In this document: piece after piece, positions 1 to 64,000 of the stretch
How positions within the stretch are numbered: position 1 is the stretch's first letter
Layout of the letters: each line of letters starts with the position of its first letter
Assembly (NCBI GenBank): GCA_022798335.1
Contig: JAAWMH010000015.1
Span: forward strand, 7,872 to 71,871
DNA length: 64,000 nucleotides
Source: Clostridia bacterium
GTDB lineage: Bacteria > Bacillota > Clostridia > TANB77 > CAG-508
Direction of reading: 5' to 3'
The notes under the pieces: generated by a model
What the model was told of the DNA's origin: nothing
What the model saw: only the letters and a program-made list of their open reading frames with translations
Database searches by the model: none
Position numbers and translations under genes: made by a program

Positions 1-267
1 GTCCACAGTTTGCAATTAGTCTAAATCCATTTTCTTCTATTCCTAATTGTTTTGCTATTTTTTTCGTAGTTTGTATTATTTTTCCCATAAGGACTGTATC
101 TTCATTTTCTATATTCATTAGTGTTGCAATATGTTTTTTAGGAATTATTAGAACATGAATTGGGGCTGCTGGATGAATATCTTCAAATGCTATAATTTCT
201 TCATCTTCATATACTTTTTCTGCTGGAATTTCTCCTTTTATAATTTTACAAAAAATACAATCTTCCA
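1..267 (-). CDS. HIT (histidine triad) family protein; start at 267, C-terminus runs off the window edge
   Basis: rc translation MEDCIFCKIIKGEIPAEKVYEDEEIIAFEDIHPAAPIHVLIIPKKHIATL... matches HIT/HinT N-terminus; GGAGA RBS 7 nt upstream of ATG. Confidence 0.7.
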
Positions 268-344
268 TTTTCTCCTCTTTTCTCTTTATAACTTGGCTTT
301 AAGATGGTAGTACTACTTTTAAACTTGCTTCTCAAAAGTGCTCT

Positions 345-2099
345 TTATTCTAATATGGCTTTTATTCTTCTTACTCCTGCTGAACTTGACTCTTCTTTTT
401 TGATTTTAAAGTGTCCTAGCTCTCCTGTATGTGTTACATGAGGTCCTCCACAAATTTCTTTGCTAAAGTTTCCTATGGTATATACTTTTACTTTTTCTCC
501 ATATTTGTTTTCAAATAGTCCTGTTGCACCTGCTGCTTTTGCTTCTTCTAATGTCATTTCTTCACAAGTTACTAGCAAATCATTTTGTATTTGCTCATTT
601 ACAATATCTTCTACTTGTTTTACTTGTTCTGGCGTCATTTTCTCTGGGTGTGTAAAGTCAAATCTTAGTCTTTCTATTGTAATATTAGAACCATTTTGTT
701 TTGCATGTTCTCCAAGTACAATTTGAAGTGCTTTATGTAGAAGGTGTGTTGCTGTATGATATTTTGTAGTTTGTTCATTTTGTTCTGCTAATCCACCTTT
801 AAATTTTTGTTCACTACCTTGTCTTGATTTTTCTTGGTGTTCTTTAAATAATTTATCAAAACTACTTAAATCTATTTCAAAACCTTGCTCTTTTGCTAAA
901 TCTGCGGTAATTTCTGGTGGAAATCCATAAGTTTCATATAATTTAAAAATATTATATCCATCAATTACCTTTTTATTCTCTTGTTTTGCTTTTGCTGCTA
1001 CTTTTTCAAATTCTTTTTCTCCATGTGCTAGTGTTTTCATAAATTTATCTTTTTCTGCAATAATAGTTTGTTTTATCATTTCTTTATTTTTTTCTAAATC
1101 TGGATATAGCTCTTTTAAAGTTTGTACATATAGTTCTATTAAATTACCTAATTCATCTAAATTTATTTGTAATTTGTTTAAGTGTCTTGTCATTCTTCTA
1201 AGTAATTTTCTAAGTACATAACCACGATCAATATTACTTGGTTTTCCTCCATCTGAAATAACCATAATACTAGAACGTAAATGTTCTGCTACAATTCTTC
1301 TGCTTTCTATATTTTCTACTTTAGCAAGTTTTTCTAATTCTTCCATTACTGGCAAGAATAATTCTGTATCAAATGGAGTTTCTTTTCCTTGTAGTAACAT
1401 TGCCATTCTTTCTAACCCTAAACCTGTATCTACATTTTGTTGTTTTAGTTTAGAAATCGTGCCATCTTTTGCTTTATAGTATTCCATAAATACATTGTTC
1501 CAAATTTCTACATATTTACCACAGTTACAATCTGGTCCACATTTTTCTGAGCAAGCTGGCTTTCCTGTATCTAAAAACATTTCTGTGTCTGGTCCGCAAG
1601 GTCCTTCTTCTCCTGCTATCCACCAGTTATTATCTTTTCCATAAAAATAAATTCTTTCTTCTGGAATTCCTGCTTTTTTCCATGCATTTGCTGCTACAGT
1701 ATCTTTTGGTGCATCACTATCTCCTGCAAAACATGTAACAGATAATAAGTTAGGATCTATTCCTAGTTCTTTTGTTAAAAACTCATAACTCATTGCAATT
1801 GCTTCATCTTTAAAATAGTCTCCTAATGACCAGTTCCCTAGCATTTCAAAATAAGTCAAATGACGATTGTCTCCTACTTCGTCTATATCGTTGGTACGAA
1901 GGCATTTTTGATAATCTGTAAGACGGGTTCCTTCTGGATGTTTTTCTCCTAAAAGGTATGGTACTAATGGTTGCATTCCAGCTGTGGTAAATAATACAGA
2001 TGGGTCATTTTCTGGAATTAAAGGTGCGCTTGGTATTACTTTATGTCCATGTTCTTTAAAAAAGTTTAAATATTTATTTCTAATTTCTATTGCTTTCAT
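345..2099 (-). CDS. alaS: alanine--tRNA ligase-like protein, short form (aminoacylation + tRNA-binding + editing domains, no C-Ala domain, Cys-rich insertion)
   Basis: TAGMQPL...FEMLGNWSLGDYFK class-II AlaRS core; editing-domain HxxxH...CGGPHV and SAGVRRIKAILE at C-terminus; AAGGAAGG RBS before MKAIEI start; stops 77 nt before the HIT gene. Confidence 0.75.
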   Translation of the reverse strand: MKAIEIRNKYLNFFKEHGHKVIPSAPLIPENDPSVLFTTAGMQPLVPYLLGEKHPEGTRLTDYQKCLRTNDIDEVGDNRHLTYFEMLGNWSLGDYFKDEAIAMSYEFLTKELGIDPNLLSVTCFAGDSDAPKDTVAANAWKKAGIPEERIYFYGKDNNWWIAGEEGPCGPDTEMFLDTGKPACSEKCGPDCNCGKYVEIWNNVFMEYYKAKDGTISKLKQQNVDTGLGLERMAMLLQGKETPFDTELFLPVMEELEKLAKVENIESRRIVAEHLRSSIMVISDGGKPSNIDRGYVLRKLLRRMTRHLNKLQINLDELGNLIELYVQTLKELYPDLEKNKEMIKQTIIAEKDKFMKTLAHGEKEFEKVAAKAKQENKKVIDGYNIFKLYETYGFPPEITADLAKEQGFEIDLSSFDKLFKEHQEKSRQGSEQKFKGGLAEQNEQTTKYHTATHLLHKALQIVLGEHAKQNGSNITIERLRFDFTHPEKMTPEQVKQVEDIVNEQIQNDLLVTCEEMTLEEAKAAGATGLFENKYGEKVKVYTIGNFSKEICGGPHVTHTGELGHFKIKKEESSSAGVRRIKAILE

Positions 2100-2159
2100 A
2101 ATTTTACCTTCCTTTAGTTTTCTTTTATTTCTGTTTAGCATTATATACTATGCTTATTA

Positions 2160-2201
2160 AAAAATCAAGAGTGAGACATTGGGGACTGTCCCCAATGTCT
2201 C
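2160..2201 (-). terminator. rho-independent terminator after mtaB (perfect 14-bp inverted repeat GAGACATTGGGGAC/GTCCCCAATGTCTC followed by a T-run on the minus strand)
   Basis: palindrome at 2173-2201; minus-strand T-tract (A-run 2161-2170 on plus strand). Confidence 0.7.
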
Positions 2202-2204
2202 ATT

Positions 2205-3493
2205 TTACTTTCCTATTAACTCCAAATTTTCTATTCCGATTATTTTTGTATTATATACTGTGTTTTCTAAGTTTTTATCTGTTTCTATTTTTACTACCAT
2301 ATAGTTTGTTGTATGCCCTTTTAAATATTTTCCTTCTCTTTCTTCTACTAGTACCTCTACTTGTTTTCCTATATATTGCTTTTGATATTCTTCTTCGTTT
2401 TTATCTGATAATTCTATTAGTTTATTACTTCTTTCTTCTTTTTTGTTTCCATCTATTTGATTTGGCATAGTGCTAGCTACAGTTCCTTTTCTTGGTGAAT
2501 ATTTAAACACGTGCATTTTATAAAACTTTATCTTTTCTAAAAAGCTATAGGTTTGTTTAAATTCTTCCTGCGTTTCTCCTGGAAACCCTACAATAATATC
2601 TGTTGTCAAATGTACTTTTGGAAATGCTTTTCGTAATAGTTTAGTTACCTCTTCAAATTGCTCTATTGTATATTTTCTATTCATCCTTTTTAAGGTTTCA
2701 TTACATCCACTTTGTAATGATAGATGAAATTGATTACATATCTTGTTTAATTTTTTTAGTCTTTCTACAAATTCTTCTGTAATTAAAGTGGGCTCTAATG
2801 AGCCTAATCGTATTCTTTGTATTCCTTCTATTTTTTGAAGTTCTTCTAATAGATCTATTAGTTGATATTCTTCTTCAAAATCTTTTCCATAAGAAGCAAG
2901 ATGAATGCCTGTTAATACTATTTCTTTTATTCCATTTTTGCTTATTTTTTCTACTTCTTGTAAAACACTTTGTGGTTTTCTGCTTCTAATGCGTCCTCTT
3001 GCATATGGAATAATGCAATACGAACAAAATTGATTACAGCCATCTTGCACTTTAATAACTGCTCTTGTTTTTTCAGTATATGTAACTTGTCCAAAGTCTA
3101 AAAATTCTTTTTGTTCTTCTATTTTTGATACATGCATGATTTGCTCTTTTTGATACTCTTCTATATATTTTATAATTTCATTTTTTTCATTAATACCTAA
3201 TATTAAATCAATTTCTTCTATTTTTTGAAGTTCTTCTTTGGCTACTTGTGCATAGCATCCGCACTACTACTAATATAGATTTTGAATTTTTTTCTTTTAC
3301 TTTTCTTAAACTTTGTCTTGATTTTTTGTCTGCTATATTAGTAACTGTACAAGTGTTTATTACATAAATATCTGCTTTTTCTTCAAACTCTACTATTTGG
3401 TATCCTGCCCCTATAAATTTTTGCATCATAGCATTTGTTTCATATTGATTTACTTTGCACCCGCAATGTGCAAAAAGCTACTGTTTTTTTCAT
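2205..3493 (-). CDS. mtaB: tRNA (N6-threonylcarbamoyladenosine) methylthiotransferase MtaB (radical SAM MiaB-like), reading frame broken twice by single-C insertions
   Basis: ORFs 2205-3137 (radical SAM core CNQFCSYCIIPYARG, TRAM) and 3208-3429 (MTTase N-domain) plus N-term MKKTVAFCTL at 3493; removing C at about 3460 and about 3261 restores one frame (TLGCKVNQYE...; VVVGCYAQVAKEE...). Confidence 0.8.
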
Positions 3494-3541
3494 TTATTTT
3501 CCTTCCATTTGCTACTTTTTATTTATATTATATTAAAATAT

Positions 3542-3569
3542 ACAGCCTTTTAATAAAAGGCTGTTTTTT
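3542..3569. terminator. bidirectional hairpin terminator (ACAGCCTTTT-AAT-AAAAGGCTGT + T6)
   Basis: perfect 10-bp stem, 3-nt loop, T-run; downstream of groESL-small ORF unit on minus strand. Confidence 0.6.
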
Positions 3570-3782
3570 GATTAGCTACATATCAAAGTAATACCATTTA
3601 ATTGAATTTAATCCCAATGTTACTCCTAATATCACTCCCTATTTAATAACAAATAGGTTACCCATTTCTTTAGCCCCTTTCAAAAGTTGTTGAGCATAAC
3701 ATATCATATTTTTATATACTTTTCAATACCATTTTCAATTTTAAAGTGGCTCCTCTATTTTAAGGAACCACTTTATTTTTTA

Positions 3783-3998
3783 TTATGGAATATAAATTTT
3801 GCGAATATGCGTAGCAAATTCTATGACTGTCAAAGAACCTATAATCAACCATAAATAACATAAAATTCTAACTACTTTGTGTTGATTAAAAAGCTTCTCC
3901 GCTTTTTGGCATACAGATGGTAACATCGTTAATACCAAAACTACTATACCTAAAAGCCCTAATGCCACCCGTCCTGCTATTACCATAATGCTCCACAT
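3783..3998 (-). CDS. small hypothetical membrane protein (2 TM) downstream of groEL
   Basis: 71-aa ORF with two hydrophobic segments; no recognisable family. Confidence 0.35.
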   Translation of the reverse strand: MWSIMVIAGRVALGLLGIVVLVLTMLPSVCQKAEKLFNQHKVVRILCYLWLIIGSLTVIEFATHIRKIYIP

Positions 3999-4073
3999 AA
4001 TTTACTCTCCCTTCAAAGAATTGTATATATATACTATCATATTTTCTTTGCCCTTTCAAGTGTTTACATAATT

Positions 4074-5747
<1,674 letters not shown>

Positions 5748-5775
5748 TTATCCGTAACTCGTTTCTCTTAAGCGG

Positions 5776-6063
5776 CTAACTTAATTCGACAAGTGCTAAA
5801 ATATCGCTATATTTTACAATCATTAAATCTTCTCCTTCATGTTTTATGCTTGTTCCTGCATATTGATTTAATACTACTTTATCGCCTTCTTTTACACATA
5901 TTTCTACTTTTTTTCCTTCACTGTCTATGCCTTCTCCTACTTTTAATACTTGAGCAATTTGTGATTTTTCTTCTGATTTACTTGTGATAATAAGACCGCT
6001 TTTAGTTGTTTCTTCTTTTTCTAACATTTTTACAATAACTCTGTCTCCTAATGGTTTTAACAT
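5776..6063 (-). CDS. groS: co-chaperonin GroES
   Basis: MLKPLGDRVIVK...YAGT motif, 95 aa. Confidence 0.95.
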   Translation of the reverse strand: MLKPLGDRVIVKMLEKEETTKSGLIITSKSEEKSQIAQVLKVGEGIDSEGKKVEICVKEGDKVVLNQYAGTSIKHEGEDLMIVKYSDILALVELS

Positions 6064-6126
6064 TATAATTCCTCCTTTTTGTTTACTGTTATTTATATGC
6101 TATGACTGCTTATTTTAGTATCTTTT

Positions 6127-6153
6127 TTATTTAAAATTAGCAGTCATATCTTA
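6127..6153 (-). promoter_or_regulatory. CIRCE operator (HrcA binding site) variant TTAGCAGTC-N9-GACTGCTAA
   Basis: perfect 9-bp inverted repeat with 9-nt spacer directly upstream of groES; canonical CIRCE is TTAGCACTC-N9-GAGTGCTAA. Confidence 0.8.
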
Positions 6154-6154
6154 T

Positions 6155-6193
6155 GACTGCTAATACTTTATACCCATTTTATATTCTTGTCAA
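6155..6193 (-). promoter_or_regulatory. putative sigmaA promoter of groESL (TTGACA -35, TATAAAGT -10 on minus strand) abutting CIRCE
   Basis: rc of 6188-6193 = TTGACA; about 15-17 nt spacer; -10 next to CIRCE as in other Firmicutes. Confidence 0.5.
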
Positions 6194-6247
6194 GTATCTG
6201 CTTTTATTTTTCACATATTTTTCACAATCTTATAGGTAAAAAGGATT

Positions 6248-7862
<1,615 letters not shown>

Positions 7863-7967
7863 TTAATAAAAAAATAGATTTAAAACAAAACTTCCCTTAG
7901 GGTGTTTTTTTTAAATCTATCATATTGTTATCATACATGATTACTTTCTAATTGTAAATATATTTCT

Positions 7968-9110
7968 TTAAATATTTGTTTTTATTTCATTTGTACTGAT
8001 AAAAACTTTTTTTATTTTTCCTATATTGCTTTTTATTATTTTAACTAGCTGCATGGCTATTATGGAAAATACTATATCTATTATTAATACAACAAGGCAG
8101 TATTGATAATAATTTAAGCTATACCTTTGGAAAATATATTTTATTAATGTAATGATCCATATTTGATTTAAATACATTGGTAAACTTAATTTTTCTAAAA
8201 AATAAACAAATTTGTTATTGCAAAATTTTAATAGTAATGTTTTTTCACTAAATGCAATACTAATACAAATAGATAGTATTAATATCATAATAAAATCATA
8301 TTTGTTATGAGCATTCTTTATATTTACTACAATAAATATGCTTGTAAATCCTATTATTTCAATACATGTTAATATTGTTTTAGCAATCTTAGTAAAATTT
8401 ATACTTTTTAGTTTTTGTGTTACTTCATATAATATTACACCTAATGATATTTCAAAAAATCCTCTTAAAAAACATTTATATACTAAACCTGTCCATACAT
8501 CTATTGAAACTATATTTCCGTATCTATGTGCTATATAGCCACCTATAAAAATTACAATTGCTGGTGCTATTATATATACAAAATTTTTTCTAAATTTTAA
8601 AATTATTGGATATAATATATTCATAGCAATTATCATTACTGATATATACCATGTAATATCCATAACAGAATCATACTTTATTCCACTTTGTTTTAAAAAT
8701 AATATATCCCATATAGAATTTATAACTTGATGAGTTTGAAAATGCTTTACAAAATACATAACTAGAACTGATATTACATAAGTAATTAGCATCCATGGGA
8801 AAAATTTTTTTATTTTCTTTATGATATATTGATAAGTTTCCTTTCCTAGTTCTTCATTTTCTACTTTTTTGTAATTTAAAGCTTTTTTTCCTAAAAAATA
8901 TCCTGAAACTAAAAAGAAAAACTCAACCCCTATACTTCCTGCTGCAAAAACAAATTTTGCGTCTTTGGTAATTAATTGTCCTATATGTAAAAAGATTATC
9001 ATAATGCAAAATGCAAATTTCCAAAAGCCAATTATTCCATTATGCTCTTCTTTTCTTTTTTGTAGCATATTACATGTTACAGCATAATTATTGTTGTTTT
9101 TATCTTTCAT
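7968..9110 (-). CDS. acyltransferase family 3 (OatA-like) integral membrane protein
   Basis: 380 aa, about 10 TM, GFWKFAFCIMIIFLH acyl_transf_3-type N-terminus. Confidence 0.7.
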   Translation of the reverse strand: MKDKNNNNYAVTCNMLQKRKEEHNGIIGFWKFAFCIMIIFLHIGQLITKDAKFVFAAGSIGVEFFFLVSGYFLGKKALNYKKVENEELGKETYQYIIKKIKKFFPWMLITYVISVLVMYFVKHFQTHQVINSIWDILFLKQSGIKYDSVMDITWYISVMIIAMNILYPIILKFRKNFVYIIAPAIVIFIGGYIAHRYGNIVSIDVWTGLVYKCFLRGFFEISLGVILYEVTQKLKSINFTKIAKTILTCIEIIGFTSIFIVVNIKNAHNKYDFIMILILSICISIAFSEKTLLLKFCNNKFVYFLEKLSLPMYLNQIWIITLIKYIFQRYSLNYYQYCLVVLIIDIVFSIIAMQLVKIIKSNIGKIKKVFISTNEIKTNI

Positions 9111-9185
9111 ATTTTTCTCCTTTTTTATATTTCTTAGTATAGTATGTTCTTACTTGTTTGTCTAGTATTTGCAGACAAATTGAAA

Positions 9186-9229
9186 ACCTCTTGTGGAATT
9201 TAGTATAAAACTAATATTCCACAAGAGGT
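9186..9229. terminator. bidirectional hairpin terminator (14-bp stem ACCTCTTGTGGAAT/ATTCCACAAGAGGT)
   Basis: perfect inverted repeat flanked by T-runs on both strands; follows stop of 9270-10916 gene. Confidence 0.6.
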
Positions 9230-9269
9230 CTTATTGCCTTTTTAAATAAGGGTTTTTATGGCTATATTC

Positions 9270-10916
9270 TTAGTTTGCTTCTTCTGAAGGTTGCATTCCT
9301 TCATCATTTAGAACTTCTGGTATTGTCTGCGCTACTTGTTCTTCCTGCTTTTGGATATGTTCTTCATTACTTACTTCCGTTTCATCACTTGGTAATTGCA
9401 TAGCTTGGTTGGGTTCATCATTATTTTTAGTGGTAGGCGCTTTGTTAGGTAAAGTTACCGAAATAATGTTGGACTCTTGATTTAAAACAATTCCATAACC
9501 ATTTATGTTTTCTTTTGGCCCAATATTCATATAGTCTCCTGCTTCAACTTCGGTTATGTTTACCACAATATCTGTAGCTTCGCTATCTTTTACATTAAAT
9601 GTAATTGTTTCTATTCCAGCCCCATCACGATAGTACATACTTGCCGCCATGCCATATCCTATTCCACTGCTGTCGCTACCATCGTACTCCTTTTGACTTG
9701 CCAAAGAGCTCTCTTCCTTACTAGTACTTTCAATTTCAAGTACATCTGGGTCATATCTAAGTTTCCACTGTACATTATTTACATTCGGAGAAGTTCCTTC
9801 TGGATATTCAATCCAAATGCAAACTTTCTTTTGACCGTCATTATCGCCTGCTAGCTCATTCATTATTATATTGCACGAAGGTTTGTCTTCACCTAGCCCC
9901 TCAGGATTTACCTGATAAATCGTGTTTGCTGTATCTGTTTTTAAAATATAATTGTCTTTCATCTCATCTGTTAAAGAAAAGTTTGCCGATACTGAATAAA
10001 TGCCTGTATCAGTTATTTTATAAGAACTTCCAACATCAGTTCCATTTACTTTATATTGGCAATTTACTACTCCATCAGGAACTACCCCTACAGGCATTTT
10101 AATTTCTATTGTTCCTTTCTCTAAATCAGTTAACATCCACATTCTGTCAAGTTCTATTTCTTCAATGGTTGCTTTATCAATAACAATTTGTGTCTCCATA
10201 CCTTTGGGAACTGCATATCCTTCGGGGACTTCAAAAGTAACATATGCTTTATATTCTCCAGCATTTGTCTTGATATTATCCTGATATACAGGAGTTACAT
10301 AGTCGGGAAGCCCTGTAACTAATGCTACATATTCCTTCCCATCGTATACTTTTTTTACTCCCTGAAATACCCAACCTGATGTATCAATAACAATTAGTTC
10401 TTCTTTGCCATCATTTTTATCGTTTTCACCACCAGGCTGACTCGGAATGATTATCCACCATTGGTTGTTATTTTCCTCTTGTTTTTTAAATGTTATCTTT
10501 GTAGTATGCTCTAATGCCTTGTTATCTTTATCGTTTTGAAACACAACTTTTATAGCAGTTATATCTTCAGTCTTACAGGTAATTTTAATGAATATTCTTC
10601 CTTGCTCATTTTGATATATTTTTACTTTAAACCGTTCGTTTTCTATCCCCTCTTTAATCGTAACCCATTCATTGTTTTTTATTTGTAGCTTAATCTCAGA
10701 AATCTTCCATTCGTCGCTACTGACTGGGTAGGAAAGTATGTATTCTTTTCCCTTTTCCATTGTAAGTACTTGATTTTCCTTCAAAGTTTCCACATAGATA
10801 ATGTCTTGACTAGTTGCTTCATCTTCTGCTAGAGTGGCTGTGCTTGCATAGCATGGCATTTGTAAAAATAGTACTGCCACCATTGCAACAAGTGCGTTCT
10901 TCAAGATTTTTGACAT
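9270..10916 (-). CDS. secreted/surface protein of unknown function (signal peptide, 548 aa)
   Basis: N-terminal MSKILKNALVAMVAVLFLQMPCYASTATLA signal peptide; acidic Ser/Glu-rich C-terminus; no family recognised. Confidence 0.55.
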   Translation of the reverse strand: MSKILKNALVAMVAVLFLQMPCYASTATLAEDEATSQDIIYVETLKENQVLTMEKGKEYILSYPVSSDEWKISEIKLQIKNNEWVTIKEGIENERFKVKIYQNEQGRIFIKITCKTEDITAIKVVFQNDKDNKALEHTTKITFKKQEENNNQWWIIIPSQPGGENDKNDGKEELIVIDTSGWVFQGVKKVYDGKEYVALVTGLPDYVTPVYQDNIKTNAGEYKAYVTFEVPEGYAVPKGMETQIVIDKATIEEIELDRMWMLTDLEKGTIEIKMPVGVVPDGVVNCQYKVNGTDVGSSYKITDTGIYSVSANFSLTDEMKDNYILKTDTANTIYQVNPEGLGEDKPSCNIIMNELAGDNDGQKKVCIWIEYPEGTSPNVNNVQWKLRYDPDVLEIESTSKEESSLASQKEYDGSDSSGIGYGMAASMYYRDGAGIETITFNVKDSEATDIVVNITEVEAGDYMNIGPKENINGYGIVLNQESNIISVTLPNKAPTTKNNDEPNQAMQLPSDETEVSNEEHIQKQEEQVAQTIPEVLNDEGMQPSEEAN

Positions 10917-11246
10917 TTTCTACACTCCTATTCTTAGGCATTGTTTTTGTAACTCAATTTGAGTTACAAGGACTATTACCCAAGGCAAATTTTGCCTTGG
11001 AAATTATTATAGCATACTACTTTAGCAAATTCAAACATTTTATAAATAATTCTAATATATACCAATGTTACTACTGGTGATGAGTGATTAAATATTATTT
11101 CTATAATTTAGATTATAATGAAAATCTATGAAGTTTTTGAAAATGCACTATTCTGCTATTTAACAAAATTAAACTTCTAATTTTTACTGATTAACATTTT
11201 AAAACATTAACCAATAAATCTTAGAAGTTTATTATCTAGTTATTCT

Positions 11247-12065
11247 CTATGCACTCTTAAGCTCAAGCCTTAATTTATCAGCAATCATTGCTATAAATTC
11301 TGAATTAGTAGGTTTACCTTTTGCGGCTGAAACGGTATATCCAAAAATATTTTCTACTGCTCCTTGTTCGCCTCTTCCCCAAGCAACTTCTATAGCATGG
11401 CGTATAGCTCTTTCTACTCTACTTGGAGTAGTATGATACTTCTCTGCAATTTCTGGATAAAGCTGTTTTGTAATTTGATTAATTACTTCTGTATCTTTAA
11501 CTACCATCATAATAGCTTCTCTTAAATATTGATACCCTTTAATATGTGCTGGTACTCCAACTTCATGTATTACATTTGTTACTAATGCTTCTAAACTTTC
11601 TTGATTTTTCTTTTTTTCTGGTGAAATATCAATATATTGACCTTTTATTTCTCTGCTTACTAACCCACCTCTAAATTGAGCTGGTTGAAAGTTTTTTAGC
11701 TCTTTCATTCTTTTTACAAGTACATTAATGTCAAAAGGTTTTACAATATAGTACTGTGCTCCTAAATTAATTGCTCTTTGTGTTATTTTATCTTGTCCTA
11801 CTGCTGACAAAATAATACATAATGGTTTTTTATCAATATCTGTTTCATATAGTTTTTCTAATACCCCTAATCCATCTAAATGTGGCATAATAATATCTAA
11901 TAATAAAATATCTGGTTGTAATTCTAGTACTAAATTATAGGCTTCGTTTCCATCTCTTGCAACTCCTATAATCTCTATTTGCTCCTCCTTTTCTAAATAA
12001 TTAGATAATGTCATCGTAAAGTCGTTATTGTCGTCTGCTACTAATACTGTAATTTTCTCGCTCAC
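11247..12065 (-). CDS. spo0A: sporulation master transcription factor Spo0A
   Basis: receiver domain ([10 protein letters not shown]...D...K) plus Spo0A-specific C-terminal DNA-binding signature [21 protein letters not shown]. Confidence 0.93.
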
Positions 12066-12220
12066 GTTTCTTCCCCCTACTTTTTTAAATTTGTAATTTT
12101 TTTACATTTTTTACTTTTCAAATTATAATATTATTACAAAAATTTTGCAAGAGTTTTTTGGAATTTTTTTCCAATTTTTCCTATCATTATTCATACTCTA
12201 GCATTTTACATTGATATTCC

Positions 12221-12842
12221 TCATTTTTTTCTTATATTTTTTTCTTTTATAATTTCCATATTTTGTATATTAAGCGTCTTTTTTTCTATTTCATACATTA
12301 TTTTTTCTTTTTCGTTAAAAGTTGTTTCTATTATAAAATGAACTGTTTGTTCAAATCTTGTTTGTATAACATTAATGTTATTATTTTGACAATATCGTTC
12401 AAAGTTTGAAAGTTCTGCATAATCTAAAATAACTTCTAATTCTAGTCCGTAATTCTTCTGTAACAATTTTACTACTTGCTATTGCTTCTTTTGTTACCTG
12501 GCTATATGCTCTAACAAGCCCTCCTGTTCCTAGCAAAGTTCCTCCAAAATACCTTGTTACTACTGCAATTACATTTGTTATTTCTTGCTTTTGTAACAAA
12601 TTTAACATAGGAGCTCCTGCTGTTCCACTTGGTTCTCCATCGTCGCTTGCTTTTTCTAGGATTACATTTTTTTCTTGAATTCTATAAGCAAAGCAATGAT
12701 GTTTTGCATCATAATGTTTTTTACGTATTTGCATTAATATTCCTTCTGCTTTTTCTACTGTTTGTGCATAATACAAATCACAAATAAATTTTGATTTTTT
12801 TTCTATTATTTGCGTTGTTACATTTTCTTTTATGGTTTTCAT
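12221..12842 (-). CDS. yigZ: IMPACT family protein YigZ (UPF0029 + DUF1949), frame broken by a single-C insertion
   Basis: ORFs 12399-12842 (IMPACT N-domain, GGTLLGTGGLVRAY) and 12221-12466 (DUF1949); removing C at about 12448 (ttaCggacta) joins them as ...VTEELGLELEVILDY... Confidence 0.75.
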
Positions 12843-14127
12843 TTAGCTCCCTTCTTTGCTCCCTGCTACATATCCTGTAGAATAAGCAATTTGCAAGTTA
12901 AAGCCTCCTGTATATGCATCTACGTCTATTATTTCTCCTGCAAAGTATAGTCCTTGTACTTTTTTAGATTCCATTGTCTTTGGATTTATTTCTTTTACAT
13001 TGATTCCTCCAGAAGTTATAATTGCTTCTTCTATTGGTCTAAATCCTTGTATTTCTATTTGGAAATCTTTTAACAGCTGTACTAATTTTGTTCTTTCTTG
13101 TTTTGTAACTGAATTTACTTGCTTATTAGGAGAAATTTTAGATAATTCAACTATTGGCTGTACCATTTTTTGTGGTAACAAAGAGTTTAAACTATTTTTG
13201 AATTCTTTATTTTTTTCTTTTTGAAAGTCTCTTAAAATACGTTCTTCTAATTTTTCTTCTGATAGTGCTGGTTTTAAGTCTATACTTAAATAAATTTTTT
13301 CCTGTTTTAGCTTTTGTTCTACTTTTGGATAACGTAGCATATGTGCAGAGCTACTTAGTATGATAGGACCTGAAACTCCCCAATGAGTAAATAGCATTTC
13401 TCCAAAATCTTCATAAATTATTTTTTCATTTACTCTATCTTTTAGTTTAATTGCAACATTTCGCAAGCTAAGACCTTGCAAACTTTTACATATTGCAAGT
13501 GATGATTTTCTTGCAGTTAATGGTACTAAAGATGGCTTAACCATCATAATGGTATGACCTAATTGGTTTGCAAGTTCGTATCCATCTCCTGTAGAACCAG
13601 TAATTGGATAGCTTTTTCCTCCTGTTGCTAGTATTACTTTATCTGCCTCAATTTCTTGCTTTTTTCCTTCTAATAAATATTGAACTCCGTTTTACTTTTC
13701 CTTGCTTTTCTATAATTTTTTCTACTTTAGCATTTGTTTGTATTTGTACTTTTTCTTGTTTTAATAATTGTAAAAATATATCTAATACATCTTTTGCACT
13801 ATCTGTAACAGGAAAAACCCTATGCCCTCTTTCTTCTTTTACTTTTAATCCTTTTTCTTGTAGTAAAGAAATAATATCTTGATTGGTAAACTTTGAAAAA
13901 CAACTATAAAGAAACATACCATTACCTGGTACGTTTTGTATAAAATCTTCTATTGGAAAAGAACTTGTTATATTGCATCTTCCTTTTCCTGTAATTAATA
14001 GTTTTTTTCCTAAAGAAGGCATCTTTTCTAATAAGGTAACTTTTTCTCCTAACTGACTTGCTCTTATTGCTGCCATCATGCCAGCTGGACCTCCTCCTAT
14101 TACAATTACCTTCATATTTTTCTCCAT
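12843..14127 (-). CDS. HI0933-family (BaiN-like) NAD(P)/FAD-dependent oxidoreductase, frame broken by a single-C insertion
   Basis: N-term MKVIVIGGGPAGMMAA Rossmann motif; ORFs 13648-14127 + 12843-13547; removing C at about 13688 (aaaCggagtt) gives ...KQGKVKGVQYLLEGKKQEIEADKVILATGGKSYP... Confidence 0.75.
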
Positions 14128-14132
14128 TCTTC

Positions 14133-15383
14133 TTAATTTTCTAACATTCTCTGTAATGCTTTTAATACTCCTAATTTTCCATATTCATATGTAAGCCCAC
14201 CTTGCATAAATGCCATATATGGTTCTCTAATTGGCGCATCACAAGATAGTTCAATAGAAGACCCTTGTGTAAATGCTCCTGCTGCCATAATTACTTTATC
14301 GGTATATCCTGGCATATCCCATGGTTCTGGAACAGAATTGCTGTCTATTGGTGATCCCATTTGAATTCCTTGGCAAAATTTAATTAATTTTTCTTTATTA
14401 TGAAATGTAATTGTTTGTACTATATCTGCTCTTTTTTGATTGTGTTTAGGATTTGCCTCATATCCTAAATTTTCTAATAACTTGCTTGCAAAAATAGCTG
14501 TTTTTAGACTACTTGCTACTACATGTGGTGCTAAATATAGTCCTTGCAAAATTTGTTTATTAATTCCTAAAGTAGGTCCTACTTCTTTTCCTAAGCCTGG
14601 TGCTGTTAGCCTTTGTGCTGCTATATCTACTAGTTCTTTTTTTCCTGCAATATAGGCACCATTTGGTGCTATACCTCCACCTAAGTTTTTAATAAGTGAT
14701 CCTACTATAATATCTGCACCTAAATCTGTTGGCTCTATTTTTTCTACTAATTCTCCATAGCAATTATCTACCATAATAATAACTTTTTGATTTACTTTGC
14801 GAATTGTTTTTATGACTCTTTCTATTTTATCTAATGTAATACTATCTCTTAGGCTATATCCTCTTGAACGTTGTATTTCAATTAACTTAATATCATTTTT
14901 AGCTACTCTTTTTTCTATTTTTTCATAGTCAAAATCATTTTCTATCATATCTATTTGCTCATATTTTACCATATGCGCTTTTAAAGAACTAGCATTTTCT
15001 ACAATTCCAATTACTTCATCTAAAGTATCATATGGTTTTCCAGATATACTTAAGAAAATATCATTTGGTCTTAAAAAGGCAAATAAAGCTACAGTTAGTG
15101 CATGTGTTCCTGAAATAAACTGGCTTCTTACTAGGCTATCTTCTGCATGTAATACTTGTGCAAAAATTTTTTCAATAGTATCTCTTCCTATATCTGAATA
15201 GCCATAGCCTGTAGTACTATTAAAATGAATGTCTGAAACATGGTATTTTTGAAATGCATTTAATACTTTTAAGCTATTATACTCACATAATTCATCTACT
15301 TTTTTAAATTCTTCTGTAACTTCTTCTTCTGCCTTCTTTGCTAATTCTAATACTTGGTTACTAATCCCAAATTGCTTGTACAT
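14133..15383 (-). CDS. methionine gamma-lyase-like / aluminium-resistance family PLP-dependent protein (YnbB-like)
   Basis: 416 aa; SGTHALTVALFAFLRPND and GSLIKNLGGGIAPNGAYIAGK motifs typical of PF06838. Confidence 0.7.
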   Translation of the reverse strand: MYKQFGISNQVLELAKKAEEEVTEEFKKVDELCEYNSLKVLNAFQKYHVSDIHFNSTTGYGYSDIGRDTIEKIFAQVLHAEDSLVRSQFISGTHALTVALFAFLRPNDIFLSISGKPYDTLDEVIGIVENASSLKAHMVKYEQIDMIENDFDYEKIEKRVAKNDIKLIEIQRSRGYSLRDSITLDKIERVIKTIRKVNQKVIIMVDNCYGELVEKIEPTDLGADIIVGSLIKNLGGGIAPNGAYIAGKKELVDIAAQRLTAPGLGKEVGPTLGINKQILQGLYLAPHVVASSLKTAIFASKLLENLGYEANPKHNQKRADIVQTITFHNKEKLIKFCQGIQMGSPIDSNSVPEPWDMPGYTDKVIMAAGAFTQGSSIELSCDAPIREPYMAFMQGGLTYEYGKLGVLKALQRMLEN

Positions 15384-15399
15384 TTTTTAGTTTCTCCTT

Positions 15400-17176
15400 T
15401 TATTCTTGTGGTTCATCTTCTTCATTATAAACAGCATCACTACTATATCTACTATCACTATACCAACTATTAATTCGGTAATATTTTCCTAAAAAGCTTG
15501 GATTAATCCAGTTAATTTTATAAATTGGTTCTTGTATAATTTCACCGTTTTGATTAATAACTCCCCATTTACCATTTTGTTTAATTCCTGCAAATCCATA
15601 CTCATTAAACTCAGTTACCATATCATATTCAGCTTTAATCTCTACATTTCCACTTAAGTCTACAAATCCCCATTTATCTTCTATTTTCTTTGCAAAAAGT
15701 CTATGGTTTGGGAATATTGTTTTAGCCTCTAGTTCATTGCCATTTTCATCATAATAACGGAAGTTTTCTTCTTGAGCTAATAAAATATATTTTTTTCCAT
15801 TTTCATTATATTGCTTAATAATAGCTTTTTCCATACTTGCTACTTTTTGCATATCAAAATTAAATAGTTCTATCGTGTTATTTTGTGAAATTTCTGCTTG
15901 CAATAAATTGGTATCATTAAAGCGGAATATACTAGTATATTTTAAGTCTACCACCACTTTACCTGTACTATCTATAATTCCATTTTTTCCATCTTTTGCT
16001 ACAATAAAATAATTACCTGGCAAATATTCTATATAAGTATAATTATCATCTATTTTTTTATTTCCATTTGCATCTACAATTGTATAAATATCATTTTTAT
16101 CTACCGCAATATAGTAATTAGGATTTTTAGTTTGTATCATACTAATTTTATCTGTTTTTACTTCATTTCCATTCATATCAAATATATAGGTTTCATCTTG
16201 CTTATTTGCATTTAAGTATATTCCTCCAAATAAAATATTGTCATATTCTATTGGAAGTATTGTTTTTGCTTCTTTACTAACTGCTCCTTGCTTTCCGATT
16301 GCGTTGTACTATGAAAATATCATTTACTGGATAATATTGTATATCTTCATATTCATAATTTAATATTAATTTTTTATTTTGTAGTAATCCTGCTTGTCCG
16401 TTTTTAAATGCAATAAAATAATATTCTTTTTCGTTTGGTATTTGAGTAACTCTTTCTAGCTCGGTATATTCTGTTTTTAAAATAGTACGTCCACGGTAGT
16501 CAATATACCCATAACGATATCCTTCGTCTGTTTTTTTACTTACAATAAAACCTGTTGTCTTATTTTTAGTTGTTTCATTATAATAATTATCAGAAATAAT
16601 TGCTTCATACTCAGTAGGAATAATTTCTTTTCCTTTCATATTGATAACGCCTGCTTTTCCTTCTTTTGTTACTACAAAACTTCCTTCTTTATAATTAATA
16701 CTACTTACTTCATCATAAATTGGTTTTGCTATTTGTTTACCTTCTGTAGTAATGATGCCATATTTTCCATCTTGGCAATAAACTAAAGTACTTTTTTCAT
16801 ACGGATTTGTTTCTATATTTGTTTCTATTGGAATGGCTTGTACATTTGGATACTCTGTTAAAATTGCTTCACTTTTTTCATTATATACAACAGTTTGATA
16901 TTCTTTTGTGTCTGCATTGTAACTTTTAATACAAACAAAGATAGGTTTTTGTGGATTTGGTATTTGAACTGCTACATATTCTGGTTTTATTACTACATTT
17001 CCATTTTTGTCTACTATTCCGTATTTCCCTTCTTCTGTAAGTACAAAATAATTATATTCCTTAATTTCGTCTACTTTGTACTGAAATTGTAGTTCATTTA
17101 TTACCCAAAGTCCTACTGCTACTAATATAACTAGTACTACAGCAGCTATAATAATCCATTTTATTTTTCCCTTCAT
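15400..17176 (-). CDS. WG-repeat (KWG) containing membrane-anchored protein, frame broken by a single-C insertion
   Basis: N-terminal TM, many ...GKYG(I/V)(I/V)D..G... WG-like repeats across ORFs 16277-17176 and 15400-16176; removing C at about 16297 (caatCggaaag) fuses them. Confidence 0.65.
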
Positions 17177-17195
17177 AACCTATCTTTTCCTTTCT

Positions 17196-18518
17196 TTATT
17201 CCTTTTCTTCTACTTCTTGTATTTTTTCTTGTTTATTTTTACATATTTTTACCCATTGAATACGTTTATCTTCGTATTCTTCTATTTTATAGGTTAAGTA
17301 ATCATCTTCTAAAACAGGATGCTCATTTTCTTCTGGTAGTCTTCCTAATTTTTCTAATAAATATCCTGATAGTGTTTCATAGTCTCCTTCTGGAAGCTCT
17401 ACATCTATAATTTTCTTTAATTCATATAGGCTAACACTACCATCTACTAAATAGGTATTATCATCAATTTTTTGATATTCTACCTCTACCTCATCATATT
17501 CGTCAAAAATATTTCCTACTAGTTCTTCTATAATGTCTTCCATTGTTAGTACTCCTGCTGTTCCTCCATATTCGTCTACTACAATAGCCATTTGCATTTT
17601 ATTGGCCTGTAGTTCTTCAAAAATTTCGTCAATTGGTTTTGATTCTGGAACAAAGTAGGCATCTCTTAAAATATCTTTAATTTTTATTTTTTTCTTTCCA
17701 CTAAGTAGTTTCAATATATCTTTTACAAATAAAATTCCTCTAATATTATCAATTGTTTCTTCATAAACTGGTATTCTACTATATTTGTACTCATCTATTT
17801 CTTCTAAAATTTCATATAAGTCTTGATTTATTTCAATTGCATACATATCTGTACGATGGGTCATAATTTCTGATGCTACAATATCATTAAAAGCAAATAC
17901 ATTATTAATTAATTCTTTTTCTGTTTCTTCTATTGCTCCTTTTTCTTCGCCCTGGTCTACCATCATTTTGATTTCTTCTTCTGTTACAATTTCTTCTTCT
18001 TGCTCTCCTACACCAAATATTTTAGAAATGATATTTGTTGACCATGTTAGTAGTTTTACAAATGGTGCTGTAAAGATAGAAATTGTTCTAATAACTCCTA
18101 TTGTAGCATAAGATATTTTCTCATAGTATTTCATAGCTAGCCTTTTGGGAACTAACTCTCCAAATACTAAAGTAAAAAAAGATAGTATCATGGTAATTAG
18201 AATAATTGAGATACTTCTCCAAACAGAAATACTTAAAAATGGCATTGAGCTATTTAATATAGGAGCTAGTTTATCTGCAAAAGCATCTGATGCAAAAGCA
18301 CTTGATAAAAATCCTGCTAAAGTAATTCCTATTTGAATAGTTGCTAAAAATTTACTTGGGTTTTTCAACATTTTTTGAATTTGTTTTGCTTTTTTATTTC
18401 CTTCTTTTGCTTGCTTTTCTATTTTTGCATCATTTAAAGAAATAAAGGCAATTTCGGTAGCTGCAAAGTAAGCATTTAATAAAATTAAAATGGCTAAAAA
18501 AATGAGCTGTGAAATCAT
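17196..18518 (-). CDS. HlyC/CorC family transporter (CNNM/DUF21 TM domain + 2 CBS + CorC_HlyC)
   Basis: 440 aa; N-terminal DUF21 membrane domain, CBS pair, C-terminal transporter-associated domain. Confidence 0.8.
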   Translation of the reverse strand: MISQLIFLAILILLNAYFAATEIAFISLNDAKIEKQAKEGNKKAKQIQKMLKNPSKFLATIQIGITLAGFLSSAFASDAFADKLAPILNSSMPFLSISVWRSISIILITMILSFFTLVFGELVPKRLAMKYYEKISYATIGVIRTISIFTAPFVKLLTWSTNIISKIFGVGEQEEEIVTEEEIKMMVDQGEEKGAIEETEKELINNVFAFNDIVASEIMTHRTDMYAIEINQDLYEILEEIDEYKYSRIPVYEETIDNIRGILFVKDILKLLSGKKKIKIKDILRDAYFVPESKPIDEIFEELQANKMQMAIVVDEYGGTAGVLTMEDIIEELVGNIFDEYDEVEVEYQKIDDNTYLVDGSVSLYELKKIIDVELPEGDYETLSGYLLEKLGRLPEENEHPVLEDDYLTYKIEEYEDKRIQWVKICKNKQEKIQEVEEKE

Positions 18519-18559
18519 ATTTTTTTCCTTTCCTTTTGTATCATAATTTTCTAGTTTTT

Positions 18560-18588
18560 ATTATATATTTTATCCTAATTTCTGTCAA
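18560..18588 (-). promoter_or_regulatory. putative sigmaA promoter for the CorC-family gene (TTGACA-17 nt-TATAAT on minus strand)
   Basis: rc of 18583-18588 = TTGACA, rc of 18560-18565 = TATAAT, 17-nt spacer; lies immediately 3' of the LPRTGF stop. Confidence 0.45.
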
Positions 18589-18612
18589 TAAATGCTTCCT
18601 ATTTTGCCCATT

Positions 18613-19815
18613 TTAAAAGCCTGTTCTTGGTAATTTTTTCACATTTTCTTTTTGATTCTCTTTTTCATCATTTCTTATCTCTTCTTTGCTTTCATCTTTT
18701 GGTTCTTCTTTTTTTGTTTCTTCTTCCACAGTCTTATCATCTTCTGTTATCTCTGGAGTTATATTGGGTTTGTTATCTTCTTGACTATTGTCTTCTTTGT
18801 TTTCTGGTATATTTTCTTCATTATTGCTTGGTTTATTTTCTGTTTGTTCTGGTATTTTTTCTTCTTCATCTTTACTTGGTAATTTGGGTGGATTTTCTTC
18901 TGGTATGTTATCTAATTCTTCTTCTATTTTTATATATTTTTGTTCTAGCACAGTTTCTATTATTTCTTTTTCATCTAAATAGACATAACTTTCCCAATCT
19001 TTAGTTGGTCCATCTCCCTTTCTTACTGGCTTTGTTTCAGCTTCTAGTGTTATGGTAATGGTAAAGTCTATTTCTTCTAAAGATGAACCAACTATTTTAA
19101 ATTTTTCTCCATAAGAAAACTTTTCTTTTTCTTCGTTTTGCTCACTTTTTATTTCTAATCCTTCTGCATTTACCTTTACAGCATAATTTTCAAATTTGAT
19201 ACTACTATCTATTTTATATGTTTTGCTTTGTATATTTTCTCCTTCTTTTTGCCATTTTTCAGTTTCTTCTTGAATCGTAATTTTAGGAATTATTAATGCT
19301 TCTTGGGAGCTACGTGCTTTTTGAATTAATGAGACTGTATTTGAAATAATAGCTTCATATTTATTTTCTTGTGTTAGTGTAAATTTTTCTAAATCGTAAT
19401 GATAATAGGTATCTAATACCGCTATTTGTGTAATAATATAGGCTTCTTCTTCATTGGTACAATTTAGCTCTTTATAACTATGTTTTGGGTAGCCTAGCAA
19501 TAACACTTGCCTTACTTTTTCGTTTAATAGAGTTTCATTCATTTTTGTATAAATGAAATATTCTCCATTCAAATAATACTTTTCCATTCCTAATACATAA
19601 ATTGGAAAATCTTTATTTTTGCATTTTGCTATTGGTATATCTAATGCTTTTCCTTCATACTCTATTCCTTTATATACACTTGTAGTAATGCACCAAACAT
19701 CTTCTTGTGGCTCTATTAAATATGCTTTGCTATTATTTGCAGTTAATACTAAGCAAATACTAATGCATAGTATACTTATCTTTTGTAATATTTTTTTGTT
19801 TATTCTTAATTTCAT
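18613..19815 (-). CDS. sortase-substrate surface protein (signal peptide, acidic E/K/N/P-rich stalk, C-terminal LPRTG motif but no hydrophobic tail)
   Basis: MKLRINKKILQKISILCISICLVLTANN signal peptide; ends ...ENVKKLPRTGF-stop; start codon overlaps sortase stop (ATGA). Confidence 0.6.
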   Translation of the reverse strand: MKLRINKKILQKISILCISICLVLTANNSKAYLIEPQEDVWCITTSVYKGIEYEGKALDIPIAKCKNKDFPIYVLGMEKYYLNGEYFIYTKMNETLLNEKVRQVLLLGYPKHSYKELNCTNEEEAYIITQIAVLDTYYHYDLEKFTLTQENKYEAIISNTVSLIQKARSSQEALIIPKITIQEETEKWQKEGENIQSKTYKIDSSIKFENYAVKVNAEGLEIKSEQNEEKEKFSYGEKFKIVGSSLEEIDFTITITLEAETKPVRKGDGPTKDWESYVYLDEKEIIETVLEQKYIKIEEELDNIPEENPPKLPSKDEEEKIPEQTENKPSNNEENIPENKEDNSQEDNKPNITPEITEDDKTVEEETKKEEPKDESKEEIRNDEKENQKENVKKLPRTGF

Positions 19816-20505
19816 GTTATATCTTCCTTTCTTTTTTCATTTAAAATTTCATAACTTTCTACTGCCTGAACACACCTTCTATATTCTCTTCTGTTTTCTT
19901 CACATGTAATTAAAGTAATACAATTTTGCTTTGTCTGCTTTAAATAATTCCAGTTTGTTTCTAATATTACTTTATTGGTTTGTACTTGGTAAACTCTCTT
20001 TCCGTTTTTCAGTAGTATAAATAATTTCGTCTCCTATTTTTAAATTTTTTATGTTTTGAAAATAATTACACTGATATCCTCTATTATGTGCTGCAAGTCC
20101 TACATTTCCTTGCCATTTACTTGTTTCTTCAAAATGACCTACTGACTTTAATAAAATGTTAGGACTAGTTCCTTCCTCAATATGGATATCTAAATTAATT
20201 TTTGGTATTTGAATTCTCCAAGTGTTTTCTTTATACTCTTTTACAATTTCTCTTTGTATTTTATTGTTTGTTTTTGTAACTATTACATTATGATTTTCCT
20301 CTACTTTTTTTGTTTGGATATCATTAGAAATCTCTTTAGAATAAATTTGATTAGAATAAAATTTATTGGATAGTAATTCTACAAAGTCATACATAAGATG
20401 AAGAAAAACAATAAGAAACATTGCTATGATAAAGACTAAAAAGCTAACATTTCTTTTTGTGTATGTAATCACATATTTTGCACCTACTCTCTTTTTGGAT
20501 TTCAA
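19812..20505 (-). CDS. sortase family transpeptidase, frame broken by a single-C insertion before the catalytic TLITC segment
   Basis: N-terminal TM anchor, conserved His (NILLKSVGHFEETS); removing C at about 20002 (aaaCggaaag) restores ...EKGKRVYQVQTNKVILETNWNYLKQTKQNCITLITCEE... Confidence 0.75.
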
Positions 20506-20613
20506 TAGAAATAAAATTTTTTGAATAAATTTTTTGGAAAAAATTGCAATTTTTAACTTTCTTTATCTTACACCCTATTTGGCGTTTTGTAAAGTTTTTT
20601 TCATTGACAATTT

Positions 20614-20646
20614 TCGACTTATTTTACAAGAGGGTGGCAATATGCC
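20614..20646. terminator. strong GC-rich hairpin terminator (13-bp stem CAAGAGGGTGGCA / TGCCACCCTCTTG)
   Basis: perfect palindrome directly after stop of the 20674-21012 gene. Confidence 0.7.
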
Positions 20647-20673
20647 ACCCTCTTGTAAGGAGTAAATGCAACT

Positions 20674-21012
20674 TTAATTGTTGTTTAACAGCTCCTTGAA
20701 CTCCACTTCGCTGACTTCCTTGAACTCTTTCGTAAAAGTTGGAACAAACTTATCCTTGACAGGATGCCCAAACCCCTTAAAGAAGCAGACCTCCTTCACT
20801 ACGCGGATAATTTTGTTGTTTAGGTCTACGACTTCATCTGCTCCAGCATAGTCCATCAGTTTTGCCAACCGCTGAATATCTGCCAGATTTGTCAATATGA
20901 AGCCCCAATAGCAGGTGCCGCATTGAGCCTCAAAGGTTAAGCTAACGGACAGGTTGTCGTTGCTATCAACCTTTGCAGTTGCATCTTTAATTCTTGCGTT
21001 TATGAGTTCCAT
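20674..21012 (-). CDS. hypothetical 112-aa protein encoded by a compositionally foreign (about 45% GC) gene
   Basis: start MELINARIKD preceded by perfect AAGGAGG RBS; GC far above the about 28% background; own terminator; no family recognised. Confidence 0.5.
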   Translation of the reverse strand: MELINARIKDATAKVDSNDNLSVSLTFEAQCGTCYWGFILTNLADIQRLAKLMDYAGADEVVDLNNKIIRVVKEVCFFKGFGHPVKDKFVPTFTKEFKEVSEVEFKELLNNN

Positions 21013-21146
21013 AAAGTAGTCCTCCTTAATTTTAATAATTACACAAGAATAGGTCACTTTTATTATAGCATAAATTAACATAAAAAACAAGCTGATTACT
21101 TTTTTGAATTTTTTGCAAATGATTTTCTAAGACTCATTTTTTATAT

Positions 21147-22667
21147 TTATTTCCTGCTCTTTTCTTTATTGATATCAAAATAAAATTCTACACCATCTTC
21201 TTTATTTACCACTCCATAGGCATTTTGGTAATTTGTTTGAATTGCTTTTACTAAAGCTAAGCCTATTCCACTTCCTCCATCTCCACGGTTTCGTGAACTA
21301 TCAACTTTATAAAATCTGCCCCAAATTCTATCTAGATTTTCTTCTTCTATATTTTTACCAGTATTAAATATAAATACTCTTACCTTTGCTTCTTTTTGTT
21401 CTATTGTAATTTGAATTTGTTTTTTGCCGTCTACTACTTCTGCATGTTTTATTGCATTTGTAAAATAGTTTGTTACTATTTGATCTATATAAAAATCATC
21501 TGCATATACATAAATTGGTTCTTTCTTTTCAAATATTACTTCTATTTCATTTTCTTCTAGCATAACATTGCATTTTCTAATCACTTCTTTGATTAGTTCT
21601 ACTAAGTCAAATTTTTCATCATTAAACTCTCTTTTTCCATATTCTAGTTTCATAAGTTCTAACAATTGTTTTACCAATTTGTCCATTTTATTTGACTCAT
21701 CTAAAATCACTTCGGCATAAAACTTTTTAGACTCTTCGTCGTTATTTACATTTTCTACTAGCCCTTCTGCATATCCTTGTATTAAAGCAATTGGTGTTTT
21801 TAACTCATGAGATACATCTGAAATAAATTGCTTTCTCATTTCATCTATTTTAGATTTTTCTTCAATGTCTTTTTCTAGTTCTTTGTTATTTTCTCTTAAT
21901 TGGTTTATCGTAGTTTCTAATTTGTCTGACATGGTATTAATATTTTTTCCTAGCTTATTTATTTCATCGTCTGAGTCTGTAATACGATATTTTTTACTAA
22001 AGTCTAGTTTTGCCATTTGATTGGTAATTTCATTTAGTTGCAAAATTGGCTCTGTAAATTTACGCGAAATAAGAGAAGCTGCAAAAGATGAAACAATAAT
22101 TGTAAGTAAGCCAATTAAAACTAATACTTCGTTAGAAATTCTAACACTTTCTTCTATTGGTGCAATTGGTATTCTAATATATAAACTGTAACCATTTACT
22201 AAATTTCCTGTTAGTAATATATAGTTTAAACTATTTGCACTATCTGCTATTTTCCTAATTTCCATATTTTCATCTGTATAAATAATATTAGCTCTTTCTT
22301 TACTAGATTGTATTTTTGTCATTTCTGTAATTTTATTTAAGTTATCTAAAAAGTCTTTATCTGTAGAAAATAGTATCAAATTTGTATCTGTTTTAATTAA
22401 AATATCAAAATTATTGCGAAAAGCAATTTTCTTCAATTCATTTTCTAAATTATATTCTAAATTAGGTTTTGCATAATACTGATTTATTTTTTGATATACT
22501 TCTTTAATTGTTTTAGTTTTACTATACATATAAAAATTTTCTAATACTAAACTATTGATTGTTATTAAACATAGCACTAAAAACATAATAACTGCACAAA
22601 GTGTAATAAATAATCTAACTCTTACTGATTTTAGCTTTTCTTTTATTTTTTCCATAACGCTCCTCAT
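21147..22667 (-). CDS. sensor histidine kinase (2 TM, HAMP, HisKA SHELKTPIALIQGY, HATPase_c)
   Basis: 506 aa with classic H-box, N, G1/G2 boxes. Confidence 0.85.
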   Translation of the reverse strand: MRSVMEKIKEKLKSVRVRLFITLCAVIMFLVLCLITINSLVLENFYMYSKTKTIKEVYQKINQYYAKPNLEYNLENELKKIAFRNNFDILIKTDTNLILFSTDKDFLDNLNKITEMTKIQSSKERANIIYTDENMEIRKIADSANSLNYILLTGNLVNGYSLYIRIPIAPIEESVRISNEVLVLIGLLTIIVSSFAASLISRKFTEPILQLNEITNQMAKLDFSKKYRITDSDDEINKLGKNINTMSDKLETTINQLRENNKELEKDIEEKSKIDEMRKQFISDVSHELKTPIALIQGYAEGLVENVNNDEESKKFYAEVILDESNKMDKLVKQLLELMKLEYGKREFNDEKFDLVELIKEVIRKCNVMLEENEIEVIFEKKEPIYVYADDFYIDQIVTNYFTNAIKHAEVVDGKKQIQITIEQKEAKVRVFIFNTGKNIEEENLDRIWGRFYKVDSSRNRGDGGSGIGLALVKAIQTNYQNAYGVVNKEDGVEFYFDINKEKSRK

Positions 22668-22668
22668 G

Positions 22669-23346
22669 TTACTTTATTTCAAATTTGTAGCCAACGCCTC
22701 TCATAGTTTCTATATATTTTCCTTTTTTCCCTAGTTTATGCCTAATCTTTTTGATATGACTATCAATTGTTCTTGAATCTCCATAATAATCATAGTTCCA
22801 TACATTATTTAGAATTTTATCTCTAGATAATGCAATTCCACTGTTATCTACTAAATATTTTAGTAGTTCATATTCACGAAGACTCATTTCTATTTGTTTT
22901 CCATCTATTTTTACAGTTCTACCTTCTGGATCTATGCTAATTCCTCCATAATCTTTTAATACAGTTTTATCTCCTAAGCTTCTTTTTAAAATTGCTTCTA
23001 CTCTTGCTACTAAAATTTTAGGACTAAATGGCTTGCTAATGTACTCATCTACACCTAGTTCAAACCCAAATAACTCATCTTGTTCTTCTCCCCTTGCTGT
23101 AAGCATCATAATAGGAATTTTAGAAATTTGCCTTATTTGACGAAGTACTGACCACCCATCTAATTTGGGCATCATAACATCTAATAAAATTAAATTTATT
23201 TTGTTACCATTTTCTTCAAATATTTTTAATGCTTCTTCTCCATCTCCTGCTTCTAATATTTGATATCCTTTTTGGTTTAAGAAATCTTTTATTAATTTTC
23301 TCATTCTTGCTTCATCATCTACAACTAAAATAGTAATATCGTTCAT
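22669..23346 (-). CDS. OmpR-family response regulator (receiver + winged-helix)
   Basis: ILVVDDEARMRKLIKDFL...LLDVMMPKLDG receiver; C-terminal trans_reg_C; stop/start adjacent to the kinase gene. Confidence 0.88.
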   Translation of the reverse strand: MNDITILVVDDEARMRKLIKDFLNQKGYQILEAGDGEEALKIFEENGNKINLILLDVMMPKLDGWSVLRQIRQISKIPIMMLTARGEEQDELFGFELGVDEYISKPFSPKILVARVEAILKRSLGDKTVLKDYGGISIDPEGRTVKIDGKQIEMSLREYELLKYLVDNSGIALSRDKILNNVWNYDYYGDSRTIDSHIKKIRHKLGKKGKYIETMRGVGYKFEIK

Positions 23347-23414
23347 AGAATTCTCCTTTTATTTTTTATTATTATATACTATACTACTACTTTATGTCTA
23401 GTATGTGAACAAAA

Positions 23415-23450
23415 AGTAAAAAAACGCCTCACCCTTAATTTAGGGTGAGG
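23415..23450 (-). terminator. rho-independent terminator (GCCTCACCCT-loop-AGGGTGAGGC + T7 on minus strand)
   Basis: 10-bp GC-rich stem followed by A7 on plus strand (T7 on minus). Confidence 0.7.
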
Positions 23451-23463
23451 CTTCTTATAGATT

Positions 23464-23934
23464 TTACAAAGGAAACCAAATTTGAAATTCAATTTTTTCT
23501 AACTCTTCACAATTAGAATATTTTGGGTTAAATTTTCGCTTTTCTTTCCGAACCATTCCACATTCTTTTATGGGAGGATTGGTAATGTCTATCAAAAGCT
23601 CTGGTGCACATTCCCATTTAAAAACTCTTCTAATTGCTGTGTGGTCATTTTCCCAATGATAGCTAATTGTTCTTCCTTCAAGGTCCACAGTAATAAACAT
23701 TTTGATAACACTTTGCGAGGTATCTACTTCTTCAAGTGCCTTATTTGTAATCAAAGTTATTACTTCTGACCAAAACATTGTAAGCTCACATTGTTTCTTT
23801 TCTTTTTCACATTTTAACTGTTCCTCTTGGCTACTAATCCATTTATTGTTCAAACTCTTTAACTTATTCCGAGTTTCATGAATTCTTAGCAGATTATCTC
23901 CTACACTAAGAACTAGCTGTCTGTTTTCTGCCAT
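23464..23934 (-). CDS. hypothetical 156-aa protein (moderately elevated GC, monocistronic with own terminator)
   Basis: ORF MAENRQLVLSVGDNLLRIHE...; no recognisable domain. Confidence 0.5.
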   Translation of the reverse strand: MAENRQLVLSVGDNLLRIHETRNKLKSLNNKWISSQEEQLKCEKEKKQCELTMFWSEVITLITNKALEEVDTSQSVIKMFITVDLEGRTISYHWENDHTAIRRVFKWECAPELLIDITNPPIKECGMVRKEKRKFNPKYSNCEELEKIEFQIWFPL

Positions 23935-24026
23935 AAAATAGCCTCCTCTATATTGCTTCTATATTGGTAACTTTTCCATTATACCACTTTTTTCCATTTA
24001 TTTCAAGCTTTTTTTATAAAAACTTC

Positions 24027-25088
24027 TTATTTAGTAATAATGCAAATATCTTGTGTTGGATTAGATAATCTTATTTTTTCTGATTCTATAATATTTAAAA
24101 TAGCTTCATTAACATTTGTTCTAAAGTTTAAATAATCATTATATACTGTTATACTTGTATACACAATTACTAAAATATTGATACCATCTTCTAAAATGCT
24201 ATTACATTCTACAACAATACTTTCTTTTTGGATATCTTTATTATGCCCTAATACAAATTTAATTCTATTGATTAGAGTTTCTACTGTATCTGAATTAGTT
24301 TGTAGAGGAAGTTTTATATTAAAGCTATACCTCCTTTTTTCCATTTTTGCATAATTGATAACTGCTTCTTCTGTTAGCTTTGCATTTGGTACTGTAACAA
24401 AGGTATCTTCTACTGTCTTTATTTTAGTGCTTCTAAAAGTAATGTCTACTACTGTTCCTTCATAATCTTTTGTTTGAATCCAGTCTCCTACTACAAATGG
24501 TTTATCTAACAAAATAGAGGCTCCTGCTAGTAAGCTTTTTGCAATATCTTGTGCTGCTAATGCAATTACTACACTTCCTAATCCTAGCCCTGCTATTAGT
24601 CCATTTAAGTCATACCACCTAGAAATAATAATAATTCCTGCTATTACATAAATAACTGCTTTTGCTATTTTCCCTGTAAAATTAGCTAAGGTTTGGTTTC
24701 CTTTTATTCTGTTACTCTTTCCTACTTTTTGCATTAACATAGAGTTTGGTTCGAATATATTTGCTAATCCTTTTGCTATAATACAAATAACTGCAATTTC
24801 TATAAAATGATATACAAAATTCATTATATCTTTTGGCAATTCTAAAATAACTAATGCTAAGTAAATTCCTAATACAATAATCGCTGCTTTTACTGGATGA
24901 TAAAAAGCATTTGCCTTTATTTTTTTCTTATCTTTTTCTTTCCATTTAAAAATTTTAATAATAAAATAGGAAACTCCTGAACTAATAATACAAAATATAA
25001 CAACTATCATCACAGCAATACATATATCTATAATTTTTTCTGTAGTCAAATTTTGAAAAAATTTTATAAATTCGTTAATTTGGTTCAC
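24027..25088 (-). CDS. mechanosensitive ion channel (MscS family)
   Basis: 3 TM + MscS beta-domain (VVGDWIQTKDYEGTVVDITFRSTKIKT). Confidence 0.85.
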   Translation of the reverse strand: MNQINEFIKFFQNLTTEKIIDICIAVMIVVIFCIISSGVSYFIIKIFKWKEKDKKKIKANAFYHPVKAAIIVLGIYLALVILELPKDIMNFVYHFIEIAVICIIAKGLANIFEPNSMLMQKVGKSNRIKGNQTLANFTGKIAKAVIYVIAGIIIISRWYDLNGLIAGLGLGSVVIALAAQDIAKSLLAGASILLDKPFVVGDWIQTKDYEGTVVDITFRSTKIKTVEDTFVTVPNAKLTEEAVINYAKMEKRRYSFNIKLPLQTNSDTVETLINRIKFVLGHNKDIQKESIVVECNSILEDGINILVIVYTSITVYNDYLNFRTNVNEAILNIIESEKIRLSNPTQDICIITK

Positions 25089-25731
25089 CTTCTTTTCTCC
25101 TTTCTATTAAATGTAAAAAACATAGTAAATATGCTATTGAAAAGCAAAATCCCCCTATTACGTCACTTGCATAATGTACACCTAAATAAATTCTACTTAT
25201 TCCAATTCCTATAATTAGCAACATGAAAATGGTTACCAAACTCCATTTTATAATTGGTTTTTTTACTCTTTTTATCATCCAATATACAATTAGTCCATAA
25301 AAAGCCATACTTATCATAGAATGACCTGATGGGAAACTATAGCCACTTTCTGTAATTAGTCTAAATTCTTCTGGTCTTGGTCTATTAAAAACAATCTTAA
25401 GAATTTGATTTAAAATAGTAATCATCATTAAATTTATTGTCATGTATTTAGCATATTTTTTGTATCCTGTACAAAAACTTGTAAAAATAATAGAAATAAG
25501 TGTAATTCCAGAACCTAAAACAGTAAATAATTTCATAACTATAGTAGTTGGCTGTGCCTTTATACTTATTATTTTGCTATATACTACTTCATCAAAATAT
25601 GTTTTTTGTGCCATAAAAACATATCCAATTACCCAACTTAGTAATACTACACTTATTACTAGTAATATCCACTTCTTGTTTTTGACTATAGCTTCTTTCA
25701 TGATTTCTCCTTTGTAATTATTTTCTTGCAA
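25075..25731 (-). CDS. PAP2-family phosphatase (membrane)
   Basis: KxxxxxxRP ... PSGH ... SRxxxxxHxxxD motifs (RPRPEEF, SFPSGHS, GVHYASDVIGG). Confidence 0.8.
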   Translation of the reverse strand: MQENNYKGEIMKEAIVKNKKWILLVISVVLLSWVIGYVFMAQKTYFDEVVYSKIISIKAQPTTIVMKLFTVLGSGITLISIIFTSFCTGYKKYAKYMTINLMMITILNQILKIVFNRPRPEEFRLITESGYSFPSGHSMISMAFYGLIVYWMIKRVKKPIIKWSLVTIFMLLIIGIGISRIYLGVHYASDVIGGFCFSIAYLLCFLHLIERRKEGEPN

Positions 25732-26378
25732 TACATGCTTTTATTTTAATTCCTTGACTAGAAAACATTTCTTCATGCTCTGTTTCAATATTTTCCCAAA
25801 AGTCCTCTTCACTTTTTAAATCTCTGGTTATTTTAGCTATTTGAAATCCTGTTTGTTTAAAATAGATAAGGCTTTCTTCAAATAAATTGTCATCATCTGT
25901 TTTAAAATAAATTGCACCTTCTGACTTTAAAAACTGCTTGTAATGTTCTAATTGTTTTGTATGAGTAAGTCTTTTTTTATGATGTTTTCCTCGTGGCCAT
26001 GGATTACAAAAATTGATATATATCCCATCTACTTGATCTTTCTCATTTAAAATAAGTAATATACGTTCTATATCAAAACGTGTTAATAATACATTATTGA
26101 TTTGCTTATTTTCTTTTTGGTATACTTCTTCTACTTTTCTTTTTGCTAAACCTAGCATTGGGTCTACTAAGTCAATGGCCAAATAGTTATTTTCTGGATG
26201 TTTTAGTGCCTTTTGTGCAATAAAGCTTCCCTTTCCACAACCGAAGTTCTATAAAAAATGGATTTTCTTTATTTTGAAATTCTTCTTTCCATCTACCAAT
26301 TAATTCTTCTGGATGTTCTCTATAAAAAGGGCTTTCTTCTAATTCTTTTCTTGCCCATGGTTTATATCTTATACGCAT
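25718..26378 (-). CDS. trmB: tRNA (guanine46-N7)-methyltransferase TrmB, frame broken by a single-C insertion
   Basis: ORFs 26187-26378 + 25718-26182; removing C at about 26240 (cttCggttgt) restores SAM motif ...FIELGCGKGSFIAQKALKHPENNYLAIDLV... Confidence 0.8.
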
Positions 26379-26545
26379 ATTAAGCTTCCTTTCTTTGGCT
26401 TTTATTGTAACATACTAGCTTACAGTTTACAAGAAAGTTTGTTGGATTTTGTCGGTTTTTTCTTGTATGAAATTCTTTGTATATCATTGCTATTTGTTTT
26501 GTTTTAGTATAAAATATACCTACTTAAGTATAGTAAGGAGAAGTC

Positions 26546-28280
26546 ATGGAAAATAGAAAACGTAAGTTATATGAAGGCGAAAATTTAACAGATTTTAGAG
26601 AGTTAATTAATCGATATGAAAATCGCTATGGCAGTAAAACTGCTTTTATTTATAAAGCTTCTCCTAAATCGGCAGCTCATATTACAATTAGCTATTCGCA
26701 ATTTGCTGAAGATATTAAATCTTTAGCTACTTCTTTTCTTCATTTAGGCTTACAAGGAAAAAAAATAGCTTTAATTGCACCTAATGGCTATGAATGGTGT
26801 ACAAGTTATTTAGCAATTACTACTGCTGATATTTCTATTATTCCTCTTGATAAATCCTTGCCTGAAAATGAAATTAAAAATTTGCTTATCAGAAGTAAAG
26901 CAGATGGTGTCATTTTTGATAAACAATACCTTTCTATTTTTGAAGAAATTTTAAAAGAAAACAATACTTGCCTGCAGCAATATATTTGCATAGATAAAGT
27001 CAAACACGAGGGCTTTTTACAATACTCTTCTTTATGTGAAAATGGCAAAAAACTTTTAAAAAGTGGAGATACTAAATATCAATCTATTACCATAAATCCA
27101 AATAACGTTTCTATTTTACTATTTACTTCTGGTACTACTGCAATTTCTAAATGTGTTGGCTTATCTCAGTTTAATATTTGTAGTGATATTTACGCTCTTT
27201 CTCAAATGACTAACATAAAAAAAGAAGATGTTTTTTTATCTTTTTTGCCTTTGCACCACACTTTTGAATCTACTTGCACCTTTTTATATGGTACTTCTTG
27301 CGGTATTAGTATTGCTTTTTGTGATGGTTTAAAATATGTACAAAAAAATTTAGTAGAATTTCAAATAACTGGTCTTGTTTGTGTTCCTCTAATGCTTGAA
27401 ATTATGTACAAAAAAATACAAAAAGGTGTTGAAGAACACGGTAAAACTGGACTTGTTAAATTCATGCGAAAGGTTTGCAATTTCTTGCTTAAATTTGGTA
27501 TTGATATTAGAAGAAAAGTATTTCATGATATTTTGGCTAAATTTGGTGGGAAACTTCGTATCTTAATTGCTGGTCGGAGCTCCTATGAATAAAGAAGCTA
27601 TTCAAGGCTTTGTAGATTTAGGAATTAATTTATTACAAGGTTATGGTTTAACAGAGACCTCTCCTGTTCTTGCTGGTGAAAATGATAAATATAAAAAAGC
27701 TGGCAGTGTTGGTTTTCCGCTTCCTGGTATTGATGTACAAATTGCTAATCCTAATCAAGAAGGCATTGGTGAAATTATAGCAAAGGGTCCTACTATTATG
27801 CATGGCTATATAGATAATGAAGAAGCTACTTGTGATGTTTTAAAAGATGGTTGGTTTTATACAGGAGATTTAGGCAAATTTGATAAAAATGGCTTTTTAT
27901 TTGTTACTGGCAGAAAAAAGGATGTTATTGTTTTGAAAAATGGAAAAAATATTTTTCCAGAAGAGCTAGAAATTTTAATCAATAGTCTTCCTTATGTAGC
28001 TGAAAGTATTGTTTATGGAAAACCTATTTTACGAGCTGATGATTTAAGCATTTGCGCTAAAATTGTTTATAACCTAGATGCTATGAAAGAATTATTTCCT
28101 GATAAAAATGCTAATGATTATCATTCTATTATTTTGAAAGACATTAAAGAAAAAATTAATAAATCTATGCCTGTTTATAAATATATACGTGAAATTATTG
28201 TAACAGATGAACCTTTGATTAAAACGACTACTCAAAAGATTAAAAGACATGAGGAATTAAAAAGAATTTTAGGAAATTAA
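26546..28280 (+). CDS. long-chain-fatty-acid--CoA ligase (AMP-binding enzyme family), frame broken by a single-C insertion
   Basis: ORFs 26546-27592 + 27567-28280; AMP-binding motifs (LLFTSGTTA, YGLTET, TGDLG); removing C at 27574 (ggtCggagc) gives ...LIAGGAPMNKEAIQGF... Confidence 0.8.
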
Positions 28281-28290
28281 ATTTTTAGAT

Positions 28291-28316
28291 ACCAGCCTTT
28301 ATAAGGTTGGTTTTTA
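28291..28316 (+). terminator. terminator of the acyl-CoA ligase gene (CCAGCC...GGTTGG hairpin + T5)
   Basis: 6-bp stem with G-U wobble, T-run. Confidence 0.5.
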
Positions 28317-28339
28317 ATTTAGATATTTATAATATATTT

Positions 28340-28420
28340 TTAATGTTTCTTCTTCTTGAAAGAATGTTTCAAATCTTGTTTAAATTTAGGAAGATATCTT
28401 ATTTTGTATTTACTCTTCAT
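28340..28420 (-). pseudogene. remnant of RelE/ParE-type toxin gene (26 codons only: MKSKYKIRYLPKFKQDLKHSFKKKKH-stop), start overlapping the antitoxin stop (ATGAAGAGTAA)
   Basis: classic TA overlap geometry downstream of Phd/YefM gene; ORF terminates after 26 aa, rest of toxin absent. Confidence 0.4.
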
Positions 28421-28694
28421 CTTTTATCATCCTCCTCACTTCTGAAAAAATTTCTTGATGAGTATGTCTAATATCGGTAGCATTAGCTTCTTCTTCTGCC
28501 TCATCTAAGGCTTTTTCTATATATTGAGTATACTCTGCCTCTGACATTAACTTTTCATATTTTTTAATACTCATTACTACCATTGTACCATACCCATTTT
28601 TAGTTAAATATACTTCTTCATTTTCCTTTAGTACAATTTTTTCTATTTCAGGATATTTATTTCTTAAATCCGATACAGGTCTAATATTTATCAT
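28410..28694 (-). CDS. type II antitoxin, Phd/YefM family (orphan)
   Basis: 94 aa; MINIRPVSDLRNKYPEIEKIV...EVYLTKNGYGTMVVMSIKKYEKL matches YefM fold; tandem TTATCATAA operator-like repeats upstream. Confidence 0.8.
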   Translation of the reverse strand: MINIRPVSDLRNKYPEIEKIVLKENEEVYLTKNGYGTMVVMSIKKYEKLMSEAEYTQYIEKALDEAEEEANATDIRHTHQEIFSEVRRMIKDEE

Positions 28695-28834
28695 CTCTTC
28701 TCTTCCTTTCTATTTTTATATACTTTATCATAATCTTATCATAATTTCAATATGTATTTTATTAAATTAATTTGTTTATTTTGCATAATGCTATGATATG
28801 CTTTTTTGTTATTTTACTAATTGCTATATTTATA

Positions 28835-28866
28835 TCCATTTACCAAAAGCAGCCTCATGATAGAGA
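28835..28866. terminator. hairpin terminator after bofA copy 1 (AAAGCAG...CTGCTTT + T6)
   Basis: 7-bp stem, T-runs both sides. Confidence 0.5.
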
Positions 28867-28889
28867 CTGCTTTTTTATTATATTCTACT

Positions 28890-29150
28890 TTAAATAAAAA
28901 TTTGTATAATTGCTAGTATAATAGCTCCTGGTATTCCCAATATGCCAACAATTAAAGCGGTTATCCAGTTTAAGGCAATTGTAAATCCAAAATTTGCTCC
29001 TACTAAATTAATAAGCCATATGGTAATACCACCAATTACGCCATTTACTACTAATTTTATAATGAGTTTCATTGGCAATGATAATATTTTTAATATGATA
29101 AATAATAATGCTATTGCCACTACAAATGTAATTCCAAATTGTAACGTCAT
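28890..29150 (-). CDS. bofA: pro-sigmaK processing inhibitor BofA (copy 1)
   Basis: 86 aa, 2 TM, conserved GILGIPG motif; start overlaps upstream ORF stop (ATGA). Confidence 0.8.
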   Translation of the reverse strand: MTLQFGITFVVAIALLFIILKILSLPMKLIIKLVVNGVIGGITIWLINLVGANFGFTIALNWITALIVGILGIPGAIILAIIQIFI

Positions 29151-30658
29151 TCTCCCACCTCCATTTGTCCATTTTTCTCTTCTTTATCTACTTTAATCTC
29201 TCCTTGTTGTAGATTAGTGCCTTGACCTCCTAATGCTTTTTGGGTTGCTCTAAGACTATCTAAAAACTCTTGTCTTTCTGTTTGTGCTCTTTTTGCTCTT
29301 TCATCTTCATTTGTAAAAAATGCAAAATATTCTTTGTCATATTCTTGCATTGCTCTTTGTAAACGTTTCCATAAATTCTTTATAAATCTTACGTCATAAT
29401 ACTCTTTAAATTTATCTTTTTGCTCTGTTATAAAAAAGTTACCTATTTCTTGTTTTGCTCTGCCTCCACAGCCTAAAAAATTAGCAAATCGAATGATTCG
29501 AATCGGATTATTATATGTTCTATACCCAACACTTCTCTTTGTAATTTGTCTTCCTCCTTCATGCGTAAAAGTAATATTGGTTTCTGGAACGTGGTCTCTT
29601 GGATCTTCATAAGTTATATGACACATATAACTTATTTCATTATCAGCTACATAATCAAAACTAATTGATGACTCTGCCTCACGTTCTAATTCTTTTAACT
29701 GCTGTAGCATTAAATAAACTGGCAATCTTCTGTCTGGAACATATCTTTGGCTTGGTGGCATGTTATAGTCTATAAATTTATCTAGCATTTCATCTGTAAC
29801 TACTTCTTCTGCTATTTTTTCTATTTCTGACTTTTTTATTCCTGTTATAGACTTCCATAACCTTTGAAAAACATTTTGCTTTTTACCTGCTAAAACAAGA
29901 GCTGTACTAGTATGTTGTTCTTCTTGTTTTCCTTTTACTGTTCCTTCTGCTTCAATAAAACTATTCCATATTGCTTTATCATAGATTACTTCATCTTCCT
30001 GCTTTGCCTGACTATATAGCTGCATACTTGTTTTAATTTTTTCTCCAAATTCCTTTTTTCTTCCGTTTGTACTACTTAATAGTTCAGTTGCATGGTAGTA
30101 CATAGTTGATTTCATTTCAGCCTGTTCTTGCTCTTCTATTTCGTCTCTTAAGTTTATTTCTCCTTGGTTTGCAACCATTTTTGTTTTAATAATGTGAAAG
30201 TGTACATTAGAAAGAAAATTTTGAACTTGGCTTATTTGTTCTAAAGTACAAGTTCCTTTTGCACTTTCAAAGAGATTTTTTAGATTTCTCCAACCTTCCT
30301 CTGTTTGCTCTATTGTACTTAAACTTAATCCATCTAATAATTCGATACATTTATTTTCAAATGCGCTGATACTACTGTTGGTTTGTTTAACGCTTTTTTC
30401 CTCTTCTACTCGTTGTTCTAACTTATTTAGTTCTCCCATCATATCAATAGATAGTGTTGAACTTGCATCAAATGTTTCTAAAAGTTTATTATAAGATTGC
30501 ATAAGTTCTGTTGCAAGACTTGCATCTACAAAAATAAGTGAGGTTATGTCTCCCTTTAGATTACTCAAATATTTATCATAAATACTTGCTTTCGTTTCTT
30601 GGGTTACTGCAAAACCTTGCTCTAAATTTAATCCAGATTGTTTTTGTGTTTCTCCCAT
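29147..30658 (-). CDS. hypothetical 503-aa cytoplasmic protein (E/K/Q-rich, coiled-coil-like) between rng and bofA
   Basis: long ORF with RBS AAGGAAAAAGGGAG; translationally coupled to bofA; no family recognised. Confidence 0.5.
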   Translation of the reverse strand: MGETQKQSGLNLEQGFAVTQETKASIYDKYLSNLKGDITSLIFVDASLATELMQSYNKLLETFDASSTLSIDMMGELNKLEQRVEEEKSVKQTNSSISAFENKCIELLDGLSLSTIEQTEEGWRNLKNLFESAKGTCTLEQISQVQNFLSNVHFHIIKTKMVANQGEINLRDEIEEQEQAEMKSTMYYHATELLSSTNGRKKEFGEKIKTSMQLYSQAKQEDEVIYDKAIWNSFIEAEGTVKGKQEEQHTSTALVLAGKKQNVFQRLWKSITGIKKSEIEKIAEEVVTDEMLDKFIDYNMPPSQRYVPDRRLPVYLMLQQLKELEREAESSISFDYVADNEISYMCHITYEDPRDHVPETNITFTHEGGRQITKRSVGYRTYNNPIRIIRFANFLGCGGRAKQEIGNFFITEQKDKFKEYYDVRFIKNLWKRLQRAMQEYDKEYFAFFTNEDERAKRAQTERQEFLDSLRATQKALGGQGTNLQQGEIKVDKEEKNGQMEVGE

Positions 30659-30687
30659 TTGAGTAGCTCTCCCTTTTTCCTTTGTTT

Positions 30688-31890
30688 TTAATCATTACTG
30701 CACATGTGCTTTCTTGTCATTTCTAAAAGATCTAATGGTGTAAAACCAATTACTTGTGTTTTAGATCTATCTCTTTTTAATGCTTCTTCTAAAGTTTCTA
30801 ATACTTTTTGTTTTGTTTCTTGCTTCTCCATGTCTATATAATCAATAATAATAATGCCTCCAATATCTCTTAGTCGAAGTTGTTTTGCAATTTCTATACT
30901 TGCTTCTTTATTAACTGTATATACTGTTTGCTCTAAGTCTTTGGTTCCTACATATTTTCCAGAGTTAACATCAATTGCAGTTAAGGCTTCTGTTTTATCA
31001 ATAGTAATAAACCCTCCACACTTTAGCCATATTTTTCGATTACTTGCTTTTTCTAATTCTTTTCCTATTTCATATATTTGCAAAACATTTTCTTGTTTTA
31101 ATTCTAGTTTTACCTTTTTTTCTAAGCCTGTTTCTATTAAAAACTGTTTTACATAGTTTTCTATTTGAGCATGATTTGTTATAATTCTCATTAAGCTTTG
31201 ATCTACTAAGTCTGTTAATAATTTTCCGACTATACCTTCATTTCTATATAATAACTTTGGTTCAAATTTTTCACTTTTTTCGTGTTCTTGTGCTTTTTTC
31301 AGAATTTCTTCATATTGTTTTATTACTCTTACAATATCTTGTTTTATTAGTTCTTCTTGTTTACCCTCTGCAGAAGTTCTTATAATAATTCCATAGCCTT
31401 TTGGCAAGTTTTCTTTTACTAATTCTAAAAGTCTTTTGCGTTCTTCTTCTTTTTCTATTTTTTTGGAAATTGTACAAAATTCTGTATTAGGCATAAGTAC
31501 AATAAATCTTCCAGATAAACTAATATGAGTAGATACTCTTGCTCCTTTTTTGTTTGTGCTATCTCTTTTTACTTGTACTAAAATTGGCATTCCTGAACGA
31601 ATATAATTTTTAATATTATACTTGCTTAAAGTTTCATTTTTGTTTCCTGTTTCGTTACTTATTTTTGGAATTACGTCTTTAATATGAATAAATGTATTTT
31701 TTGTAGTTCCAATATCTACAAATGCTGCTTGCATACCAATTAAAACATTTTCTACTTTTCCTAGATAAATATTACCTTCTAGTCTTTCTTGTCCTTCTCT
31801 TTCTTCATATTTTTCTACTAGTTTGCCATTTTCTACTAGAGCTATTATTTTATTATTTTGTTCGTCTTGGCTTACTATAATTTCTTGCAT
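30688..31890 (-). CDS. rng: Rne/Rng family ribonuclease (RNase G-like, short form)
   Basis: S1 domain + RNase E/G catalytic core (DVNSGKY...; EALKRDRSKTQVIGFTPLDLLEMTRK). Confidence 0.8.
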   Translation of the reverse strand: MQEIIVSQDEQNNKIIALVENGKLVEKYEEREGQERLEGNIYLGKVENVLIGMQAAFVDIGTTKNTFIHIKDVIPKISNETGNKNETLSKYNIKNYIRSGMPILVQVKRDSTNKKGARVSTHISLSGRFIVLMPNTEFCTISKKIEKEEERKRLLELVKENLPKGYGIIIRTSAEGKQEELIKQDIVRVIKQYEEILKKAQEHEKSEKFEPKLLYRNEGIVGKLLTDLVDQSLMRIITNHAQIENYVKQFLIETGLEKKVKLELKQENVLQIYEIGKELEKASNRKIWLKCGGFITIDKTEALTAIDVNSGKYVGTKDLEQTVYTVNKEASIEIAKQLRLRDIGGIIIIDYIDMEKQETKQKVLETLEEALKRDRSKTQVIGFTPLDLLEMTRKHMCSND

Positions 31891-31904
31891 ATACTACCTC
31901 CAGC

Positions 31905-31980
31905 GTCAGTTTCAAGGACATACGTTTAACCAACATTTTTATTCTAAAAATGTCAGTTAAACATACGTCCCTAAACTGAC
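31905..31980. repeat. intergenic repeat element: two inverted copies of the GTCAGTTTAGGGACGTA-type unit (26-nt arms, 25-nt spacer) between pth and rng
   Basis: GTCAGTTTCAAGGACATACGTTTAAC ... GTTAAACATACGTCCCTAAACTGAC; same unit family as 40817-40868 and 60802-60854. Confidence 0.5.
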
Positions 31981-31982
31981 TC

Positions 31983-32540
31983 TTAATTAAATTTATTCAT
32001 AGCAGTGTCTATTCCATTTTTTAAATATTCTATTATTCCTAAAGCTGCCTTTTGAATTCCTTCTTCTAACTTTTTATAAATTTCTTCTTCTATCTTTCCT
32101 ATTACATAATCAATTGCATCATACTCATCTACTGGTTTTCCAATACCCACACGAATACGTGGAAAATCTTCTGAAACAAGTTCATGCACTATTGACTTTG
32201 CTCCATTATGTGTTCCTGGACCACCCTTTTTACGAATTTTAATATCTCCTACTTCTACATCCATATCATCATATATGACCATTACATTTTCCATTGGAAT
32301 TTTATAAAAATCTATAAATGCCTTTACAGATTGTCCACTTAAATTCATAAAAGTTTGTGGTTTTAGCAAGATTACCTTTTGCTTTTCTATTATTCCGCTT
32401 CCATAAATTCCATTAAACTTATTTCTACTTAAATCTATTTCATATTTTTTTGCTAGTTTATTAATCGTATCAAATCCCATATTATGCCTTGTATAACTAT
32501 ATTCTGGCTCTGGATTTCCTAATCCTACAATCAAATACAT
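31983..32540 (-). CDS. pth: peptidyl-tRNA hydrolase
   Basis: MYLIVGLGNPEPEYSYTRHNMGF... canonical Pth, 185 aa. Confidence 0.92.
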   Translation of the reverse strand: MYLIVGLGNPEPEYSYTRHNMGFDTINKLAKKYEIDLSRNKFNGIYGSGIIEKQKVILLKPQTFMNLSGQSVKAFIDFYKIPMENVMVIYDDMDVEVGDIKIRKKGGPGTHNGAKSIVHELVSEDFPRIRVGIGKPVDEYDAIDYVIGKIEEEIYKKLEEGIQKAALGIIEYLKNGIDTAMNKFN

Positions 32541-32619
32541 TATTTTTTACCTCTTATTTTCTTATTATAGCCTGAATTTCTTATGGTGTCAATGAAATAT
32601 AAAAAAATAGCCCTTTGGA

Positions 32620-33285
32620 CTATTTTACATATTTTGCTCTTTTTAAAATGGCTCTCATAATTTGGTTTGACATGTTTTGCATACTTTGTGTTGTTTTTAA
32701 TAAGTGAGACATATTTTCAATTTTTCCAATATTTACTTCTGCTGTTGTTAACTTTAAGTTTGCAATATCTAGTATAATTCCAATATCTACACCATAATCT
32801 TTTTCAAATTCTAATTTTTCTAATATACTCTTTTTACTTGCTATCATACCGCTAAGTGGTTCTGAGAATTGATACATTTCTGGAAATAAAATATTTAGTA
32901 ATGGCTTAGTTGCAATTTCTGTAACTAATCCTCCTTTTGTTCTTTCAAATGTAGATTTTACAAAGTCTATATCGTGTTCTATAATAGGATTTACTAATAA
33001 ATGAATTAAGTTTTTATTATAATCTGTAATATCTGCATCTAGAAATACTACTATTTCATTTTGGGCTACTTTTAGTCCTTCTTCCATTGCATAGCCTTTT
33101 CCTTTTTTATCACTATATACTACTCTAGCCCCTTTATCTGTTGCTATTTGAGTAGTATTATCTGTACAACAATTATTTACAACAATTACTTCACAATCTA
33201 TATTACTTTGTTTTACAATATCTATTACTTGTCCTATTGTTTTTTCTTCGTTGTATGCTGGTATAATAACACTTACAGCTTTCAT
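32620..33285 (-). CDS. family 2 glycosyltransferase
   Basis: SVIIPAYNEE...DAD motif GT-A fold. Confidence 0.75.
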   Translation of the reverse strand: MKAVSVIIPAYNEEKTIGQVIDIVKQSNIDCEVIVVNNCCTDNTTQIATDKGARVVYSDKKGKGYAMEEGLKVAQNEIVVFLDADITDYNKNLIHLLVNPIIEHDIDFVKSTFERTKGGLVTEIATKPLLNILFPEMYQFSEPLSGMIASKKSILEKLEFEKDYGVDIGIILDIANLKLTTAEVNIGKIENMSHLLKTTQSMQNMSNQIMRAILKRAKYVK

Positions 33286-33384
33286 ATTTAATCTCCTTTT
33301 TCGTCCTTAACAGTGGAATTATAGCACATTTCTTAGCCTATTGTCAAATATCTCCCCTTTTCTCATAGAATATTATTATATTTC

Positions 33385-34411
33385 TTATGTTAATATTTGT
33401 ATCCATTCAGCAATAATTCTTTCTCTATCATATTTTCCTTTTTTTACATTCTCTTTTAGTTTATTCTTCAGCTGTATAATATCATCTATTCTTTTTTTAT
33501 AATTCTCACCATCATTTGTCATTTCTAAAATAATACCATTCTCTTTATCTATAATTTGTTTATCTACTCCTGAGAAATTTGTCGTAATGCATGGCACTCC
33601 TAAAATAAGTGCTTCTGAAATTACTAATCCCCAAGCTTCTCTATCAGTTAATAAAGTTAAATAGTCCATTTGTTTTAAATATGGATAAATATTATCTTTA
33701 TATCCTAAAAAATGTACATGTGAGTTTTCTTTAAACCAACTATATATTTCATCAAAAACCTCTTTTGTAAAAGCTGTTCCCAAAACATACCAATCATATA
33801 AAATGTTTCTTTCATCTAAAATATCACATACTTGTCTCATTCTATTAAATCCGTTTATCTTTCGCTATTCGCGAAATACTTATTAAGTTTAATTTCTTAG
33901 AGTCTACTTCTAATTCAACTATTTCTTTTGATTTGCTTATTATTTCATTAGTATCTAAATAATTTTCAATTACTATGCATTTTTTTCGTAATTCTGGATA
34001 TTTAAAAACAATATCATCTTTTACAGCATCACTTACACAAATAAATTTCTCTATATTTTCTATTAAATCTGGATAAAATTCTAAATCTGGAAATGTTTCG
34101 AATAATAAAATATGACACCAATAATAGTATCTCTTTGCTATTACCTTTTTTGCAAATTCTGTAAAGCATCCCTGTTTAGAATGAGAACACCAAATGCAAA
34201 TATCTACAGTAATATTTTCAATACTATTTAGATTAATAATTTGAGCATATTTAGCAATTTCTTTTAGAACTTCTTGTGTAGTTTCTTCTTCATCATAAGC
34301 TACATATATATCAAATTGATTATATATTTTCTTTATTAACTTTAAGATACTATGTTCTGTTCCACCTGCAAAAAATAATTTATAATAAAAAAGTATTCTT
34401 TTTTTCTTCAT
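33385..34411 (-). CDS. family 4 (GT-B) glycosyltransferase, frame broken by a single-C insertion
   Basis: ORFs 33845-34411 + 33385-33840; C-terminal EAWGLVISEALILGVPCITTN motif; removing C at about 33851 (aaaCggattt) fuses ...IAKDKGFNRMRQVCDIL... Confidence 0.75.
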
Positions 34412-34420
34412 CTTTTCTTC

Positions 34421-35005
34421 CTATCTTTCTTCATTTTGTTGACATTCATCTATTTTCCTTGATGTATATTTTCTAACTTCGCAATTTTTTAATGCTCGTG
34501 GCTCAAAATGATCAAAATCTGGTATTTCTGGCATACCATTAAAATAACTTTCAATAGCATGCGAAACTCCTCCATGTGTTACAAGCACTACACTTTTGTC
34601 TTTATACTTTTTTGTAATCTCATCTAAAAAGCTATAAATTCTTTGAAACATTGATTGAATTGGCTCTATATTTTCATTTGTATAATTTTTATTATAATCT
34701 AGCATCATTTGAATATTCCAATCTGGTCTATTTTGATGCCCTTCCATATCTCCATAGCATCTTTCAATTAGTCGCTTTTCTATTTCTGGCTTTATTCCTG
34801 TTACTTTACTAATGTATTCCGCTGTTTGAATAGCTCTTTTAAGTGGAGACACTAATATAACATTTACATTAATATTTTTAAACTTTGCAGCAATTTCCTT
34901 TGCTTGCTCTATTCCCACATTATTTAATGGTATATCTATATGACCTTGAAAAAGTTTTTGTACATTGTAATCGGTTTGTCCATGTCTTATTACATATAAA
35001 TTCAT
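34421..35005 (-). CDS. histidine phosphatase (phosphoglycerate mutase) family protein
   Basis: MNLYVIRHGQTDYN RHG motif; start chosen at Met with AAGGGAGA RBS. Confidence 0.75.
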   Translation of the reverse strand: MNLYVIRHGQTDYNVQKLFQGHIDIPLNNVGIEQAKEIAAKFKNINVNVILVSPLKRAIQTAEYISKVTGIKPEIEKRLIERCYGDMEGHQNRPDWNIQMMLDYNKNYTNENIEPIQSMFQRIYSFLDEITKKYKDKSVVLVTHGGVSHAIESYFNGMPEIPDFDHFEPRALKNCEVRKYTSRKIDECQQNEER

Positions 35006-35067
35006 AGAAAATCTCCCTTTTCTTTTTATCATAGCATATTCAGAATATTTATGTCAATTTTTTCATC

Positions 35068-35793
35068 TTAAAATAGCCCCTCTACCTTATACTCTTTTTC
35101 TAACTTTTCGTTAAAATATAGCTTACTTACTAAGTCTAATTCCTGCATATTTTCTTCTGATAATTGAAAAGAAAATAACTTTTTAGCGTCAGCTAAAATA
35201 ATATATCTAATTGCAGTTTTCGTTGAGTCTGAAATTTGAATAGCTCCTTTATCTGTTCTTCCACAATTGATACATTTTAATCCATTGTCTTTTAAGCTAA
35301 AATAATTTAGCTTTTCTTTTTCTTTACAGTTCGTACATTCGCTAATTTGCGGAGTAAAACCTAAATAGCAAAGTAGTCTTATTTTAAATACAGAAATAAT
35401 GAAATCTAAGTTTTTGTCCGTTTCTGAAATCATATATAAGGTATTTAAAAATAATTGTAAAATTTTATATGTATTTTGATTTTCATCTGTTACATCACTA
35501 ATTATTTTGGTAATATGTGAACTATAAGCTAATTTATCTAAGTCAATACGAATTGGATAAAATACCTCTATTGTTTCACAAGAATTCATATGGTAACTGC
35601 TTGTCCCTTGATACAGCATATATTCTCCAAACGCAAAAACTTGGGTGCCTGCCATGAGTAGGCTTTTTGGTCTTCTAGCCCCTTTTGCAGCGCACCCAAT
35701 TTTTCCATTGGGAGTAAGTATTGTTACCATTTTATCAAAATCATTCATATTACTTTCCGAAAGGATAATTCCCTTCGTCTTGATAATTCCCAT
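35068..35793 (-). CDS. recO: DNA repair protein RecO
   Basis: N-terminal OB fold + C-terminal CxxC...CxxC zinc motif (CTNCKEKEK...CINCG). Confidence 0.88.
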   Translation of the reverse strand: MGIIKTKGIILSESNMNDFDKMVTILTPNGKIGCAAKGARRPKSLLMAGTQVFAFGEYMLYQGTSSYHMNSCETIEVFYPIRIDLDKLAYSSHITKIISDVTDENQNTYKILQLFLNTLYMISETDKNLDFIISVFKIRLLCYLGFTPQISECTNCKEKEKLNYFSLKDNGLKCINCGRTDKGAIQISDSTKTAIRYIILADAKKLFSFQLSEENMQELDLVSKLYFNEKLEKEYKVEGLF

Positions 35794-35925
35794 ATTGTGT
35801 TTCCTTTACATTTTTTAGTTTATTTTTTTCTATGTTTTCTACTTGCATTAGTTCCATAAAAGTATTGATATCTCCTGTTTGCTTAAATGTATTCCATGCC
35901 AAATCTTTCATTTGCTTTTCTATCA
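35756..35925 (-). CDS. yqzL: YqzL-family small protein (58 aa), overlaps recO start; not in supplied ORF track
   Basis: MIEKQMKDLAWNTFKQTGDINTFMELMQVE... resembles YqzL found between era and recO in Bacilli; GAGG RBS. Confidence 0.55.
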
Positions 35926-36026
35926 TATGTTTACCTCATGCTCCTATCTAGAAGTTTTTACTTCTGTTATTATTGTTAACCTTTTTTTACTTTTTATTCT
36001 TCTTTTACATAGAAGATTTTTCCAAG

Positions 36027-36935
36027 CTAATCTATATTTTTAAATTTCTTTACAAACTGTTCGTTGTTAATCCAGTCTTCTTTTACTTTTACCCATAATT
36101 TTAAATTCACTTGTTCTTCTAATTCTTTTTCTAAATCTTGCCTTGCATATGATCCAATTCTTTTTAACATTTGACCTTCTTTTCCAATAATAATACCTTT
36201 ATGGGAATTTTTTAAACAATAAATAGTTGCTTCTATATTAAAAATTGGCTTTTCCTCTCTTGTTTTGGCTTTTTTCATTTTTTCTATTTCTACTAAAATA
36301 CCATGTGGTATTTCTTGTTGTAATAATTTCATTGCTTTTTCGCGAATGGTTTCTGCTGCTATTTCACGTAGTGTTTGATCTGTATATTCTTCTATATCAT
36401 AATAGGCTGGTCCTTCTTTTAAGCATTTTTCAATTTCTTCTAAGACAATGTCTACGTCTTGCTTTTTTAATACAGAAATGGGAATAATTGCTTTAAAATG
36501 ATATTCATCTTTAAAAGTTTCTATTAGTTTAAAAATTTGCTCTTTTGTGACTAAGTCTATTTTATTGATTACCAAAATAGTAGGAACCTTTGCTTGCTTT
36601 ATTTTCTCTAAAATCATCTGGTCTCCTTTACCAATTTCATTTGAAGTTGCTTCTACAACAAATAATACAACATCTGCATCTGGTATGCTAGTCCATGCAG
36701 TTTCATTCATGGCATCTCCTAATTTTGATTTTGGCTTATGGATACCTGGTGTATCAATAAATACAATTTGAGAATTTTTGCGATTTACAATAGCCTTAAT
36801 TGCATTTCTAGTAGTTTGCGGTTTGTTTACTACTGCTGCTATTTTTTTTCCTACTACTTCATTTAAAATACTTGATTTCCCTACATTTGTTCTTCCTACT
36901 AATGCTACAAAACCAGATTTGAATTTTTCCATCAT
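36027..36935 (-). CDS. era: GTPase Era
   Basis: G1-G5 motifs (GRTNVGKSS, DTPG, NKID) plus C-terminal KH domain. Confidence 0.93.
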   Translation of the reverse strand: MMEKFKSGFVALVGRTNVGKSSILNEVVGKKIAAVVNKPQTTRNAIKAIVNRKNSQIVFIDTPGIHKPKSKLGDAMNETAWTSIPDADVVLFVVEATSNEIGKGDQMILEKIKQAKVPTILVINKIDLVTKEQIFKLIETFKDEYHFKAIIPISVLKKQDVDIVLEEIEKCLKEGPAYYDIEEYTDQTLREIAAETIREKAMKLLQQEIPHGILVEIEKMKKAKTREEKPIFNIEATIYCLKNSHKGIIIGKEGQMLKRIGSYARQDLEKELEEQVNLKLWVKVKEDWINNEQFVKKFKNID

Positions 36936-37057
36936 TCTTTTCTAAACTTCCCTTTCTTTTTTATTATACTACTAATATCTATTCCACTTTTGTAGAATTT
37001 TGTCAATGCTTTTGTAGTTTTTTTCTACTAATTTTGCTTGACATTGCTACTTTGGTT

Positions 37058-38814
37058 TTAAATTCTGTACTTTTCTTTTGCTCCATAATGGGTATGTAAT
37101 AACTCATGTGCTAAGTGTCCCCCTGGCTCTCCTAAAAATTCTTGATAAATCTTTTGTAATACTGGATTTTTATGCGATTTTCTTATGGTGCTTTTTTCAT
37201 CAATCGTATACATAGCATCTGCTCTTTTTTTAGCTATGTCTACTGTTTCTCTAATTTTTGCACTTTTGATTGGTTGCCCTCCTCCCATAATGCAACCACC
37301 TGGGCAAGCCATAATTTCTACAAATTGATAGTCTGCTTTTCCTTGCTTAATTTCTTCCATAATAGTTTGTGCATTTCCAAGTCCGACTTGCGACAACCAC
37401 TTTAATTTCTTTATCTCCGCACCTTTACACTGCCTCTTTTAATGCCTTCCTTTCCTCTTACTCCTTCAAATTCTATTTTTTCTAATTCTTTTCCTGTTAC
37501 TATTTCAGAAACTGACCTTAACGCCGCTTCCATTACACCACCTGTTACTCCAAAAATAGCTGCTGCTCCTGTTGCTTCTCCCATTGGGTCGTCAAATTTA
37601 TCATCTTCTAATTCTACAAATTCAATATTGGCTGATTTTATCATTCTAGCAAGTTCTCTTGTAGTAATGACGCTATCTACATCATATAAAGCATTATTCT
37701 TCATTTCTTCTTTAGCTCTTTCGTACTTTTTAGCAATGCATGGCATAACCGATACTACAAATAGTTTTTCTGGATTGATATTTTGCTTTTTGGCATAATA
37801 CGTTTTTAAAATAGCTCCAAACATTTCATGTGGTGATTTGCAGCTAGACAAATGTGGCAAATTTTCTGGGTAGTTCATTTCAATATATTTTACCCAACCT
37901 GGGCTACATGAAGTAATCATTGGTAAATGGTCATTTTCTTGCATACGCCTAACAAATTCTGTTCCTTCTTCCATGATGGTAAAATCTGCCCCTGTATTGG
38001 TATCAAATACTTTATCAAAGCCTAGTCTTTTTAATGCTGTTACCATTTTTCCTGTTACATTAGTTCCTATTGGAAGTCCAAATTCTTCTCCTAAGGCTAC
38101 TCTAACAGCTGGTGCCACTTGAACAATTACTGTAGTTTCTGGATCTGTAAGCTTTTTCCATACTTCGTTAGTAGAATCTTTTTCATGCAGTGCTCCTGTT
38201 GGACAAGCCTCTATACACTGACCACAAAAAGTACAATTTACATCATTTAAACTATGGTCTCCTACTGTTGAAATACAAGATGAAAATCCCCTTCCTATTG
38301 CATCAATAGCTCCTACCTTTTGTACATTTTTGCAGCTAGAAATACACCTTCTACATAAAATACATTTATTAAAATCTCTTACAATAGAAGGAGAATTATC
38401 ATCTATTTTATGCTCATTTTTAGCACCCTCATAGCGCACATTAGTTACATTAAATTTCATAGCTAATGTTTGTAATTCGCAATTTCCATTTCGACTGCAA
38501 GTTAAGCAATCACGATGGTGATTAGATAGTATTAAATCTAATATCATTTTTCTTGCTTCTATAACTTCTGGTGAGTTAGTATGTACTACCATTCCTTCTT
38601 CTACTTTTTGAATACAAGAAGTAGCAAAGCCTCGTCTTCCTTCTACCTGTGTAATACACATTCTGCAATCTCCTACTTCGTTAATTTCTTTTAAAAAGCA
38701 AAGAGTGGGAATGTCTATATTTACTTTTCTTGCTGCCTGTAAAATTGTAGTCCCCTCTTCTACTTCTACTTGCTTTCCATCAATCACTAACTTTACTATT
38801 TTTTTATCGGACAT
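37058..38814 (-). CDS. hydA: [FeFe]-hydrogenase catalytic subunit HydA (2Fe-2S Fd domain, FeS clusters, H-cluster), frame broken by two single-C insertions near the C-terminus
   Basis: ORFs 37411-38814 + 37058-37396; H-cluster motifs TSCSPGW, MPCIAKK, EIMACPGGCIMGGGQP; removing C at about 37417 and about 37384 restores ...GSVKVGDKEIKVVVASGLGNAQTIMEE... Confidence 0.85.
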
Positions 38815-38935
38815 ATTTGTAATTTCCTTATACTATATATTTAGGTTTTTAATGGCTTCTACCTATAAACCTTATCCTTCGTTTTTTCTTCTAAACTGTG
38901 TTATAATATATATTTAGTAACCTTATCACCTTTGT

Positions 38936-40792
38936 CTATCTAATAGCATGAAATGAGCAACTACTTATACAGGTACCACATTTAATACATTTTTCTTCGT
39001 CTATATGGTGTACCTCTCCTGGCTTTCCTGAAATAGCCTCTACTGGACAATTTCTTTTGCACATACCACAACCTTTGCATTTATTTTCATCAATTTGTAT
39101 TTTAGCTAACTTTTTGCATTCTCCTGTTTTACATTCTTTATATTTGATATGTTCTAAATATTCTTCCCTAAAATATTTTAAGGTAGAAAGTACTGGGTTT
39201 GGTGCTGATTGCCCTAAACCGCATATGGCAGTTTTGGGAATTCCTATTGCTAATTCTTCTAGTTTTTCTAGGTCTTCTATGGTTCCTTCTCCTTGGGTAA
39301 TCTTTTCTAATAATTCTAGCATTCTTTTGGTTCCAATTCTACATGGTGTACATTTTCCGCAAGATTCATCTACTGTAAAACTTAAATAGAATTTTGCTAG
39401 GTTTACCATACATTTTGTATCATCCATAACAATTAGTCCACCAGATCCCATCATAGAACCTATTTGTTTTAAAGATTCATAATCAATTGGGGTATCTAGG
39501 TGTTCTTTTGGTATGCAACCTCCTGATGGTCCTCCTGTTTGCGCTGCTTTAAATTCTCTATTATTTGGAATTCCGCCTCCTATATCATAAACAATTTCTC
39601 TTAAGGTCGTTCCCATTGGTACTTCTACTAAGCCTACATTTACTACATTTCCACCTAATGCAAATACTTTAGTTCCTTTTGAATTTTGTGTTCCTATTTT
39701 TGCATACCAATCCGCTCCATTTAAAATAATTTTAGTAATATTGCTATATGTTTCTACATTGTTAATTAAAGTTGGTTTTCCCCATAAGCCTGAATTTGCA
39801 GGATATGGTGGTTTTACTCTTGGTTGTCCTCGTTTTCCTTCGATAGACTCTAAAAGTGCTGTTTCTTCCCCACAAACAAATGCCCCTGCTCCTAAACGAA
39901 TATCTATATCAAATTCAAAGTTTGTACCTAATATATTTTTTCCAAGTAGCCCATACTTTCTTGCTTGTTTAATTGCTGTTTCAAACCTTTCTACTGCAAT
40001 TGGATATTCTGCTCTAACATAAATATATCCTTGGTTTGCACCAATTGCATATCCTGCAATCATCATTGCTTCTATTATGCAGTGTGGGTCTCCTTCTAAA
40101 ATACTTCTATCCATAAATGCTCCTGGGTCTCCCTCATCTGCATTACATACTACATATTTTTGTTTTCCTTCTACTTCATTTGTTAATCTCCACTTTTTAC
40201 CTGTAGAAAAACCTGCTCCTCCTCTTCCTCTTAAGCCTGATTTTTCTACTTCTTCTATTACTTCATTTGGTGTCATTTCTAATAGTACCTTTTCTAATGC
40301 TCTATATCCATCAAAAGCAATATATTCTTCTATGTTTTCTGGATCTATTTTTCCACAATTTTGAAGAGCAATTCTTTTTTGTTTTTTATAAAAAGTAAGG
40401 TCATCTAATTTTTGTACTACTTTTCCGTCTATATCTTTACAAAGTAATCTATCTACTGTTTTTCCTTCTATTATGTGAGATTCTATAATTTCTTCGCAAT
40501 CTTCTGGTGTAACTCCCGCATAAAAGGTATCTTCTGGGCGAATAATCACAATTGGTCCTTTTGCACAAAGTCCAAAACAGCCTGTTTGAATCACACGTAC
40601 ATTGGCTAACTTTTTTTCTTCTACTACTTTTTTAAAGTTTGCTATTATTTTAGGAGATTTTGAAGAAGTACAACCTGTTCCATGGCATACTAAAATATGC
40701 TTTTCTTTTGTACCTACATTGCAATTTACACGAAGCTCTAATTCTTTTTTCTTTTCTTCTCTTATTTTTCTTATTTTTTCTAATGCTTCCAA
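38936..40792 (-). CDS. hydB: NuoF-like flavoprotein subunit of bifurcating [FeFe]-hydrogenase (HydB: Trx-like 2Fe-2S, FMN/NAD site, 4Fe-4S)
   Basis: GRGGAGFSTGKKW FMN motif, multiple CxxCxxC clusters; TTG start with AAAGGAG RBS. Confidence 0.85.
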   Translation of the reverse strand: MEALEKIRKIREEKKKELELRVNCNVGTKEKHILVCHGTGCTSSKSPKIIANFKKVVEEKKLANVRVIQTGCFGLCAKGPIVIIRPEDTFYAGVTPEDCEEIIESHIIEGKTVDRLLCKDIDGKVVQKLDDLTFYKKQKRIALQNCGKIDPENIEEYIAFDGYRALEKVLLEMTPNEVIEEVEKSGLRGRGGAGFSTGKKWRLTNEVEGKQKYVVCNADEGDPGAFMDRSILEGDPHCIIEAMMIAGYAIGANQGYIYVRAEYPIAVERFETAIKQARKYGLLGKNILGTNFEFDIDIRLGAGAFVCGEETALLESIEGKRGQPRVKPPYPANSGLWGKPTLINNVETYSNITKIILNGADWYAKIGTQNSKGTKVFALGGNVVNVGLVEVPMGTTLREIVYDIGGGIPNNREFKAAQTGGPSGGCIPKEHLDTPIDYESLKQIGSMMGSGGLIVMDDTKCMVNLAKFYLSFTVDESCGKCTPCRIGTKRMLELLEKITQGEGTIEDLEKLEELAIGIPKTAICGLGQSAPNPVLSTLKYFREEYLEHIKYKECKTGECKKLAKIQIDENKCKGCGMCKRNCPVEAISGKPGEVHHIDEEKCIKCGTCISSCSFHAIR

Positions 40793-40816
40793 TTCTTTAG
40801 CTCCTTTCTTTTTATC

Positions 40817-40868
40817 TATGTCCCCAAACTGACAGTTTTGGTCATTTAAGCTACGTCCCTAAACTGAC
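40817..40868. repeat. intergenic repeat element (tandem units TATGTCCCCAAACTGAC ... TACGTCCCTAAACTGAC with internal AAACTG-A-CAGTTT palindrome) between hydC and hydB
   Basis: about 85% identical to the element at 60802-60854. Confidence 0.5.
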
Positions 40869-41359
40869 ATTAAGTTGTTTAATACTTCGTCTAGCATTTT
40901 TACTGTTGCTTTTCCATATACTTCTCCATTTACAGTAAATACGGGTGCTATTCCGCATGCTCCTACACAGCGTGTAGCGTCAATGGAAAATTTACCATCT
41001 TTGGTTGTTTCTCCTTCTTCTATTTGTAATCTTTGTTTTAGGCGTTCCATAATTTTTTCTGAACCTTTTACAAAGCATGCTGTTCCTAAACATACCGAAA
41101 TAGCATACTTTCCTTTTGGTTTTAATGTAAATCTTGAATAAAAGGTAATTACTCCATAAATTTCTGCCATAGGTATTTTTAAATATTCTGATATTTTTCT
41201 TTGTGCTATTTGTGGAATATAACCATATTTTACTTGTACTTCATTTAAAATAGGAATTAAGTTGTCTTTACTATTAGTATAGGGCTCTAAAATGCTCTCT
41301 AATTCTTTATTTAGCTTATCGCTCATACATGGGCAGTTTTGATTTTCTTCTTCGCTCAT
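40859..41359 (-). CDS. hydC: NuoE-like 2Fe-2S subunit of [FeFe]-hydrogenase (HydC)
   Basis: 166 aa, CxxxxC...CxxxC thioredoxin-like ferredoxin (CLGTACFVKG...CVGACGIAPV). Confidence 0.85.
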   Translation of the reverse strand: MSEEENQNCPCMSDKLNKELESILEPYTNSKDNLIPILNEVQVKYGYIPQIAQRKISEYLKIPMAEIYGVITFYSRFTLKPKGKYAISVCLGTACFVKGSEKIMERLKQRLQIEEGETTKDGKFSIDATRCVGACGIAPVFTVNGEVYGKATVKMLDEVLNNLMSV

Positions 41360-41554
41360 TTTGTTCCTCCTTACTTTTATTTATATGGTATTTTTTCTTT
41401 GCTATGCTCATTATATCAAAGCCTTATTTTTTGTACAACAAATTTCGACATGAAAATTCAGTTTTTTCATACTTCAAATGAAAAAGTAAAATCTTTTTTT
41501 ATTTCTTTTGAAATATAAAATTTTTATTATAAATAGTTAATATATATAAATAAA

Positions 41555-41601
41555 AAAGGTTCAATATCATAACTAATTTTATTGAACCTTTTTTATCTTA
41601 T
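41555..41601 (-). terminator. terminator after DUF3048 gene (AAGGTTCAAT...ATTGAACCTT + T6)
   Basis: 10-bp stem, T-run. Confidence 0.6.
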
Positions 41602-41607
41602 TATTTC

Positions 41608-42720
41608 TTATTCAAAACTAATTTTACTATCAATTGGGCAAATTTGAATAAAGGTTTTTCCATCATTTACTTTTATTTCATTTCCTTGTAAGTCTTTATA
41701 TATTGTTTTTTCACTTCTTGCAGTTTTCTCACATTTTATTGAAATATATTTGCCATTTGTAATATAGTATCCATCTAATGTTTTTACATTATCTAATGTT
41801 TGTCTTCCTTTTGTTGTTCCATCATTTAAAGTTGTATTTTTACATTTTGTAATAATAATATTTTTAGCTGTAACAGTTTCATTAGTATTCCAATCAATTT
41901 GTTTTTTATTTCTAGAATAACGGATATATGTTTTAGTTTGTTCATCATAAGTGTATTTTACTGTATTATAGCTTGAATATGGAATTGTAACTGTTTTTGC
42001 TAAGTTTGTTACTTTTCCCTCCATTTCTCCTTCTTTTGGTTCTTCTTTCTTTTCTTCTAGTTCTACTTCTTCTACTACATAATTTAAAACATTTCCTTTA
42101 TTAGTGGTAGTTCTAAAATTCTCTCTTTCTATTATCTTTTTTATTTTTTGTGTTGAAGTTACTGCATTATGTGGAGCATAACGGCTACTATCTCTCCAAA
42201 AACTGCTTTCACTTTCATTAATTCCATTAATATCACTAATTGCTAGGCTTTTAATATCATCTTTTGCTTGTGGACTTTGTCCATAATGTACATAAATAGC
42301 ATCATTTTCTAATGCATAATCTAAAAAGTAATGTCTAGCACTTCTTAACGGACCTATTTTATCTAAATTTTTATTTTTCATAACAGCCATTAGTCTAGTC
42401 TCTCCACCTTCTACAATAATTTCATAGACTAAATCTGCTTGTATTAAACCTGCTTGTGGCATTGCATTAATATTATTATCTAACATAAATGCAATTGGTC
42501 TCTCATCTCCTGCAAATGTTTTAGGCTTTAACTCTTCTTTTGGCTTTTCTTCTCCTGCTATACTTGTATTACTATTACTTGTTTCTCCTGTTTTTTTGCT
42601 TTCTTTAGATACTTTCATAATAAATAGTACCCCTGCTACTATAATTAAAAGTAATAAAATAACAATTAATAAACTAGTACCTCTTTTAGATTTTCTTTTT
42701 TTAGTTCTTGTTTCTCTCAT
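41608..42720 (-). CDS. DUF3048 domain protein (YerB-like, N-terminal membrane anchor)
   Basis: PIAFMLDNNINAMPQAGLIQADLVYEIIVEGGETRLMAVM matches DUF3048 core. Confidence 0.7.
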   Translation of the reverse strand: MRETRTKKRKSKRGTSLLIVILLLLIIVAGVLFIMKVSKESKKTGETSNSNTSIAGEEKPKEELKPKTFAGDERPIAFMLDNNINAMPQAGLIQADLVYEIIVEGGETRLMAVMKNKNLDKIGPLRSARHYFLDYALENDAIYVHYGQSPQAKDDIKSLAISDINGINESESSFWRDSSRYAPHNAVTSTQKIKKIIERENFRTTTNKGNVLNYVVEEVELEEKKEEPKEGEMEGKVTNLAKTVTIPYSSYNTVKYTYDEQTKTYIRYSRNKKQIDWNTNETVTAKNIIITKCKNTTLNDGTTKGRQTLDNVKTLDGYYITNGKYISIKCEKTARSEKTIYKDLQGNEIKVNDGKTFIQICPIDSKISFE

Positions 42721-42756
42721 TTGTTTTTCAATTCCTTTCTTCTATATAAACCTTAT

Positions 42757-43524
42757 TTATATTAATTTGATAATTGCTGTAACAATTCCATATAACATAA
42801 GTACCATAGCTGTTCCAAAACAACCACTAAAAATAACTTCTGAAAGTTTATGTTCTTTTGCAGCTATTCTGCTTTCTGCTACTAATATTGCCATTACTAG
42901 TCCTAAAATTAAAATGACAATATTATCTGTTAAAAGCCAAATAATGGTATTTGCTGCAAATGCTATTGTAGCATGTCCACTTGGTATAAATTTTTCATTT
43001 AAGCCTTTATGTTTATTTGTTTTAGCATATGCAATTAGTGCTAAAACTGCAATAATAGTGATTATCATAGCTGAAAATGCAACATGTACTGGTGAATTAG
43101 TTACATGTTCTATAAAGGCTAAACCAATATCTGCTATTTTATCAAAGAATAAGAAATAAGCAACGATTAAAGCGTTAATTGTTGTTATTACTACTCCTCC
43201 TGCTGCTACGTCTTTTGCTATTTTTGCTTTTGGATGATACACGTCTACATATAAATCTACTACTGTTTCAATTGCTGTATTTACCATTTCTGCAAAAATA
43301 ATTAATATAATGGTAAACAAAAAGCATAAGAACTCTGCTCTGCTTAAGTTAAAGAAAAGACTTACTATTACAACAATTACTGCAATAATGAGCTGCTTTT
43401 GAATATTTCCTTGGGTTGTGGTTGCATAAATAATTCCATTAAAAGCATTTTTCCATGCATCTATAAACCCATGGTTTTTAATTCTTTGGTCTTTTGCATT
43501 TTGTTTTTTTGGTTCTTGCTCCAT
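42757..43524 (-). CDS. dgkA: diacylglycerol/undecaprenol kinase (DgkA) fused to a C-terminal PAP2-like phosphatase domain
   Basis: DgkA signature EMVNTAIE...D...H.AK.AKD.AAGGV then second membrane domain with PSGH motif. Confidence 0.7.
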   Translation of the reverse strand: MEQEPKKQNAKDQRIKNHGFIDAWKNAFNGIIYATTTQGNIQKQLIIAVIVVIVSLFFNLSRAEFLCFLFTIILIIFAEMVNTAIETVVDLYVDVYHPKAKIAKDVAAGGVVITTINALIVAYFLFFDKIADIGLAFIEHVTNSPVHVAFSAMIITIIAVLALIAYAKTNKHKGLNEKFIPSGHATIAFAANTIIWLLTDNIVILILGLVMAILVAESRIAAKEHKLSEVIFSGCFGTAMVLMLYGIVTAIIKLI

Positions 43525-43539
43525 ACTTTCCCCTTTTAT

Positions 43540-44037
43540 TTATCTTGTAATTTCTAACTTAGATAATACATTTTCTTCTTTTTCCCTCATTTGTTTTTTT
43601 TCTTCTTCTGTCATATGATCATATCCTCTTAAATGGTAAAAACCATGTACTAACATATAAGCAAATTCCCTTTCAAAACTATGCCCATATTCTTTTGCTT
43701 GCTGTTCTACCTTTGGAATAGATATAATAATATCTCCTAAAATATCTTGCAATATGCCTTCTTCTATATTACTTTTGCCTTTTTTTTCTATTAAATTATC
43801 TAGCTCTTCTTTTTCAAACATTGGAAAAGATAATACATCTGTTGGTTTATCTATATTGCGATAACTTTTATTAATTTGCCTTATCGTTTCAGGATTTGTT
43901 AAAGTAACACATATGTAGAAAGAGGTAGAATTTATTTTCTCTACCTCAAAGCATTTTTGTAATACCTTTTCAATGATTCCTCTATTTTCTTGCACTTCTT
44001 TAATGTCTTTCCATATAATTTCTGCAACTGTTTCCAT
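43540..44037 (-). CDS. ybeY: rRNA maturation endoribonuclease YbeY
   Basis: HGFYHLRGYDH zinc-binding motif, 165 aa. Confidence 0.9.
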   Translation of the reverse strand: METVAEIIWKDIKEVQENRGIIEKVLQKCFEVEKINSTSFYICVTLTNPETIRQINKSYRNIDKPTDVLSFPMFEKEELDNLIEKKGKSNIEEGILQDILGDIIISIPKVEQQAKEYGHSFEREFAYMLVHGFYHLRGYDHMTEEEKKQMREKEENVLSKLEITR

Positions 44038-44051
44038 TACTTTTCTCCTTT

Positions 44052-45284
44052 TTATGCATTAATGGTTGCTTTATTTTTGTTCTTTATATATTTTCCTGCC
44101 GAAATACAAGTATTTTTTAAATTTCTCATTGCTCCTAATTCTACTAATTTATTACAATAAAATCTAATGATTTTATAATTTTTATTATAATTACTACGTA
44201 GTTTTTTTAGGTCATTTTTTATAAATAAAATTTGTTTATCTTTTAAATAGTCTGTATCTTTTTTATCTTTCTCTAGTTCTTGGTAAGCTTTCCAAAATGC
44301 TTTGTAATTTTCTCTTTCTTGCGGTTTTTCCCAATAAATTTTAGTAGATAGTAATTTTACATGATATTCTTCGATTAAATTTATTAGTAATGAATATGCT
44401 TTTTCTTGCTTACGTAATATTTTAGTATCTACAATTAAGCTTCTTGCATCTTGTAATAATTTTTCATAACATTGTTCTGCTACAATAAGTGGCAAACTAT
44501 GGGTAAATAGTTTTCTACTTAAACCTAATAATAGCATACTTTTTTCAATAGTATCATTTTGATCTAATTTTCCTACTTCAAATTTTTCAAAGTTATGGTA
44601 CTCTTCTATTATATCTTGATATACTTTATTTTCTGGCTCTTGTTTCATTTTTAATGGTAAAATATTAACAATATATCCTTCTAATGAATCAAATATTTTA
44701 TGATAGATTTCATCTTTTGTACTTAGAGTTTGGTTATCTGCAAGTTTAATAGAATAATGTTTTAGTACTCCTTTGTATAAACTTTCCATTTGATGAGTAT
44801 ATAATTTTTTATATTTTTCTATTAATTGTTTTTTATTTAAACAATCTACTGTTTCATAATCTAAGGATAATAAATACATTTGCTTTTTATATTTGTACTC
44901 TAAATATTCTGTTTCTTTTAAATGTACAATTGCATAATATTGTGATAATGCATTTCTTTCGAAATCACTTGCAGTTTCTGCTTTTACTTTTTTATAAATA
45001 GAGTCCATAATATATTTATCTATTGATTCTAAATAAAGTGCATACACATCTTCAAATTTTTTGCTTACTTGTTCTTGTTTTTCTGTGTTTTGTTCTTTTT
45101 CGCTTTCTGTATATGCTTCATATGCCTTTAGTGCATTATTTCTTTTGATAGAAATTAACATACCATTAATTCCAATTTTAGTTGGTGTTAATAGTTTTGT
45201 AATTGTGCTACTAATTTTTGAGAAAAAGGTCTTCTCTTGATATACTCTCAAACTTCTTTCTTCCATAGCTTTTCTTCCTTTCAA
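44052..45284 (-). CDS. hypothetical 410-aa protein, translationally coupled to yqfD (4-nt overlap), occupying the position where phoH usually sits
   Basis: no Walker A motif, so not PhoH; K/E/Y-rich; no recognisable domain. Confidence 0.5.
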   Translation of the reverse strand: MKGRKAMEERSLRVYQEKTFFSKISSTITKLLTPTKIGINGMLISIKRNNALKAYEAYTESEKEQNTEKQEQVSKKFEDVYALYLESIDKYIMDSIYKKVKAETASDFERNALSQYYAIVHLKETEYLEYKYKKQMYLLSLDYETVDCLNKKQLIEKYKKLYTHQMESLYKGVLKHYSIKLADNQTLSTKDEIYHKIFDSLEGYIVNILPLKMKQEPENKVYQDIIEEYHNFEKFEVGKLDQNDTIEKSMLLLGLSRKLFTHSLPLIVAEQCYEKLLQDARSLIVDTKILRKQEKAYSLLINLIEEYHVKLLSTKIYWEKPQERENYKAFWKAYQELEKDKKDTDYLKDKQILFIKNDLKKLRSNYNKNYKIIRFYCNKLVELGAMRNLKNTCISAGKYIKNKNKATINA

Positions 45285-46465
45285 AATACAATTTTCTCTT
45301 TTGTCGAAATTGTTTCTAATACCTCGTAAATAACTTCAACCTCTACGCCCTGCGCTGTTTGTTTTGTATAAAACTTTTCATTTATTACACTTTGCTTTTC
45401 TTGTATTTTCTCATCTAATTTTTGTTTTGCTTCTTGAATTGCTATGTTCTTTGCTTCTTCTGCTGTGTATAAAATTTCTTGTTCTTCATACTCTTCGAAC
45501 GTTCTTTGGTGTATTTCTATTGGTAAATAAAAATCAGAAAATAGTTTCAGTTTTTTACTTGTGTCTATTGTATCATACTTTTGAAATTTTGAAAGCCTTT
45601 TTGATAAATTTATTTCAAAATTATTTATCTTTACGGAATATTTATTTTCCTTAGCTCCTGTCTTTGCTTTTTTTATTTGATTTAATGGTACTTGTGCTTT
45701 TTCGGAATACCAAACTTTTGCCTGTACCTCGCCATTTGCATGTACATAACGTGTTCCTGTATACTTTCCTTCTAACCAGCCTCCTATTAAAATACTACCT
45801 TTTGTAACAATATCTCCCTCTTTTACTACGGAAGTACCGTTTTGCGCTGATATTTTTACTATCATTGCGTCTTTTGTTGCAATAATATTACAATACTCAT
45901 CTTCTGGTATGATTTCTGGTTTTAGATTTGCTTCTACTATTTTCACTATTGCATTTGTTCCTTTTATTTCAATTCCTATCCATGCAATATCATTTCTTTC
46001 TAATCGTACTTGCTCAGTAACTTCTTTGGTTTTTATTCCTATTTTGCACTTTCCTATTTTAAAATTGTTTTCTTCTAATAGTTTTTGTATTTCTTGTGTT
46101 GGTATATTTTCATTTCCTGTAATTTCTATATTCCAAATAAAATTAGATAATAGCAAAATGCTAAGAAAAATAATAAGTGCTAAAAGGAAAAATAATTTTC
46201 GTTTTTGATAGCGATGTAATAAATGTGGAACTCCTTTTTTTTCTTGTATTTTCACTCTACACTTTGTTTTTCTAGCTATTGGCTTTAATTTTTTAAAATC
46301 GTTCATTCCTATATTTACTAACATTCTTGTGGAATGTGTTCTTTTTAAATTCCACAAAAAAATTCTTTGGTTATTACATAAATTCATAAAACGTTCTATA
46401 AAATAGCCTTCTATTTCTATTGTTACATATCCAAAAATAATACCAAATAATATTTTTAAGTACAA
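45281..46465 (-). CDS. yqfD: sporulation protein YqfD (stage IV)
   Basis: 394 aa; N-terminal region, single TM, C-terminal YqfD domain; follows yqfC as in Bacilli and Clostridia. Confidence 0.8.
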   Translation of the reverse strand: MYLKILFGIIFGYVTIEIEGYFIERFMNLCNNQRIFLWNLKRTHSTRMLVNIGMNDFKKLKPIARKTKCRVKIQEKKGVPHLLHRYQKRKLFFLLALIIFLSILLLSNFIWNIEITGNENIPTQEIQKLLEENNFKIGKCKIGIKTKEVTEQVRLERNDIAWIGIEIKGTNAIVKIVEANLKPEIIPEDEYCNIIATKDAMIVKISAQNGTSVVKEGDIVTKGSILIGGWLEGKYTGTRYVHANGEVQAKVWYSEKAQVPLNQIKKAKTGAKENKYSVKINNFEINLSKRLSKFQKYDTIDTSKKLKLFSDFYLPIEIHQRTFEEYEEQEILYTAEEAKNIAIQEAKQKLDEKIQEKQSVINEKFYTKQTAQGVEVEVIYEVLETISTKEKIVF

Positions 46466-46492
46466 AGTGGCTTTTCCTCCTTTTTCTTTTCT

Positions 46493-46789
46493 TTATTCAT
46501 CTGTAATTGCTTCAAAATCTATTCCTTCTATTTTTCCTGTAATTAGCAAATCATCTGTTGTCATTTCGTTTAGATTTAACTGAAAACCATTAATATTTAA
46601 AATTCCTATATATGTACTAATACGAATGTAAAATTCCTGATATTCTAAAATTGCCTTATAATTTTCTATTAACATTTTTTCAAACCCTATAATTGTTAAC
46701 TTAGGAATATTACTAGATACTTCTTGTGGTATTTCTAAAAGCCTATTTACCTTACTTAATGTTTTACTATTTTTCTTTTTGTTTCTCAC
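46493..46789 (-). CDS. yqfC: sporulation protein YqfC
   Basis: 98 aa; conserved ...LTIIGFEKMLIENYKAILEYQ... YqfC fold. Confidence 0.75.
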   Translation of the reverse strand: MRNKKKNSKTLSKVNRLLEIPQEVSSNIPKLTIIGFEKMLIENYKAILEYQEFYIRISTYIGILNINGFQLNLNEMTTDDLLITGKIEGIDFEAITDE

Positions 46790-46803
46790 TTACTTTTCTC
46801 CTT

Positions 46804-47622
46804 TTATCTTTGAAATTCTTCTAAACTTCTTATCTCATAGCCCATTTGTTTTATTTCTTTAATACATGCATCTAAAATATTGCTATTATCTTTTGAAGTC
46901 CCATGTAACAAAATAATTGCTCCTGGGTGAATATTATCTAATACTTTTTTCTTTCCGTATTCTTCTCTTCCTTGTTTTGCTTCTTCCCAGTCATCATATG
47001 CTAGGCTCCACATAACAGTTTGATACCCTAAAGTATTGGTATACTGAATAGTCCTTTCACTAAATTCTCCTTTAGGAGGACGTATATATTTCATTTCATA
47101 GTTAAATTTTTGATAAATTGCTGTATGCAACTCCATTACTTCTTTTTGTATTTGCTCGTTACTTAAATCTGGCATAGATTTATGGTTTACTGTATGGTTT
47201 CCTACTATATGTCCCTCTTCTATCATTTGCTTTACTAAGTCTGGTTGTGTATTTAAGAAATGTGCTGTAATAAAAAAAGTAGCCTTTACTTCATTTTGTT
47301 TTAACACCTCTAATATTTTAGGCGTATACCCTGCTTCATATCCTTCATCAAAAGTTAAATATACATATTTCTTTTCTTTGTTTCCTATTGCCATTGCTTG
47401 ATATTTGTCCATAAGCTGCTTATTTTTACTTCCTAAATCTGGTTGCTCATGATTTGTATTTCTTTTTATTCCCCATCCTATTTTTTGGTTATTTAAAGTT
47501 GTGCTACTGCTTACCTGAGCGGTTTGCTCCTGATAGTTCGATTGTATTACTGCTACAGTAAATAAAAATATAAAACTGATAGACCCTAAAATACTAATTA
47601 TTTTCATTTTGGGATTTTTCAC
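46804..47622 (-). CDS. pdaA: polysaccharide deacetylase, delta-lactam-biosynthetic PdaA-like (spore cortex)
   Basis: signal/TM then NodB domain (YLTFDEGYEAGYT, ATFFITA, HGTSKDN). Confidence 0.8.
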   Translation of the reverse strand: MKNPKMKIISILGSISFIFLFTVAVIQSNYQEQTAQVSSSTTLNNQKIGWGIKRNTNHEQPDLGSKNKQLMDKYQAMAIGNKEKKYVYLTFDEGYEAGYTPKILEVLKQNEVKATFFITAHFLNTQPDLVKQMIEEGHIVGNHTVNHKSMPDLSNEQIQKEVMELHTAIYQKFNYEMKYIRPPKGEFSERTIQYTNTLGYQTVMWSLAYDDWEEAKQGREEYGKKKVLDNIHPGAIILLHGTSKDNSNILDACIKEIKQMGYEIRSLEEFQR

Positions 47623-47790
47623 TTCTATCTCCTCTTCTTTCCATTATATTCTAGTTCATTTTATGAAAAAGTTTTTAGAATATAACAAAAAGCAAAAGAC
47701 TTTTAAAATCTTTTCTTTTTTATAATATTGTGTAAAAACTCTAATTACTTTTAGAGTTATTTTTGTACCATTTTTTTCCAAAAAATCTCT

Positions 47791-47819
47791 TGACATTCTA
47801 TATAATTTGAATTATATTT
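47791..47819 (+). promoter_or_regulatory. putative sigmaA promoter of agrA/agrC (TTGACA-17 nt-TATATT)
   Basis: consensus -35 and near-consensus -10 about 110 nt upstream of the RR start. Confidence 0.4.
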
Positions 47820-47927
47820 ATAAAGATAATTGGAAATTTCTGGGTAATATTGTAGTATTTTGTCGTTTTTATACTTATATGGCATGTCAGTTTCTAATTG
47901 CTATGATTTATACGGAGGATAAAGTTA

Positions 47928-48673
47928 TGTTAGAGTTTGTTTTATGTGATGACAACAAGAATGTACTTCTTAGATTAGAAAAAATGTTGGATTCCATTTT
48001 TATTGATAAAAATTTTAATGCTCAAGTGGCTTTAAGTACTACTAAGCCAGACGAATTGATCAATTATATTAGAAATCATTCTGTTAATGTTATTTTTTTA
48101 GACATTGATTTAAAATCAAAAGTGTCAGGTCTAGATTTAGCTAGTATGATTCGTAAAAAGGATAAAAATGTGTATATTATTTTTACAACTGCTCATTTAG
48201 AATATGGCTTAATGGCATATAAATATAAAACTTTTGACTACCTTCCTAAGCCTATTACAATAGAACGATTAGAAGATACTCTTGTAAGATTATTTGAAGA
48301 TGTTTCTGGATCACATACTAATTTTGTACGATTAGATAATAATAAAACCATTATTAAACAAGATAGTATTCAATATATTCAAAAAGACGGAATGAAGGTT
48401 ATTTTTCACACTGATACTAGAGACTATGAAACTTATAGTTCATTTAAAAAGATTTTGCCTCAGCTTCCTAGTCAATTTGTACAGTGCCATAAATCTTATA
48501 TTGTTAATTTGCAAAAGGTAACAGATATTAATACAAGTGATAGCACCATCTTCTTAAATAATAATGAAGATGTAAAATGTTATATAGGTCCTAAATATAA
48601 AAATCAATTTATGGAGGTATTTAATGATGGAAATTTTTCAAACAATTTGGACAATTCTTACAACGCAAAATGA
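47928..48673 (+). CDS. agrA: LytTR-family response regulator (AgrA-like)
   Basis: receiver domain + C-terminal LytTR DNA-binding domain; GGAGG RBS before MLEFVLCDD (upstream in-frame Met of ORF track disfavoured). Confidence 0.8.
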
Positions 48674-49982
48674 AACTTTAGTAAAGCTGCTCTATTTTCC
48701 CCTTGCATTAATTGAAACTTTGGTAAATATGTTGCTATTTACCACTATATTAAGCATTCAATCTACAAGGAAATCTAAAATTATCTATGTATTAGTTTTA
48801 GGTTCAATTGCATTTATTTGCAGATCTTTTATTCCTGACCCTTATGGTACATTTCTTAATATTATAAATATAATTCTTTTATCTAAATTTATTTTAAAAA
48901 CTACTTGGATTAAATCTTTTCTCGCAGAATTTATTGCTATTGCAAGTACTAGCATTTTGGAATTATTTATGTTGCAATTTTATTCGACAATTTTAAAAAT
49001 TCCTTACGAATCTGTTATGACGATTCCAATCTATAGAGGCTTATTTACCCTTAGTATTTATTTTTGCATCTTTTTAATTTACAAAATTGTTCATTACTTT
49101 AAATTTCATATCAGTTTAGAAAAGATGACAAAGAAAAGTAAAGTTCTATTTATGATTAATGCTTTATTAGGTATTGTAGCAATGGGTATCCAATTTTATT
49201 TACTTGCTTTTTATAGTGATAAAATGCCTGTTGGAATTACTATTATTAGTATTGTCAGCTTACTTGGTTATTTCTTTATTAGTATTTATAACATTTTAAA
49301 TACTACCAAACTAGCTACTACTTCTCAAAGTTTAGAAGAAGCACAATTACATAACAAAACTTTAGTTTTATTACATGATAGCATGAGAGGATTTAAACAT
49401 GATTTTCATAATATTGTACAAGGTATTGGTGGTTATATTGATACAAATGATATGAAAGGTTTAAAAAGATATTATTCACAATTATTAAAAGATTGTAATC
49501 GCGTCAATAATTTAACTGCACTAAATCCAGCCATTATTAATAATCCACCTATCTACAGTGTAATGGCAGATAAATATCACAAAGCTGATAAAATTGGCAT
49601 TCAAATTAATTTAGGAATTTTTATTGATTTAAATGAACTTGAAAAGCATGTAAAAATTCTTCAATTTACTAGAATTTTAGGTATTTTATTAGATAATGCT
49701 ATTGAAGCTGCTTCTGAGTGTGAAGAAAAAGTAATTCATGTAAGTTTTAGAAAAGAAGAAACTCGTCATCGCTATGTAATGGTTATTGAAAATACTTATC
49801 TTAATAAAGATATTAATTTAGACCGTATTTTTGAAAAAGATTTTTCTACGAAATCTAAGAAAACTAATAATGGATTTGGTTTGTGGGAAGTAAGACAAAT
49901 TCTAAAGAAAAATAACAACTTAAATTTATATACTACTAAAAATGATGAATATTTTATTCAACAATTTGAAATTTATTATTAA
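48624..49982 (+). CDS. agrC: AgrC-like sensor histidine kinase (6-7 TM sensor + HPK10 GHKL ATPase)
   Basis: polytopic N-terminus; C-terminal ...VIENTYLNKDINLDRIFEKDFSTKSKKTNNGFGLWEV...; GGAGGT RBS; overlaps agrA 3' end. Confidence 0.75.
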   Translation: MMEIFQTIWTILTTQNETLVKLLYFPLALIETLVNMLLFTTILSIQSTRKSKIIYVLVLGSIAFICRSFIPDPYGTFLNIINIILLSKFILKTTWIKSFLAEFIAIASTSILELFMLQFYSTILKIPYESVMTIPIYRGLFTLSIYFCIFLIYKIVHYFKFHISLEKMTKKSKVLFMINALLGIVAMGIQFYLLAFYSDKMPVGITIISIVSLLGYFFISIYNILNTTKLATTSQSLEEAQLHNKTLVLLHDSMRGFKHDFHNIVQGIGGYIDTNDMKGLKRYYSQLLKDCNRVNNLTALNPAIINNPPIYSVMADKYHKADKIGIQINLGIFIDLNELEKHVKILQFTRILGILLDNAIEAASECEEKVIHVSFRKEETRHRYVMVIENTYLNKDINLDRIFEKDFSTKSKKTNNGFGLWEVRQILKKNNNLNLYTTKNDEYFIQQFEIYY

Positions 49983-50002
49983 CTCTACTTATAAAAACAT
50001 AA

Positions 50003-50047
50003 AAGTAGAGTTCAGCTCTAAAAATAGAACTCTACTTCGTCGTTTTT
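50003..50047 (+). terminator. hairpin terminator between convergent agrC and agrD (AAGTAGAGTTC...GAACTCTACTT + T-run); second overlapping hairpin serves the minus strand
   Basis: 11-bp stem then CGTCGTTTTTATGTTTTT. Confidence 0.55.
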
Positions 50048-50095
50048 ATGTTTTTAGGAAATATTTATATTTTTCGTTTTTTATCTTTTTTGAAC

Positions 50096-50221
50096 TAATC
50101 TTTTTTTATTAATGATGCAGGCATTTTTGGTTGATGTACAAGTCCAAAAACGATGCATGCAGTATTTGTAGATTTTGCATATTTTTCAGCTACTTTAGCT
50201 AATAATTTTAACATTTGTATT
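50096..50221 (-). CDS. agrD: AgrD-type autoinducing-peptide precursor (39 aa) - not in supplied ORF track
   Basis: MLKLLAKVAEKYAKSTNTACIVFGLVHQPKMPASLIKKD: amphipathic leader, Cys-containing core (CIVFG), clostridial-type HQPKMP C-terminal processing motif; AGGAGGG RBS; immediately downstream of agrB. Confidence 0.6.
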
Positions 50222-50281
50222 CCCTCCTAATTTATTTTTTATATAATAAGCATTGCCGGCTAATGCATTATTATCCTAACA

Positions 50282-50905
50282 CTATGAGGCTACCTCATCT
50301 TGATAAACCTCATACCCATATTTATTATTTGTAATTTTATAGCTAATTGGTAAAACTGTTAAATTTTGTAATGTTATACCATAAATAAACATATAGCTAA
50401 TCATTGGCGTTGGACTAAAAAGAATAATTCCTAGCAATATTGTTAAAGAAATATAGGCTTTTATCTTTTTAACTTTTCTTTCTTTTTTACTTAAAATTGG
50501 TACATTTTCTGTATCTGCTGGAGCATATTTGCAAATTACAAAAACACTAAATGTTCCTACTAGTGCTGCTAGAATATATAAAACATACTCTTGTGAAATA
50601 GTAATATATTTTGCAAGTAAAATTGGCCCTAAATATAGCATACTAGTAGTTACCATACAGCCTAAATGTGTTTTCAAATGAAAACCTCCTGTAAAACTAC
50701 GGTAAGCTGCTAATAAAAAAAAGAACGCAATTGTATACCAGCCAACTCCTAATATAAAACCTATGATAAATAGAAGAACAATTTTAGGTAATTCTCCAAA
50801 TATAAGCCTTACTCCAAAGTCGATAACCATTTCTTTTTCTTCATCTAGAGCGTCCATATTTTGCTTTATTTTCTGCATTACAAAATCACAAAATTTATCA
50901 ATCAT
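50282..50905 (-). CDS. agrB: AgrB accessory gene regulator B (AIP-processing membrane peptidase)
   Basis: RSFTGGFHLKTHLGCMVT matches AgrB catalytic His/Cys region; 4-6 TM. Confidence 0.8.
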   Translation of the reverse strand: MIDKFCDFVMQKIKQNMDALDEEKEMVIDFGVRLIFGELPKIVLLFIIGFILGVGWYTIAFFFLLAAYRSFTGGFHLKTHLGCMVTTSMLYLGPILLAKYITISQEYVLYILAALVGTFSVFVICKYAPADTENVPILSKKERKVKKIKAYISLTILLGIILFSPTPMISYMFIYGITLQNLTVLPISYKITNNKYGYEVYQDEVAS

Positions 50906-51014
50906 TTCTTTTACCTCAAAGCTTTATGATGATATTATTTTATATGCAAAAACTTTTTTATTATAACTTCTTTTATGAAATAAAGAAAACTTCTTGCAAA
51001 AAATATCCTTATTT

Positions 51015-51044
51015 ACTTTGATATATCTAAAAATCTATTTGATA
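51015..51044 (-). promoter_or_regulatory. candidate LytTR/AgrA binding site: 9-bp direct repeats TATCAAA(T/G) spaced 12 bp upstream of agrBD
   Basis: plus strand ACTTTGATA-N12-TATTTGATA with 21-bp period, about 110-140 nt upstream of agrB start. Confidence 0.4.
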
Positions 51045-51109
51045 AAGAAATGTTGATTATAACAACTAGTATATTTATTTGTATACTATAGGTGTTTGTT
51101 TTTTCTTAA

Positions 51110-51147
51110 AAAATAAAATAGTAGCAATTTTATGCTACTATTTTATT
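51110..51147. terminator. hairpin terminator after rluA-family gene (AAAATAGTAGCA...TGCTACTATTTT)
   Basis: 12-bp stem, flanking T/A runs. Confidence 0.6.
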
Positions 51148-51842
51148 TTGTTATTTTCTAATGAAATATCTTCTAATATTTTCCAGCTTCCTATTTGTTT
51201 TGGTATAGAATAAAATGTCATTTGCTCATTTGTAATAGGATGATTTATTTTTAATTCATATGCCCAAAGTGCAATTTGCTTTCCGTGCCCTCTTCCTCCA
51301 TATTTTTGATCTCCATAAATGGTATGATTTCGGCTTGATAACTGTACTCTTATTTGATGATGCCTTCCTGTATGAAGTATTATTTTTAAAACAGAAAGGT
51401 TTATTTCTGCTTCATACTTTAAAACTTCATAATCTAAAACGGCAAGTTTGCTGTTTTTAGTTCCTTCTTTTACTACTTTGCTCATATTCTTTTTTTCATT
51501 TTTTAGTAAGTAGTCTTGCAGCGTTTCTTTATTTTGTTCCATTTTTCCATTTGCTACTACTAAATATATTTTTTGGAACTGTTTTTCTCGTACCTGCTCA
51601 CTAAGCCTTGCAGCTGCTTTAGAAGTTTTGGCAAATACCATAACACCACCTACTGGTCTATCTAGCCTATGAATTAATCCTAAATATACATTACCTGGCT
51701 TTTGATATTTTTCTTTTATATACTGTTTTACTATACTTAATAAATCAATATCTCCTGTTTTATCTGCCTGTGATGGAATATTTACTGGCTTTTCTACTAC
51801 AATAATATGATTATCTTCATATATTACATTTAATTCTTGCAT
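51138..51842 (-). CDS. RluA-family pseudouridine synthase
   Basis: HRLDRPVGGVMVFAKT catalytic Asp motif. Confidence 0.85.
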   Translation of the reverse strand: MQELNVIYEDNHIIVVEKPVNIPSQADKTGDIDLLSIVKQYIKEKYQKPGNVYLGLIHRLDRPVGGVMVFAKTSKAAARLSEQVREKQFQKIYLVVANGKMEQNKETLQDYLLKNEKKNMSKVVKEGTKNSKLAVLDYEVLKYEAEINLSVLKIILHTGRHHQIRVQLSSRNHTIYGDQKYGGRGHGKQIALWAYELKINHPITNEQMTFYSIPKQIGSWKILEDISLENNKIK

Positions 51843-51885
51843 TTTTTAGCTCCTCCTTTTTTTGCTGCATTCGTCTTTTTGCTAT

Positions 51886-52749
51886 TTAATTCTCCCATCT
51901 TCCGTAAATTCCACAAGGCAATATTAAAGAAGAATTTGTCATAGGAAGTCCTATTTCTCCTGAAGATAATTTTCCTTTATATTTTCTTTCTAAGTTTAAT
52001 CTCAAAATATTTTCAAGTACTGTACTTGAAATTCCCGTTGTATAAGAATTAATTAGAAAGAATAATGGTTTATTTGATAATACTTTGCTACATAGTTCTA
52101 CTAAGTCTGTAATATTTTCTTCAAATTTCCACACTTCACCATTTGTACCCCTTCCATAAGATGGTGGGTCCATAATAATAGCATCATAAGTATTTTGTCT
52201 TTTGATTTCTCGATTTACAAACTTAAATACATCATCTACAATAAATCGAACTGGTCTATTTTCTAGTCTAGATGCTTGCAAATTTTCTTTTGCCCAAGTT
52301 ACCATTCCTTTTGAGCTATCTACATGGCAAACAGAGGCACCTGCATAACTACATGCAACAGTTGCCCCTCCTGTATAAGCAAATAAATTAAGTACTTTTA
52401 TTTCTTTTTTACTATTTTTTATTTTTTCTATCATCCAGTCCCAATTAACAGCTTGCTCTGGAAATAACCCTGTATGTTTAAATCCCATTGGCTTTATTCT
52501 AAATGTTAAGTCTTTATAGTTTATTTTCCAAGACTCTGGCATCTTTTTTTGATATTGCCAGCTTCCTCCACCTTCTTTGCTTCTATGGTAACTAGCATTT
52601 ACACTTTTCCATTTTTCTGGAAAGCTCTTTTGTTTCCAAATAATTTGTGGGTCTGGTCTTACTAATATAACATTTCCCCATCTTTCTAGTTTTTCTCCAT
52701 TTGCCATATCTAGTATTTCATAATCTTTCCAATTGTTTGCTACATTCAT
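51886..52749 (-). CDS. class I SAM-dependent RNA methyltransferase (RlmI/RlmK-like)
   Basis: VLNLFAYTGGATVACSYAG SAM motif I and IMDPPSYG motif IV. Confidence 0.7.
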   Translation of the reverse strand: MNVANNWKDYEILDMANGEKLERWGNVILVRPDPQIIWKQKSFPEKWKSVNASYHRSKEGGGSWQYQKKMPESWKINYKDLTFRIKPMGFKHTGLFPEQAVNWDWMIEKIKNSKKEIKVLNLFAYTGGATVACSYAGASVCHVDSSKGMVTWAKENLQASRLENRPVRFIVDDVFKFVNREIKRQNTYDAIIMDPPSYGRGTNGEVWKFEENITDLVELCSKVLSNKPLFFLINSYTTGISSTVLENILRLNLERKYKGKLSSGEIGLPMTNSSLILPCGIYGRWEN

Positions 52750-52783
52750 TTTACTTTTTCAAAGCTATTTTTAGCTTCCTTCC

Positions 52784-52993
52784 TTATAACATTTCTAAAA
52801 TTTGTATAAAATTCATTAATAGTATACCATCTATTAATATAAAAGCGCAAGCAGCTACAATTCCTGCTGTTACTATTTTGTGTCTTTTTATTTTTTGACT
52901 AAAACGGTTTGTCCTATTTTTAGGCTTAAAACACCTAATTGTAGCTGGCTCATCATAACATACTTTTAAAATTAAATCTTTTGTGTACTCCAT
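52784..52993 (-). CDS. possible small membrane protein (69 aa)
   Basis: ORF with C-terminal hydrophobic helix; weak. Confidence 0.25.
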   Translation of the reverse strand: MEYTKDLILKVCYDEPATIRCFKPKNRTNRFSQKIKRHKIVTAGIVAACAFILIDGILLMNFIQILEML

Positions 52994-53076
52994 AAATAAA
53001 ATCCCCCTACTTTATATTTTTCTTTTACCAATATATGCAGGCTCATTTTATTTTATGATAAAAATCGTATACTAAA

Positions 53077-54879
53077 TTACGACATTTGTTTTATTTTTTT
53101 GGCTAATTCTTCGTTAATTCCTGTTACTTTAGTTAATTCTTCTATGCTTGCTTGCTTTATTTTACTGATACTTCCAAAGTGTTTCAATAGCTGCTTTTTC
53201 TTAGCTGGTCCTATTCCTAAAATATTGTCTAATTCTGATTTAGTAATATCTTTTCCCCTTAATTTTCTATGATATCCTATTGCTTTTTCATGAACACAAT
53301 CTTGAAAATATGTTATGGTATTCATTAGTCTTTCTGACAATTTTAGTTCATTTCTATTTTCATCAATTAAGGCTCTGGTTGTATGTTTATCATCTTTTAC
53401 CATTCCATAAAGGGGAATCGTTAAGTTATATACTTGCACTGCTTCTTTTACTGCTCTCATTTGTGTAATGCCTCCATCTACAAAAATAGCATCTGGAAGT
53501 TCCCCAAATCCTCCTTTTGGATTTTCTAATGAATGTTTTAACCTTCTTGTAACAACTTCTTGCATACATTTTGGATCATCCTGACCTAATACTGTTTTTA
53601 TTTTAAAAGTTCTTGATAAATTCTTTTTTACTTGTCCATCATATAATACACACATAGCTGCTACTACATATTCTCCTGATAAATTAGAAATATCATAACT
53701 TTCTATTTTCCTTGGCATTTTTTCCATTTTCAGTACCTTTTTTAATTCATTTACAACACTGTATTTTTCTTTCTGCGTATTTTCTAAAGTAATTTTAGCA
53801 TTTCTTTCTGCCATTTCTACTAATCTTAATTTTTCTCCCTTTTGCGGAGATTTTATTTCTACATTTCTTCCTACCTTCTCTGCAAGTGATTTTTCTAGTA
53901 ATTCTTTATCTTCAATTTCTTCTTTTAACATAATTTTATGAGGAATTACTAAATTGTTCATATAATATTGTTTCATAAAGTCTGATAAAATTTCTTTATC
54001 TGTTTCATCTTCTAAACCTTCAAAAAAGTAATGTTCTCTTCCTACCATTTTGCTATTTCTAACAAAAAATACTTCTATACAAACACGAAGTTCATTTCTA
54101 GCTAAACCTATTACATCAATATCATTTTCTGAAAGATTAGAAACTTTTTGCTTTTCATAGCTTATTTTTTCAATTGCTAATTTTTTATCTCTTAGGTATG
54201 CTGCTTTTTCAAAGTCTAATTTTTCTGATGCTTCTTTCATTTCTTGTTCTAGCTGTTTTACTACTAAAGCGGTTTTTCCACTTAGTAAATTGATAATTTG
54301 ACTAATTTGTTCTTGATATTCTTCCTTAGAAATATAATTCATGCATGGTGCACTACATTTTTTGATATGGTAATTTAAACATGGTCTATCTTTAAATTTA
54401 AAACTTTTGCATTGTCTTATTTGAAACTTAGACTTGATAAACTCCACCATTTCTTTTGCTGCTCCTGCATTTGCATAGGGTCCGAAATATTTTGCTCCAT
54501 CATTTAAAACTCTTCTTGTTATATATACATCAGGGTATGTTTCTTGCACATTTACTTTAATATAGGGGTATGTTTTATCATCTTTTAATAATACATTAAA
54601 TTTAGGCATATTCTTTTTGATTAAGTTACACTCTAAAATAAGAGCCTCTGACTCATTATCTGTTACAATATATTCAAAATAGTCTATTAAAGATACCATA
54701 TTTTCTATTCTTTTGGTTTTATTTGTTTTTCTAAAATATTGTCTTACTCTATTTTTTAAAGAAATTGCTTTTCCTACATATATAATTTTGTCATTTTTAT
54801 CGTGCATAATATATACGCCTGGTTTATCTGGCAACTTTTTTAGTTCTTGTTCTATATCAAACAATGTACTTTCCCCCAT
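53077..54879 (-). CDS. uvrC: excinuclease ABC subunit C
   Basis: GIY-YIG N-terminus (PGVYIMHDKNDKIIYVGKA), UvrBC-interaction region, RNase H-like, C-terminal HhH2. Confidence 0.93.
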   Translation of the reverse strand: MGESTLFDIEQELKKLPDKPGVYIMHDKNDKIIYVGKAISLKNRVRQYFRKTNKTKRIENMVSLIDYFEYIVTDNESEALILECNLIKKNMPKFNVLLKDDKTYPYIKVNVQETYPDVYITRRVLNDGAKYFGPYANAGAAKEMVEFIKSKFQIRQCKSFKFKDRPCLNYHIKKCSAPCMNYISKEEYQEQISQIINLLSGKTALVVKQLEQEMKEASEKLDFEKAAYLRDKKLAIEKISYEKQKVSNLSENDIDVIGLARNELRVCIEVFFVRNSKMVGREHYFFEGLEDETDKEILSDFMKQYYMNNLVIPHKIMLKEEIEDKELLEKSLAEKVGRNVEIKSPQKGEKLRLVEMAERNAKITLENTQKEKYSVVNELKKVLKMEKMPRKIESYDISNLSGEYVVAAMCVLYDGQVKKNLSRTFKIKTVLGQDDPKCMQEVVTRRLKHSLENPKGGFGELPDAIFVDGGITQMRAVKEAVQVYNLTIPLYGMVKDDKHTTRALIDENRNELKLSERLMNTITYFQDCVHEKAIGYHRKLRGKDITKSELDNILGIGPAKKKQLLKHFGSISKIKQASIEELTKVTGINEELAKKIKQMS

Positions 54880-54949
54880 TTTTATTTTTCGCTATTTATT
54901 GTAGCACATTCTCTATTGTTTTACAATTTTTTGACACATTTCATTTTTT

Positions 54950-54978
54950 GTAGTAATATTATGTATAAAAGTAATATT
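54950..54978 (+). promoter_or_regulatory. putative sigmaA promoter of glmS (TTGACA-17 nt-TAATAT)
   Basis: consensus -35, 17-nt spacer, AT-rich -10; about 30 nt upstream of RBS AAAGGAGG. Confidence 0.4.
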
Positions 54979-55009
54979 TTTTATTACCAAAGGAGGTTTT
55001 TGCACAAAT

Positions 55010-56849
55010 ATGTGTGGAATTGTAGGTTATGTAGGAGATAAAAAAGCCACTCCTATTTTAATAAATGGCTTATTATGTTTAGAATATAGAGGATATGATT
55101 CAGCAGGTATTGCTGTTATTGAAAATAGCAAAATTTGCTGTATGAAAGATAAAGGACGTGTTGCTAATCTTAAAGCAATTTCTGGAATAAATGATTTAAC
55201 ATCTTGCATTCGGAATTGCACATACTAGATGGGCTACTCATGGAAGACCCTCTAAAGAAAATTCTCACCCTCATTTAGATAATAGTGGCGAGTTTGCAGT
55301 AGTACATAATGGTATTATTGAAAATTACATAGAATTGAGAGAATTCTTAATTAAAAATGGCTATCATTTCTTTTCGCAAACAGATACAGAAGTTATTCCT
55401 AATTTAATTCATTATTACTATACAAAAGAAACGTTAGAAGATAACAAATTCTTAAGAGCAGTTCAAGCTGCTGTACATGACTTAAAAGGTAGTTATGCTA
55501 TTGAAGTTATTTCTAGTTTATGTCCTGATAAGATGGTTGTCGTTAGAAAAGACAGTCCTTTAGTTATTGGAAAAGGAAGTAATGAAAACTTTATTGCATC
55601 TGATATTCCAGCTATTCTTTCTTATACGAAAGATTTTTACTTATTAGATGATTATGAATATGCTGTTATTACCAAAGAACAAGTTCAATTTTTTGATAGC
55701 ACTTTAAAAGAGCACCAAAAATCTACTAAAAATATTGAATGGGATGCAACAGCTGCCGAAAAAAATGGTTATGCTGATTATATGTTAAAAGAAATTCATG
55801 AACAACCAACTGCTATTTTAGAAACTATTGGTAGCAGATTAAAACTTGAAGAAAAAACTCATTTTGAAGATTTAACTATTACAAGTGCTTATTTACAAAC
55901 CCTTAGTAAAATTTGTATTGTTGCTTGTGGTACTGCTATGCATGCTGGTTTAGTTGGAAAAGATGCCATTGAAAAACTTTGTCAAATTCCTGTAGAAGTA
56001 AACATTGCATCAGAATTTCGTTATTGTAACCCTATTATAGGTGAAAAAACACTTTGCATTTATATTAGTCAATCTGGTGAAACTGCAGACACTTTAGCAG
56101 CTCTAAAGTTAGCAAAGGAAAAAGGTGCTAAAACTTTAGCTATTTCTAATGTAGTTGGAAGTTCTATTACACGTGAAGCTGACTATACTATTTATACTCA
56201 TGCTGGTCCAGAAATTGCAGTTGCTTCTACGAAAGCTTACACTTCTCAAGTAATTTTACTTAATATTTTAGCTATTTACTTTGCAGAGCTTTTAGGTAGC
56301 TATGATTCAGCTAAATTAGAAGAATTAAAAGCTGATATTTTAAGTTTACCATCTAAAATAGAAAATGTACTTCATGAAAAGACGCAAATTGAAGAAATTG
56401 CTAAGAAAATTTATACTGAGCATGATATGTATTTTATTGGAAGAGGAACAGATTATCATGTAGCAATGGAAGGTTCTTTAAAATTAAAAGAAATTTCCTA
56501 TATTCATTCAGAGGCTTATGCTGCTGGTGAATTAAAACATGGTACCATTGCTTTAATTGAAAATGGAATTACTGTAGTAGGCGTTTTAACTAACCCTGTT
56601 TTAACACCAAAAACAATTAGTAATCTTCAGGAGGTTGTATCTAGAGGAGCTAAAACACTTATTGTTACAAATCAAAACTTAAGAAATACTAATTTTGATT
56701 TTACCATTTCTATTCCTAAAGTAAATAACTTGGTTTCCCCTATTTTATCTGTAATACCTCTTCAGCTTCTTGCTTATTATATTTCAAAAAACAAAGGATT
56801 AGACGTAGATAAACCAAGAAACTTAGCAAAATCAGTTACTGTTGAATAA
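55010..56849 (+). CDS. glmS: glutamine--fructose-6-phosphate aminotransferase GlmS, frame broken by a single-C insertion
   Basis: MCGIVGYVG Ntn start; ORFs 55010-55228 + 55335-56849; removing C at 55211 (attCggaatt) restores ...[24 protein letters not shown]...; two SIS domains. Confidence 0.88.
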
Positions 56850-56855
56850 CTGCAA

Positions 56856-56896
56856 AAAGCCCAAGTAGATTTTTCCTCTATTTGGGCTTTTATTTT
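56856..56896 (+). terminator. rho-independent terminator of glmS (AAAGCCCAA...TTGGGCTTT + T-run)
   Basis: 9-bp stem, TTTTATTTT tail. Confidence 0.65.
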
Positions 56897-56940
56897 AGAG
56901 CTTTATTTTGCTCTTACTGCTCTTGAGCATTTATTGGATT

Positions 56941-57585
56941 TTACTTAATCATGTTGTTATCCAGCAGAATGTAGTTTGCTCTATGAATATAGAGCGCCAG
57001 TCCATCAATATTGAGCTTTGTCGTTTTAGGCAGGTCATTCGGAATCTCCCAGTATACCTGCTTGCCACCATAAACAGCAACAGGCACGCCTAGCTGCGAG
57101 CACACGATAACCACCTTGGGTGTTCCCAATATATTTTTGATTTCATTGATATTCCGATCAAAAATATTGATGGTGCCACCACTTGTGGCAATGTCATCAG
57201 GCAGTTCAAAGTCTTCTAACTTCTTCAGCCCATCTTCTGCAAAAATGATGGTATTTCCCGTTTGCGCTACCTGGTTACCATCAACCGTCATAGTAATGAC
57301 GCTGCTAAGTTCATAATTTTTGCTTTCGACTCCATCGGAATCCACAGATTTTGTGTTTACATAGTTTGCCTCTAAGCCCACCTTGGTTCCTTCAATGTTC
57401 AAAATATTGTTGCCAAAATTATCGTAGAACTCAATGTTAAAATGGTTACCGATAAGTTCTCCCTTAACGTTTTTTATCGTGTTAGAAAGGAGTCCGCAGC
57501 CGCTGAATGTGTAGGCAATAAGTACTAATGCAGTAAAAATGAACAATGCTGGTACTGCTACTTTCCGAACTTTTCCTTTTTTCAT
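56941..57585 (-). CDS. lipoprotein of unknown function encoded by a compositionally foreign (about 42% GC) gene
   Basis: signal peptide with lipobox (LIAYTFSGC); GC about 14 points above neighbours. Confidence 0.6.
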   Translation of the reverse strand: MKKGKVRKVAVPALFIFTALVLIAYTFSGCGLLSNTIKNVKGELIGNHFNIEFYDNFGNNILNIEGTKVGLEANYVNTKSVDSDGVESKNYELSSVITMTVDGNQVAQTGNTIIFAEDGLKKLEDFELPDDIATSGGTINIFDRNINEIKNILGTPKVVIVCSQLGVPVAVYGGKQVYWEIPNDLPKTTKLNIDGLALYIHRANYILLDNNMIK

Positions 57586-57687
57586 GATGATACCTCCAAT
57601 TTTGTTTTCTAGTTAGAATTTCATTTTGCTCAAGGATTTTATCTTAGAGCTTCTCCATTATAACATGTTTCTTACTTTTAGTCAAAT

Positions 57688-57948
57688 TTACATAAATATT
57701 TTTAATGCAATTAATAAAATTGCTCCTGGTATTCCTAATATTCCTACTAAAATAGCAGTTCCTACATTTAGTCCTATATGAAACTGAAAAGCTGCTCCTA
57801 TTAAATTGATTATAAAAATAAGTATTCCACCTAGTATTGAATTACCTACTAATTTTAAAATTGCTTTTAAAGGAACTGAAAATATCTTGCCGATTACCAT
57901 AAAAACAACAATACAACCAATTATCACAAAAACATTAGAAAAGTCCAA
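57688..57948 (-). CDS. bofA: pro-sigmaK processing inhibitor BofA (copy 2, canonical yaaL-bofA context); probable TTG start
   Basis: 86 aa, 2 TM, GILGIPG motif; about 45% identical to copy 1. Confidence 0.75.
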   Translation of the reverse strand: MDFSNVFVIIGCIVVFMVIGKIFSVPLKAILKLVGNSILGGILIFIINLIGAAFQFHIGLNVGTAILVGILGIPGAILLIALKIFM

Positions 57949-57997
57949 ATTTTATCACCATACCCTTTTTTAAAATACTTATGATAAAATTTGGACA
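57943..57997 (-). promoter_or_regulatory. perfect 15-bp inverted repeat (GTCCAAATTTTATCA ... TGATAAAATTTGGAC, 25-nt spacer) spanning the yaaL-bofA intergenic region and covering the bofA RBS/start
   Basis: downstream arm contains the TTG start and GGTGAT RBS of bofA copy 2; followed by UUUUCU. Confidence 0.5.
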
Positions 57998-58005
57998 AAT
58001 ATGAC

Positions 58006-58281
58006 TTATCCTACTTGATTTCTTCTAAAATATAATTCTTCAATCATATCTAGTGAAATTCCTATTTTTTTAGCCTTATTTACTAAAAAATCTAATTTAC
58101 TTTTATTTGCTTTTATTTGATAAACATAATAGTCTACTAGCCCCGCTTCTGCCGTTTCAAAATTTTTGCTAGCTAAGTCTAGCTCTCTTTTTGCTTTTAA
58201 CACACTCATAATTAATTCTACCTTTTTTTCTTCTTCTGTTTTTTCTATGATTAAGTTTTCCTTTTGAAAATCGTCATACAT
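58006..58281 (-). CDS. yaaL: YaaL family protein (DUF2508)
   Basis: 91 aa; position immediately upstream of bofA as in B. subtilis recR-yaaL-bofA. Confidence 0.7.
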   Translation of the reverse strand: MYDDFQKENLIIEKTEEEKKVELIMSVLKAKRELDLASKNFETAEAGLVDYYVYQIKANKSKLDFLVNKAKKIGISLDMIEELYFRRNQVG

Positions 58282-58360
58282 CTATTTTCTTCCTCCTGCC
58301 TTTTTTATCTTGTTAATAGTATATTCCAGATTTTTCTTTTTATTCATAGAAGATAAGAAA

Positions 58361-59206
58361 CTATCTTACAAAACTATAAATTACAATTCCAACAGCTTGA
58401 ATGATAAATAAATTTAAAATATTAGAAGTTAACAAATTATTAGTTGCCTCAATTACACCATCTTTGGCATTTTCTTCTTTTTTGTGGTGTCTTTGTGCTT
58501 CAAAAAAAGTAATTAACTCTGGAATACTTGTAATAAATCCTAATAAAACACCAATTACTATTTGTGGAATATTAAATTTTATACATAAACTTTCTAAAAT
58601 ATTGCTAAGTAAGTTGCCTACTATATAAAGTAAAATTGCAATAATAAGTAAATATATGCTATATTTTATAATTGCTTTTTTCTTACCTCTAATCCATTTT
58701 TCTTCTTCTTCTATTTGCCTTTCTTGTTTAGTCACTCTATTTAAGTATAATTTATGCGAATGACTATTGATAAAATAAAATAGTAAAAATAACAAAATAA
58801 AGATTGGTACTATACTAATTGAAGATTCCATTTTAATTATTAGTAATGTAATTGGTATTAAAATAGTTAAAAGTACCATAACTAAATCTATTTTTAAGGC
58901 TTTATTTTGCAATTCTTTTTGATTTTTATTTAAAAATATAGCAAGTCCATACTGAATACTATTGATAACATTAGAACTAATAATATTATAACTACTAGCA
59001 TAAGTTAATCCAGCGGCAGCCGAAAAGGAAACTGTTAGTAATTCTGGAACAGAAGTTGCAATTCCTGCAATATTTCCTACTGTTTTAGGTTTTAAATTTA
59101 AACTTTCTGCAAGTTTTCTAAGCACAGTTACTAATAAATATTTTGAAATAATTACAATCAAACCTGAATACAGTGTAAATTGTATAAACTCCCAAATAAT
59201 TTCCAT
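58361..59206 (-). CDS. sodium/calcium exchanger family membrane protein (CaCA; two alpha-repeats)
   Basis: duplicated G(I/F)(A/T)TS(V/I)PEL motifs. Confidence 0.75.
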   Translation of the reverse strand: MEIIWEFIQFTLYSGLIVIISKYLLVTVLRKLAESLNLKPKTVGNIAGIATSVPELLTVSFSAAAGLTYASSYNIISSNVINSIQYGLAIFLNKNQKELQNKALKIDLVMVLLTILIPITLLIIKMESSISIVPIFILLFLLFYFINSHSHKLYLNRVTKQERQIEEEEKWIRGKKKAIIKYSIYLLIIAILLYIVGNLLSNILESLCIKFNIPQIVIGVLLGFITSIPELITFFEAQRHHKKEENAKDGVIEATNNLLTSNILNLFIIQAVGIVIYSFVR

Positions 59207-59281
59207 TTTATAGTTATATGATTATTTCATGAATAACCATATTCTCCTTTCTTCCTCTTCTATCATTTTTAATCTAAAATA

Positions 59282-59312
59282 ATAAAAATAGGAATTATAA
59301 TATTCCTATTTT
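59282..59312 (-). terminator. hairpin terminator after gerQ-like gene (AAATAGGAAT...ATTCCTATTT)
   Basis: 10-bp stem, T-rich tail on minus strand. Confidence 0.55.
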
Positions 59313-59355
59313 ACCCTAAAATCAAAACTTTATCTAGTAAAAAACAAAAAAATAT

Positions 59356-59667
59356 TTATACTTGAAAATCTTTATCTGGTCTGACAGTATATGGATTTTC
59401 AGCAATAATTACAAACTTAATAGAATAAATATCACAGTATAGTAAATTTCCACTTTCAATAGACCTTAATAGTACATAACTTAAACCTACTTCTTCTAAT
59501 ATTCCTGTTCTGTCTTCTAAATCATTTGTACCAATTAAAAATTGAATTCTTACTAGCTTTCCAATGTGATCTCTTAAAAAAGCTGGAGTATATAAATTAT
59601 TGGTAATTGTTTCTGGCGCTCCATCCGTTATTTTTACATGGTTAAATCCATTTTCTATTTGCCTCAT
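59356..59667 (-). CDS. putative spore coat protein GerQ-like (CwlJ partner), 103 aa
   Basis: located directly downstream of the CwlJ/SleB-like hydrolase as in cwlJ-gerQ operons; family assignment by pattern only. Confidence 0.4.
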   Translation of the reverse strand: MRQIENGFNHVKITDGAPETITNNLYTPAFLRDHIGKLVRIQFLIGTNDLEDRTGILEEVGLSYVLLRSIESGNLLYCDIYSIKFVIIAENPYTVRPDKDFQV

Positions 59668-59683
59668 ATTTTCCTCCTTGTAT

Positions 59684-60208
59684 TTTAAGTATTTTTATAA
59701 AGAGGGGTTGGTCTGTAAAAACAATGATTTGTAATTCTTGTATGAAAAGTCCCTGAACCATTATAAGGAAAAGTCTCTCCGACAACTTGGTCTATATGGA
59801 TTTAAAAACCATAAACACTCTCCTGTCTGTGCAAGTCCATTTCCTGCTATTGCCCAGTCTGCAATATCATAATGTACTTGCGTAGGATTCATATTATAGA
59901 TATTTTGTGCATTATATTTACTTTGTATGTTCTCTCTTGCACAATCAAATTGCCCTTGCTGAAAAATAATATTTCTTATATTTCCCCCTTGTGATACTCT
60001 TGCATATTCTCCGCTCTGGCGCTCTTACTCTATTCATTATAACGGTTGCAACTGCTTTCATTCCACTATCGCCTTCTCCTCCTGCCTCGCATTGCACAAT
60101 TCTTGCAATTAACTCTCTATCAGAATATGCCATTTTTATTCCTCCCCTTAAAGTAATATATGAATTTTTAAAACAATTTGTGAATTGATACTTTTTTAAT
60201 AATTTCAC
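59684..60208 (-). CDS. cwlJ: spore cortex-lytic cell wall hydrolase, CwlJ/SleB family (Hydrolase_2), frame broken by two single-C insertions
   Basis: MAYSDRELIARIVQCEAGGEGDSGMKAVATVIMNRV; removing C at about 60012 and about 59780 restores ...RAPEGEYARVSQGG...WFLNPYRPSCGETFPYNGSGTFHTRITNHCFY... Confidence 0.7.
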
Positions 60209-60229
60209 AAAATTTTGCAGAACAGTTGA

Positions 60230-60505
60230 AAATAATTGTATAACGTGCTACAATTAGTGTTATATTGATACAAGCATTTAATAAAGAAATAGTAATAAGT
60301 TTTTATTTTATGTAGAGAGGCTATGGTTGGTGAAAATAGCTTAAAATAATTTATGAATCCACTCTTTATTTGCTTTTTACGATGAGTAAAACCGTTTAAT
60401 GCTCGGTTACAAGCATTGTTAAGATATTTATGATACTCATAAATAATTAAGGTGGTACCGTGAGAATATATACCTCGCCCTTATTTTTGGGCGAGGTTTT
60501 TGTTT
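60230..60505 (+). promoter_or_regulatory. T-box riboswitch leader (probable Ser specifier UCC) with intrinsic terminator, upstream of DUF1653-serS
   Basis: T-box sequence AATTAAGGTGGTACCGTGAG at 60445-60464; terminator CCTCGCCC-N8-GGGCGAGG+T5 at 60472-60500; GAA-UCC-A specifier-like context at 60354-60362. Confidence 0.6.
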
Positions 60506-60539
60506 TTCTGGTAATCTCCTATAAATAAATTTAAGAAAG

Positions 60540-60794
60540 GTGGTAACAATAATGGAAGAAGTAAAACAAGGACAAATTTATCGTCATTTTAAAGGACCTT
60601 ACTACTATATTATTTGTGTTGGACTAGACTCTGAAACTAGAGAAAGAATTGTTGTTTATCAACATTTAGATAGTTCTAAAGCAATTTGTACTCGTCCTGA
60701 GAAAATGTTTTTAGAGCAAATTCCTGAAAGACCAGATAACGTAACTGGTCAAAAACATAGATTTGAACTATGTACAAAATTTGAAAATTTATAA
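60540..60794 (+). CDS. DUF1653 domain protein
   Basis: 84 aa; IYRHFKGPYYYIICVGLDSETRERIVVYQ matches DUF1653 core. Confidence 0.7.
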   Translation: MVTIMEEVKQGQIYRHFKGPYYYIICVGLDSETRERIVVYQHLDSSKAICTRPEKMFLEQIPERPDNVTGQKHRFELCTKFENL

Positions 60795-60801
60795 TAAAAA
60801 G

Positions 60802-60854
60802 TATGTCCCCAAAGTGACACTTTTGTCACTTTTAAGAACGTCCCTAAAATGACA
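60802..60854. repeat. intergenic repeat element (TATGTCCCCAAAGTGACA-CTTT-TGTCACTTT...ACGTCCCTAAAATGAC) immediately upstream of serS RBS
   Basis: about 85% identical to 40817-40868; contains perfect 9-bp hairpin AAAGTGACA/TGTCACTTT. Confidence 0.5.
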
Positions 60855-60868
60855 AAGGAGGTAAAAAA

Positions 60869-62165
60869 ATGATTGATATTAAATTTCTAAGAGAAAAACC
60901 AGAACTTGTAAAAGAAAATATGAAAAAGAAATTTCAAGATCACAAACTAGTTTTAGTTGATGAGGTTTTAGACCTAGATAGCAAAAACCGTGAAATAAAA
61001 TTAAAAGGTGATGACCTAAGAAGTAAAAGAAATTCTTTAAGCCAAGAAATTGGTAATTTAATGAAACAAGGCAAAAAAGAAGAAGCAGAAGATATCAAAA
61101 AGCAAGTACAAGCTATTAACCAAGAACTATTAGAAAATGAAAAATTAGAAGAAGAATATAGCACTCAAATTACACAAAGAATGATGAAAATACCAAATAT
61201 CATCCATGATTCTGTTCCAATTCGGTAAAGATGATAGTCAAAATGTAGAAATTCAAAAATATGGAGATCCTATTACTCCCCCTTATGAAATTCCTTACCA
61301 TACTGATATTATGGAAGCATTAGATGGTATTGACTTAGATGGTGCAAGACGTGTTGCTGGAAATGGCTTTTATTATTTAATAGGTGATATTGCAAGGCTT
61401 CATTCTAGTGTTATTTCTTATGCTAGAGACTTTATGATTTCTAAAGGATTTACTTATTGTGTACCACCATTTATGATACGTAGTAATGTAGTAACTGGTG
61501 TTATGAGCTTTGAAGAAATGGACGCTATGATGTATAAAATTGAAGGAGAAGATTTATATTTAATTGGTACTAGTGAACATTCTATGATTGGTAAATTCAA
61601 AGATCAACTTTTAGCCAAAGATAAATTGCCATATAACATGACTTCTTATTCTCCATGCTTTAGAAAAGAAAAAGGTGCTCATGGTATTGAAGAACGCGGT
61701 GTTTACCGTATTCATCAATTTGAAAAACAAGAAATGATTGTTGTTTGCGAACCTGAAGATAGCTATAACTGGTACGATAAGTTATGGTCTTATACTGTTG
61801 AATTATTTAGAAGTTTGGATATTCCTGTTCGTACTTTAGAATGTTGTAGTGGAGATTTAGCTGATTTAAAAGCTAAAAGCTGCGATGTAGAAGCGTGGAG
61901 CCCTAGACAACAAAAATATTTTGAAGTTGGTAGTTGTTCTAATCTAACAGATGCTCAAGCAAGACGCCTTGGTATTCGTATTAAAAGTGAAAAAGGAAAT
62001 TATTATGCACATACTTTAAATAATACTGTAGTCGCTCCTCCTCGTATGTTAATTGCTTTTTTAGAAAATCATTATCAAGAAGATGGAAGTATTACTATTC
62101 CAGAAGTATTATGGCCATATATGGGTGGCACTAAAATTTTAAAACCTAAAAAAATAATAAAATAA
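60869..62165 (+). CDS. serS: serine--tRNA ligase, frame broken by a single-C insertion
   Basis: N-terminal coiled coil + class II core; ORFs 60869-61228 + 61206-62165; removing C at 61223 (attCggtaaa) restores ...HDSVPIGKDDSQNVE... Confidence 0.88.
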
Positions 62166-62207
62166 TGACCTGTCCCTAATCACCCTAAAAATGATCTGAC
62201 CCCAATC
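62166..62207. repeat. degenerate copy of the GTCCCTAA / CCCTAAAAATGA / TGACCCCAA motif family immediately upstream of engB RBS
   Basis: CCTGTCCCTAATCACCCTAAAAATGATCTGACCCCAATC; shares GTCCCTAA and CCCTAAAATGA cores with the other copies. Confidence 0.4.
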
Positions 62208-62225
62208 TCCAAAGGAGGAATTTGT

Positions 62226-62822
62226 ATGCATATTAAAAATCCGCAGTTTACCATTTCTGCTGTTAGCCCTAAGCAATATCCACAAGACAACTTGCCACAA
62301 ATTGTGCTTGTGGGAAAATCTAATGTTGGAAAGTCTTCTTTTATCAATACTTTAGTAAACCGTAAAAAATTAGCACGCACTAGCAGTGAACCTGGAAAAA
62401 CTAGACAAATTAACTTTTATAATATAGATGATAAATTTTATTTTGTTGATTTGCCTGGCTATGGTTATAGTAAAATGTCAAAGCAAGAACAAGTGAGAGT
62501 TGGTAATTTTATTGAAGAATATCTGCAAACTAGTAAAAACATTTCATTAATCATTTTTTTAATTGATATTAGGCATGAGCCTACCGCAAATGACAAATTA
62601 ATGTATGATTACCTTTTTAAAACAAACCTTCCTTGTATTGTAATTGCAAATAAAGCAGATAAAATTGCTATTACTAAGGTAGATAGCTATGTTACAAAAT
62701 TACAACAAACTTTAAATCCACTAAAAGATTTAACTTTTTTACCGTTTTCTTCTGAGAGAAGAGTGTATACTCAAAAAATTTGGAAAACAATAGAAAATAA
62801 ATTGCCAAATTTAGAAATTTAG
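62226..62822 (+). CDS. engB: ribosome biogenesis GTP-binding protein YihA/EngB (YsxC)
   Basis: GKSNVGKSSFINTL G1, DLPGYGY G3, NKADK G4. Confidence 0.9.
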   Translation: MHIKNPQFTISAVSPKQYPQDNLPQIVLVGKSNVGKSSFINTLVNRKKLARTSSEPGKTRQINFYNIDDKFYFVDLPGYGYSKMSKQEQVRVGNFIEEYLQTSKNISLIIFLIDIRHEPTANDKLMYDYLFKTNLPCIVIANKADKIAITKVDSYVTKLQQTLNPLKDLTFLPFSSERRVYTQKIWKTIENKLPNLEI

Positions 62823-62835
62823 TAGTATCAAGAAT

Positions 62836-62877
62836 TATCCCAACAAAAGTGCTAAAAATAAGCATTTTTGTTGGGAT
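62836..62877. terminator. bidirectional terminator between convergent engB and Big_2 genes (ATCCCAACAAA...TTTGTTGGGAT)
   Basis: 11-bp stem, T-runs both strands. Confidence 0.6.
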
Positions 62878-62976
62878 ATATTATTTTATTTTAAGTAAAG
62901 AAGCACTCTACCGCATGCCCAGTACTTATATCTATTCTCAGCCACATCAAAATCAAATCCAAGCCTGTATTCAGGG

Positions 62977-64000
62977 CTATGATAAGAATTTCGCCCATCT
63001 GTGGCTGTCCCACCGCCCACGGCAGACTTTCGCTCCTGGAGTAAATGCGGAACCATTCTTAAAGGTAGTCATTTCCGTGGTCCATTCCGTATAATTATCT
63101 CGAAGGTCAGAAATATTACAAACAAAGTCTTCATTTTTCCCACATATTCCAATATTGTCAGCAATCTGTATAGAATAATTTTGAATTTCACTGTAAAGTT
63201 GTATGAATACTAACGCAGTATCCCAGGCATAACTATTTACCAAGTCAGAACTCACAGTCGTGTGATTTGCATAGAGTTTCCTACAATTTTTCATAGCCAA
63301 TTCTGAGTTTCCATTAGATGGCGTTGTGCCAGCTTTTGTTAACCCATTACTTTCTTCGAACCTTCCCAAATAATAGCCCCCAAAATCAATGCTAGATTCC
63401 AAAAAATGTTTTAAATCAGTCGCACTAGAATTACTAGAAGATTCTTGGTAGTAATTGCTAATCGTAACAATCTGCTCATAGTTAAGTGCATTTTGTTCTA
63501 ATGTTGGCGTTCCATTAGTTGTATCAAATGTATATCTTCCTAATGTTATCTTCGTTGATGTATTGTCTTTATTTTTTATTTCTCCTACTGGTACCCATAC
63601 AAATTGATTATCATCGTCATCTGCAATAACTATTCCATCCTGTACACATGGTTTATGATTTGTATCATAATTATAAACTACTTTACTTATTTCTGCACTT
63701 TCTGTTTCATGTGGTAATACTCTAAATCCACCTGGTACCACTACTTTGTTTCCATTTTCATCTTTTACAGTTATTGTTTCTTCTTGCTTTTCTCCTATAA
63801 TATCTGCTACTGTCAATTCTTTTACTGTTACAGTACATATTGCTTCTTTATTACTTCCATCTGTTGCTTCTGCTTTAATCGTTGTTGTTCCGAAGTGCTA
63901 CTCCTGTTATTTCTCCATTTTCATTTACAGTAACTATTGCTTTATCTTCACTTGTCCATTTTAATGTTTTATTAGTTGCATTTTCTGGCAATATCTTTAT
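62977..64000 (-). CDS. surface protein with Big_2 (bacterial Ig-like) domain, 5' end beyond window; about 40% GC; frame broken by a single-C insertion
   Basis: ORF 62977-63816; upstream rc reads ...LKWTSEDKAIVTVNENGEITGVALGTTTIKAEATDGSNKEAICTVTV (Big_2) once C at about 63892 (cttCggaaca) is removed; C-terminal region with RGRWDSHRW (FGE-sulfatase-like?). Confidence 0.55.

Follow-up and report, generated by a model that had tools for sequence, protein, structure and literature searches.

In the clostridial mobilisable transposons Tn4451 and Tn4453, which encode TnpX, TnpV, TnpZ/Mob and TnpW, there is a slot for accessory genes, and in Tn4451 catP occupies this slot directly after tnpV. Prophage 'morons' are units with their own promoter and hairpin, which stand between unrelated genes and differ in composition from both neighbours. 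In icaR of Staphylococcus aureus, the 3'UTR contains an anti-SD motif and pairs with the 5'UTR. Among proteins of Gram-positive transferable elements, PrgE, a small protein of 144 aa encoded on plasmid pCF10 of Enterococcus faecalis (PDB 8S4S/8S4T), is built as an OB fold to which two helices in L34 and another at the C-terminus are added (PMC12614216), and binds both ssDNA and dsDNA (bioRxiv 10.1101/2024.03.13.584862). OB-fold proteins encoded beside relaxase genes serve as accessory factors of the relaxosome or of a helicase; one of them, OrfM, is without capping helices (PMC12614216). In HelP, OrfL, OrfM and Orf22-Orf23 of ICEBs1, ICESt3 and Tn916, the partner relaxase is of the MOBT type.

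The locus described here lies in a stretch of 64,000 nt of a Clostridia contig, henceforth the window, and is partly similar to each of these systems. It is a foreign promoter-to-hairpin cassette with a single gene for a small protein, predicted to be a PrgE-like OB fold (the OB gene, Table 1).

Table 1. Features of the cassette, its native neighbours and the carrier element L149
Feature	Position	Strand	Remarks
HAMP/HisKA sensor kinase	21147..22667	minus	native context; without the hairpin terminator that follows the sister-species kinase
Foreign segment, promoter-to-hairpin cassette	20630..21146	minus	517 bp; takes the place of 179 bp found in the sister species
-35-like hexamer TTGTTT	21085..21090	minus	read from sequence; position kept in alignment A4
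Extended -10 TGCTATAAT	21062..21070	minus	17 nt downstream of the -35-like hexamer
5' leader	21013..21061	minus	alignment A4
Shine-Dalgarno AAGGAGG	21021..21027	minus	8-nt spacer to ATG at 21012-21010
OB-fold CDS	20674..21012	minus	112 aa + stop, intact; unnamed family, PrgE-like small protein
Conserved 3' box AGTTGCATTTACTCCTTA	20656..20673	minus	directly after the CDS
GC-rich hairpin	20624-20658	minus	16-bp stem, 3-nt loop; -28.3 kcal/mol, z -7.2
Sortase gene	19972..20505	minus	native context; 177 aa, possibly truncated
L149, Mob_Pre	6180-7571
L149, 101-aa gene	7583-7888
L149, OB gene	7975-8313

A foreign cassette between kinase and sortase genes

Measured over 200-nt windows, GC content rises from 0.22-0.28 to 0.405-0.445 across positions 20600-20999, and then returns to 0.23. 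Compared with 62 ORFs of the window, the OB gene is deviant in GC (0.435 vs 0.293+-0.035, z = 4.1), in GC3 (0.536, the window maximum, vs 0.172+-0.065, z = 5.6), and in codon-adaptation index, for which the genes of the window itself served as the reference set (0.32 vs 0.69+-0.065, z = -5.6). The original prediction, made from the same stretch, of a foreign GC-rich ORF wedged between sortase and kinase agrees with these values, and the codon usage, which it proposed to check, is strongly atypical.

The empty site that it also proposed to look for is found in a sister species, in which the kinase is 87% identical and the kinase-sortase synteny is kept: contigs L165-L168 read kinase, 179 nt, sortase, and the OB gene is absent between them. 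In blastn comparison with L165, window positions 21400-21168 correspond to L165 6256-6488 and positions 20629-20443 to L165 6683-6890, and the kinase can be aligned up to its own stop codon; this synteny without the OB gene defines the boundaries of the foreign segment. The junction at 20629/20630 falls within the base of the 3' arm of the hairpin, the right junction shares TTGTAAAA and nothing more, and the junctions in the window show neither target-site duplication nor terminal inverted repeats. The cassette took over the terminator region of the kinase and is fixed in the window species, as the intact gene is present in each of its seven contigs extending to the site (L001, L002, L019, L020, L021, L022 and L024). 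Presence in all close relatives, which the original prediction had named as the observation that would speak against acquisition, thus holds within the species and breaks down at the sister species. The empty site, the codon usage and the occurrence of the same gene on Tn4451-like elements (see below) all support horizontal acquisition of the cassette.

In its own promoter and hairpin, its composition unlike that of both neighbours, and its position between unrelated genes, the cassette is similar to prophage morons; it differs from them in that a chromosome and mobilisable transposons carry it, rather than a prophage, and phage relatives were not found. The same window contains a second moron-like unit of deviant composition (DUF5052).

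The cassette appears to be made up of an extended -10 promoter, a consensus Shine-Dalgarno (SD) sequence, the 112-aa ORF and a strong hairpin. The -35-like hexamer, which is TTGATT or TTGACT in relatives, is weak in the window, with only 3/6 consensus bases, and for this reason the promoter scanner does not call the window site. The extended -10 probably makes up for the weak -35, and its equivalents, TGGTAAAAT or TGATATAAT, are conserved family-wide, the distant subfamily included. Immediately past the -10 element, relatives have a leader palindrome, GTTAC-N6-GTAAC, possibly an operator or a 5' hairpin, which has degenerated to GTGAC...GTAAT in the window; a 5' stabiliser hairpin was considered and rejected because of this degeneracy and of folding energies no better than those of shuffles. 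The consensus start, AAGGAGG with 8 nt to ATG, is as originally predicted, and this SD is invariant among 11 aligned homologues. The hairpin stem is 16 bp and not 13 bp, as first counted. As to the strong terminator claimed there, the stem is indeed highly stable (Table 1), and yet the U-tract is absent in the window, so that the terminator scanner passes over it; relatives have T-rich tails. Stem sequences vary among homologues yet remain complementary.

The non-coding flanks of the gene are better conserved than its synonymous sites. The 3' box is 75-96% identical between copies, as opposed to only 45-54% at the third codon positions of the same copies. CTCCTTA of this box (20662-20656) is complementary to UAAGGAG of the SD. 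A conserved CUCCUUA that directly precedes the terminal hairpin and is complementary to the SD of the same gene is reminiscent of icaR; the cassette differs from icaR in showing conservation and complementarity only, as covariation of the 5'-3' pairing is not significant (42-80/500 shuffles). In the mRNA, 95% of cells pair between the 5' and 3' ends, vs 37-48% in slid controls, while duplex energies do not stand out clearly from those of shuffles (z only -0.6 to -2.8). AGTTGCAT and codons 10-12 are also candidate pairing partners.

Several other readings of these elements were tried and rejected. An integron-like system would have the same flanks around different ORFs, and in 365 kb of fetched loci the 3' box is found only directly after the OB gene. 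Scanning IMG/VR DNA with the 3' box was uninformative (at least 120 chance matches), since its reverse complement is a generic RBS followed by ATG. A structured RNA or ssDNA element hidden in the GC-rich CDS receives no support from CDS-only folding (z +0.8 to -4.0, median about -0.8), the z of -5.7 for the full transcript being due to the hairpin; Rfam search returned sub-threshold noise only.

It is highly improbable that the cassette is a decaying, non-functional remnant of a mobile element with an ORF kept by chance. Such decay would account for the hairpin without a U-tract, the degenerate leader palindrome and the weak -35 element of the window; nevertheless, every strain carries an intact ORF, its dN/dS is below 1, and the SD, start codon, extended -10 and 3' box are perfectly kept despite synonymous sites that are saturated in comparison with other copies.

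The protein family and its predicted fold

Word-indexed search found 2 relatives only, and exhaustive HMMER search among 1.8 billion proteins recovered 77 cluster representatives, all of about 105-130 aa. The gene, which had been called an orphan, is therefore not a strict one; the window copy anchors an unannotated family of about 77 clusters that has no Pfam, NCBIfam or PHROG entry. Looking up the clusters yielded neither names nor taxa. We searched Pfam (including Tad and Acr families; 0 matches), PHROGs (0), PADLOC (0), NCBIfam and PDB sequences with the single protein and the family profile, and found nothing meaningful; annotated plasmids and phages yielded nothing in tblastn, and no relative came up when IMG/VR was scanned with a protein pattern. 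The genome scan for relatives employed a 12-sequence alignment, as the 66-sequence alignment lacked a sufficiently conserved block. The family is real and under purifying selection, with dN/dS of 0.1-0.6 and region-specific dN/dS above 1 in one pair only, and so far it is limited to AT-rich gut Clostridia. Its members are mildly acidic (median pI 5.5) and conserve F38, K67 and R70. Strains differ in the OB gene by 3 non-synonymous and 0 synonymous changes, all within codons 22-39 (the b2-b3 hairpin), where the family alignment is also at its most variable. Family CDSs are GC-rich even in AT-rich carrier elements (0.44-0.46 vs 0.24-0.28); their GC3 of 0.37-0.55, although the genomes' GC3 is about 0.17, is unusual, and so is flank conservation beyond saturated synonymous sites.

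The AF2 model, built on the 66-sequence alignment (mean pLDDT 97.4, pTM 0.89), has secondary structure elements E2-15, E21-29, E32-39, H43-56, H61-64, E68-74 and E77-82, in the order b1-b2-b3, helix, helix, b4-b5, C-terminal helix. The modelled protein is thus a five-stranded barrel with the b1-b2-b3-helix-b4-b5 arrangement of the OB fold, and its two L34 helices and C-terminal helix are the same decorations as in PrgE. PrgE is also the best structural match in PDB (8s4s/8s4t, Foldseek probability 1.0, TM 0.54-0.55), followed by the SSB and OB domains of Rim1, hSSB1, PolC OB and RPA, and matches in BFVD include several DUF669 proteins. OB and SSB domains dominate the Foldseek matches, and the structural scores are fold-level only (E 2.6e-3, rmsd about 7 A). 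Sequence homology to PrgE is absent: hhalign of the family alignment A2 against PrgE gives a probability of 0.75%, and PDB sequence search did not retrieve PrgE. In the same PDB sequence and profile searches there was no match to SAG0934/2K5D, which probably sets the protein apart from the HelP/OrfL/OrfM family, or to SSBs. Other differences from PrgE are the length, 112 aa as against 144 aa; the monocistronic gene with its own promoter outside a T4SS operon; and residence on a MOBV/serine-recombinase transposon or solo in chromosomes. DNA binding, established for PrgE, is a prediction here: the modelled protein may bind ssDNA or RNA on its b2-b3 / L45 face.

Immunity was one of the roles first proposed, i.e., that the protein is an immunity factor or orphan antitoxin, protecting from a toxin or bacteriocin whose gene lies elsewhere. 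That the gene is small, of foreign composition and monocistronic is in keeping with that role. A toxin or bacteriocin partner, however, adjoins the gene in none of about 25 loci, the model has no signal peptide or membrane segment, the OB barrel is not a known immunity fold, and Pfam, NCBIfam and PADLOC gave no match, which makes this proposal very improbable.

Carrier elements and solo copies

The OB gene is linked to Tn4451-like transposons. In metagenomic loci, it is the last gene of mobilisable elements of this type: L149 has the order Mob_Pre (132 bits), TnpV (117 bits), second Mob_Pre, 101-aa gene, OB gene, and L147 the order large serine recombinase, Mob, 101-aa gene, OB gene. As in Tn4451/Tn4453, a large serine recombinase, TnpV and Mob_Pre are carried by L147/L149, with a weak TnpW match. 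The OB gene sits in the accessory-gene slot, so that the cargo is an OB-fold gene instead of catP; in L004 it directly follows tnpV, and in L015 an ISL3 transposase lies upstream of it. A small OB-fold protein encoded beside a relaxase gene, as in L149 and L147 (not in the window copy), recalls HelP, OrfL, OrfM and Orf22-Orf23, but the carrier relaxase is here PF01076 Mob_Pre (MOBV), and the OB gene also occurs solo. No locus contains T4SS genes; the carriers are mobilisable, not conjugative. The window does not itself contain such an element, as recombinase, Mob and transposon ends are absent, and the cargo cassette is alone between native genes.

In other loci the OB gene likewise occurs as a solo promoter-to-hairpin cassette, often adjoining tRNA genes. 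Blastn of L149 against the window covers positions 21090-20652 only, and in L008, L011, L010 and the window, homology to L149 is confined to L149 7839-8383. The solo copies in L008 and L011 have 85% DNA identity to the element copy and still include about 50 nt from the element gene upstream, which argues that solo copies come from element copies. What looked like a palindrome upstream of the gene in L008, L009 and L011 is the 3' end of the 101-aa ORF of the element.

The opposite direction is implied if the OB protein is a domesticated host gene that serves the bacterium, for instance by keeping out or interfering with incoming mobilisable elements or phages, or in the role of an auxiliary SSB, and the transposon copies are secondary captures. 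The intact gene in 7/7 species contigs reaching the site, the solo copies in at least 6 other genomes, those next to tRNA-Leu(tag) in three species, whose proteins are 35-59% identical to that of the window, and the purifying selection would all be expected of a host gene. We nonetheless regard domestication as quite unlikely: the 3' end of the 101-aa gene in the L008 and L011 solo copies, at their DNA identity, indicates transfer from element to chromosome, codon usage is still far from that of the host, and PADLOC found no match.

Candidate functions of the OB protein

The likeliest function is that of an ssDNA- or relaxosome-accessory protein, with anti-defence as the main rival. We give about even chances to the full account, in which an acquired, self-contained cassette encodes a PrgE-like OB protein that acts as an ssDNA or relaxosome accessory in mobilisable transposons. 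The family would have its home distally in mobilisable transposons of the Tn4451 family (large serine recombinase, TnpV, Mob_Pre) circulating in AT-rich gut Clostridia. The gene, under its own promoter, would be highly expressed; the small cytoplasmic OB protein would bind ssDNA and/or a relaxase or helicase partner, and such binding may protect or process the strand that is being mobilised or replicated by rolling circle, with PrgE, HelP and OrfL/OrfM of Gram-positive conjugative elements as the precedent. Solo copies could go on supplying the function in trans, or be kept for host benefit.

Several observations count against this account. PrgE itself is dispensable for conjugation, and the relaxases in the cases studied by experiment are MOBT or MOBP, not MOBV. 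A purely transfer-related role does not explain intact solo copies with no relaxase nearby, and the transfer model leaves unexplained the GC-rich CDS within AT-rich elements. The mildly acidic family does not look like a generic DNA binder, and the PrgE-like reading is weakened by the absence of sequence homology and by the fold-level structural scores.

In the anti-defence alternative, the original prediction's other proposal, a strongly expressed small cargo protein neutralises host immunity by sequestering a signal, by mimicking or masking ssDNA, or by blocking an SSB- or DNA-sensing effector, and a solo 'moron' is kept as it shifts the defence balance of the host. A small, acidic, fast-evolving protein from a single gene with its promoter is the typical architecture of such genes; the gene stands at the end of the mobile element, dN/dS reaches 0.6, all strain changes in codons 22-39 are non-synonymous, and the L010 cassette abuts a GC-elevated island with a Tad4-domain protein (PF25186, 35 bits). 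On the other hand, the Tad4 neighbour is seen at one locus type only, dN/dS above 1 is confined to one region-specific comparison, there is no likeness to a known anti-defence family (PHROGs and Pfam are empty), and no phage relative was found among annotated phages or in IMG/VR, though anti-defence genes abound there; nor is there an obvious benefit from solo copies fixed in chromosomes. We consider anti-defence possible, if somewhat unlikely, and the fold together with the place after the relaxase gene points to an ssDNA or relaxosome role at least as strongly.

A more radical view, which we think unlikely, is that of a new kind of mobile single-gene unit, whose cis elements (the family-wide promoter, the palindromic leader, and a gene-specific 3' 'anti-RBS' box perhaps pairing with the SD and start region) would be selected as strongly as the protein. 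Selection would maintain the GC-rich CDS in hosts and elements of 25-30% GC, the product would be a novel OB-fold establishment or anti-defence factor, and the unit would spread between mobilisable transposons and tRNA-proximal chromosomal sites by imprecise capture.

A clean natural cargo cassette with its empty site is useful for understanding how single genes detach from mobile elements. OB-fold accessory proteins, known from conjugative plasmids and MOBT ICEs, would extend to small mobilisable transposons of the MOBV/serine-recombinase type. An establishment or anti-defence factor, if that is what the protein is, would have a bearing on how genes move through the human gut microbiome.

A foreign segment between the kinase and sortase genes

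The 112-residue gene, called here the OB gene after the fold predicted for its product, lies where the original prediction placed it, encodes the protein quoted there and has the described AAGGAGG element 8 nt before its ATG. The reported GC jump is likewise seen in 200-nt windows, rising from 0.22-0.28 to 0.405-0.445 over 20600-20999 and returning to 0.23 beyond. Against the 62 ORFs of the window, the gene is atypical in GC (0.435 vs 0.293±0.035, z 4.1) and GC3 (0.536 vs 0.172±0.065, z 5.6), and strongly so in the proposed check of codon-adaptation index, with window genes as the reference (0.32 vs 0.69±0.065, z -5.6); CTG and CTC account for half of its leucine codons, compared with 2% elsewhere in the window. 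The candidate promoter, with a weak -35 and an extended -10 element, was not called by a promoter scanner. The 3' hairpin that had been noted is present, with a longer and stronger stem than described (16 bp, -28.3 kcal/mol, folding z -7.2), and a terminator scanner made no call there because it has no U-tract. Both elements are therefore read from sequence and conservation rather than from a scan. With an intact ORF and preserved expression signals, the gene is unlikely to be a dead remnant.

Kinase orthologues were found at 100%, 95%, 88-87%, 82% and lower identity. Four contigs of a sister species (L165-L168, 87% kinase identity) share the order MS-channel, response regulator, kinase, sortase, TED adhesin, with no gene between kinase and sortase. 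The window and L165 align by blastn at 21400-21168 (6256-6488) and 20629-20443 (6683-6890), and the kinases can be aligned by eye up to their stop codons; the window-specific segment is therefore the 517 bp listed in the table. It stands in place of 179 bp that in the sister species form the kinase's long hairpin terminator, an unusually long structure whose arms, AAAAGATCTCATAATA and TATTATGAGGTCTTTTT, are separated by about 110 nt; it is lost in the window. The right junction coincides with the foot of the cassette hairpin, and TTGTAAAA is common to both sequences there; no target-site duplication or terminal inverted repeats were seen at the window junctions. The cassette, i.e., the unit from promoter to hairpin, is present in all same-species contigs that reach the site (L001, L002, L019-L022, L024). 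Presence in all close relatives, which together with normal codon usage would speak against acquisition, holds within the species, but not in the sister species, where the site is empty, and codon usage is not normal. On these grounds the cassette is judged foreign to the host genome, as originally proposed.

Several other features of the region differ between species or in composition. The window sortase has only 177 aa and aligns with the Pfam sortase profile over positions 1-72 of 125; it may be truncated. Sister-species sortases have 222-257 aa, and there are two TED adhesin genes there vs one in the window. In the slot flanked by the MS-channel and response-regulator genes, the window has a 156-aa ORF of mildly raised GC (0.33) without Pfam or PHROG match, and the sister species has an SPL-family gene instead. 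Another monocistronic gene, at GC 0.405 and GC3 0.44 the second most GC-rich of the window, codes for a DUF5052 protein (PF16475, 204 bits; phrog_2316) and has its own promoter, TTGACT-17-TGTTATAAT, and a hairpin and T-run terminator; it looks like a further foreign single-gene cassette.

Coordinates of the cassette, of the modelled protein and of features at related loci
Feature	Position	Strand	Basis or remark
OB gene CDS, 112 aa	window 20674..21012	minus	ORF call and translation
Shine-Dalgarno AAGGAGG	window 21027-21021	minus	read from sequence
Candidate promoter TTGTTT - 17 nt - TGCTATAAT	window 21090-21062	minus	sequence reading and conservation
Foreign segment, 517 bp	window 20630..21146	minus	blastn vs L165 and kinase alignment
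Sortase gene	window 19972..20505	minus	
156-aa ORF	window 23464..23934	minus	
DUF5052 gene	window 56941..57585	minus	flanks ~56853-57690
Model strands b1, b2, b3, b4, b5	residues 2-15, 21-29, 32-39, 68-74, 77-82		
Model helices	residues 43-56, 61-64, 102-111		short strand before the last
Long hairpin after kinase	L165:6504-6682		
tRNA-Leu(tag) by solo copy	L008:9579-9661, L011:9223-9306, L014:9608-9691		
tRNA-Tyr by solo copy	L158:26-111		
Radical-SAM/SPASM gene	L149:3457-4662		
KilA-N domain gene	L149:4709-5689		
GC-elevated island	L010:10655-14348		also in L153

A protein family with a predicted OB fold

Searches of profile libraries (Pfam, PHROG, NCBIfam, PADLOC) and PDB sequences gave no match, and a word-indexed search found just two relatives. 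An exhaustive HMMER scan of 1.84 billion representatives detected 77 at E<1e-3 (44 at E<1e-10), all of about 105-130 aa and matched end to end; the original statement that the protein matches nothing recognised holds for profiles and PDB sequences, but not for these relatives. Residues conserved throughout a 66-sequence alignment include I8, F38, L52-M53, Y55, K67, R70 and a G-F-G-H-P-x-x-D-x-F motif. Family members are mildly acidic (median pI 5.5), with pairwise dN/dS of 0.1-0.6; four loci (L018, L161, L162, L164) form a distant subfamily at 24-34% identity.

AlphaFold2, run on this alignment, gave a model (pLDDT 97.4, pTM 0.89) whose predicted topology is that of an OB fold, with two helices linking b3 to b4 and another at the C-terminus. 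The top Foldseek match in PDB is PrgE of pCF10 (8s4s/8s4t; E 2.6e-3, probability 1.0, TM 0.54-0.55), followed by Rim1, hSSB1, PolC-OB, RPA and RuvBL DII domains; structural matches in BFVD are uncharacterised phage proteins and several DUF669 proteins (E 1e-4 to 1e-2). The published account of PrgE (PMC12614216), in which L34 of an OB fold contains two helices and the C-terminus forms another, fits our model. The likeness is at the fold level only, as hhalign of the family against PrgE finds nothing, and the OB gene, unlike that of PrgE, is not in a T4SS operon.

Mobilisable elements, solo copies and GC excess

Protein-pattern scans gave 7 loci from one genome per GTDB species and 11 from JGI/ENA metagenomes, all of 25-35% GC; those with a record title or source are from uncultured gut Clostridia or 'Clostridium sp. 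CAG:245'. One of two kinds of context is a mobile element. In L149, the genes leading up to the OB gene are Mob_Pre (425 aa, opposite strand), a weak match to TnpW, radical-SAM/SPASM and KilA-N genes, TnpV, another Mob_Pre (463 aa) and finally a 101-aa gene; the order in L147 is large serine recombinase, Mob, 101-aa gene, OB gene. The last three genes are arranged alike in L009, L148 and L150; TnpV is directly upstream of the OB gene in L004, and an ISL3 transposase is upstream in L015. The carriers have the gene set of clostridial mobilisable transposons of the Tn4451/Tn4453 family. Homology among element copies stops about 150-230 bp past the OB gene (L149 8472-8548), so that no further gene seems to separate it from the end of the element.

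Other copies, including those in the window, L008, L010-L014 and L158, are solo: the cargo stands alone between unrelated AT-rich housekeeping-type genes. L149 matches them by blastn only from promoter to hairpin, at 7839-8383 in L008 and L011 (85% identity), 7915-8371 in L010 and 7898-8335 in the window (69%). L008 and L011 also retain the 3'-terminal ~50 nt of the 101-aa gene, which argues that solo copies derive from element copies, and the ragged left ends (76-bp spread) argue against precise site-specific excision. Four solo copies follow a tRNA gene of the same orientation at a distance of 200-340 nt, with differing protein-coding neighbours, and L018 and L164 end in an apparent partial tRNA. 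Such adjacency is the trace expected from integrase-mediated arrival and subsequent decay. There are two candidate origins: either the whole element inserted and everything else was then deleted, or the cassette was captured by illegitimate recombination. The layout fits the classical definition of a 'moron', yet lies outside a prophage.

In L147 and L149 the OB gene has 0.44-0.46 GC, whereas its companions on the element (relaxase, recombinase, 101-aa gene) have 0.24-0.28; the anomaly is the gene's, not its vehicle's. At every locus it has 0.33-0.46 (GC3 0.26-0.55) vs 0.25-0.31 in the surroundings. Synonymous sites are saturated between the window and L149-type copies (dS 1.7-2.6), and both are still GC-rich. 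Either the gene has repeatedly re-entered AT-rich genomes from an unsampled GC-richer reservoir, or its composition is under selection. RNA structure of the coding sequence was rejected as the reason (CDS-only z +0.8 to -4.0, median near -0.8).

Conserved flanks and proposed role

At third codon positions, other copies share 45-54% of bases with the window copy; identity is higher in the 85 nt before the ATG (67-80%) and in the first 24 nt past the stop (75-96%). By this comparison, conservation of the non-coding flanks exceeds the neutral level. Within them one can recognise the promoter, a palindrome in the leader just past the -10 (GTTAC-N6-GTAAC; the window copy is degenerate), ATTAAATTTAAGGAGG, and, immediately ahead of the hairpin, a 3' box, AGTTnCATTTACTCCTTA. 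The stem of the hairpin varies between copies with complementarity kept. The distant subfamily has a homologous promoter, TTGACTTTTATGTAAATGTrTGATATAAT; its leader is different and longer, with its own hairpin, the Shine-Dalgarno element is TTTTTTGGAGGAA, and a plain terminator lacks the 3' box. The box is kept where proteins are merely 28-29% identical to the window's (L015, L160), and across 365 kb of fetched loci it was found solely after the OB gene. CUCCUUA within the box is the complement of the Shine-Dalgarno element, and AGUUnCAU that of codons 10-12 (AUGyAACU) or else of the start-codon region. Among 11 sequences, 95% of cells pair vs 37-48% with slid partners; two pairs vary on both sides (C-G, U-G, U-A; A-U, G-C, G-U), and one clade has a central U-U mismatch. 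The observed covariation was reached by shuffles in 42-80 of 500 trials, and duplex energies are just marginally better than for shuffled boxes. We hypothesise an icaR-like interaction of 3'UTR and RBS; the palindrome could equally be an operator.

The product would be a cytoplasmic OB-fold protein, made constitutively and probably strongly. In the element, it would act with the Mob_Pre relaxase on the single strand arising from mobilisation or rolling-circle replication, protecting or coating it or recruiting a helicase. The analogy draws on three cases known from experiment: HelP raises the processivity of PcrA helicase, OrfL and OrfM assist the relaxosome by stimulating nicking (PMC12614216), and PrgE binds both ssDNA and dsDNA in a beads-on-a-string manner (bioRxiv 10.1101/2024.03.13.584862). 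Relaxase adjacency is common to the OB gene and HelP, OrfL and OrfM; the relaxase class differs. A role as a DNA or relaxosome accessory is the best supported reading, with fold and gene position observed and activity inferred from them.

The main rival is an anti-defence role. The window copy differs from that of a second strain of the species (L001:186-524) by three substitutions (S22F, T33A, I39R), with identical aligned non-coding flanks; all three are non-synonymous, with no synonymous change, and all are in the b2-b3 hairpin, which is variable across the family. These changes, the acidity of the protein and a Tad4-domain neighbour in L010 are hints of such a role. That neighbour (276 aa; Thoeris inhibitor, 35 bits) is in an island of elevated GC (0.36-0.43) directly after the cassette, along with a split HD_3-domain gene, a lipoprotein-like protein and small unknown proteins. 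The immunity role suggested initially, or that of an antitoxin, found no support.

The OB family is a new, unnamed protein family, in an element class new for this protein type, with unusual conservation of its cis elements and a persistent GC excess. The fold class itself is familiar; the cassette, its empty site and the conservation of its flanks are of specialist interest. In appearance at least, and possibly in how it works, the protein resembles the OB-fold accessory proteins known from transferable elements of Gram-positive bacteria.

Follow-up and report, generated by a model that had tools for sequence, protein, structure and literature searches.

A REP/REPIN-Like Family of Palindromic Repeats Associated with a RAYT/TIRYT-Type Transposase in Gut Clostridia

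The intergenic repeats found in a 64-kb stretch of clostridial DNA (the whole of which we call the window) are, in our judgment, non-autonomous REP/REPIN-like palindromic mobile elements, the TIR repeats of a TIRtron associated with a RAYT/TIRYT transposase; we put the probability of this interpretation at roughly 0.85. An earlier sequence-only reading had listed a REP/MITE-like repeat among several options, and that option was the right one. The elements form a multicopy family with palindromic architecture, lie outside genes, break assemblies, are polymorphic at orthologous sites, and flank a RAYT-type transposase gene in relatives. We infer both their mobilization by this transposase and any effect at the RNA level. 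A Y1/HUH enzyme would recognize the hairpin and head on single-stranded DNA and would copy the elements in trans into intergenic spacers, where they would survive because genes are left undisrupted.

Results

Repeat units in the window

Matches to the family core, YGTCCCYAAASTGAC, number five in the window against 0.63 expected. The degenerate 14-mer GTCCCYAAAMTGAC, with up to two mismatches allowed, gave the same count and expectation, and 0 of 100 shuffles reached five. These matches lie at positions 31967, 40820, 40855, 60805, and 60840, each on the + strand. We then applied a profile (nhmmer) and a position matrix (PWM), both trained solely on copies from other genomes. The profile matched 60799-60855 (locus C; E = 2.7e-13), 40818-40870 (locus B; E = 1.5e-11), and 31946-31980 (right arm of locus A; E = 2e-5), and the position matrix recovered loci C and B and the right arm of locus A with scores of 22.9 to 29.7 bits. 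Apart from these five units and the left arm of locus A, which is divergent, neither the ungapped PWM nor nhmmer detected further copies in the window, which corresponds to a density of about one locus per 15 to 20 kb.

Five loci had been proposed from the sequence. The copies at 31905-31980, 40817-40868, and 60802-60854 are solid, whereas those at 2173-2201 and 62166-62207 are possible relics only. The flanking genes named at the time were borne out by Pfam (AlaRS, RNase E/G, NuoF-like, SerRS, and EngB-like GTPase), and the small palindromes AAACTG-A-CAGTTT and AAAGTGACA/TGTCACTTT were both found. The statement that GTCCC occurs only at these loci is false: the window holds 17 GTCCC against 21 expected, and bare GTCCC, being without enrichment, was rejected as a family marker. 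Identity between the doublets, estimated earlier at about 85%, measured 79% over 53 nt. The orientation of the elements does flip relative to genes, but in window coordinates the strong units all lie on the + strand. Hairpin formation, attributed to the whole family, holds for locus A and is modest at locus C (z = -2.1 and -3.1), whereas locus B folds no better than shuffles (z = -0.7 and 0.06).

The two possible relics scored below threshold. The sequence at 2173-2201 (no strand assigned) is, as described, a perfect 14+1+14 palindrome, GAGACATTGGGGAC-T-GTCCCCAATGTCTC (dG -23.9, z = -5.5), located between a radical-SAM gene and the alaS promoter. It is only a putative member of the family, a best sub-threshold match with a profile E value of 0.25 and a PWM score below 8 bits. 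It has the head GTCCCCAA(T) in common with the family; its stem is different. No exact copies were found in the loci fetched up to then or in viral contigs, and a similar head, GTCCCCAATG, flanks the RAYT gene in L090. This palindrome is possibly a minimal head-to-head relative of the family. The stretch at 62166-62207 (+ strand), between serS and engB, had been called a degenerate copy; with a profile E value of 2.1 and a PWM score below 8 bits, the match is not significant, and no structure was detected there (z = +1.2). It is a possible decayed copy. Two other features were observed next to the 2173-2201 palindrome. A strong promoter-like TTGATT-N17-TATAAT lies directly downstream (- strand), and the alaS ORF (345-2175) is only 598 aa long, with its stop at 345, the usual C-terminal part being missing or out of frame.

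Strong copies within operons

Locus A is a palindromic element of 75 to 80 nt (REPIN-like, "type 3"; 31903-31982, no strand assigned). Its arms, at 31906-31940 and 31946-31980, carry heads (GGAC/GTCCC) that face each other. The earlier description of 31905-31980 as an inverted pair was correct: the - (sense) strand folds into 36 bp, including 6 G-U pairs, with a dG of -46.6 kcal/mol (z = -11.9), compared with -29.8 for the + strand. Arms the same as those of locus A occur in L005, L036, L053, and L065 (short-loop variant). The element is flanked by the pth stop (31983) and the rng Shine-Dalgarno (SD) sequence and start (31890), within the pth-rng transcription unit. The sole promoter-like site for that unit lies upstream of pth (32592-32564, a perfect TTGACA-N17-TATAAT). 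No terminator-like site was called at locus A or C, and no T run follows the hairpins of the window copies, as an intrinsic terminator would require.

The two arms of locus A differ at six positions, all of which are G-U compatible on the mRNA strand (P ~0.03). Most of these differences are common to the orthologues, which keep 5 to 6 G-U pairs, all on the sense strand. This asymmetry hints at RNA-level selection or at selection on one DNA strand. Since ten full-length copies from other genomes have no consistent preferred folding strand, the asymmetry of locus A is not a property of the family.

Two metagenome contigs with identical Pth both terminate inside locus A, as expected of a multicopy repeat. 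In one of them, L001, which comes from another sample, the place of the window's glycosyltransferase gene directly upstream of pth is taken by an rve-type (IS3-like) transposase gene (118-1062); this difference is a strain-level IS polymorphism. The pth gene itself is intact (185 to 186 aa) in the window, L081, L085, and L086. In L082 (350-908), L083 (350-908), and L084 (430-988), it is called as a pair of overlapping ORFs, one of 111 or 114 aa and the other of 80 aa, and the recurrence of this split site across samples is odd.

Locus B is a single arm, that is, a direct doublet (40812-40870, + strand; PWM scores, 29.4 and 29.3 bits), with units at 40820-40833 and 40855-40868. At its TGAC terminus, the element overlaps the stop codon of the NuoE-like gene (40859-41359, - strand) and encodes the final codons of that gene (MSV and stop); at its inner end, 27 nt separate it from where the NuoF-like gene (38936-40792, - strand) starts. 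The element is antisense to its operon, in which the gene for the NuoE-like 2Fe-2S protein is followed by that for the NuoF-like subunit.

Locus C is also a single arm (direct doublet; 60797-60857, + strand; PWM scores, 29.7 and 25.5 bits), with units at 60805-60818 and 60840-60853 and an inner hairpin, AAAGTGACA-CTTT-TGTCACTTT, at 60811-60832. It is in sense orientation, and its TGACA terminus abuts the serS SD sequence (AAAGGAGG; ATG at 60869). The element lies between the DUF1653 gene and serS, which is followed by the gene for the EngB-like GTPase. Because a T-box leader (60268-60485, + strand; Rfam RF00230, 102 bits, E = 2e-21) precedes the DUF1653 gene and controls DUF1653-[locus C]-serS, locus C was found to reside inside an already regulated operon. 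The T-box terminator is at 60472-60497, and the placement of leader and terminator (60268-60497) ahead of the DUF1653 gene indicates that this small protein is co-controlled with SerRS. A promoter-like TTGTCA-N16-TAAAAT (10 of 12 matches) is present within locus C at 60823-60850; we rejected the idea of a promoter here, as such a match is no commoner than expected in AT-rich DNA. In the downstream gene, serS is read as two overlapping ORFs (60869-61228 and 61206-62165, overlapping at 61206-61228). Its frame is broken by an extra C near 61223 (attCggtaaagat), without which the product would read ...PIGKDDSQNVE. A frameshift, a pseudogene, or an assembly error could account for the split.

All three strong copies are intercistronic within operons and therefore should be transcribed, and for the same reason side effects on mRNA are possible. 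If the elements do alter the processing, stability, or translation of mRNA, they would do so incidentally, with no shared regulatory program.

The family in other genomes

We scanned 185,579 genomes for two units spaced 10 to 40 nt apart. This search returned 72 two-unit loci, compared with roughly 0.5 by chance (our own estimate), in about 15 metagenome-assembled genomes (MAGs) of uncultured gut Clostridia, together with six loci in Collinsella/Coriobacteriaceae MAGs. The GTDB species representatives do not include the genome of the window, and the fetched loci nearest to the window have 75 to 80% nucleotide identity to it.

These copies revealed a modular anatomy. In the basic unit, a short stem (most often GTGACA...TGTCAC) comes after the conserved head YGTCCCYAAA. 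An arm of about 50 nt contains two such units, and a pair of inverted arms gives the hairpin of about 120 nt. As a consensus, the arm reads aaGrgt-GTCCCYAAASTGACA-loop-TGTCAC-AAAAAGGAAC-GTCCCYAAASTGAC-aaa. Position -1 of the unit is C in 61% and T in 39% of cases, such that the unit opens with CGTC or TGTC, and the loop is 4 nt. The YGTCCCYAAA head contains no GTAG, the tetranucleotide conserved at the foot of classical REP hairpins. Composite copies form near-perfect hairpins of 100 to 120 nt (dG -58 to -95). Set beside these full-length palindromes, locus A is a palindromic variant with a short loop, and loci B and C each consist of a single arm. Pairing in the inner 6-bp stem reaches 92% across 22 type-1 copies, two of its pairs show compensatory changes, and subfamilies vary the two sides of the stem jointly (GTGACC/GGTCAC, GTGACG/CGTCAC, GGACA/TGTCC, and GCGACA/TGTCGC).

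Hairpins, a position in 5' leaders, and C/A-rich sequence upstream of the SD are also what would be expected if the elements were structured cis-regulatory RNAs (riboswitch-like leaders) or a common sRNA target site. We regard this as scarcely credible. An Rfam scan at gathering and permissive thresholds recovered only the T-box upstream of DUF1653-serS and nothing at the repeats, even at E values up to 10, and a tRNA scan found no tRNAs. Moreover, locus B lies antisense in its operon, no significant fold was obtained for locus B or C, and the covariation is just that of a simple palindrome.

Units of the family avoid coding sequence. Coding sequence makes up 81% of the DNA, yet 170 of 183 units are outside ORFs (P ~1e-104), and the other 13 touch ORF ends. 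The proposed tie to translation and RNA-metabolism genes was a coincidence of three loci: when flanking genes were tabulated at the 72 loci, the neighbors proved functionally unrelated (GH15, radA, and many others).

Two further observations concern variant copies. In L003 (6741-6845), at least four units form a tandem array with a period of 24 to 35 nt and no unique spacers, which shows that the unit is able to amplify head to tail. The copies in Collinsella/Coriobacteriaceae MAGs (L004, L012, L027, L037, L060, and L066) have the 14-nt core GTCCCCAAASTGAC with GC-rich flanks; they are partly tandem arrays and long palindromes (dG down to -80). No transposase was detected near them within the 8-kb pieces. 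These copies possibly represent cross-phylum transfer of the enzyme-repeat pair.

Polymorphism at orthologous sites

Comparison with relatives gave a mixed picture, in which the element is present at some orthologous sites and absent or in the other orientation at others. Locus A occupies the pth-rng spacer in the window and in the orthologous L081, L082, and L083 and is missing in L084, L085, and L086. RNase G of relatives with locus A is 93% and 84% identical; that of relatives with short spacers lacking the element is 82%, 80%, and 78% identical. Where present, the element is placed precisely, after the stop codon and ahead of the native SD. Conversely, the junction at 46790-46803 of the window is empty, whereas the orthologous junction in L043 and L072 holds about 115 to 150 nt of units. 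The nuoE/nuoF spacer in L026, L057, and L059 contains a different subfamily in the opposite orientation relative to locus B. In comparisons of filled versus empty orthologous sites, no target-site duplication was found, as expected of Y1 transposition. In addition, contigs L001, L002, and L091 end inside the repeat.

A Y1/HUH transposase gene flanked by the repeats

In 8 of the 72 loci selected by repeat, inverted arms about 1 kb apart enclose the gene for a Y1_Tnp protein of 260 to 275 aa. In every related genome that was examined, the gene is single copy and sits between GH15 and radA; in eight of nine loci, it has an arm of about 50 nt on each side, the two being inverted. We also selected homologues by protein alone. 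Each of the three (P0010, P0069, and P0085) is flanked by inverted arms upstream of radA; GH15 lies on the other side for P0010 and P0069, and synteny was identical in 25 of 25 contigs read for P0010. Despite this fixed synteny, the proteins are only 45 to 55% identical. Many homologues are on contigs of about 1 kb that end in arms.

Multiple lines of evidence identify the enzyme. Pfam PF01797 (Y1_Tnp) matched above its cutoff (E = 1e-11 to 1e-15). The best NCBIfam model was the REP-associated tyrosine transposase, at 60 bits (below the 80-bit cutoff), compared with 17 to 21 bits for IS200. Residues H62 and H64 (NH[VI]H) and Y121 (RYIHxNP) are invariant in an alignment of seven sequences; across 42 homologues, Y121 remains invariant and both histidines are at least 90% conserved. 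Searches of the PDB by sequence and profile gave no significant match to the transposase, and a fold search was needed. With an AF2 model (pLDDT 85), the best PDB match was 4ER8, a structure of the E. coli RAYT in complex with a REP hairpin (E = 3e-7, TM 0.70), followed by IS608 and ISDra2 TnpA. The model has a helical C-terminal domain (residues 199 to 264), and the protein has weak matches to HTH_23, HTH_28, and HTH_29 (Pfam E = 0.001 to 0.005; precomputed matches, PF13384 and PF13551). Single-copy status, fixed synteny, and a dispersed flanking repeat are hallmarks of a RAYT rather than of an insertion sequence (PMC5581495).

The arms flanking the gene carry a GGGGWSAS-type motif (GGGGACAC or GGGGACAG) in six of nine loci and the one-off AGGGACAC or AGGGACAG in others. 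In the window, loci B and C have GGGGACAT in their inner units, a match to GGGGWSAS at 7 of 8 positions. Every transposase locus also has a conserved palindrome, TATAGCATA and TATGCTATA separated by about 10 to 13 nt, between the upstream arm and the gene start (L013 at ~6500-6535, L020, L024, L070, L040, L075, L088, and L090); this palindrome could be an operator or a promoter element of that gene. By tblastn, the transposase, radA, and GH15 are absent from the window, and the presumed link between its repeats and the enzyme is drawn through relatives with 75 to 80% nucleotide identity.

The terminal inverted repeats and the ~120-nt length would equally suit a MITE derived from a conventional DDE-type insertion sequence and mobilized by that IS rather than by a Y1 enzyme, and an rve-type IS does lie beside pth in L001. 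However, filled and empty sites differ without target-site duplication, no matching IS ends were seen, and it is the single-copy, fixed-synteny Y1 gene, not a DDE gene, that lies between the arms in 12 loci of 10 genomes. We therefore consider a DDE-derived MITE very unlikely.

The same comparisons bear on the proposal that translation-related genes and the hydrogenase are co-regulated through the 14-mer, which would act as the operator of a transcription factor or be bound by an RNA-binding protein. The conserved core, the direct repeats 35 bp apart, and the position beside start sites are compatible with such a role. Nevertheless, the elements occur in both orientations beside the functionally unrelated genes of the 72 loci, come and go at orthologous sites, build 120-nt palindromes and tandem arrays, and flank a transposase gene, and serS is already under T-box control. 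An operator thus has a very low probability. Accordingly, neither the shared operator nor the structured 5'-UTR element offered by the sequence-only reading was upheld, given the unrelated neighbors, the two orientations, and the lack of an Rfam family match.

Placement beside Shine-Dalgarno sequences

The placement of elements beside SD sequences, first noted in the window, is real and recurrent. Among the 72 doublets, 29 in sense orientation have an SD and start codon within 20 nt of the TGAC terminus, compared with 3 in antisense. Because many of these are orthologous, they amount to about 18 versus 2 independent cases. This orientation bias is not predicted by a purely neutral model. The outer terminus generally abuts a gene boundary, either a same-strand start or an opposite-strand stop. 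The bias on the SD side could come from target preference, from the mode of arm loss, or from exaptation.

Exaptation would mean that the repeats are mobile but that single arms have been recruited to modulate translation or mRNA stability or to act as weak portable promoters, with locus A serving as an RNA processing or stability signal between pth and rng. The 29-to-3 ratio speaks for it, as do the retention of several SD-adjacent copies at orthologous loci of different species-level MAGs, the persistence of locus A at 84 to 93% RNase G identity with 5 to 6 sense-strand G-U pairs, the TTGTCA-N16-TAAAAT in locus C, and the location of all three window copies within operons. Several considerations speak against it. 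Only about 18 of the SD-adjacent cases are independent, the rest being orthologous. Since the outer terminus is always gene proximal, target preference or survival of one arm after deletion may also produce the bias. Promoter-like matches show no enrichment in this AT-rich DNA (16 versus 10.7 expected), and a transcript from the predicted site would begin in or at the SD. Genes are normal in relatives that lack the element at these sites. The G-U asymmetry (P ~0.03) may come from a strand bias in mutation or from selection acting on the DNA strand that is transposed. We thus judge exaptation of the single arms unlikely, though with a larger share of probability than an operator, a regulatory RNA, or a DDE-derived MITE. 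Adjacency to SD sequences looks like a property of where the elements land or survive, not of a regulon.

Discussion

The interpretation that we favor, a REP/REPIN-like family that forms the TIR repeats of a TIRtron, has close but imperfect counterparts among described systems. Di Nocera et al. (2013) reported RAYT-like TIRYT genes flanked by long inverted repeats with GGGGWSAS, which sometimes form moderately abundant dispersed families (PMC3733652). Quentin et al. (2018) placed TIRYTs in TnpA_REP subclass 2.1, whose members are long, have a C-terminal HTH, and had no REP-like neighbors found (PMC6006769), and the corresponding RAYT group 1 occurs in Clostridia according to Bertels et al. (2017) (PMC5581495). 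The system described here resembles TIRtrons in its long RAYT-like Y1 transposase with a putative C-terminal HTH-like domain, in its long inverted repeats instead of GTAG REPs, in its GGGGWSAS-type motif (GGGGACAC or GGGGACAG), and in its extragenic dispersed repeats, often in dimers or clusters. Based on the gene-flanking GGGGWSAS-type motif (six of nine loci), the weak HTH matches, and the helical C-terminal domain, the family fits the TIRtron class. In contrast to published TIR families, which are mostly from Proteobacteria and Acidobacteria, it belongs to uncultured low-GC gut Clostridia, is built from a defined module of a head with a 6-bp stem, and forms palindromes of about 120 nt that are REPIN-like. 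It also differs from the subclass 2.1 enzymes of the 2018 survey, which were without REP-like neighbors, in its clear link to a repeat; its own assignment to that subclass is a putative one, made by features.

Classical REP/REPIN-RAYT systems of E. coli and Pseudomonas (PDB 4ER8) share the extragenic palindromes, the inverted doublets, a single-copy, vertically inherited, flanked RAYT, and the HUH and Tyr motifs, and they provide the best structural match. However, their tag is GTAG, whereas here the head is YGTCCCYAAA, stems are 6 bp, and single arms of two direct units are common. Copy number here is apparently lower, and the transposase has an extra C-terminal domain of about 100 aa. The CGTC-tagged REPs of Di Nocera et al. 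(2013) are similar in their CGTC/TGTC start and 4-nt loop, but they have an 8- to 9-bp stem right after the tag, a loop of 4 to 5 nt, a CCA tail, and no associated transposase; our family has a 6-bp stem beginning 10 nt after the tag, no CCA tail, and an associated transposase. Given these differences in stem length and position, we do not assign it to the CGTC-REP class. Finally, Firmicutes MITEs (RUP, BOX, Bcr1, and EFAR) are likewise small, non-coding intergenic repeats that are often transcribed and fold into hairpins, but they are DDE-IS linked or enzyme-less and usually have target duplications, none of which were seen here.

Several points count against the favored interpretation: the window itself has no transposase gene, the 60-bit NCBIfam RAYT score is below the curated 80, the canonical REP tag GTAG is absent, transposition itself is presumed from sequence comparison, and both the orientation bias of single arms beside SD sequences and the G-U asymmetry of locus A sit poorly with purely neutral repeats. 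A more far-reaching proposal is that a subclass-2.1-type enzyme drives a REPIN-like family across a clade of gut Clostridia, with arms perhaps domesticated beside the RBS or stop, where they would tune operon expression. The G-U-preserving 36-bp RNA hairpin between pth and rng may be an example of such domestication. We hold this proposal only as a long shot.

Within the searchable literature library, a full-text search found no papers containing the core sequences, and a keyword search for RAYT or REPIN in Firmicutes since 2017 returned nothing relevant. The analysis removes a false lead, in that no hidden regulon joins alaS, rng, serS, engB, and the hydrogenase. It is of interest mainly to specialists in bacterial repeats and HUH transposases, for whom a REPIN-like family with its cognate RAYT/TIRYT in low-GC Firmicutes provides a sequence-defined example where such systems have barely been described, and the enzyme subclass with a C-terminal HTH would thereby be tied to a dispersed repeat family. 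For the organisms themselves, the repeat explains metagenome contig breaks and can serve as a clade marker. Since the elements lie inside operons, flush with stops and RBSs, they are convenient natural tests of inserted hairpins in polycistronic mRNAs.

Follow-up and report, generated by a model that had tools for sequence, protein, structure and literature searches.

A complete, apparently functional agr-type quorum-sensing locus with a predicted seven-residue signal in an uncultured gut Clostridia bacterium

An uncultured Clostridia bacterium of the gut carries a complete agr-type quorum-sensing locus that appears functional: at 47927-50905 of the window (the whole 64-kb stretch of DNA that was analysed) plus-strand genes for a REC-LytTR response regulator and an AgrC-like kinase face minus-strand genes for AgrB and a 39-aa AgrD (Table 1). 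We consider it highly probable that these genes, arranged as two operons that converge, make up one chromosomal circuit for agr-type peptide quorum sensing. An earlier note on this DNA had proposed both the complete locus and the convergence of agrA-agrC on agrD-agrB, and both proposals held: profile membership, invariant catalytic residues and conserved synteny bear out the first, and all four genes lie on the strands claimed, although the regulator start that it gave, 47928, was one base off (correctly 47927).

In the circuit as we picture it, largely by homology, AgrB would act as a membrane cysteine endopeptidase (His76, Cys83) that removes the follower HQPKMPASLIKKD from AgrD and then joins Cys20 to the newly made C-terminus as a thiolactone. 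The product would be a seven-residue macrocycle, C-I-V-F-G-L-V, probably without a variable exocyclic tail, and such a tail-less macrocycle could rearrange to a homodetic lactam, like other clostridial autoinducing peptides (AIPs). The variable membrane domain of the kinase, of roughly six helices, would sense the secreted peptide, and the kinase would phosphorylate the regulator at Asp59. Upstream of agrB lie four sites in the probable arrangement A> B> <C <D, their centres spaced 21/24-25/21 bp; the regulator would bind this operator, which stops immediately before the -35 position of a promoter with a -10 box only, and binding would turn on agrB-agrD.

Table 1. Features of the locus, in window coordinates
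Feature	Position	Strand	Basis or remark
Sigma-70-type promoter TTGACA-17-TATATT, regulator-kinase operon	47790..47818	+	region's best promoter-like match, 11/12 positions
AgrA-like response regulator, REC + LytTR, 248 aa	47927..48673	+	Pfam, homologue alignment, PDB relatives
AgrC-like polytopic sensor histidine kinase, 452 aa	48624..49982	+	Pfam, NCBIfam, PDB matches
Bidirectional terminator-like hairpin between the convergent operons	50003..50037	.	11-bp stem, T-rich tails on both strands
agrD, 39-aa autoinducing-peptide precursor	50095..50214	-	TIGR04223; conserved ORF; codon-position pattern
agrB/agrD intergenic stem-loop ATAATAATGCATT-AGCCGGC-AATGCTTATTAT	50243..50274	-	predicted; positionally conserved
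agrB, membrane endopeptidase/cyclase, 207 aa	50282..50905	-	Pfam; invariant H76/C83
agrBD -10 box TAAAAT	50937..50942	-	conserved distance from site D
Proximal sites D (50970-50981, ATTTCATAAAAG) and C (50991-51002, TTTTTGCAAGAA)	50970..51002	-	four-site array
Distal sites B (51016-51027, GATATATCAAAG) and A (51037-51048, TCTTTATCAAAT)	51016..51048	-	repeats of the earlier note

The four genes and their relatives

All ORFs of the locus are intact, each with a ribosome-binding site, and the residues expected to be catalytic are invariant across 56-72 homologues: H76/C83 of AgrB, H259, N358 and the G-box of the kinase, and D59/K108 of the regulator. The regulator scores 70.5 bits for the Pfam LytTR domain and 58.5 bits for Response_reg, its closest solved relatives are ComE (4cbv) and the LytTR domain of AgrA (3bs1/4xqq), and D59, T88 and K108 are invariant or nearly so among 62 homologues; its ribosome-binding site, GGAGG, lies 8 nt upstream. 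The start of the kinase gene overlaps the 3' end of the regulator gene by 50 nt and has a separate GGAGG site. The kinase scores 64.3 bits for HATPase_c_5, matches only S. aureus AgrC in the PDB (6e52, 3e-19, and 4bxi), and has about six hydrophobic segments within residues 27-221. Among its homologues H259, N358, G417 and G419 are invariant, as are the H-box HDF, the N-box and the GxGLW box, and column identity is ~0.3 in the sensor half vs ~0.55 in the catalytic half. The NCBIfam AgrC model covers residues 34-447 of the kinase with a score under the equivalog cutoff. The equivalog scores fall far under their cutoffs (AgrA NF046049, 82.5 vs 400; AgrC NF046015, 90.7 vs 500); the regulator and the kinase are distant relatives, not orthologues, of staphylococcal AgrA and AgrC. 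AgrB belongs to its Pfam family (Pfam PF04647, 141.3 bits vs cutoff 23), with H76 and C83 seven residues apart like H77/C84 of S. aureus and invariant in 71 of 71 homologues; searching it against solved structures returned no match.

The convergent layout is kept in about 63 of the 72 related loci, from metagenome-assembled genomes of gut Clostridia, in the same chromosomal neighbourhood and in the order methyltransferase, RluA, agr, deacetylase, YabP, YqfD. Three loci (L017, L027, L029) showed neither kinase nor regulator after agrBD within the sequence examined, L029 being uninformative on this point, since its sequence stops ~160 nt past agrD. The earlier note had set the layout against the staphylococcal agrBDCA order. 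That difference is real, but it amounts to a minor variation, because clostridia are already known to have agrBD and agrCA apart, as two operons, and to show further gene orders. A literature search for convergent agrBD/agrCA layouts turned up nothing specific, and we therefore do not claim novelty for the layout.

The peptide precursor and its predicted ring

The translation of agrD, exactly MLKLLAKVAEKYAKSTNTACIVFGLVHQPKMPASLIKKD, is preceded by a GGAGGG site 8 nt upstream and scores 30.4 bits (cutoff 19) against the NCBIfam model TIGR04223, 'AgrD family cyclic lactone autoinducer peptide'. It is made up of an amphipathic leader (residues 1-19; hydrophobic moment 0.51, p=0.005), Cys20, a variable core (21-26) and the follower (27-39). 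AgrD is translated and its flanks are under purifying selection: codon-position identity in the flanks is 0.85-0.90, 0.94-0.96 and 0.69-0.74 at positions 1, 2 and 3, the pattern of a translated gene, and their differences are synonymous in 489 instances vs nonsynonymous in 194. The proposal that this small ORF encodes the AIP precursor is borne out by the TIGR04223 match, by selection on the flanks and by the hypervariable core; its conservation in syntenic loci, set beforehand as a test, was found in 70 of 72 related loci. At 39 aa the ORF falls under the 60-aa default of the ORF listing.

Across the family the near-invariant flanks MLKLLAKVAEKYAKSTNTA and HQPKMPASLIKKD bracket a Cys and exactly six hypervariable hydrophobic residues. 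At position 20, 66 of the 71 loci have Cys and the other 5 have Ser; HQP-MP is invariant. Identity per column is as low as 0.14-0.21 over positions 21-26, and the flanks mostly reach 0.8-1.0, with lower values (0.25-0.67) at residue 36 and at a few hydrophobic positions of the leader. The 71 loci hold 70 distinct AgrD sequences, and their variable core is paired with the variable sensor half of the kinase, the co-variation expected of a signal and its receptor. A database search, with the peptide plus one extra upstream codon as query, matched 2027 clusters; of the best 120 among them, 119 read C-x6-HQP and the remaining one C-x6-NQP, with 105 distinct cores. A literature text search for 'HQPKMP' found the motif in no paper among those searchable.

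Two other accounts of the locus deny that a cyclic AIP is made, namely that it is a decaying or silent remnant, or that it is a bacteriocin pheromone circuit of the ComCDE or Pln type. Pairs of LytTR regulators and HPK10 kinases do also serve double-glycine pheromone systems, and the three loci above with neither gene in evidence after agrBD would fit decay, the truncated one again being uninformative. Against decay stand the intact ORFs with their ribosome-binding sites, the invariant catalytic residues and the purifying selection on the AgrD flanks. Against a pheromone circuit, the hallmarks of ComCDE, Pln and Blp systems were not found at the locus: the 39-aa AgrD has no Gly-Gly motif and hence no double-glycine leader, it passes the AgrD-family model, and AgrB is present instead of a peptidase-domain ABC exporter. 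We regard both accounts as extremely improbable.

Given an agr-type precursor, the signal macrocycle is probably the seven-residue CIVFGLV rather than the usual five residues. We favour CIVFGLV because the rings of reference clostridial systems end directly before the motif [Y/H][E/Q]PK. In S. aureus AgrD a conserved Pro lies six residues after the ring end, and the second Pro here likewise falls six residues past the end of a seven-residue ring, vs eight past that of a five-residue ring. In C. acetobutylicum the precursor reads ...CVLVTL|YEPKMPEELL, and its AIP, [CVLVTL], detected by mass spectrometry, has a six-membered ring (PMC8251862; PMC10301443 supplement); in C. difficile AgrD1, ...CPWII|HQPK, the predicted ring likewise ends before the motif (PMC8534292).

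The earlier note had instead read a five-residue thiolactone, CIVFG, into the same system, so that AgrB would cut after Gly24 and Leu25-Val26 would be discarded with the follower. Five is by far the commonest ring size of the characterised AIPs (table in PMC12312760), and position 24 is most often Gly (21 of 71 loci), which is nearly fixed in the closest database relatives (C-x3-G-x2) and could mark a cleavage point. Nonetheless we judge this reading unlikely. The block is fixed at Cys plus six residues in 70 of 71 loci and in 119 of the 120 best database relatives; positions 25 and 26 are as hypervariable as 21-24 (identity 0.18 and 0.16), which would be unexpected within a follower recognised by AgrB, the true follower being invariant from His27; and the ring ends right before the motif in both clostridial references, that of C. 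acetobutylicum verified by mass spectrometry. The two products would differ in mass: computed [M+H]+ is 732.411 for cyclic CIVFGLV (tailed forms, 803.448 and 904.496) and 520.259 for cyclic CIVFG (tailed forms, 591.296 and 692.344).

A four-site operator and the promoters of the two arms

Direct repeats upstream of agrB had been noted earlier as a pair. The pair is real: TATCAAA-N14-TATCAAA occurs once in the window (51017-51044, minus strand) vs 0.01 expected from shuffles, the exact shared unit being 7 nt and the period of 21 bp equalling 9-bp units plus a 12-bp spacer. It is not isolated, however, but forms sites A and B, the distal half of a four-site array. Inter-site distances peak at 21, 45 and 66 bp (spacing 21/24-25/21), and about 65 of 69 loci preserve both this spacing and how far the array lies from the agrB ATG. 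Across the family the consensus is TTTTAYRAAA for A/B, at the 21-bp period, and TTTYRTAWAW for C/D, which match the reverse complement of A/B better than its forward form (87 of 134 sites, Wilcoxon p=1.7e-4; PWM correlation 0.83 vs 0.69); the proximal pair is thus probably inverted relative to the distal one. The motif is quasi-palindromic, so that the site counts support the inversion moderately.

With the initial matrices the array of the window, whose sites A and B have C at the consensus R position, scored 21.9, under the family median of 28.5, vs a null of -2.3 +/- 6.2; with refined site matrices it scored 26.6, the maximum over both strands of the whole window (mean -46, sd 12.9), where it is unique. 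There is essentially one array per locus, the sole extra copy (in L013) lying beside agrA before a divergent gene. The next-best hit in the window, at 12244-12320 with a score of 16.9, falls inside a coding ORF, and we took it as chance rather than as a member of the regulon; no target genes other than agrBD were found within the 64-kb window. One consensus site lies at 47658-47669, upstream of the regulator gene.

A TAWAMT hexamer follows site D by 27 nt in 36 of 67 loci and by 26 nt in 8 more, while no good -35 hexamer was found at the agrBD promoter, site D standing directly upstream of the -35 position. This geometry suggests an activator-dependent promoter, with the LytTR regulator as its putative binder. 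The earlier note had deduced autoinduction of agrBD from LytTR-style repeats; what stands of this is the conserved phasing of the sites, while their consensus is unlike known AgrA boxes. TTTTAYRAAA differs from the staphylococcal box [TA][AC][CA]GTTN[AG][TG] and bears a partial likeness to the CodY box, AATTTTCWGAAAATT. To our knowledge, the characterised LytTR regulators are described as direct-repeat binders, not as binding an inverted pair of pairs, and we found no published counterpart of the four-site operator in the literature.

The sites might instead be bound by another regulator, such as a CodY-like repressor, with agrBD under nutritional control rather than autoinduced. CodY influences agr in other Firmicutes, site A and its flank (AATTTTAYRAAAA) agree with the 15-position CodY consensus at 11-12 positions, and the motif has no GTT core as in AgrA boxes. 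We nevertheless think this quite improbable: an A is near-invariant (67 of 69 at site A) where CodY needs C, and the asymmetric half-sites are unlike the CodY palindrome; strict phasing, a fixed distance to the -10 box and the missing -35 hexamer are the geometry of an activator-dependent promoter; a 21-bp period with 9-10-bp units is a LytTR signature; and the array is essentially restricted to agr loci, one each apart from the extra copy already mentioned.

The inverted pair of pairs also resembles the P2/P3 region of S. aureus, and we considered a divergent RNAIII-like transcript. This candidate was rejected: in most loci the upstream RluA or methyltransferase gene runs in the same direction and stops 10-60 nt short of site A, leaving no room for a divergent transcript (in the window, only ~60 nt ahead of the rluA terminator), and an Rfam search near the locus found no RNA family.

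Autoinduction looks confined to the signal-production arm. TTGAYA-N16-18-TAWWWT lies upstream of the regulator gene in 54 of 63 related loci, and array sites are not enriched there (best site-pair scores, median 5.3 vs 5.9 for the null), so that autoregulation of the regulator-kinase operon was rejected. The receptor arm is probably constitutive, because it has its own consensus sigma-70 promoter and no array sites. A strict terminator scan between the operons came back empty because the hairpin stem (AAGTAGAGTTC/GAACTCTACTT) is AT-rich, and folding reveals it, with z-scores of -4.2 on the plus and -3.3 on the minus strand. The agrB/agrD intergenic hairpin recurs at the equivalent position in 57 of 71 loci; its loop-proximal stem takes 35 different forms, and 38 of the loops contain CCGG.

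Relation to known systems and significance

With agrBDCA of S. aureus the locus shares the four protein families, the His/Cys spacing of AgrB, a hypervariable AgrD core and receptor sensor domain set against conserved catalytic parts, and LytTR-type repeats, phased at 21 bp, directly before the -35 position of a promoter with activator-dependent geometry. The staphylococcal hallmarks of equivalog-level scores, a single P2-driven operon and a divergent RNAIII were not found: here there are two convergent operons with a seemingly constitutive receptor arm, an RNAIII-like gene and divergent promoter are absent, the site consensus is unrelated to ACAGTTAAG, and the ring is predicted at seven residues vs five.

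The agr operons of C. acetobutylicum are co-directional, whereas the two units converge here; that system also has a variable block of 6 residues vs 7, a precursor of 54 aa vs 39, and a LanM-like effector gene that is absent beside this locus. It is otherwise alike in having AgrB, AgrD, an AgrC-like kinase and a LytTR regulator in two transcription units, an almost identical follower (YEPKMPEELL vs HQPKMPASLI here), a ring of more than five residues and an AIP without exocyclic tail, as predicted here (PMC10301443; PMC8251862). C. difficile agr2 has the same chromosomal order of regulator, kinase, D and B (PMC3754575), and agr1 (agrB1D1) has the HQPK motif after the predicted AgrD1 ring (PMC8534292). 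However, agr2 is treated as one co-directional unit, in which an agrA2 insertion is expected to have polar effects on C2, D2 and B2 (PMC4453554), whereas D-B is inverted relative to A-C here; C. difficile rings are predicted at five residues and the precursors are longer, at 46 aa or more. The fsrABDC system of Enterococcus faecalis is another member of the agr family with a macrocycle of more than five residues (GBAP, a 9-residue lactone), and Fsr acts directly via its LytTR regulator without RNAIII (PMC12312760). It differs in gene order, in the translation of FsrD in frame with FsrB, and in that GBAP is a Ser lactone with a 9-residue ring and a 2-residue tail.

The agr system is well understood in staphylococci and in a few pathogenic or industrial clostridia, but hardly in the uncultured commensal Clostridia that predominate in gut communities. 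This locus and its ~70 syntenic relatives offer a comparative set, with a fixed leader and follower, a hypervariable seven-residue cassette, a co-varying receptor and a phased operator; they also hold a lesson for annotation, in that an easily missed 39-aa gene completes the system. The set may represent a large uncharacterised agr subfamily of gut Clostridia, defined by a heptapeptide macrocycle (Cys/Ser plus six) and the symmetric operator, a proposal to which we give about even credence. If it is true, the seven-residue ring would lie outside the 5-, 6- and 9-residue AIPs described so far, thousands of different cores (the 2027 database clusters) would share one near-invariant leader and follower, and the LytTR regulator would act via A> B> <C <D rather than via a simple direct-repeat pair. 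The seven-residue ring, if confirmed, widens the known cyclisation range of AgrB and, beside the families with 5- and 6-residue rings, would open a route to learning how AgrB determines the size of the ring. The family would then also amount to a natural collection of orthogonal signal-receptor pairs, in which gut species living together might inhibit one another, and its many natural cores could be searched for orthogonal signalling pairs or for inhibitors that act across species.

The agr locus and its relatives

As an earlier note had proposed, this part of the window holds a complete agr-type locus: all four genes are intact, each could be assigned to its expected family in Pfam or NCBIfam, and each follows a properly spaced GGAGG-type ribosome-binding site. 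Gene coordinates agree with a regulator–kinase pair on the plus strand facing agrD and agrB on the minus strand, apart from the regulator start, which had been placed at 47928, one base off. The 39-aa peptide scores 30.4 bits (cutoff 19) against NCBIfam TIGR04223, 'AgrD family cyclic lactone autoinducer peptide'. The NCBIfam staphylococcal AgrA and AgrC equivalog models align at full length to the regulator and kinase, but at scores (82.5 vs. a cutoff of 400, and 90.7 vs. 500) that make these proteins distant relatives rather than orthologues. Among solved structures, only those of S. aureus AgrC (6e52, at 3e-19, and 4bxi) match the kinase, whose residues 1-221 include about six hydrophobic segments; for the regulator, the matches are ComE and the AgrA LytTR domain. 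The 3' end of the regulator gene overlaps the kinase start by 50 nt (48624-48673), and the last six or so regulator residues lack a counterpart in most homologues.

Features of the agr locus and of the surrounding window (window coordinates)
Feature	Position	Strand	Remarks
Promoter TTGACA-17-TATATT	47790-47818	+	Best promoter match in region, upstream of regulator
Response regulator, 248 aa	47927..48673	+	Intact; Pfam Response_reg and LytTR
Kinase, 452 aa	48624..49982	+	Intact; Pfam HATPase_c_5
Hairpin between convergent stop codons	50003-50037	both	11-bp stem, T-rich tails on each strand
39-aa ORF (AgrD)	50095..50214	-	Intact; NCBIfam TIGR04223
Stem-loop ATAATAATGCATT-AGCCGGC-AATGCTTATTAT	50243-50274	-	Between agrB and agrD
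AgrB, 207 aa	50282..50905	-	Intact; Pfam AgrB, 141 bits
-10 box TAAAAT	50937-50942	-	agrBD promoter
Site D	50970-50981	-	Four-site array
Site C	50991-51002	-	Four-site array
Site B	51016-51027	-	Four-site array; seen in the earlier note
Site A	51037-51048	-	Four-site array; seen in the earlier note
T-box leader	60268-60485	+	Rfam RF00230, 102 bits; no other gathering-level Rfam match in the window

Scanning one genome per species for loci encoding relatives of the window AgrB yielded 72 related loci (AgrB identity 31-76%), nearly all in MAGs of uncultured gut Clostridia, including Clostridium sp. CAG:273, CAG:440, CAG:452 and CAG:389. About 63 of the 72 have the window's layout, with kinase and regulator genes directly following agrD on the other strand, and most loci share one neighbourhood: SAM-methyltransferase, RluA, the convergent agr genes (agrB agrD > < agrC agrA), polysaccharide deacetylase, YabP and YqfD. 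This shared setting argues that the locus is an old, vertically inherited part of the chromosome in this clade and not an island. Identity to the window is 65-88% for the flanking housekeeping genes, vs. about 45% for AgrB and for the kinase in most loci; thus the agr genes change faster than their surroundings. Residues invariant among the homologues are AgrB His76 and Cys83 (seven residues apart, the same spacing as His77/Cys84 of S. aureus AgrB), kinase His259, Asn358 and the GxGLW box, and regulator Asp59 and Lys108. Three loci (L017, L027 and L029) showed no kinase or regulator downstream of agrBD in the fetched sequence, which for L029 stops about 160 nt past agrD, and in three others (L024, L041 and L032) an insertion of some 1.5-3 kb separates agrD from the kinase gene. 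With genes both intact and conserved, a remnant locus was rejected, as was a double-glycine pheromone system, there being neither a GG leader nor an ABC exporter.

The AgrD precursor and the probable size of its ring

The small ORF, previously read as an autoinducing peptide (AIP) precursor, is conserved in the syntenic loci: AgrD is encoded in 70 of the 72, lying 59-147 nt past the end of the AgrB match. Its leader MLKLLAKVAEKYAKSTNTA and follower HQPKMPASLIKKD are nearly invariant (column identity 1.00 at many positions and >0.8 at most), save for residue 36 and a few of the hydrophobic positions in the leader (0.25-0.67). Between them, position 20 holds Cys in 66 loci and Ser in five, and positions 21-26, filled by hydrophobic or aromatic residues, have pairwise identities of just 0.14-0.21; L004, for example, has the core CWVWGLI and L031 has SIIFWIG. 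In the flanks, third codon positions are freer (0.69-0.74) than second positions (0.94-0.96), and differences from the window are mostly synonymous (489, vs. 194 nonsynonymous), whereas core variation extends to all three codon positions; constrained flanks around a variable core are the mark of a translated gene that carries a diversifying cassette. The family match and this codon constraint bear out the precursor reading. The leader is also amphipathic (hydrophobic moment 0.51, P = 0.005). In a collection of 5.8 billion proteins, 2027 clusters match AgrD, some carrying the name 'cyclic lactone autoinducer peptide' from NCBI or JGI; among the best 120 of these there are 105 distinct cores, and Cys plus six residues precede HQP in 119, the other having NQP. 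In one related locus, L007, the variable block is six residues long. Column identity in the kinase is about 0.3 in the sensor half and 0.55 in the catalytic half, so that this family resembles the staphylococcal agr specificity groups in pairing a variable signal core with a variable sensor half.

The earlier note had modelled a five-residue ring, CIVFG. Three observations point away from it and toward CIVFGLV, a probable seven-residue ring, leaving the shorter one unlikely. First, positions 25 and 26 vary just as 21-24 do, invariance begins sharply at His27, and the length of the variable block is fixed at seven. Second, a seven-residue ring puts the second follower Pro six residues past the ring end, which is also the distance of the conserved Pro in S. 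aureus AgrD. Third, reference clostridial rings stop right before the corresponding Pro motif: C. acetobutylicum AgrD reads ...GKCVLVTL/YEPKMPEELL, the slash marking the ring end (PMC10301443 supplement), and its AIP was found by mass spectrometry to be [CVLVTL], a 6-membered macrocycle without a tail (PMC8251862), so that Y-E-P-K-M-P, corresponding to H-Q-P-K-M-P in the window, directly follows the ring; in C. difficile AgrD1, ...ANSTCPWII/HQPK (PMC8534292), the predicted ring is [CPWII] (PMC8534292, PMC12312760). Known AIP rings have 5, 6 or 9 residues (PMC12312760); seven, if true, would be a new size, yet inside the known 5-9 range. Ahead of the Cys, N17, T18 and A19 are conserved rather than variable, which is consistent with cleavage of the leader there and with a product lacking a tail; like those of other clostridia, it could then rearrange to a lactam (PMC8251862). 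Calculated [M+H]+ values are 732.411 for cyclic CIVFGLV and 520.259 for cyclic CIVFG; tails would raise them to 803.448, 904.496 or 1018.539 and to 591.296, 692.344 or 806.387, respectively.

A putative four-site operator and the proposed agr circuit

The direct repeats that had been noticed upstream of agrB are real and unique in the window (a single occurrence, with 0.01 expected by chance), but are not an isolated pair: they are sites A and B of a four-site array, in which A is distal and D proximal to agrB. Distances between matches to a loose site pattern in the related loci peak sharply at 21, 45 and 66 bp, and an iterative matrix search across these loci located four sites spaced 21 / 24-25 / 21 bp; in about 65 of 69 loci, the agrB ATG lies 137-148 nt past the start of A and 71-83 nt past that of D. 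Array scores had a median of 28.5 (21.9 for the window), vs. -2.3 ± 6.2 for random AT-rich pieces, whose few high scores came from pieces overlapping real arrays. With refined matrices the window array scored 26.6, the maximum over the 64 kb (mean -46, sd 12.9), and the array is present essentially once per related locus. The consensus is TTTTAYRAAA for A/B and TTTYRTAWAW, its reverse complement, for C/D. For C/D the inverted orientation gives the better fit at 87 of 134 sites (Wilcoxon P = 1.7e-4; matrix correlation 0.83 vs. 0.69); with so nearly palindromic a motif, support for the inversion is just moderate.

In 36 of 67 loci a TAWAMT -10 hexamer follows site D at a distance of exactly 27 nt, and in eight more at 26 nt. 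The window promoter has no good -35 hexamer, and site D stands immediately upstream of the -35 position, a geometry that suggests activator dependence like that of staphylococcal P2/P3. Another regulator such as CodY might bind these sites, and site A does agree with the CodY box (AATTTTCWGAAAATT) at 11-12 of 15 positions. What favours the cognate LytTR protein as the one the sites would serve is a near-invariant A where CodY requires C, asymmetry of the half-sites, their strict phasing, a constant distance to the -10 box and confinement to agr loci. A divergent RNAIII-like promoter was rejected, since space is too short and the upstream genes are co-directional.

Several local features accompany the array. 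About 30 loci (e.g., L044, L013, L064) carry the octamer TTATGTAA or TTATGTNA directly 5' of site A, missing from the window and its closest relatives, which could extend site A or be bound by another factor. In L025, L035, L038, L042, L049, L053, L055, L066, L011 and L013, sites B and C make up a perfect inverted repeat of 12-14 bp (e.g., ATCATATATGAAAA...TTTTCATATATGAT) with a T-run after it, which could double as terminator of the upstream co-directional gene. L013 has a second complete array (5483-5560), with a -10 box GATAAAAT at the usual distance, preceding a gene divergent from agrA (5634-7439; Pfam YcaO, 165 bits); this gene, a candidate regulon member, had no homologue in the window or the other fetched loci. 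The second-best array-like match of the window, at 12244-12320, is probably due to chance; it falls within two adjacent overlapping ORFs (12399..12842 and 12221..12466, minus strand) that by eye resemble a single gene of the YigZ/IMPACT family, interrupted by a frameshift or by an error in sequencing.

Between agrB and agrD, a hairpin recurs at the same place in 57 of 71 related loci, with CCGG in 38 loops and 35 different loop-proximal stems, i.e., compensatory changes. It lacks a U-run in the window, and may serve in processing or stability, or act as a weak attenuator that sets the AgrB:AgrD ratio.

On the receptor side, 54 of 63 related loci have a similar consensus promoter upstream of the regulator gene, where site pairs were no better than chance. 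A lone perfect consensus site, ATTTTATGAAAA (47658-47669, plus strand), lies about 120 nt upstream of the window's regulator promoter; its pair score is not above null, and it is not conserved in other loci. Because a consensus promoter without site pairs precedes the regulator, the simplest circuit would have a constitutive receptor arm and an autoinduced signal arm. Autoinduction of agrBD, suggested earlier from the repeats, is in keeping with the conserved phased array and activator-type promoter; binding by the regulator is itself a prediction.

Place among agr systems

All testable features that define agr-type systems are present; the cyclic product and binding by the regulator are predicted. 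The locus differs from staphylococcal agr in that its genes are not equivalogs and RNAIII is absent. C. acetobutylicum agr is the closest characterised relative in peptide design, with a PKMP follower, a ring of more than five residues, no tail and two operons. Clostridial gene order varies, C. difficile agr2 being A-C-D-B, apparently in one unit (PMC3754575, PMC4453554); we found no description of the convergent layout in the literature searched, and claim no priority.

Sporulation is one of the traits under agr control in other clostridia (PMC8251862, PMC10301443), and the window locus adjoins sporulation genes, an adjacency that may be coincidental. An ORF at 11247-12065 (minus strand) reads by eye like Spo0A, with receiver and C-terminal domains; together with YabP, YqfD and the deacetylase beside the agr locus, it points to a spore-forming organism. 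Overall, the locus is agr of an ordinary kind, correctly observed from the outset; of interest to specialists are its probable seven-residue ring, the very large number of pherotypes built on one fixed scaffold, and its four-site operator.
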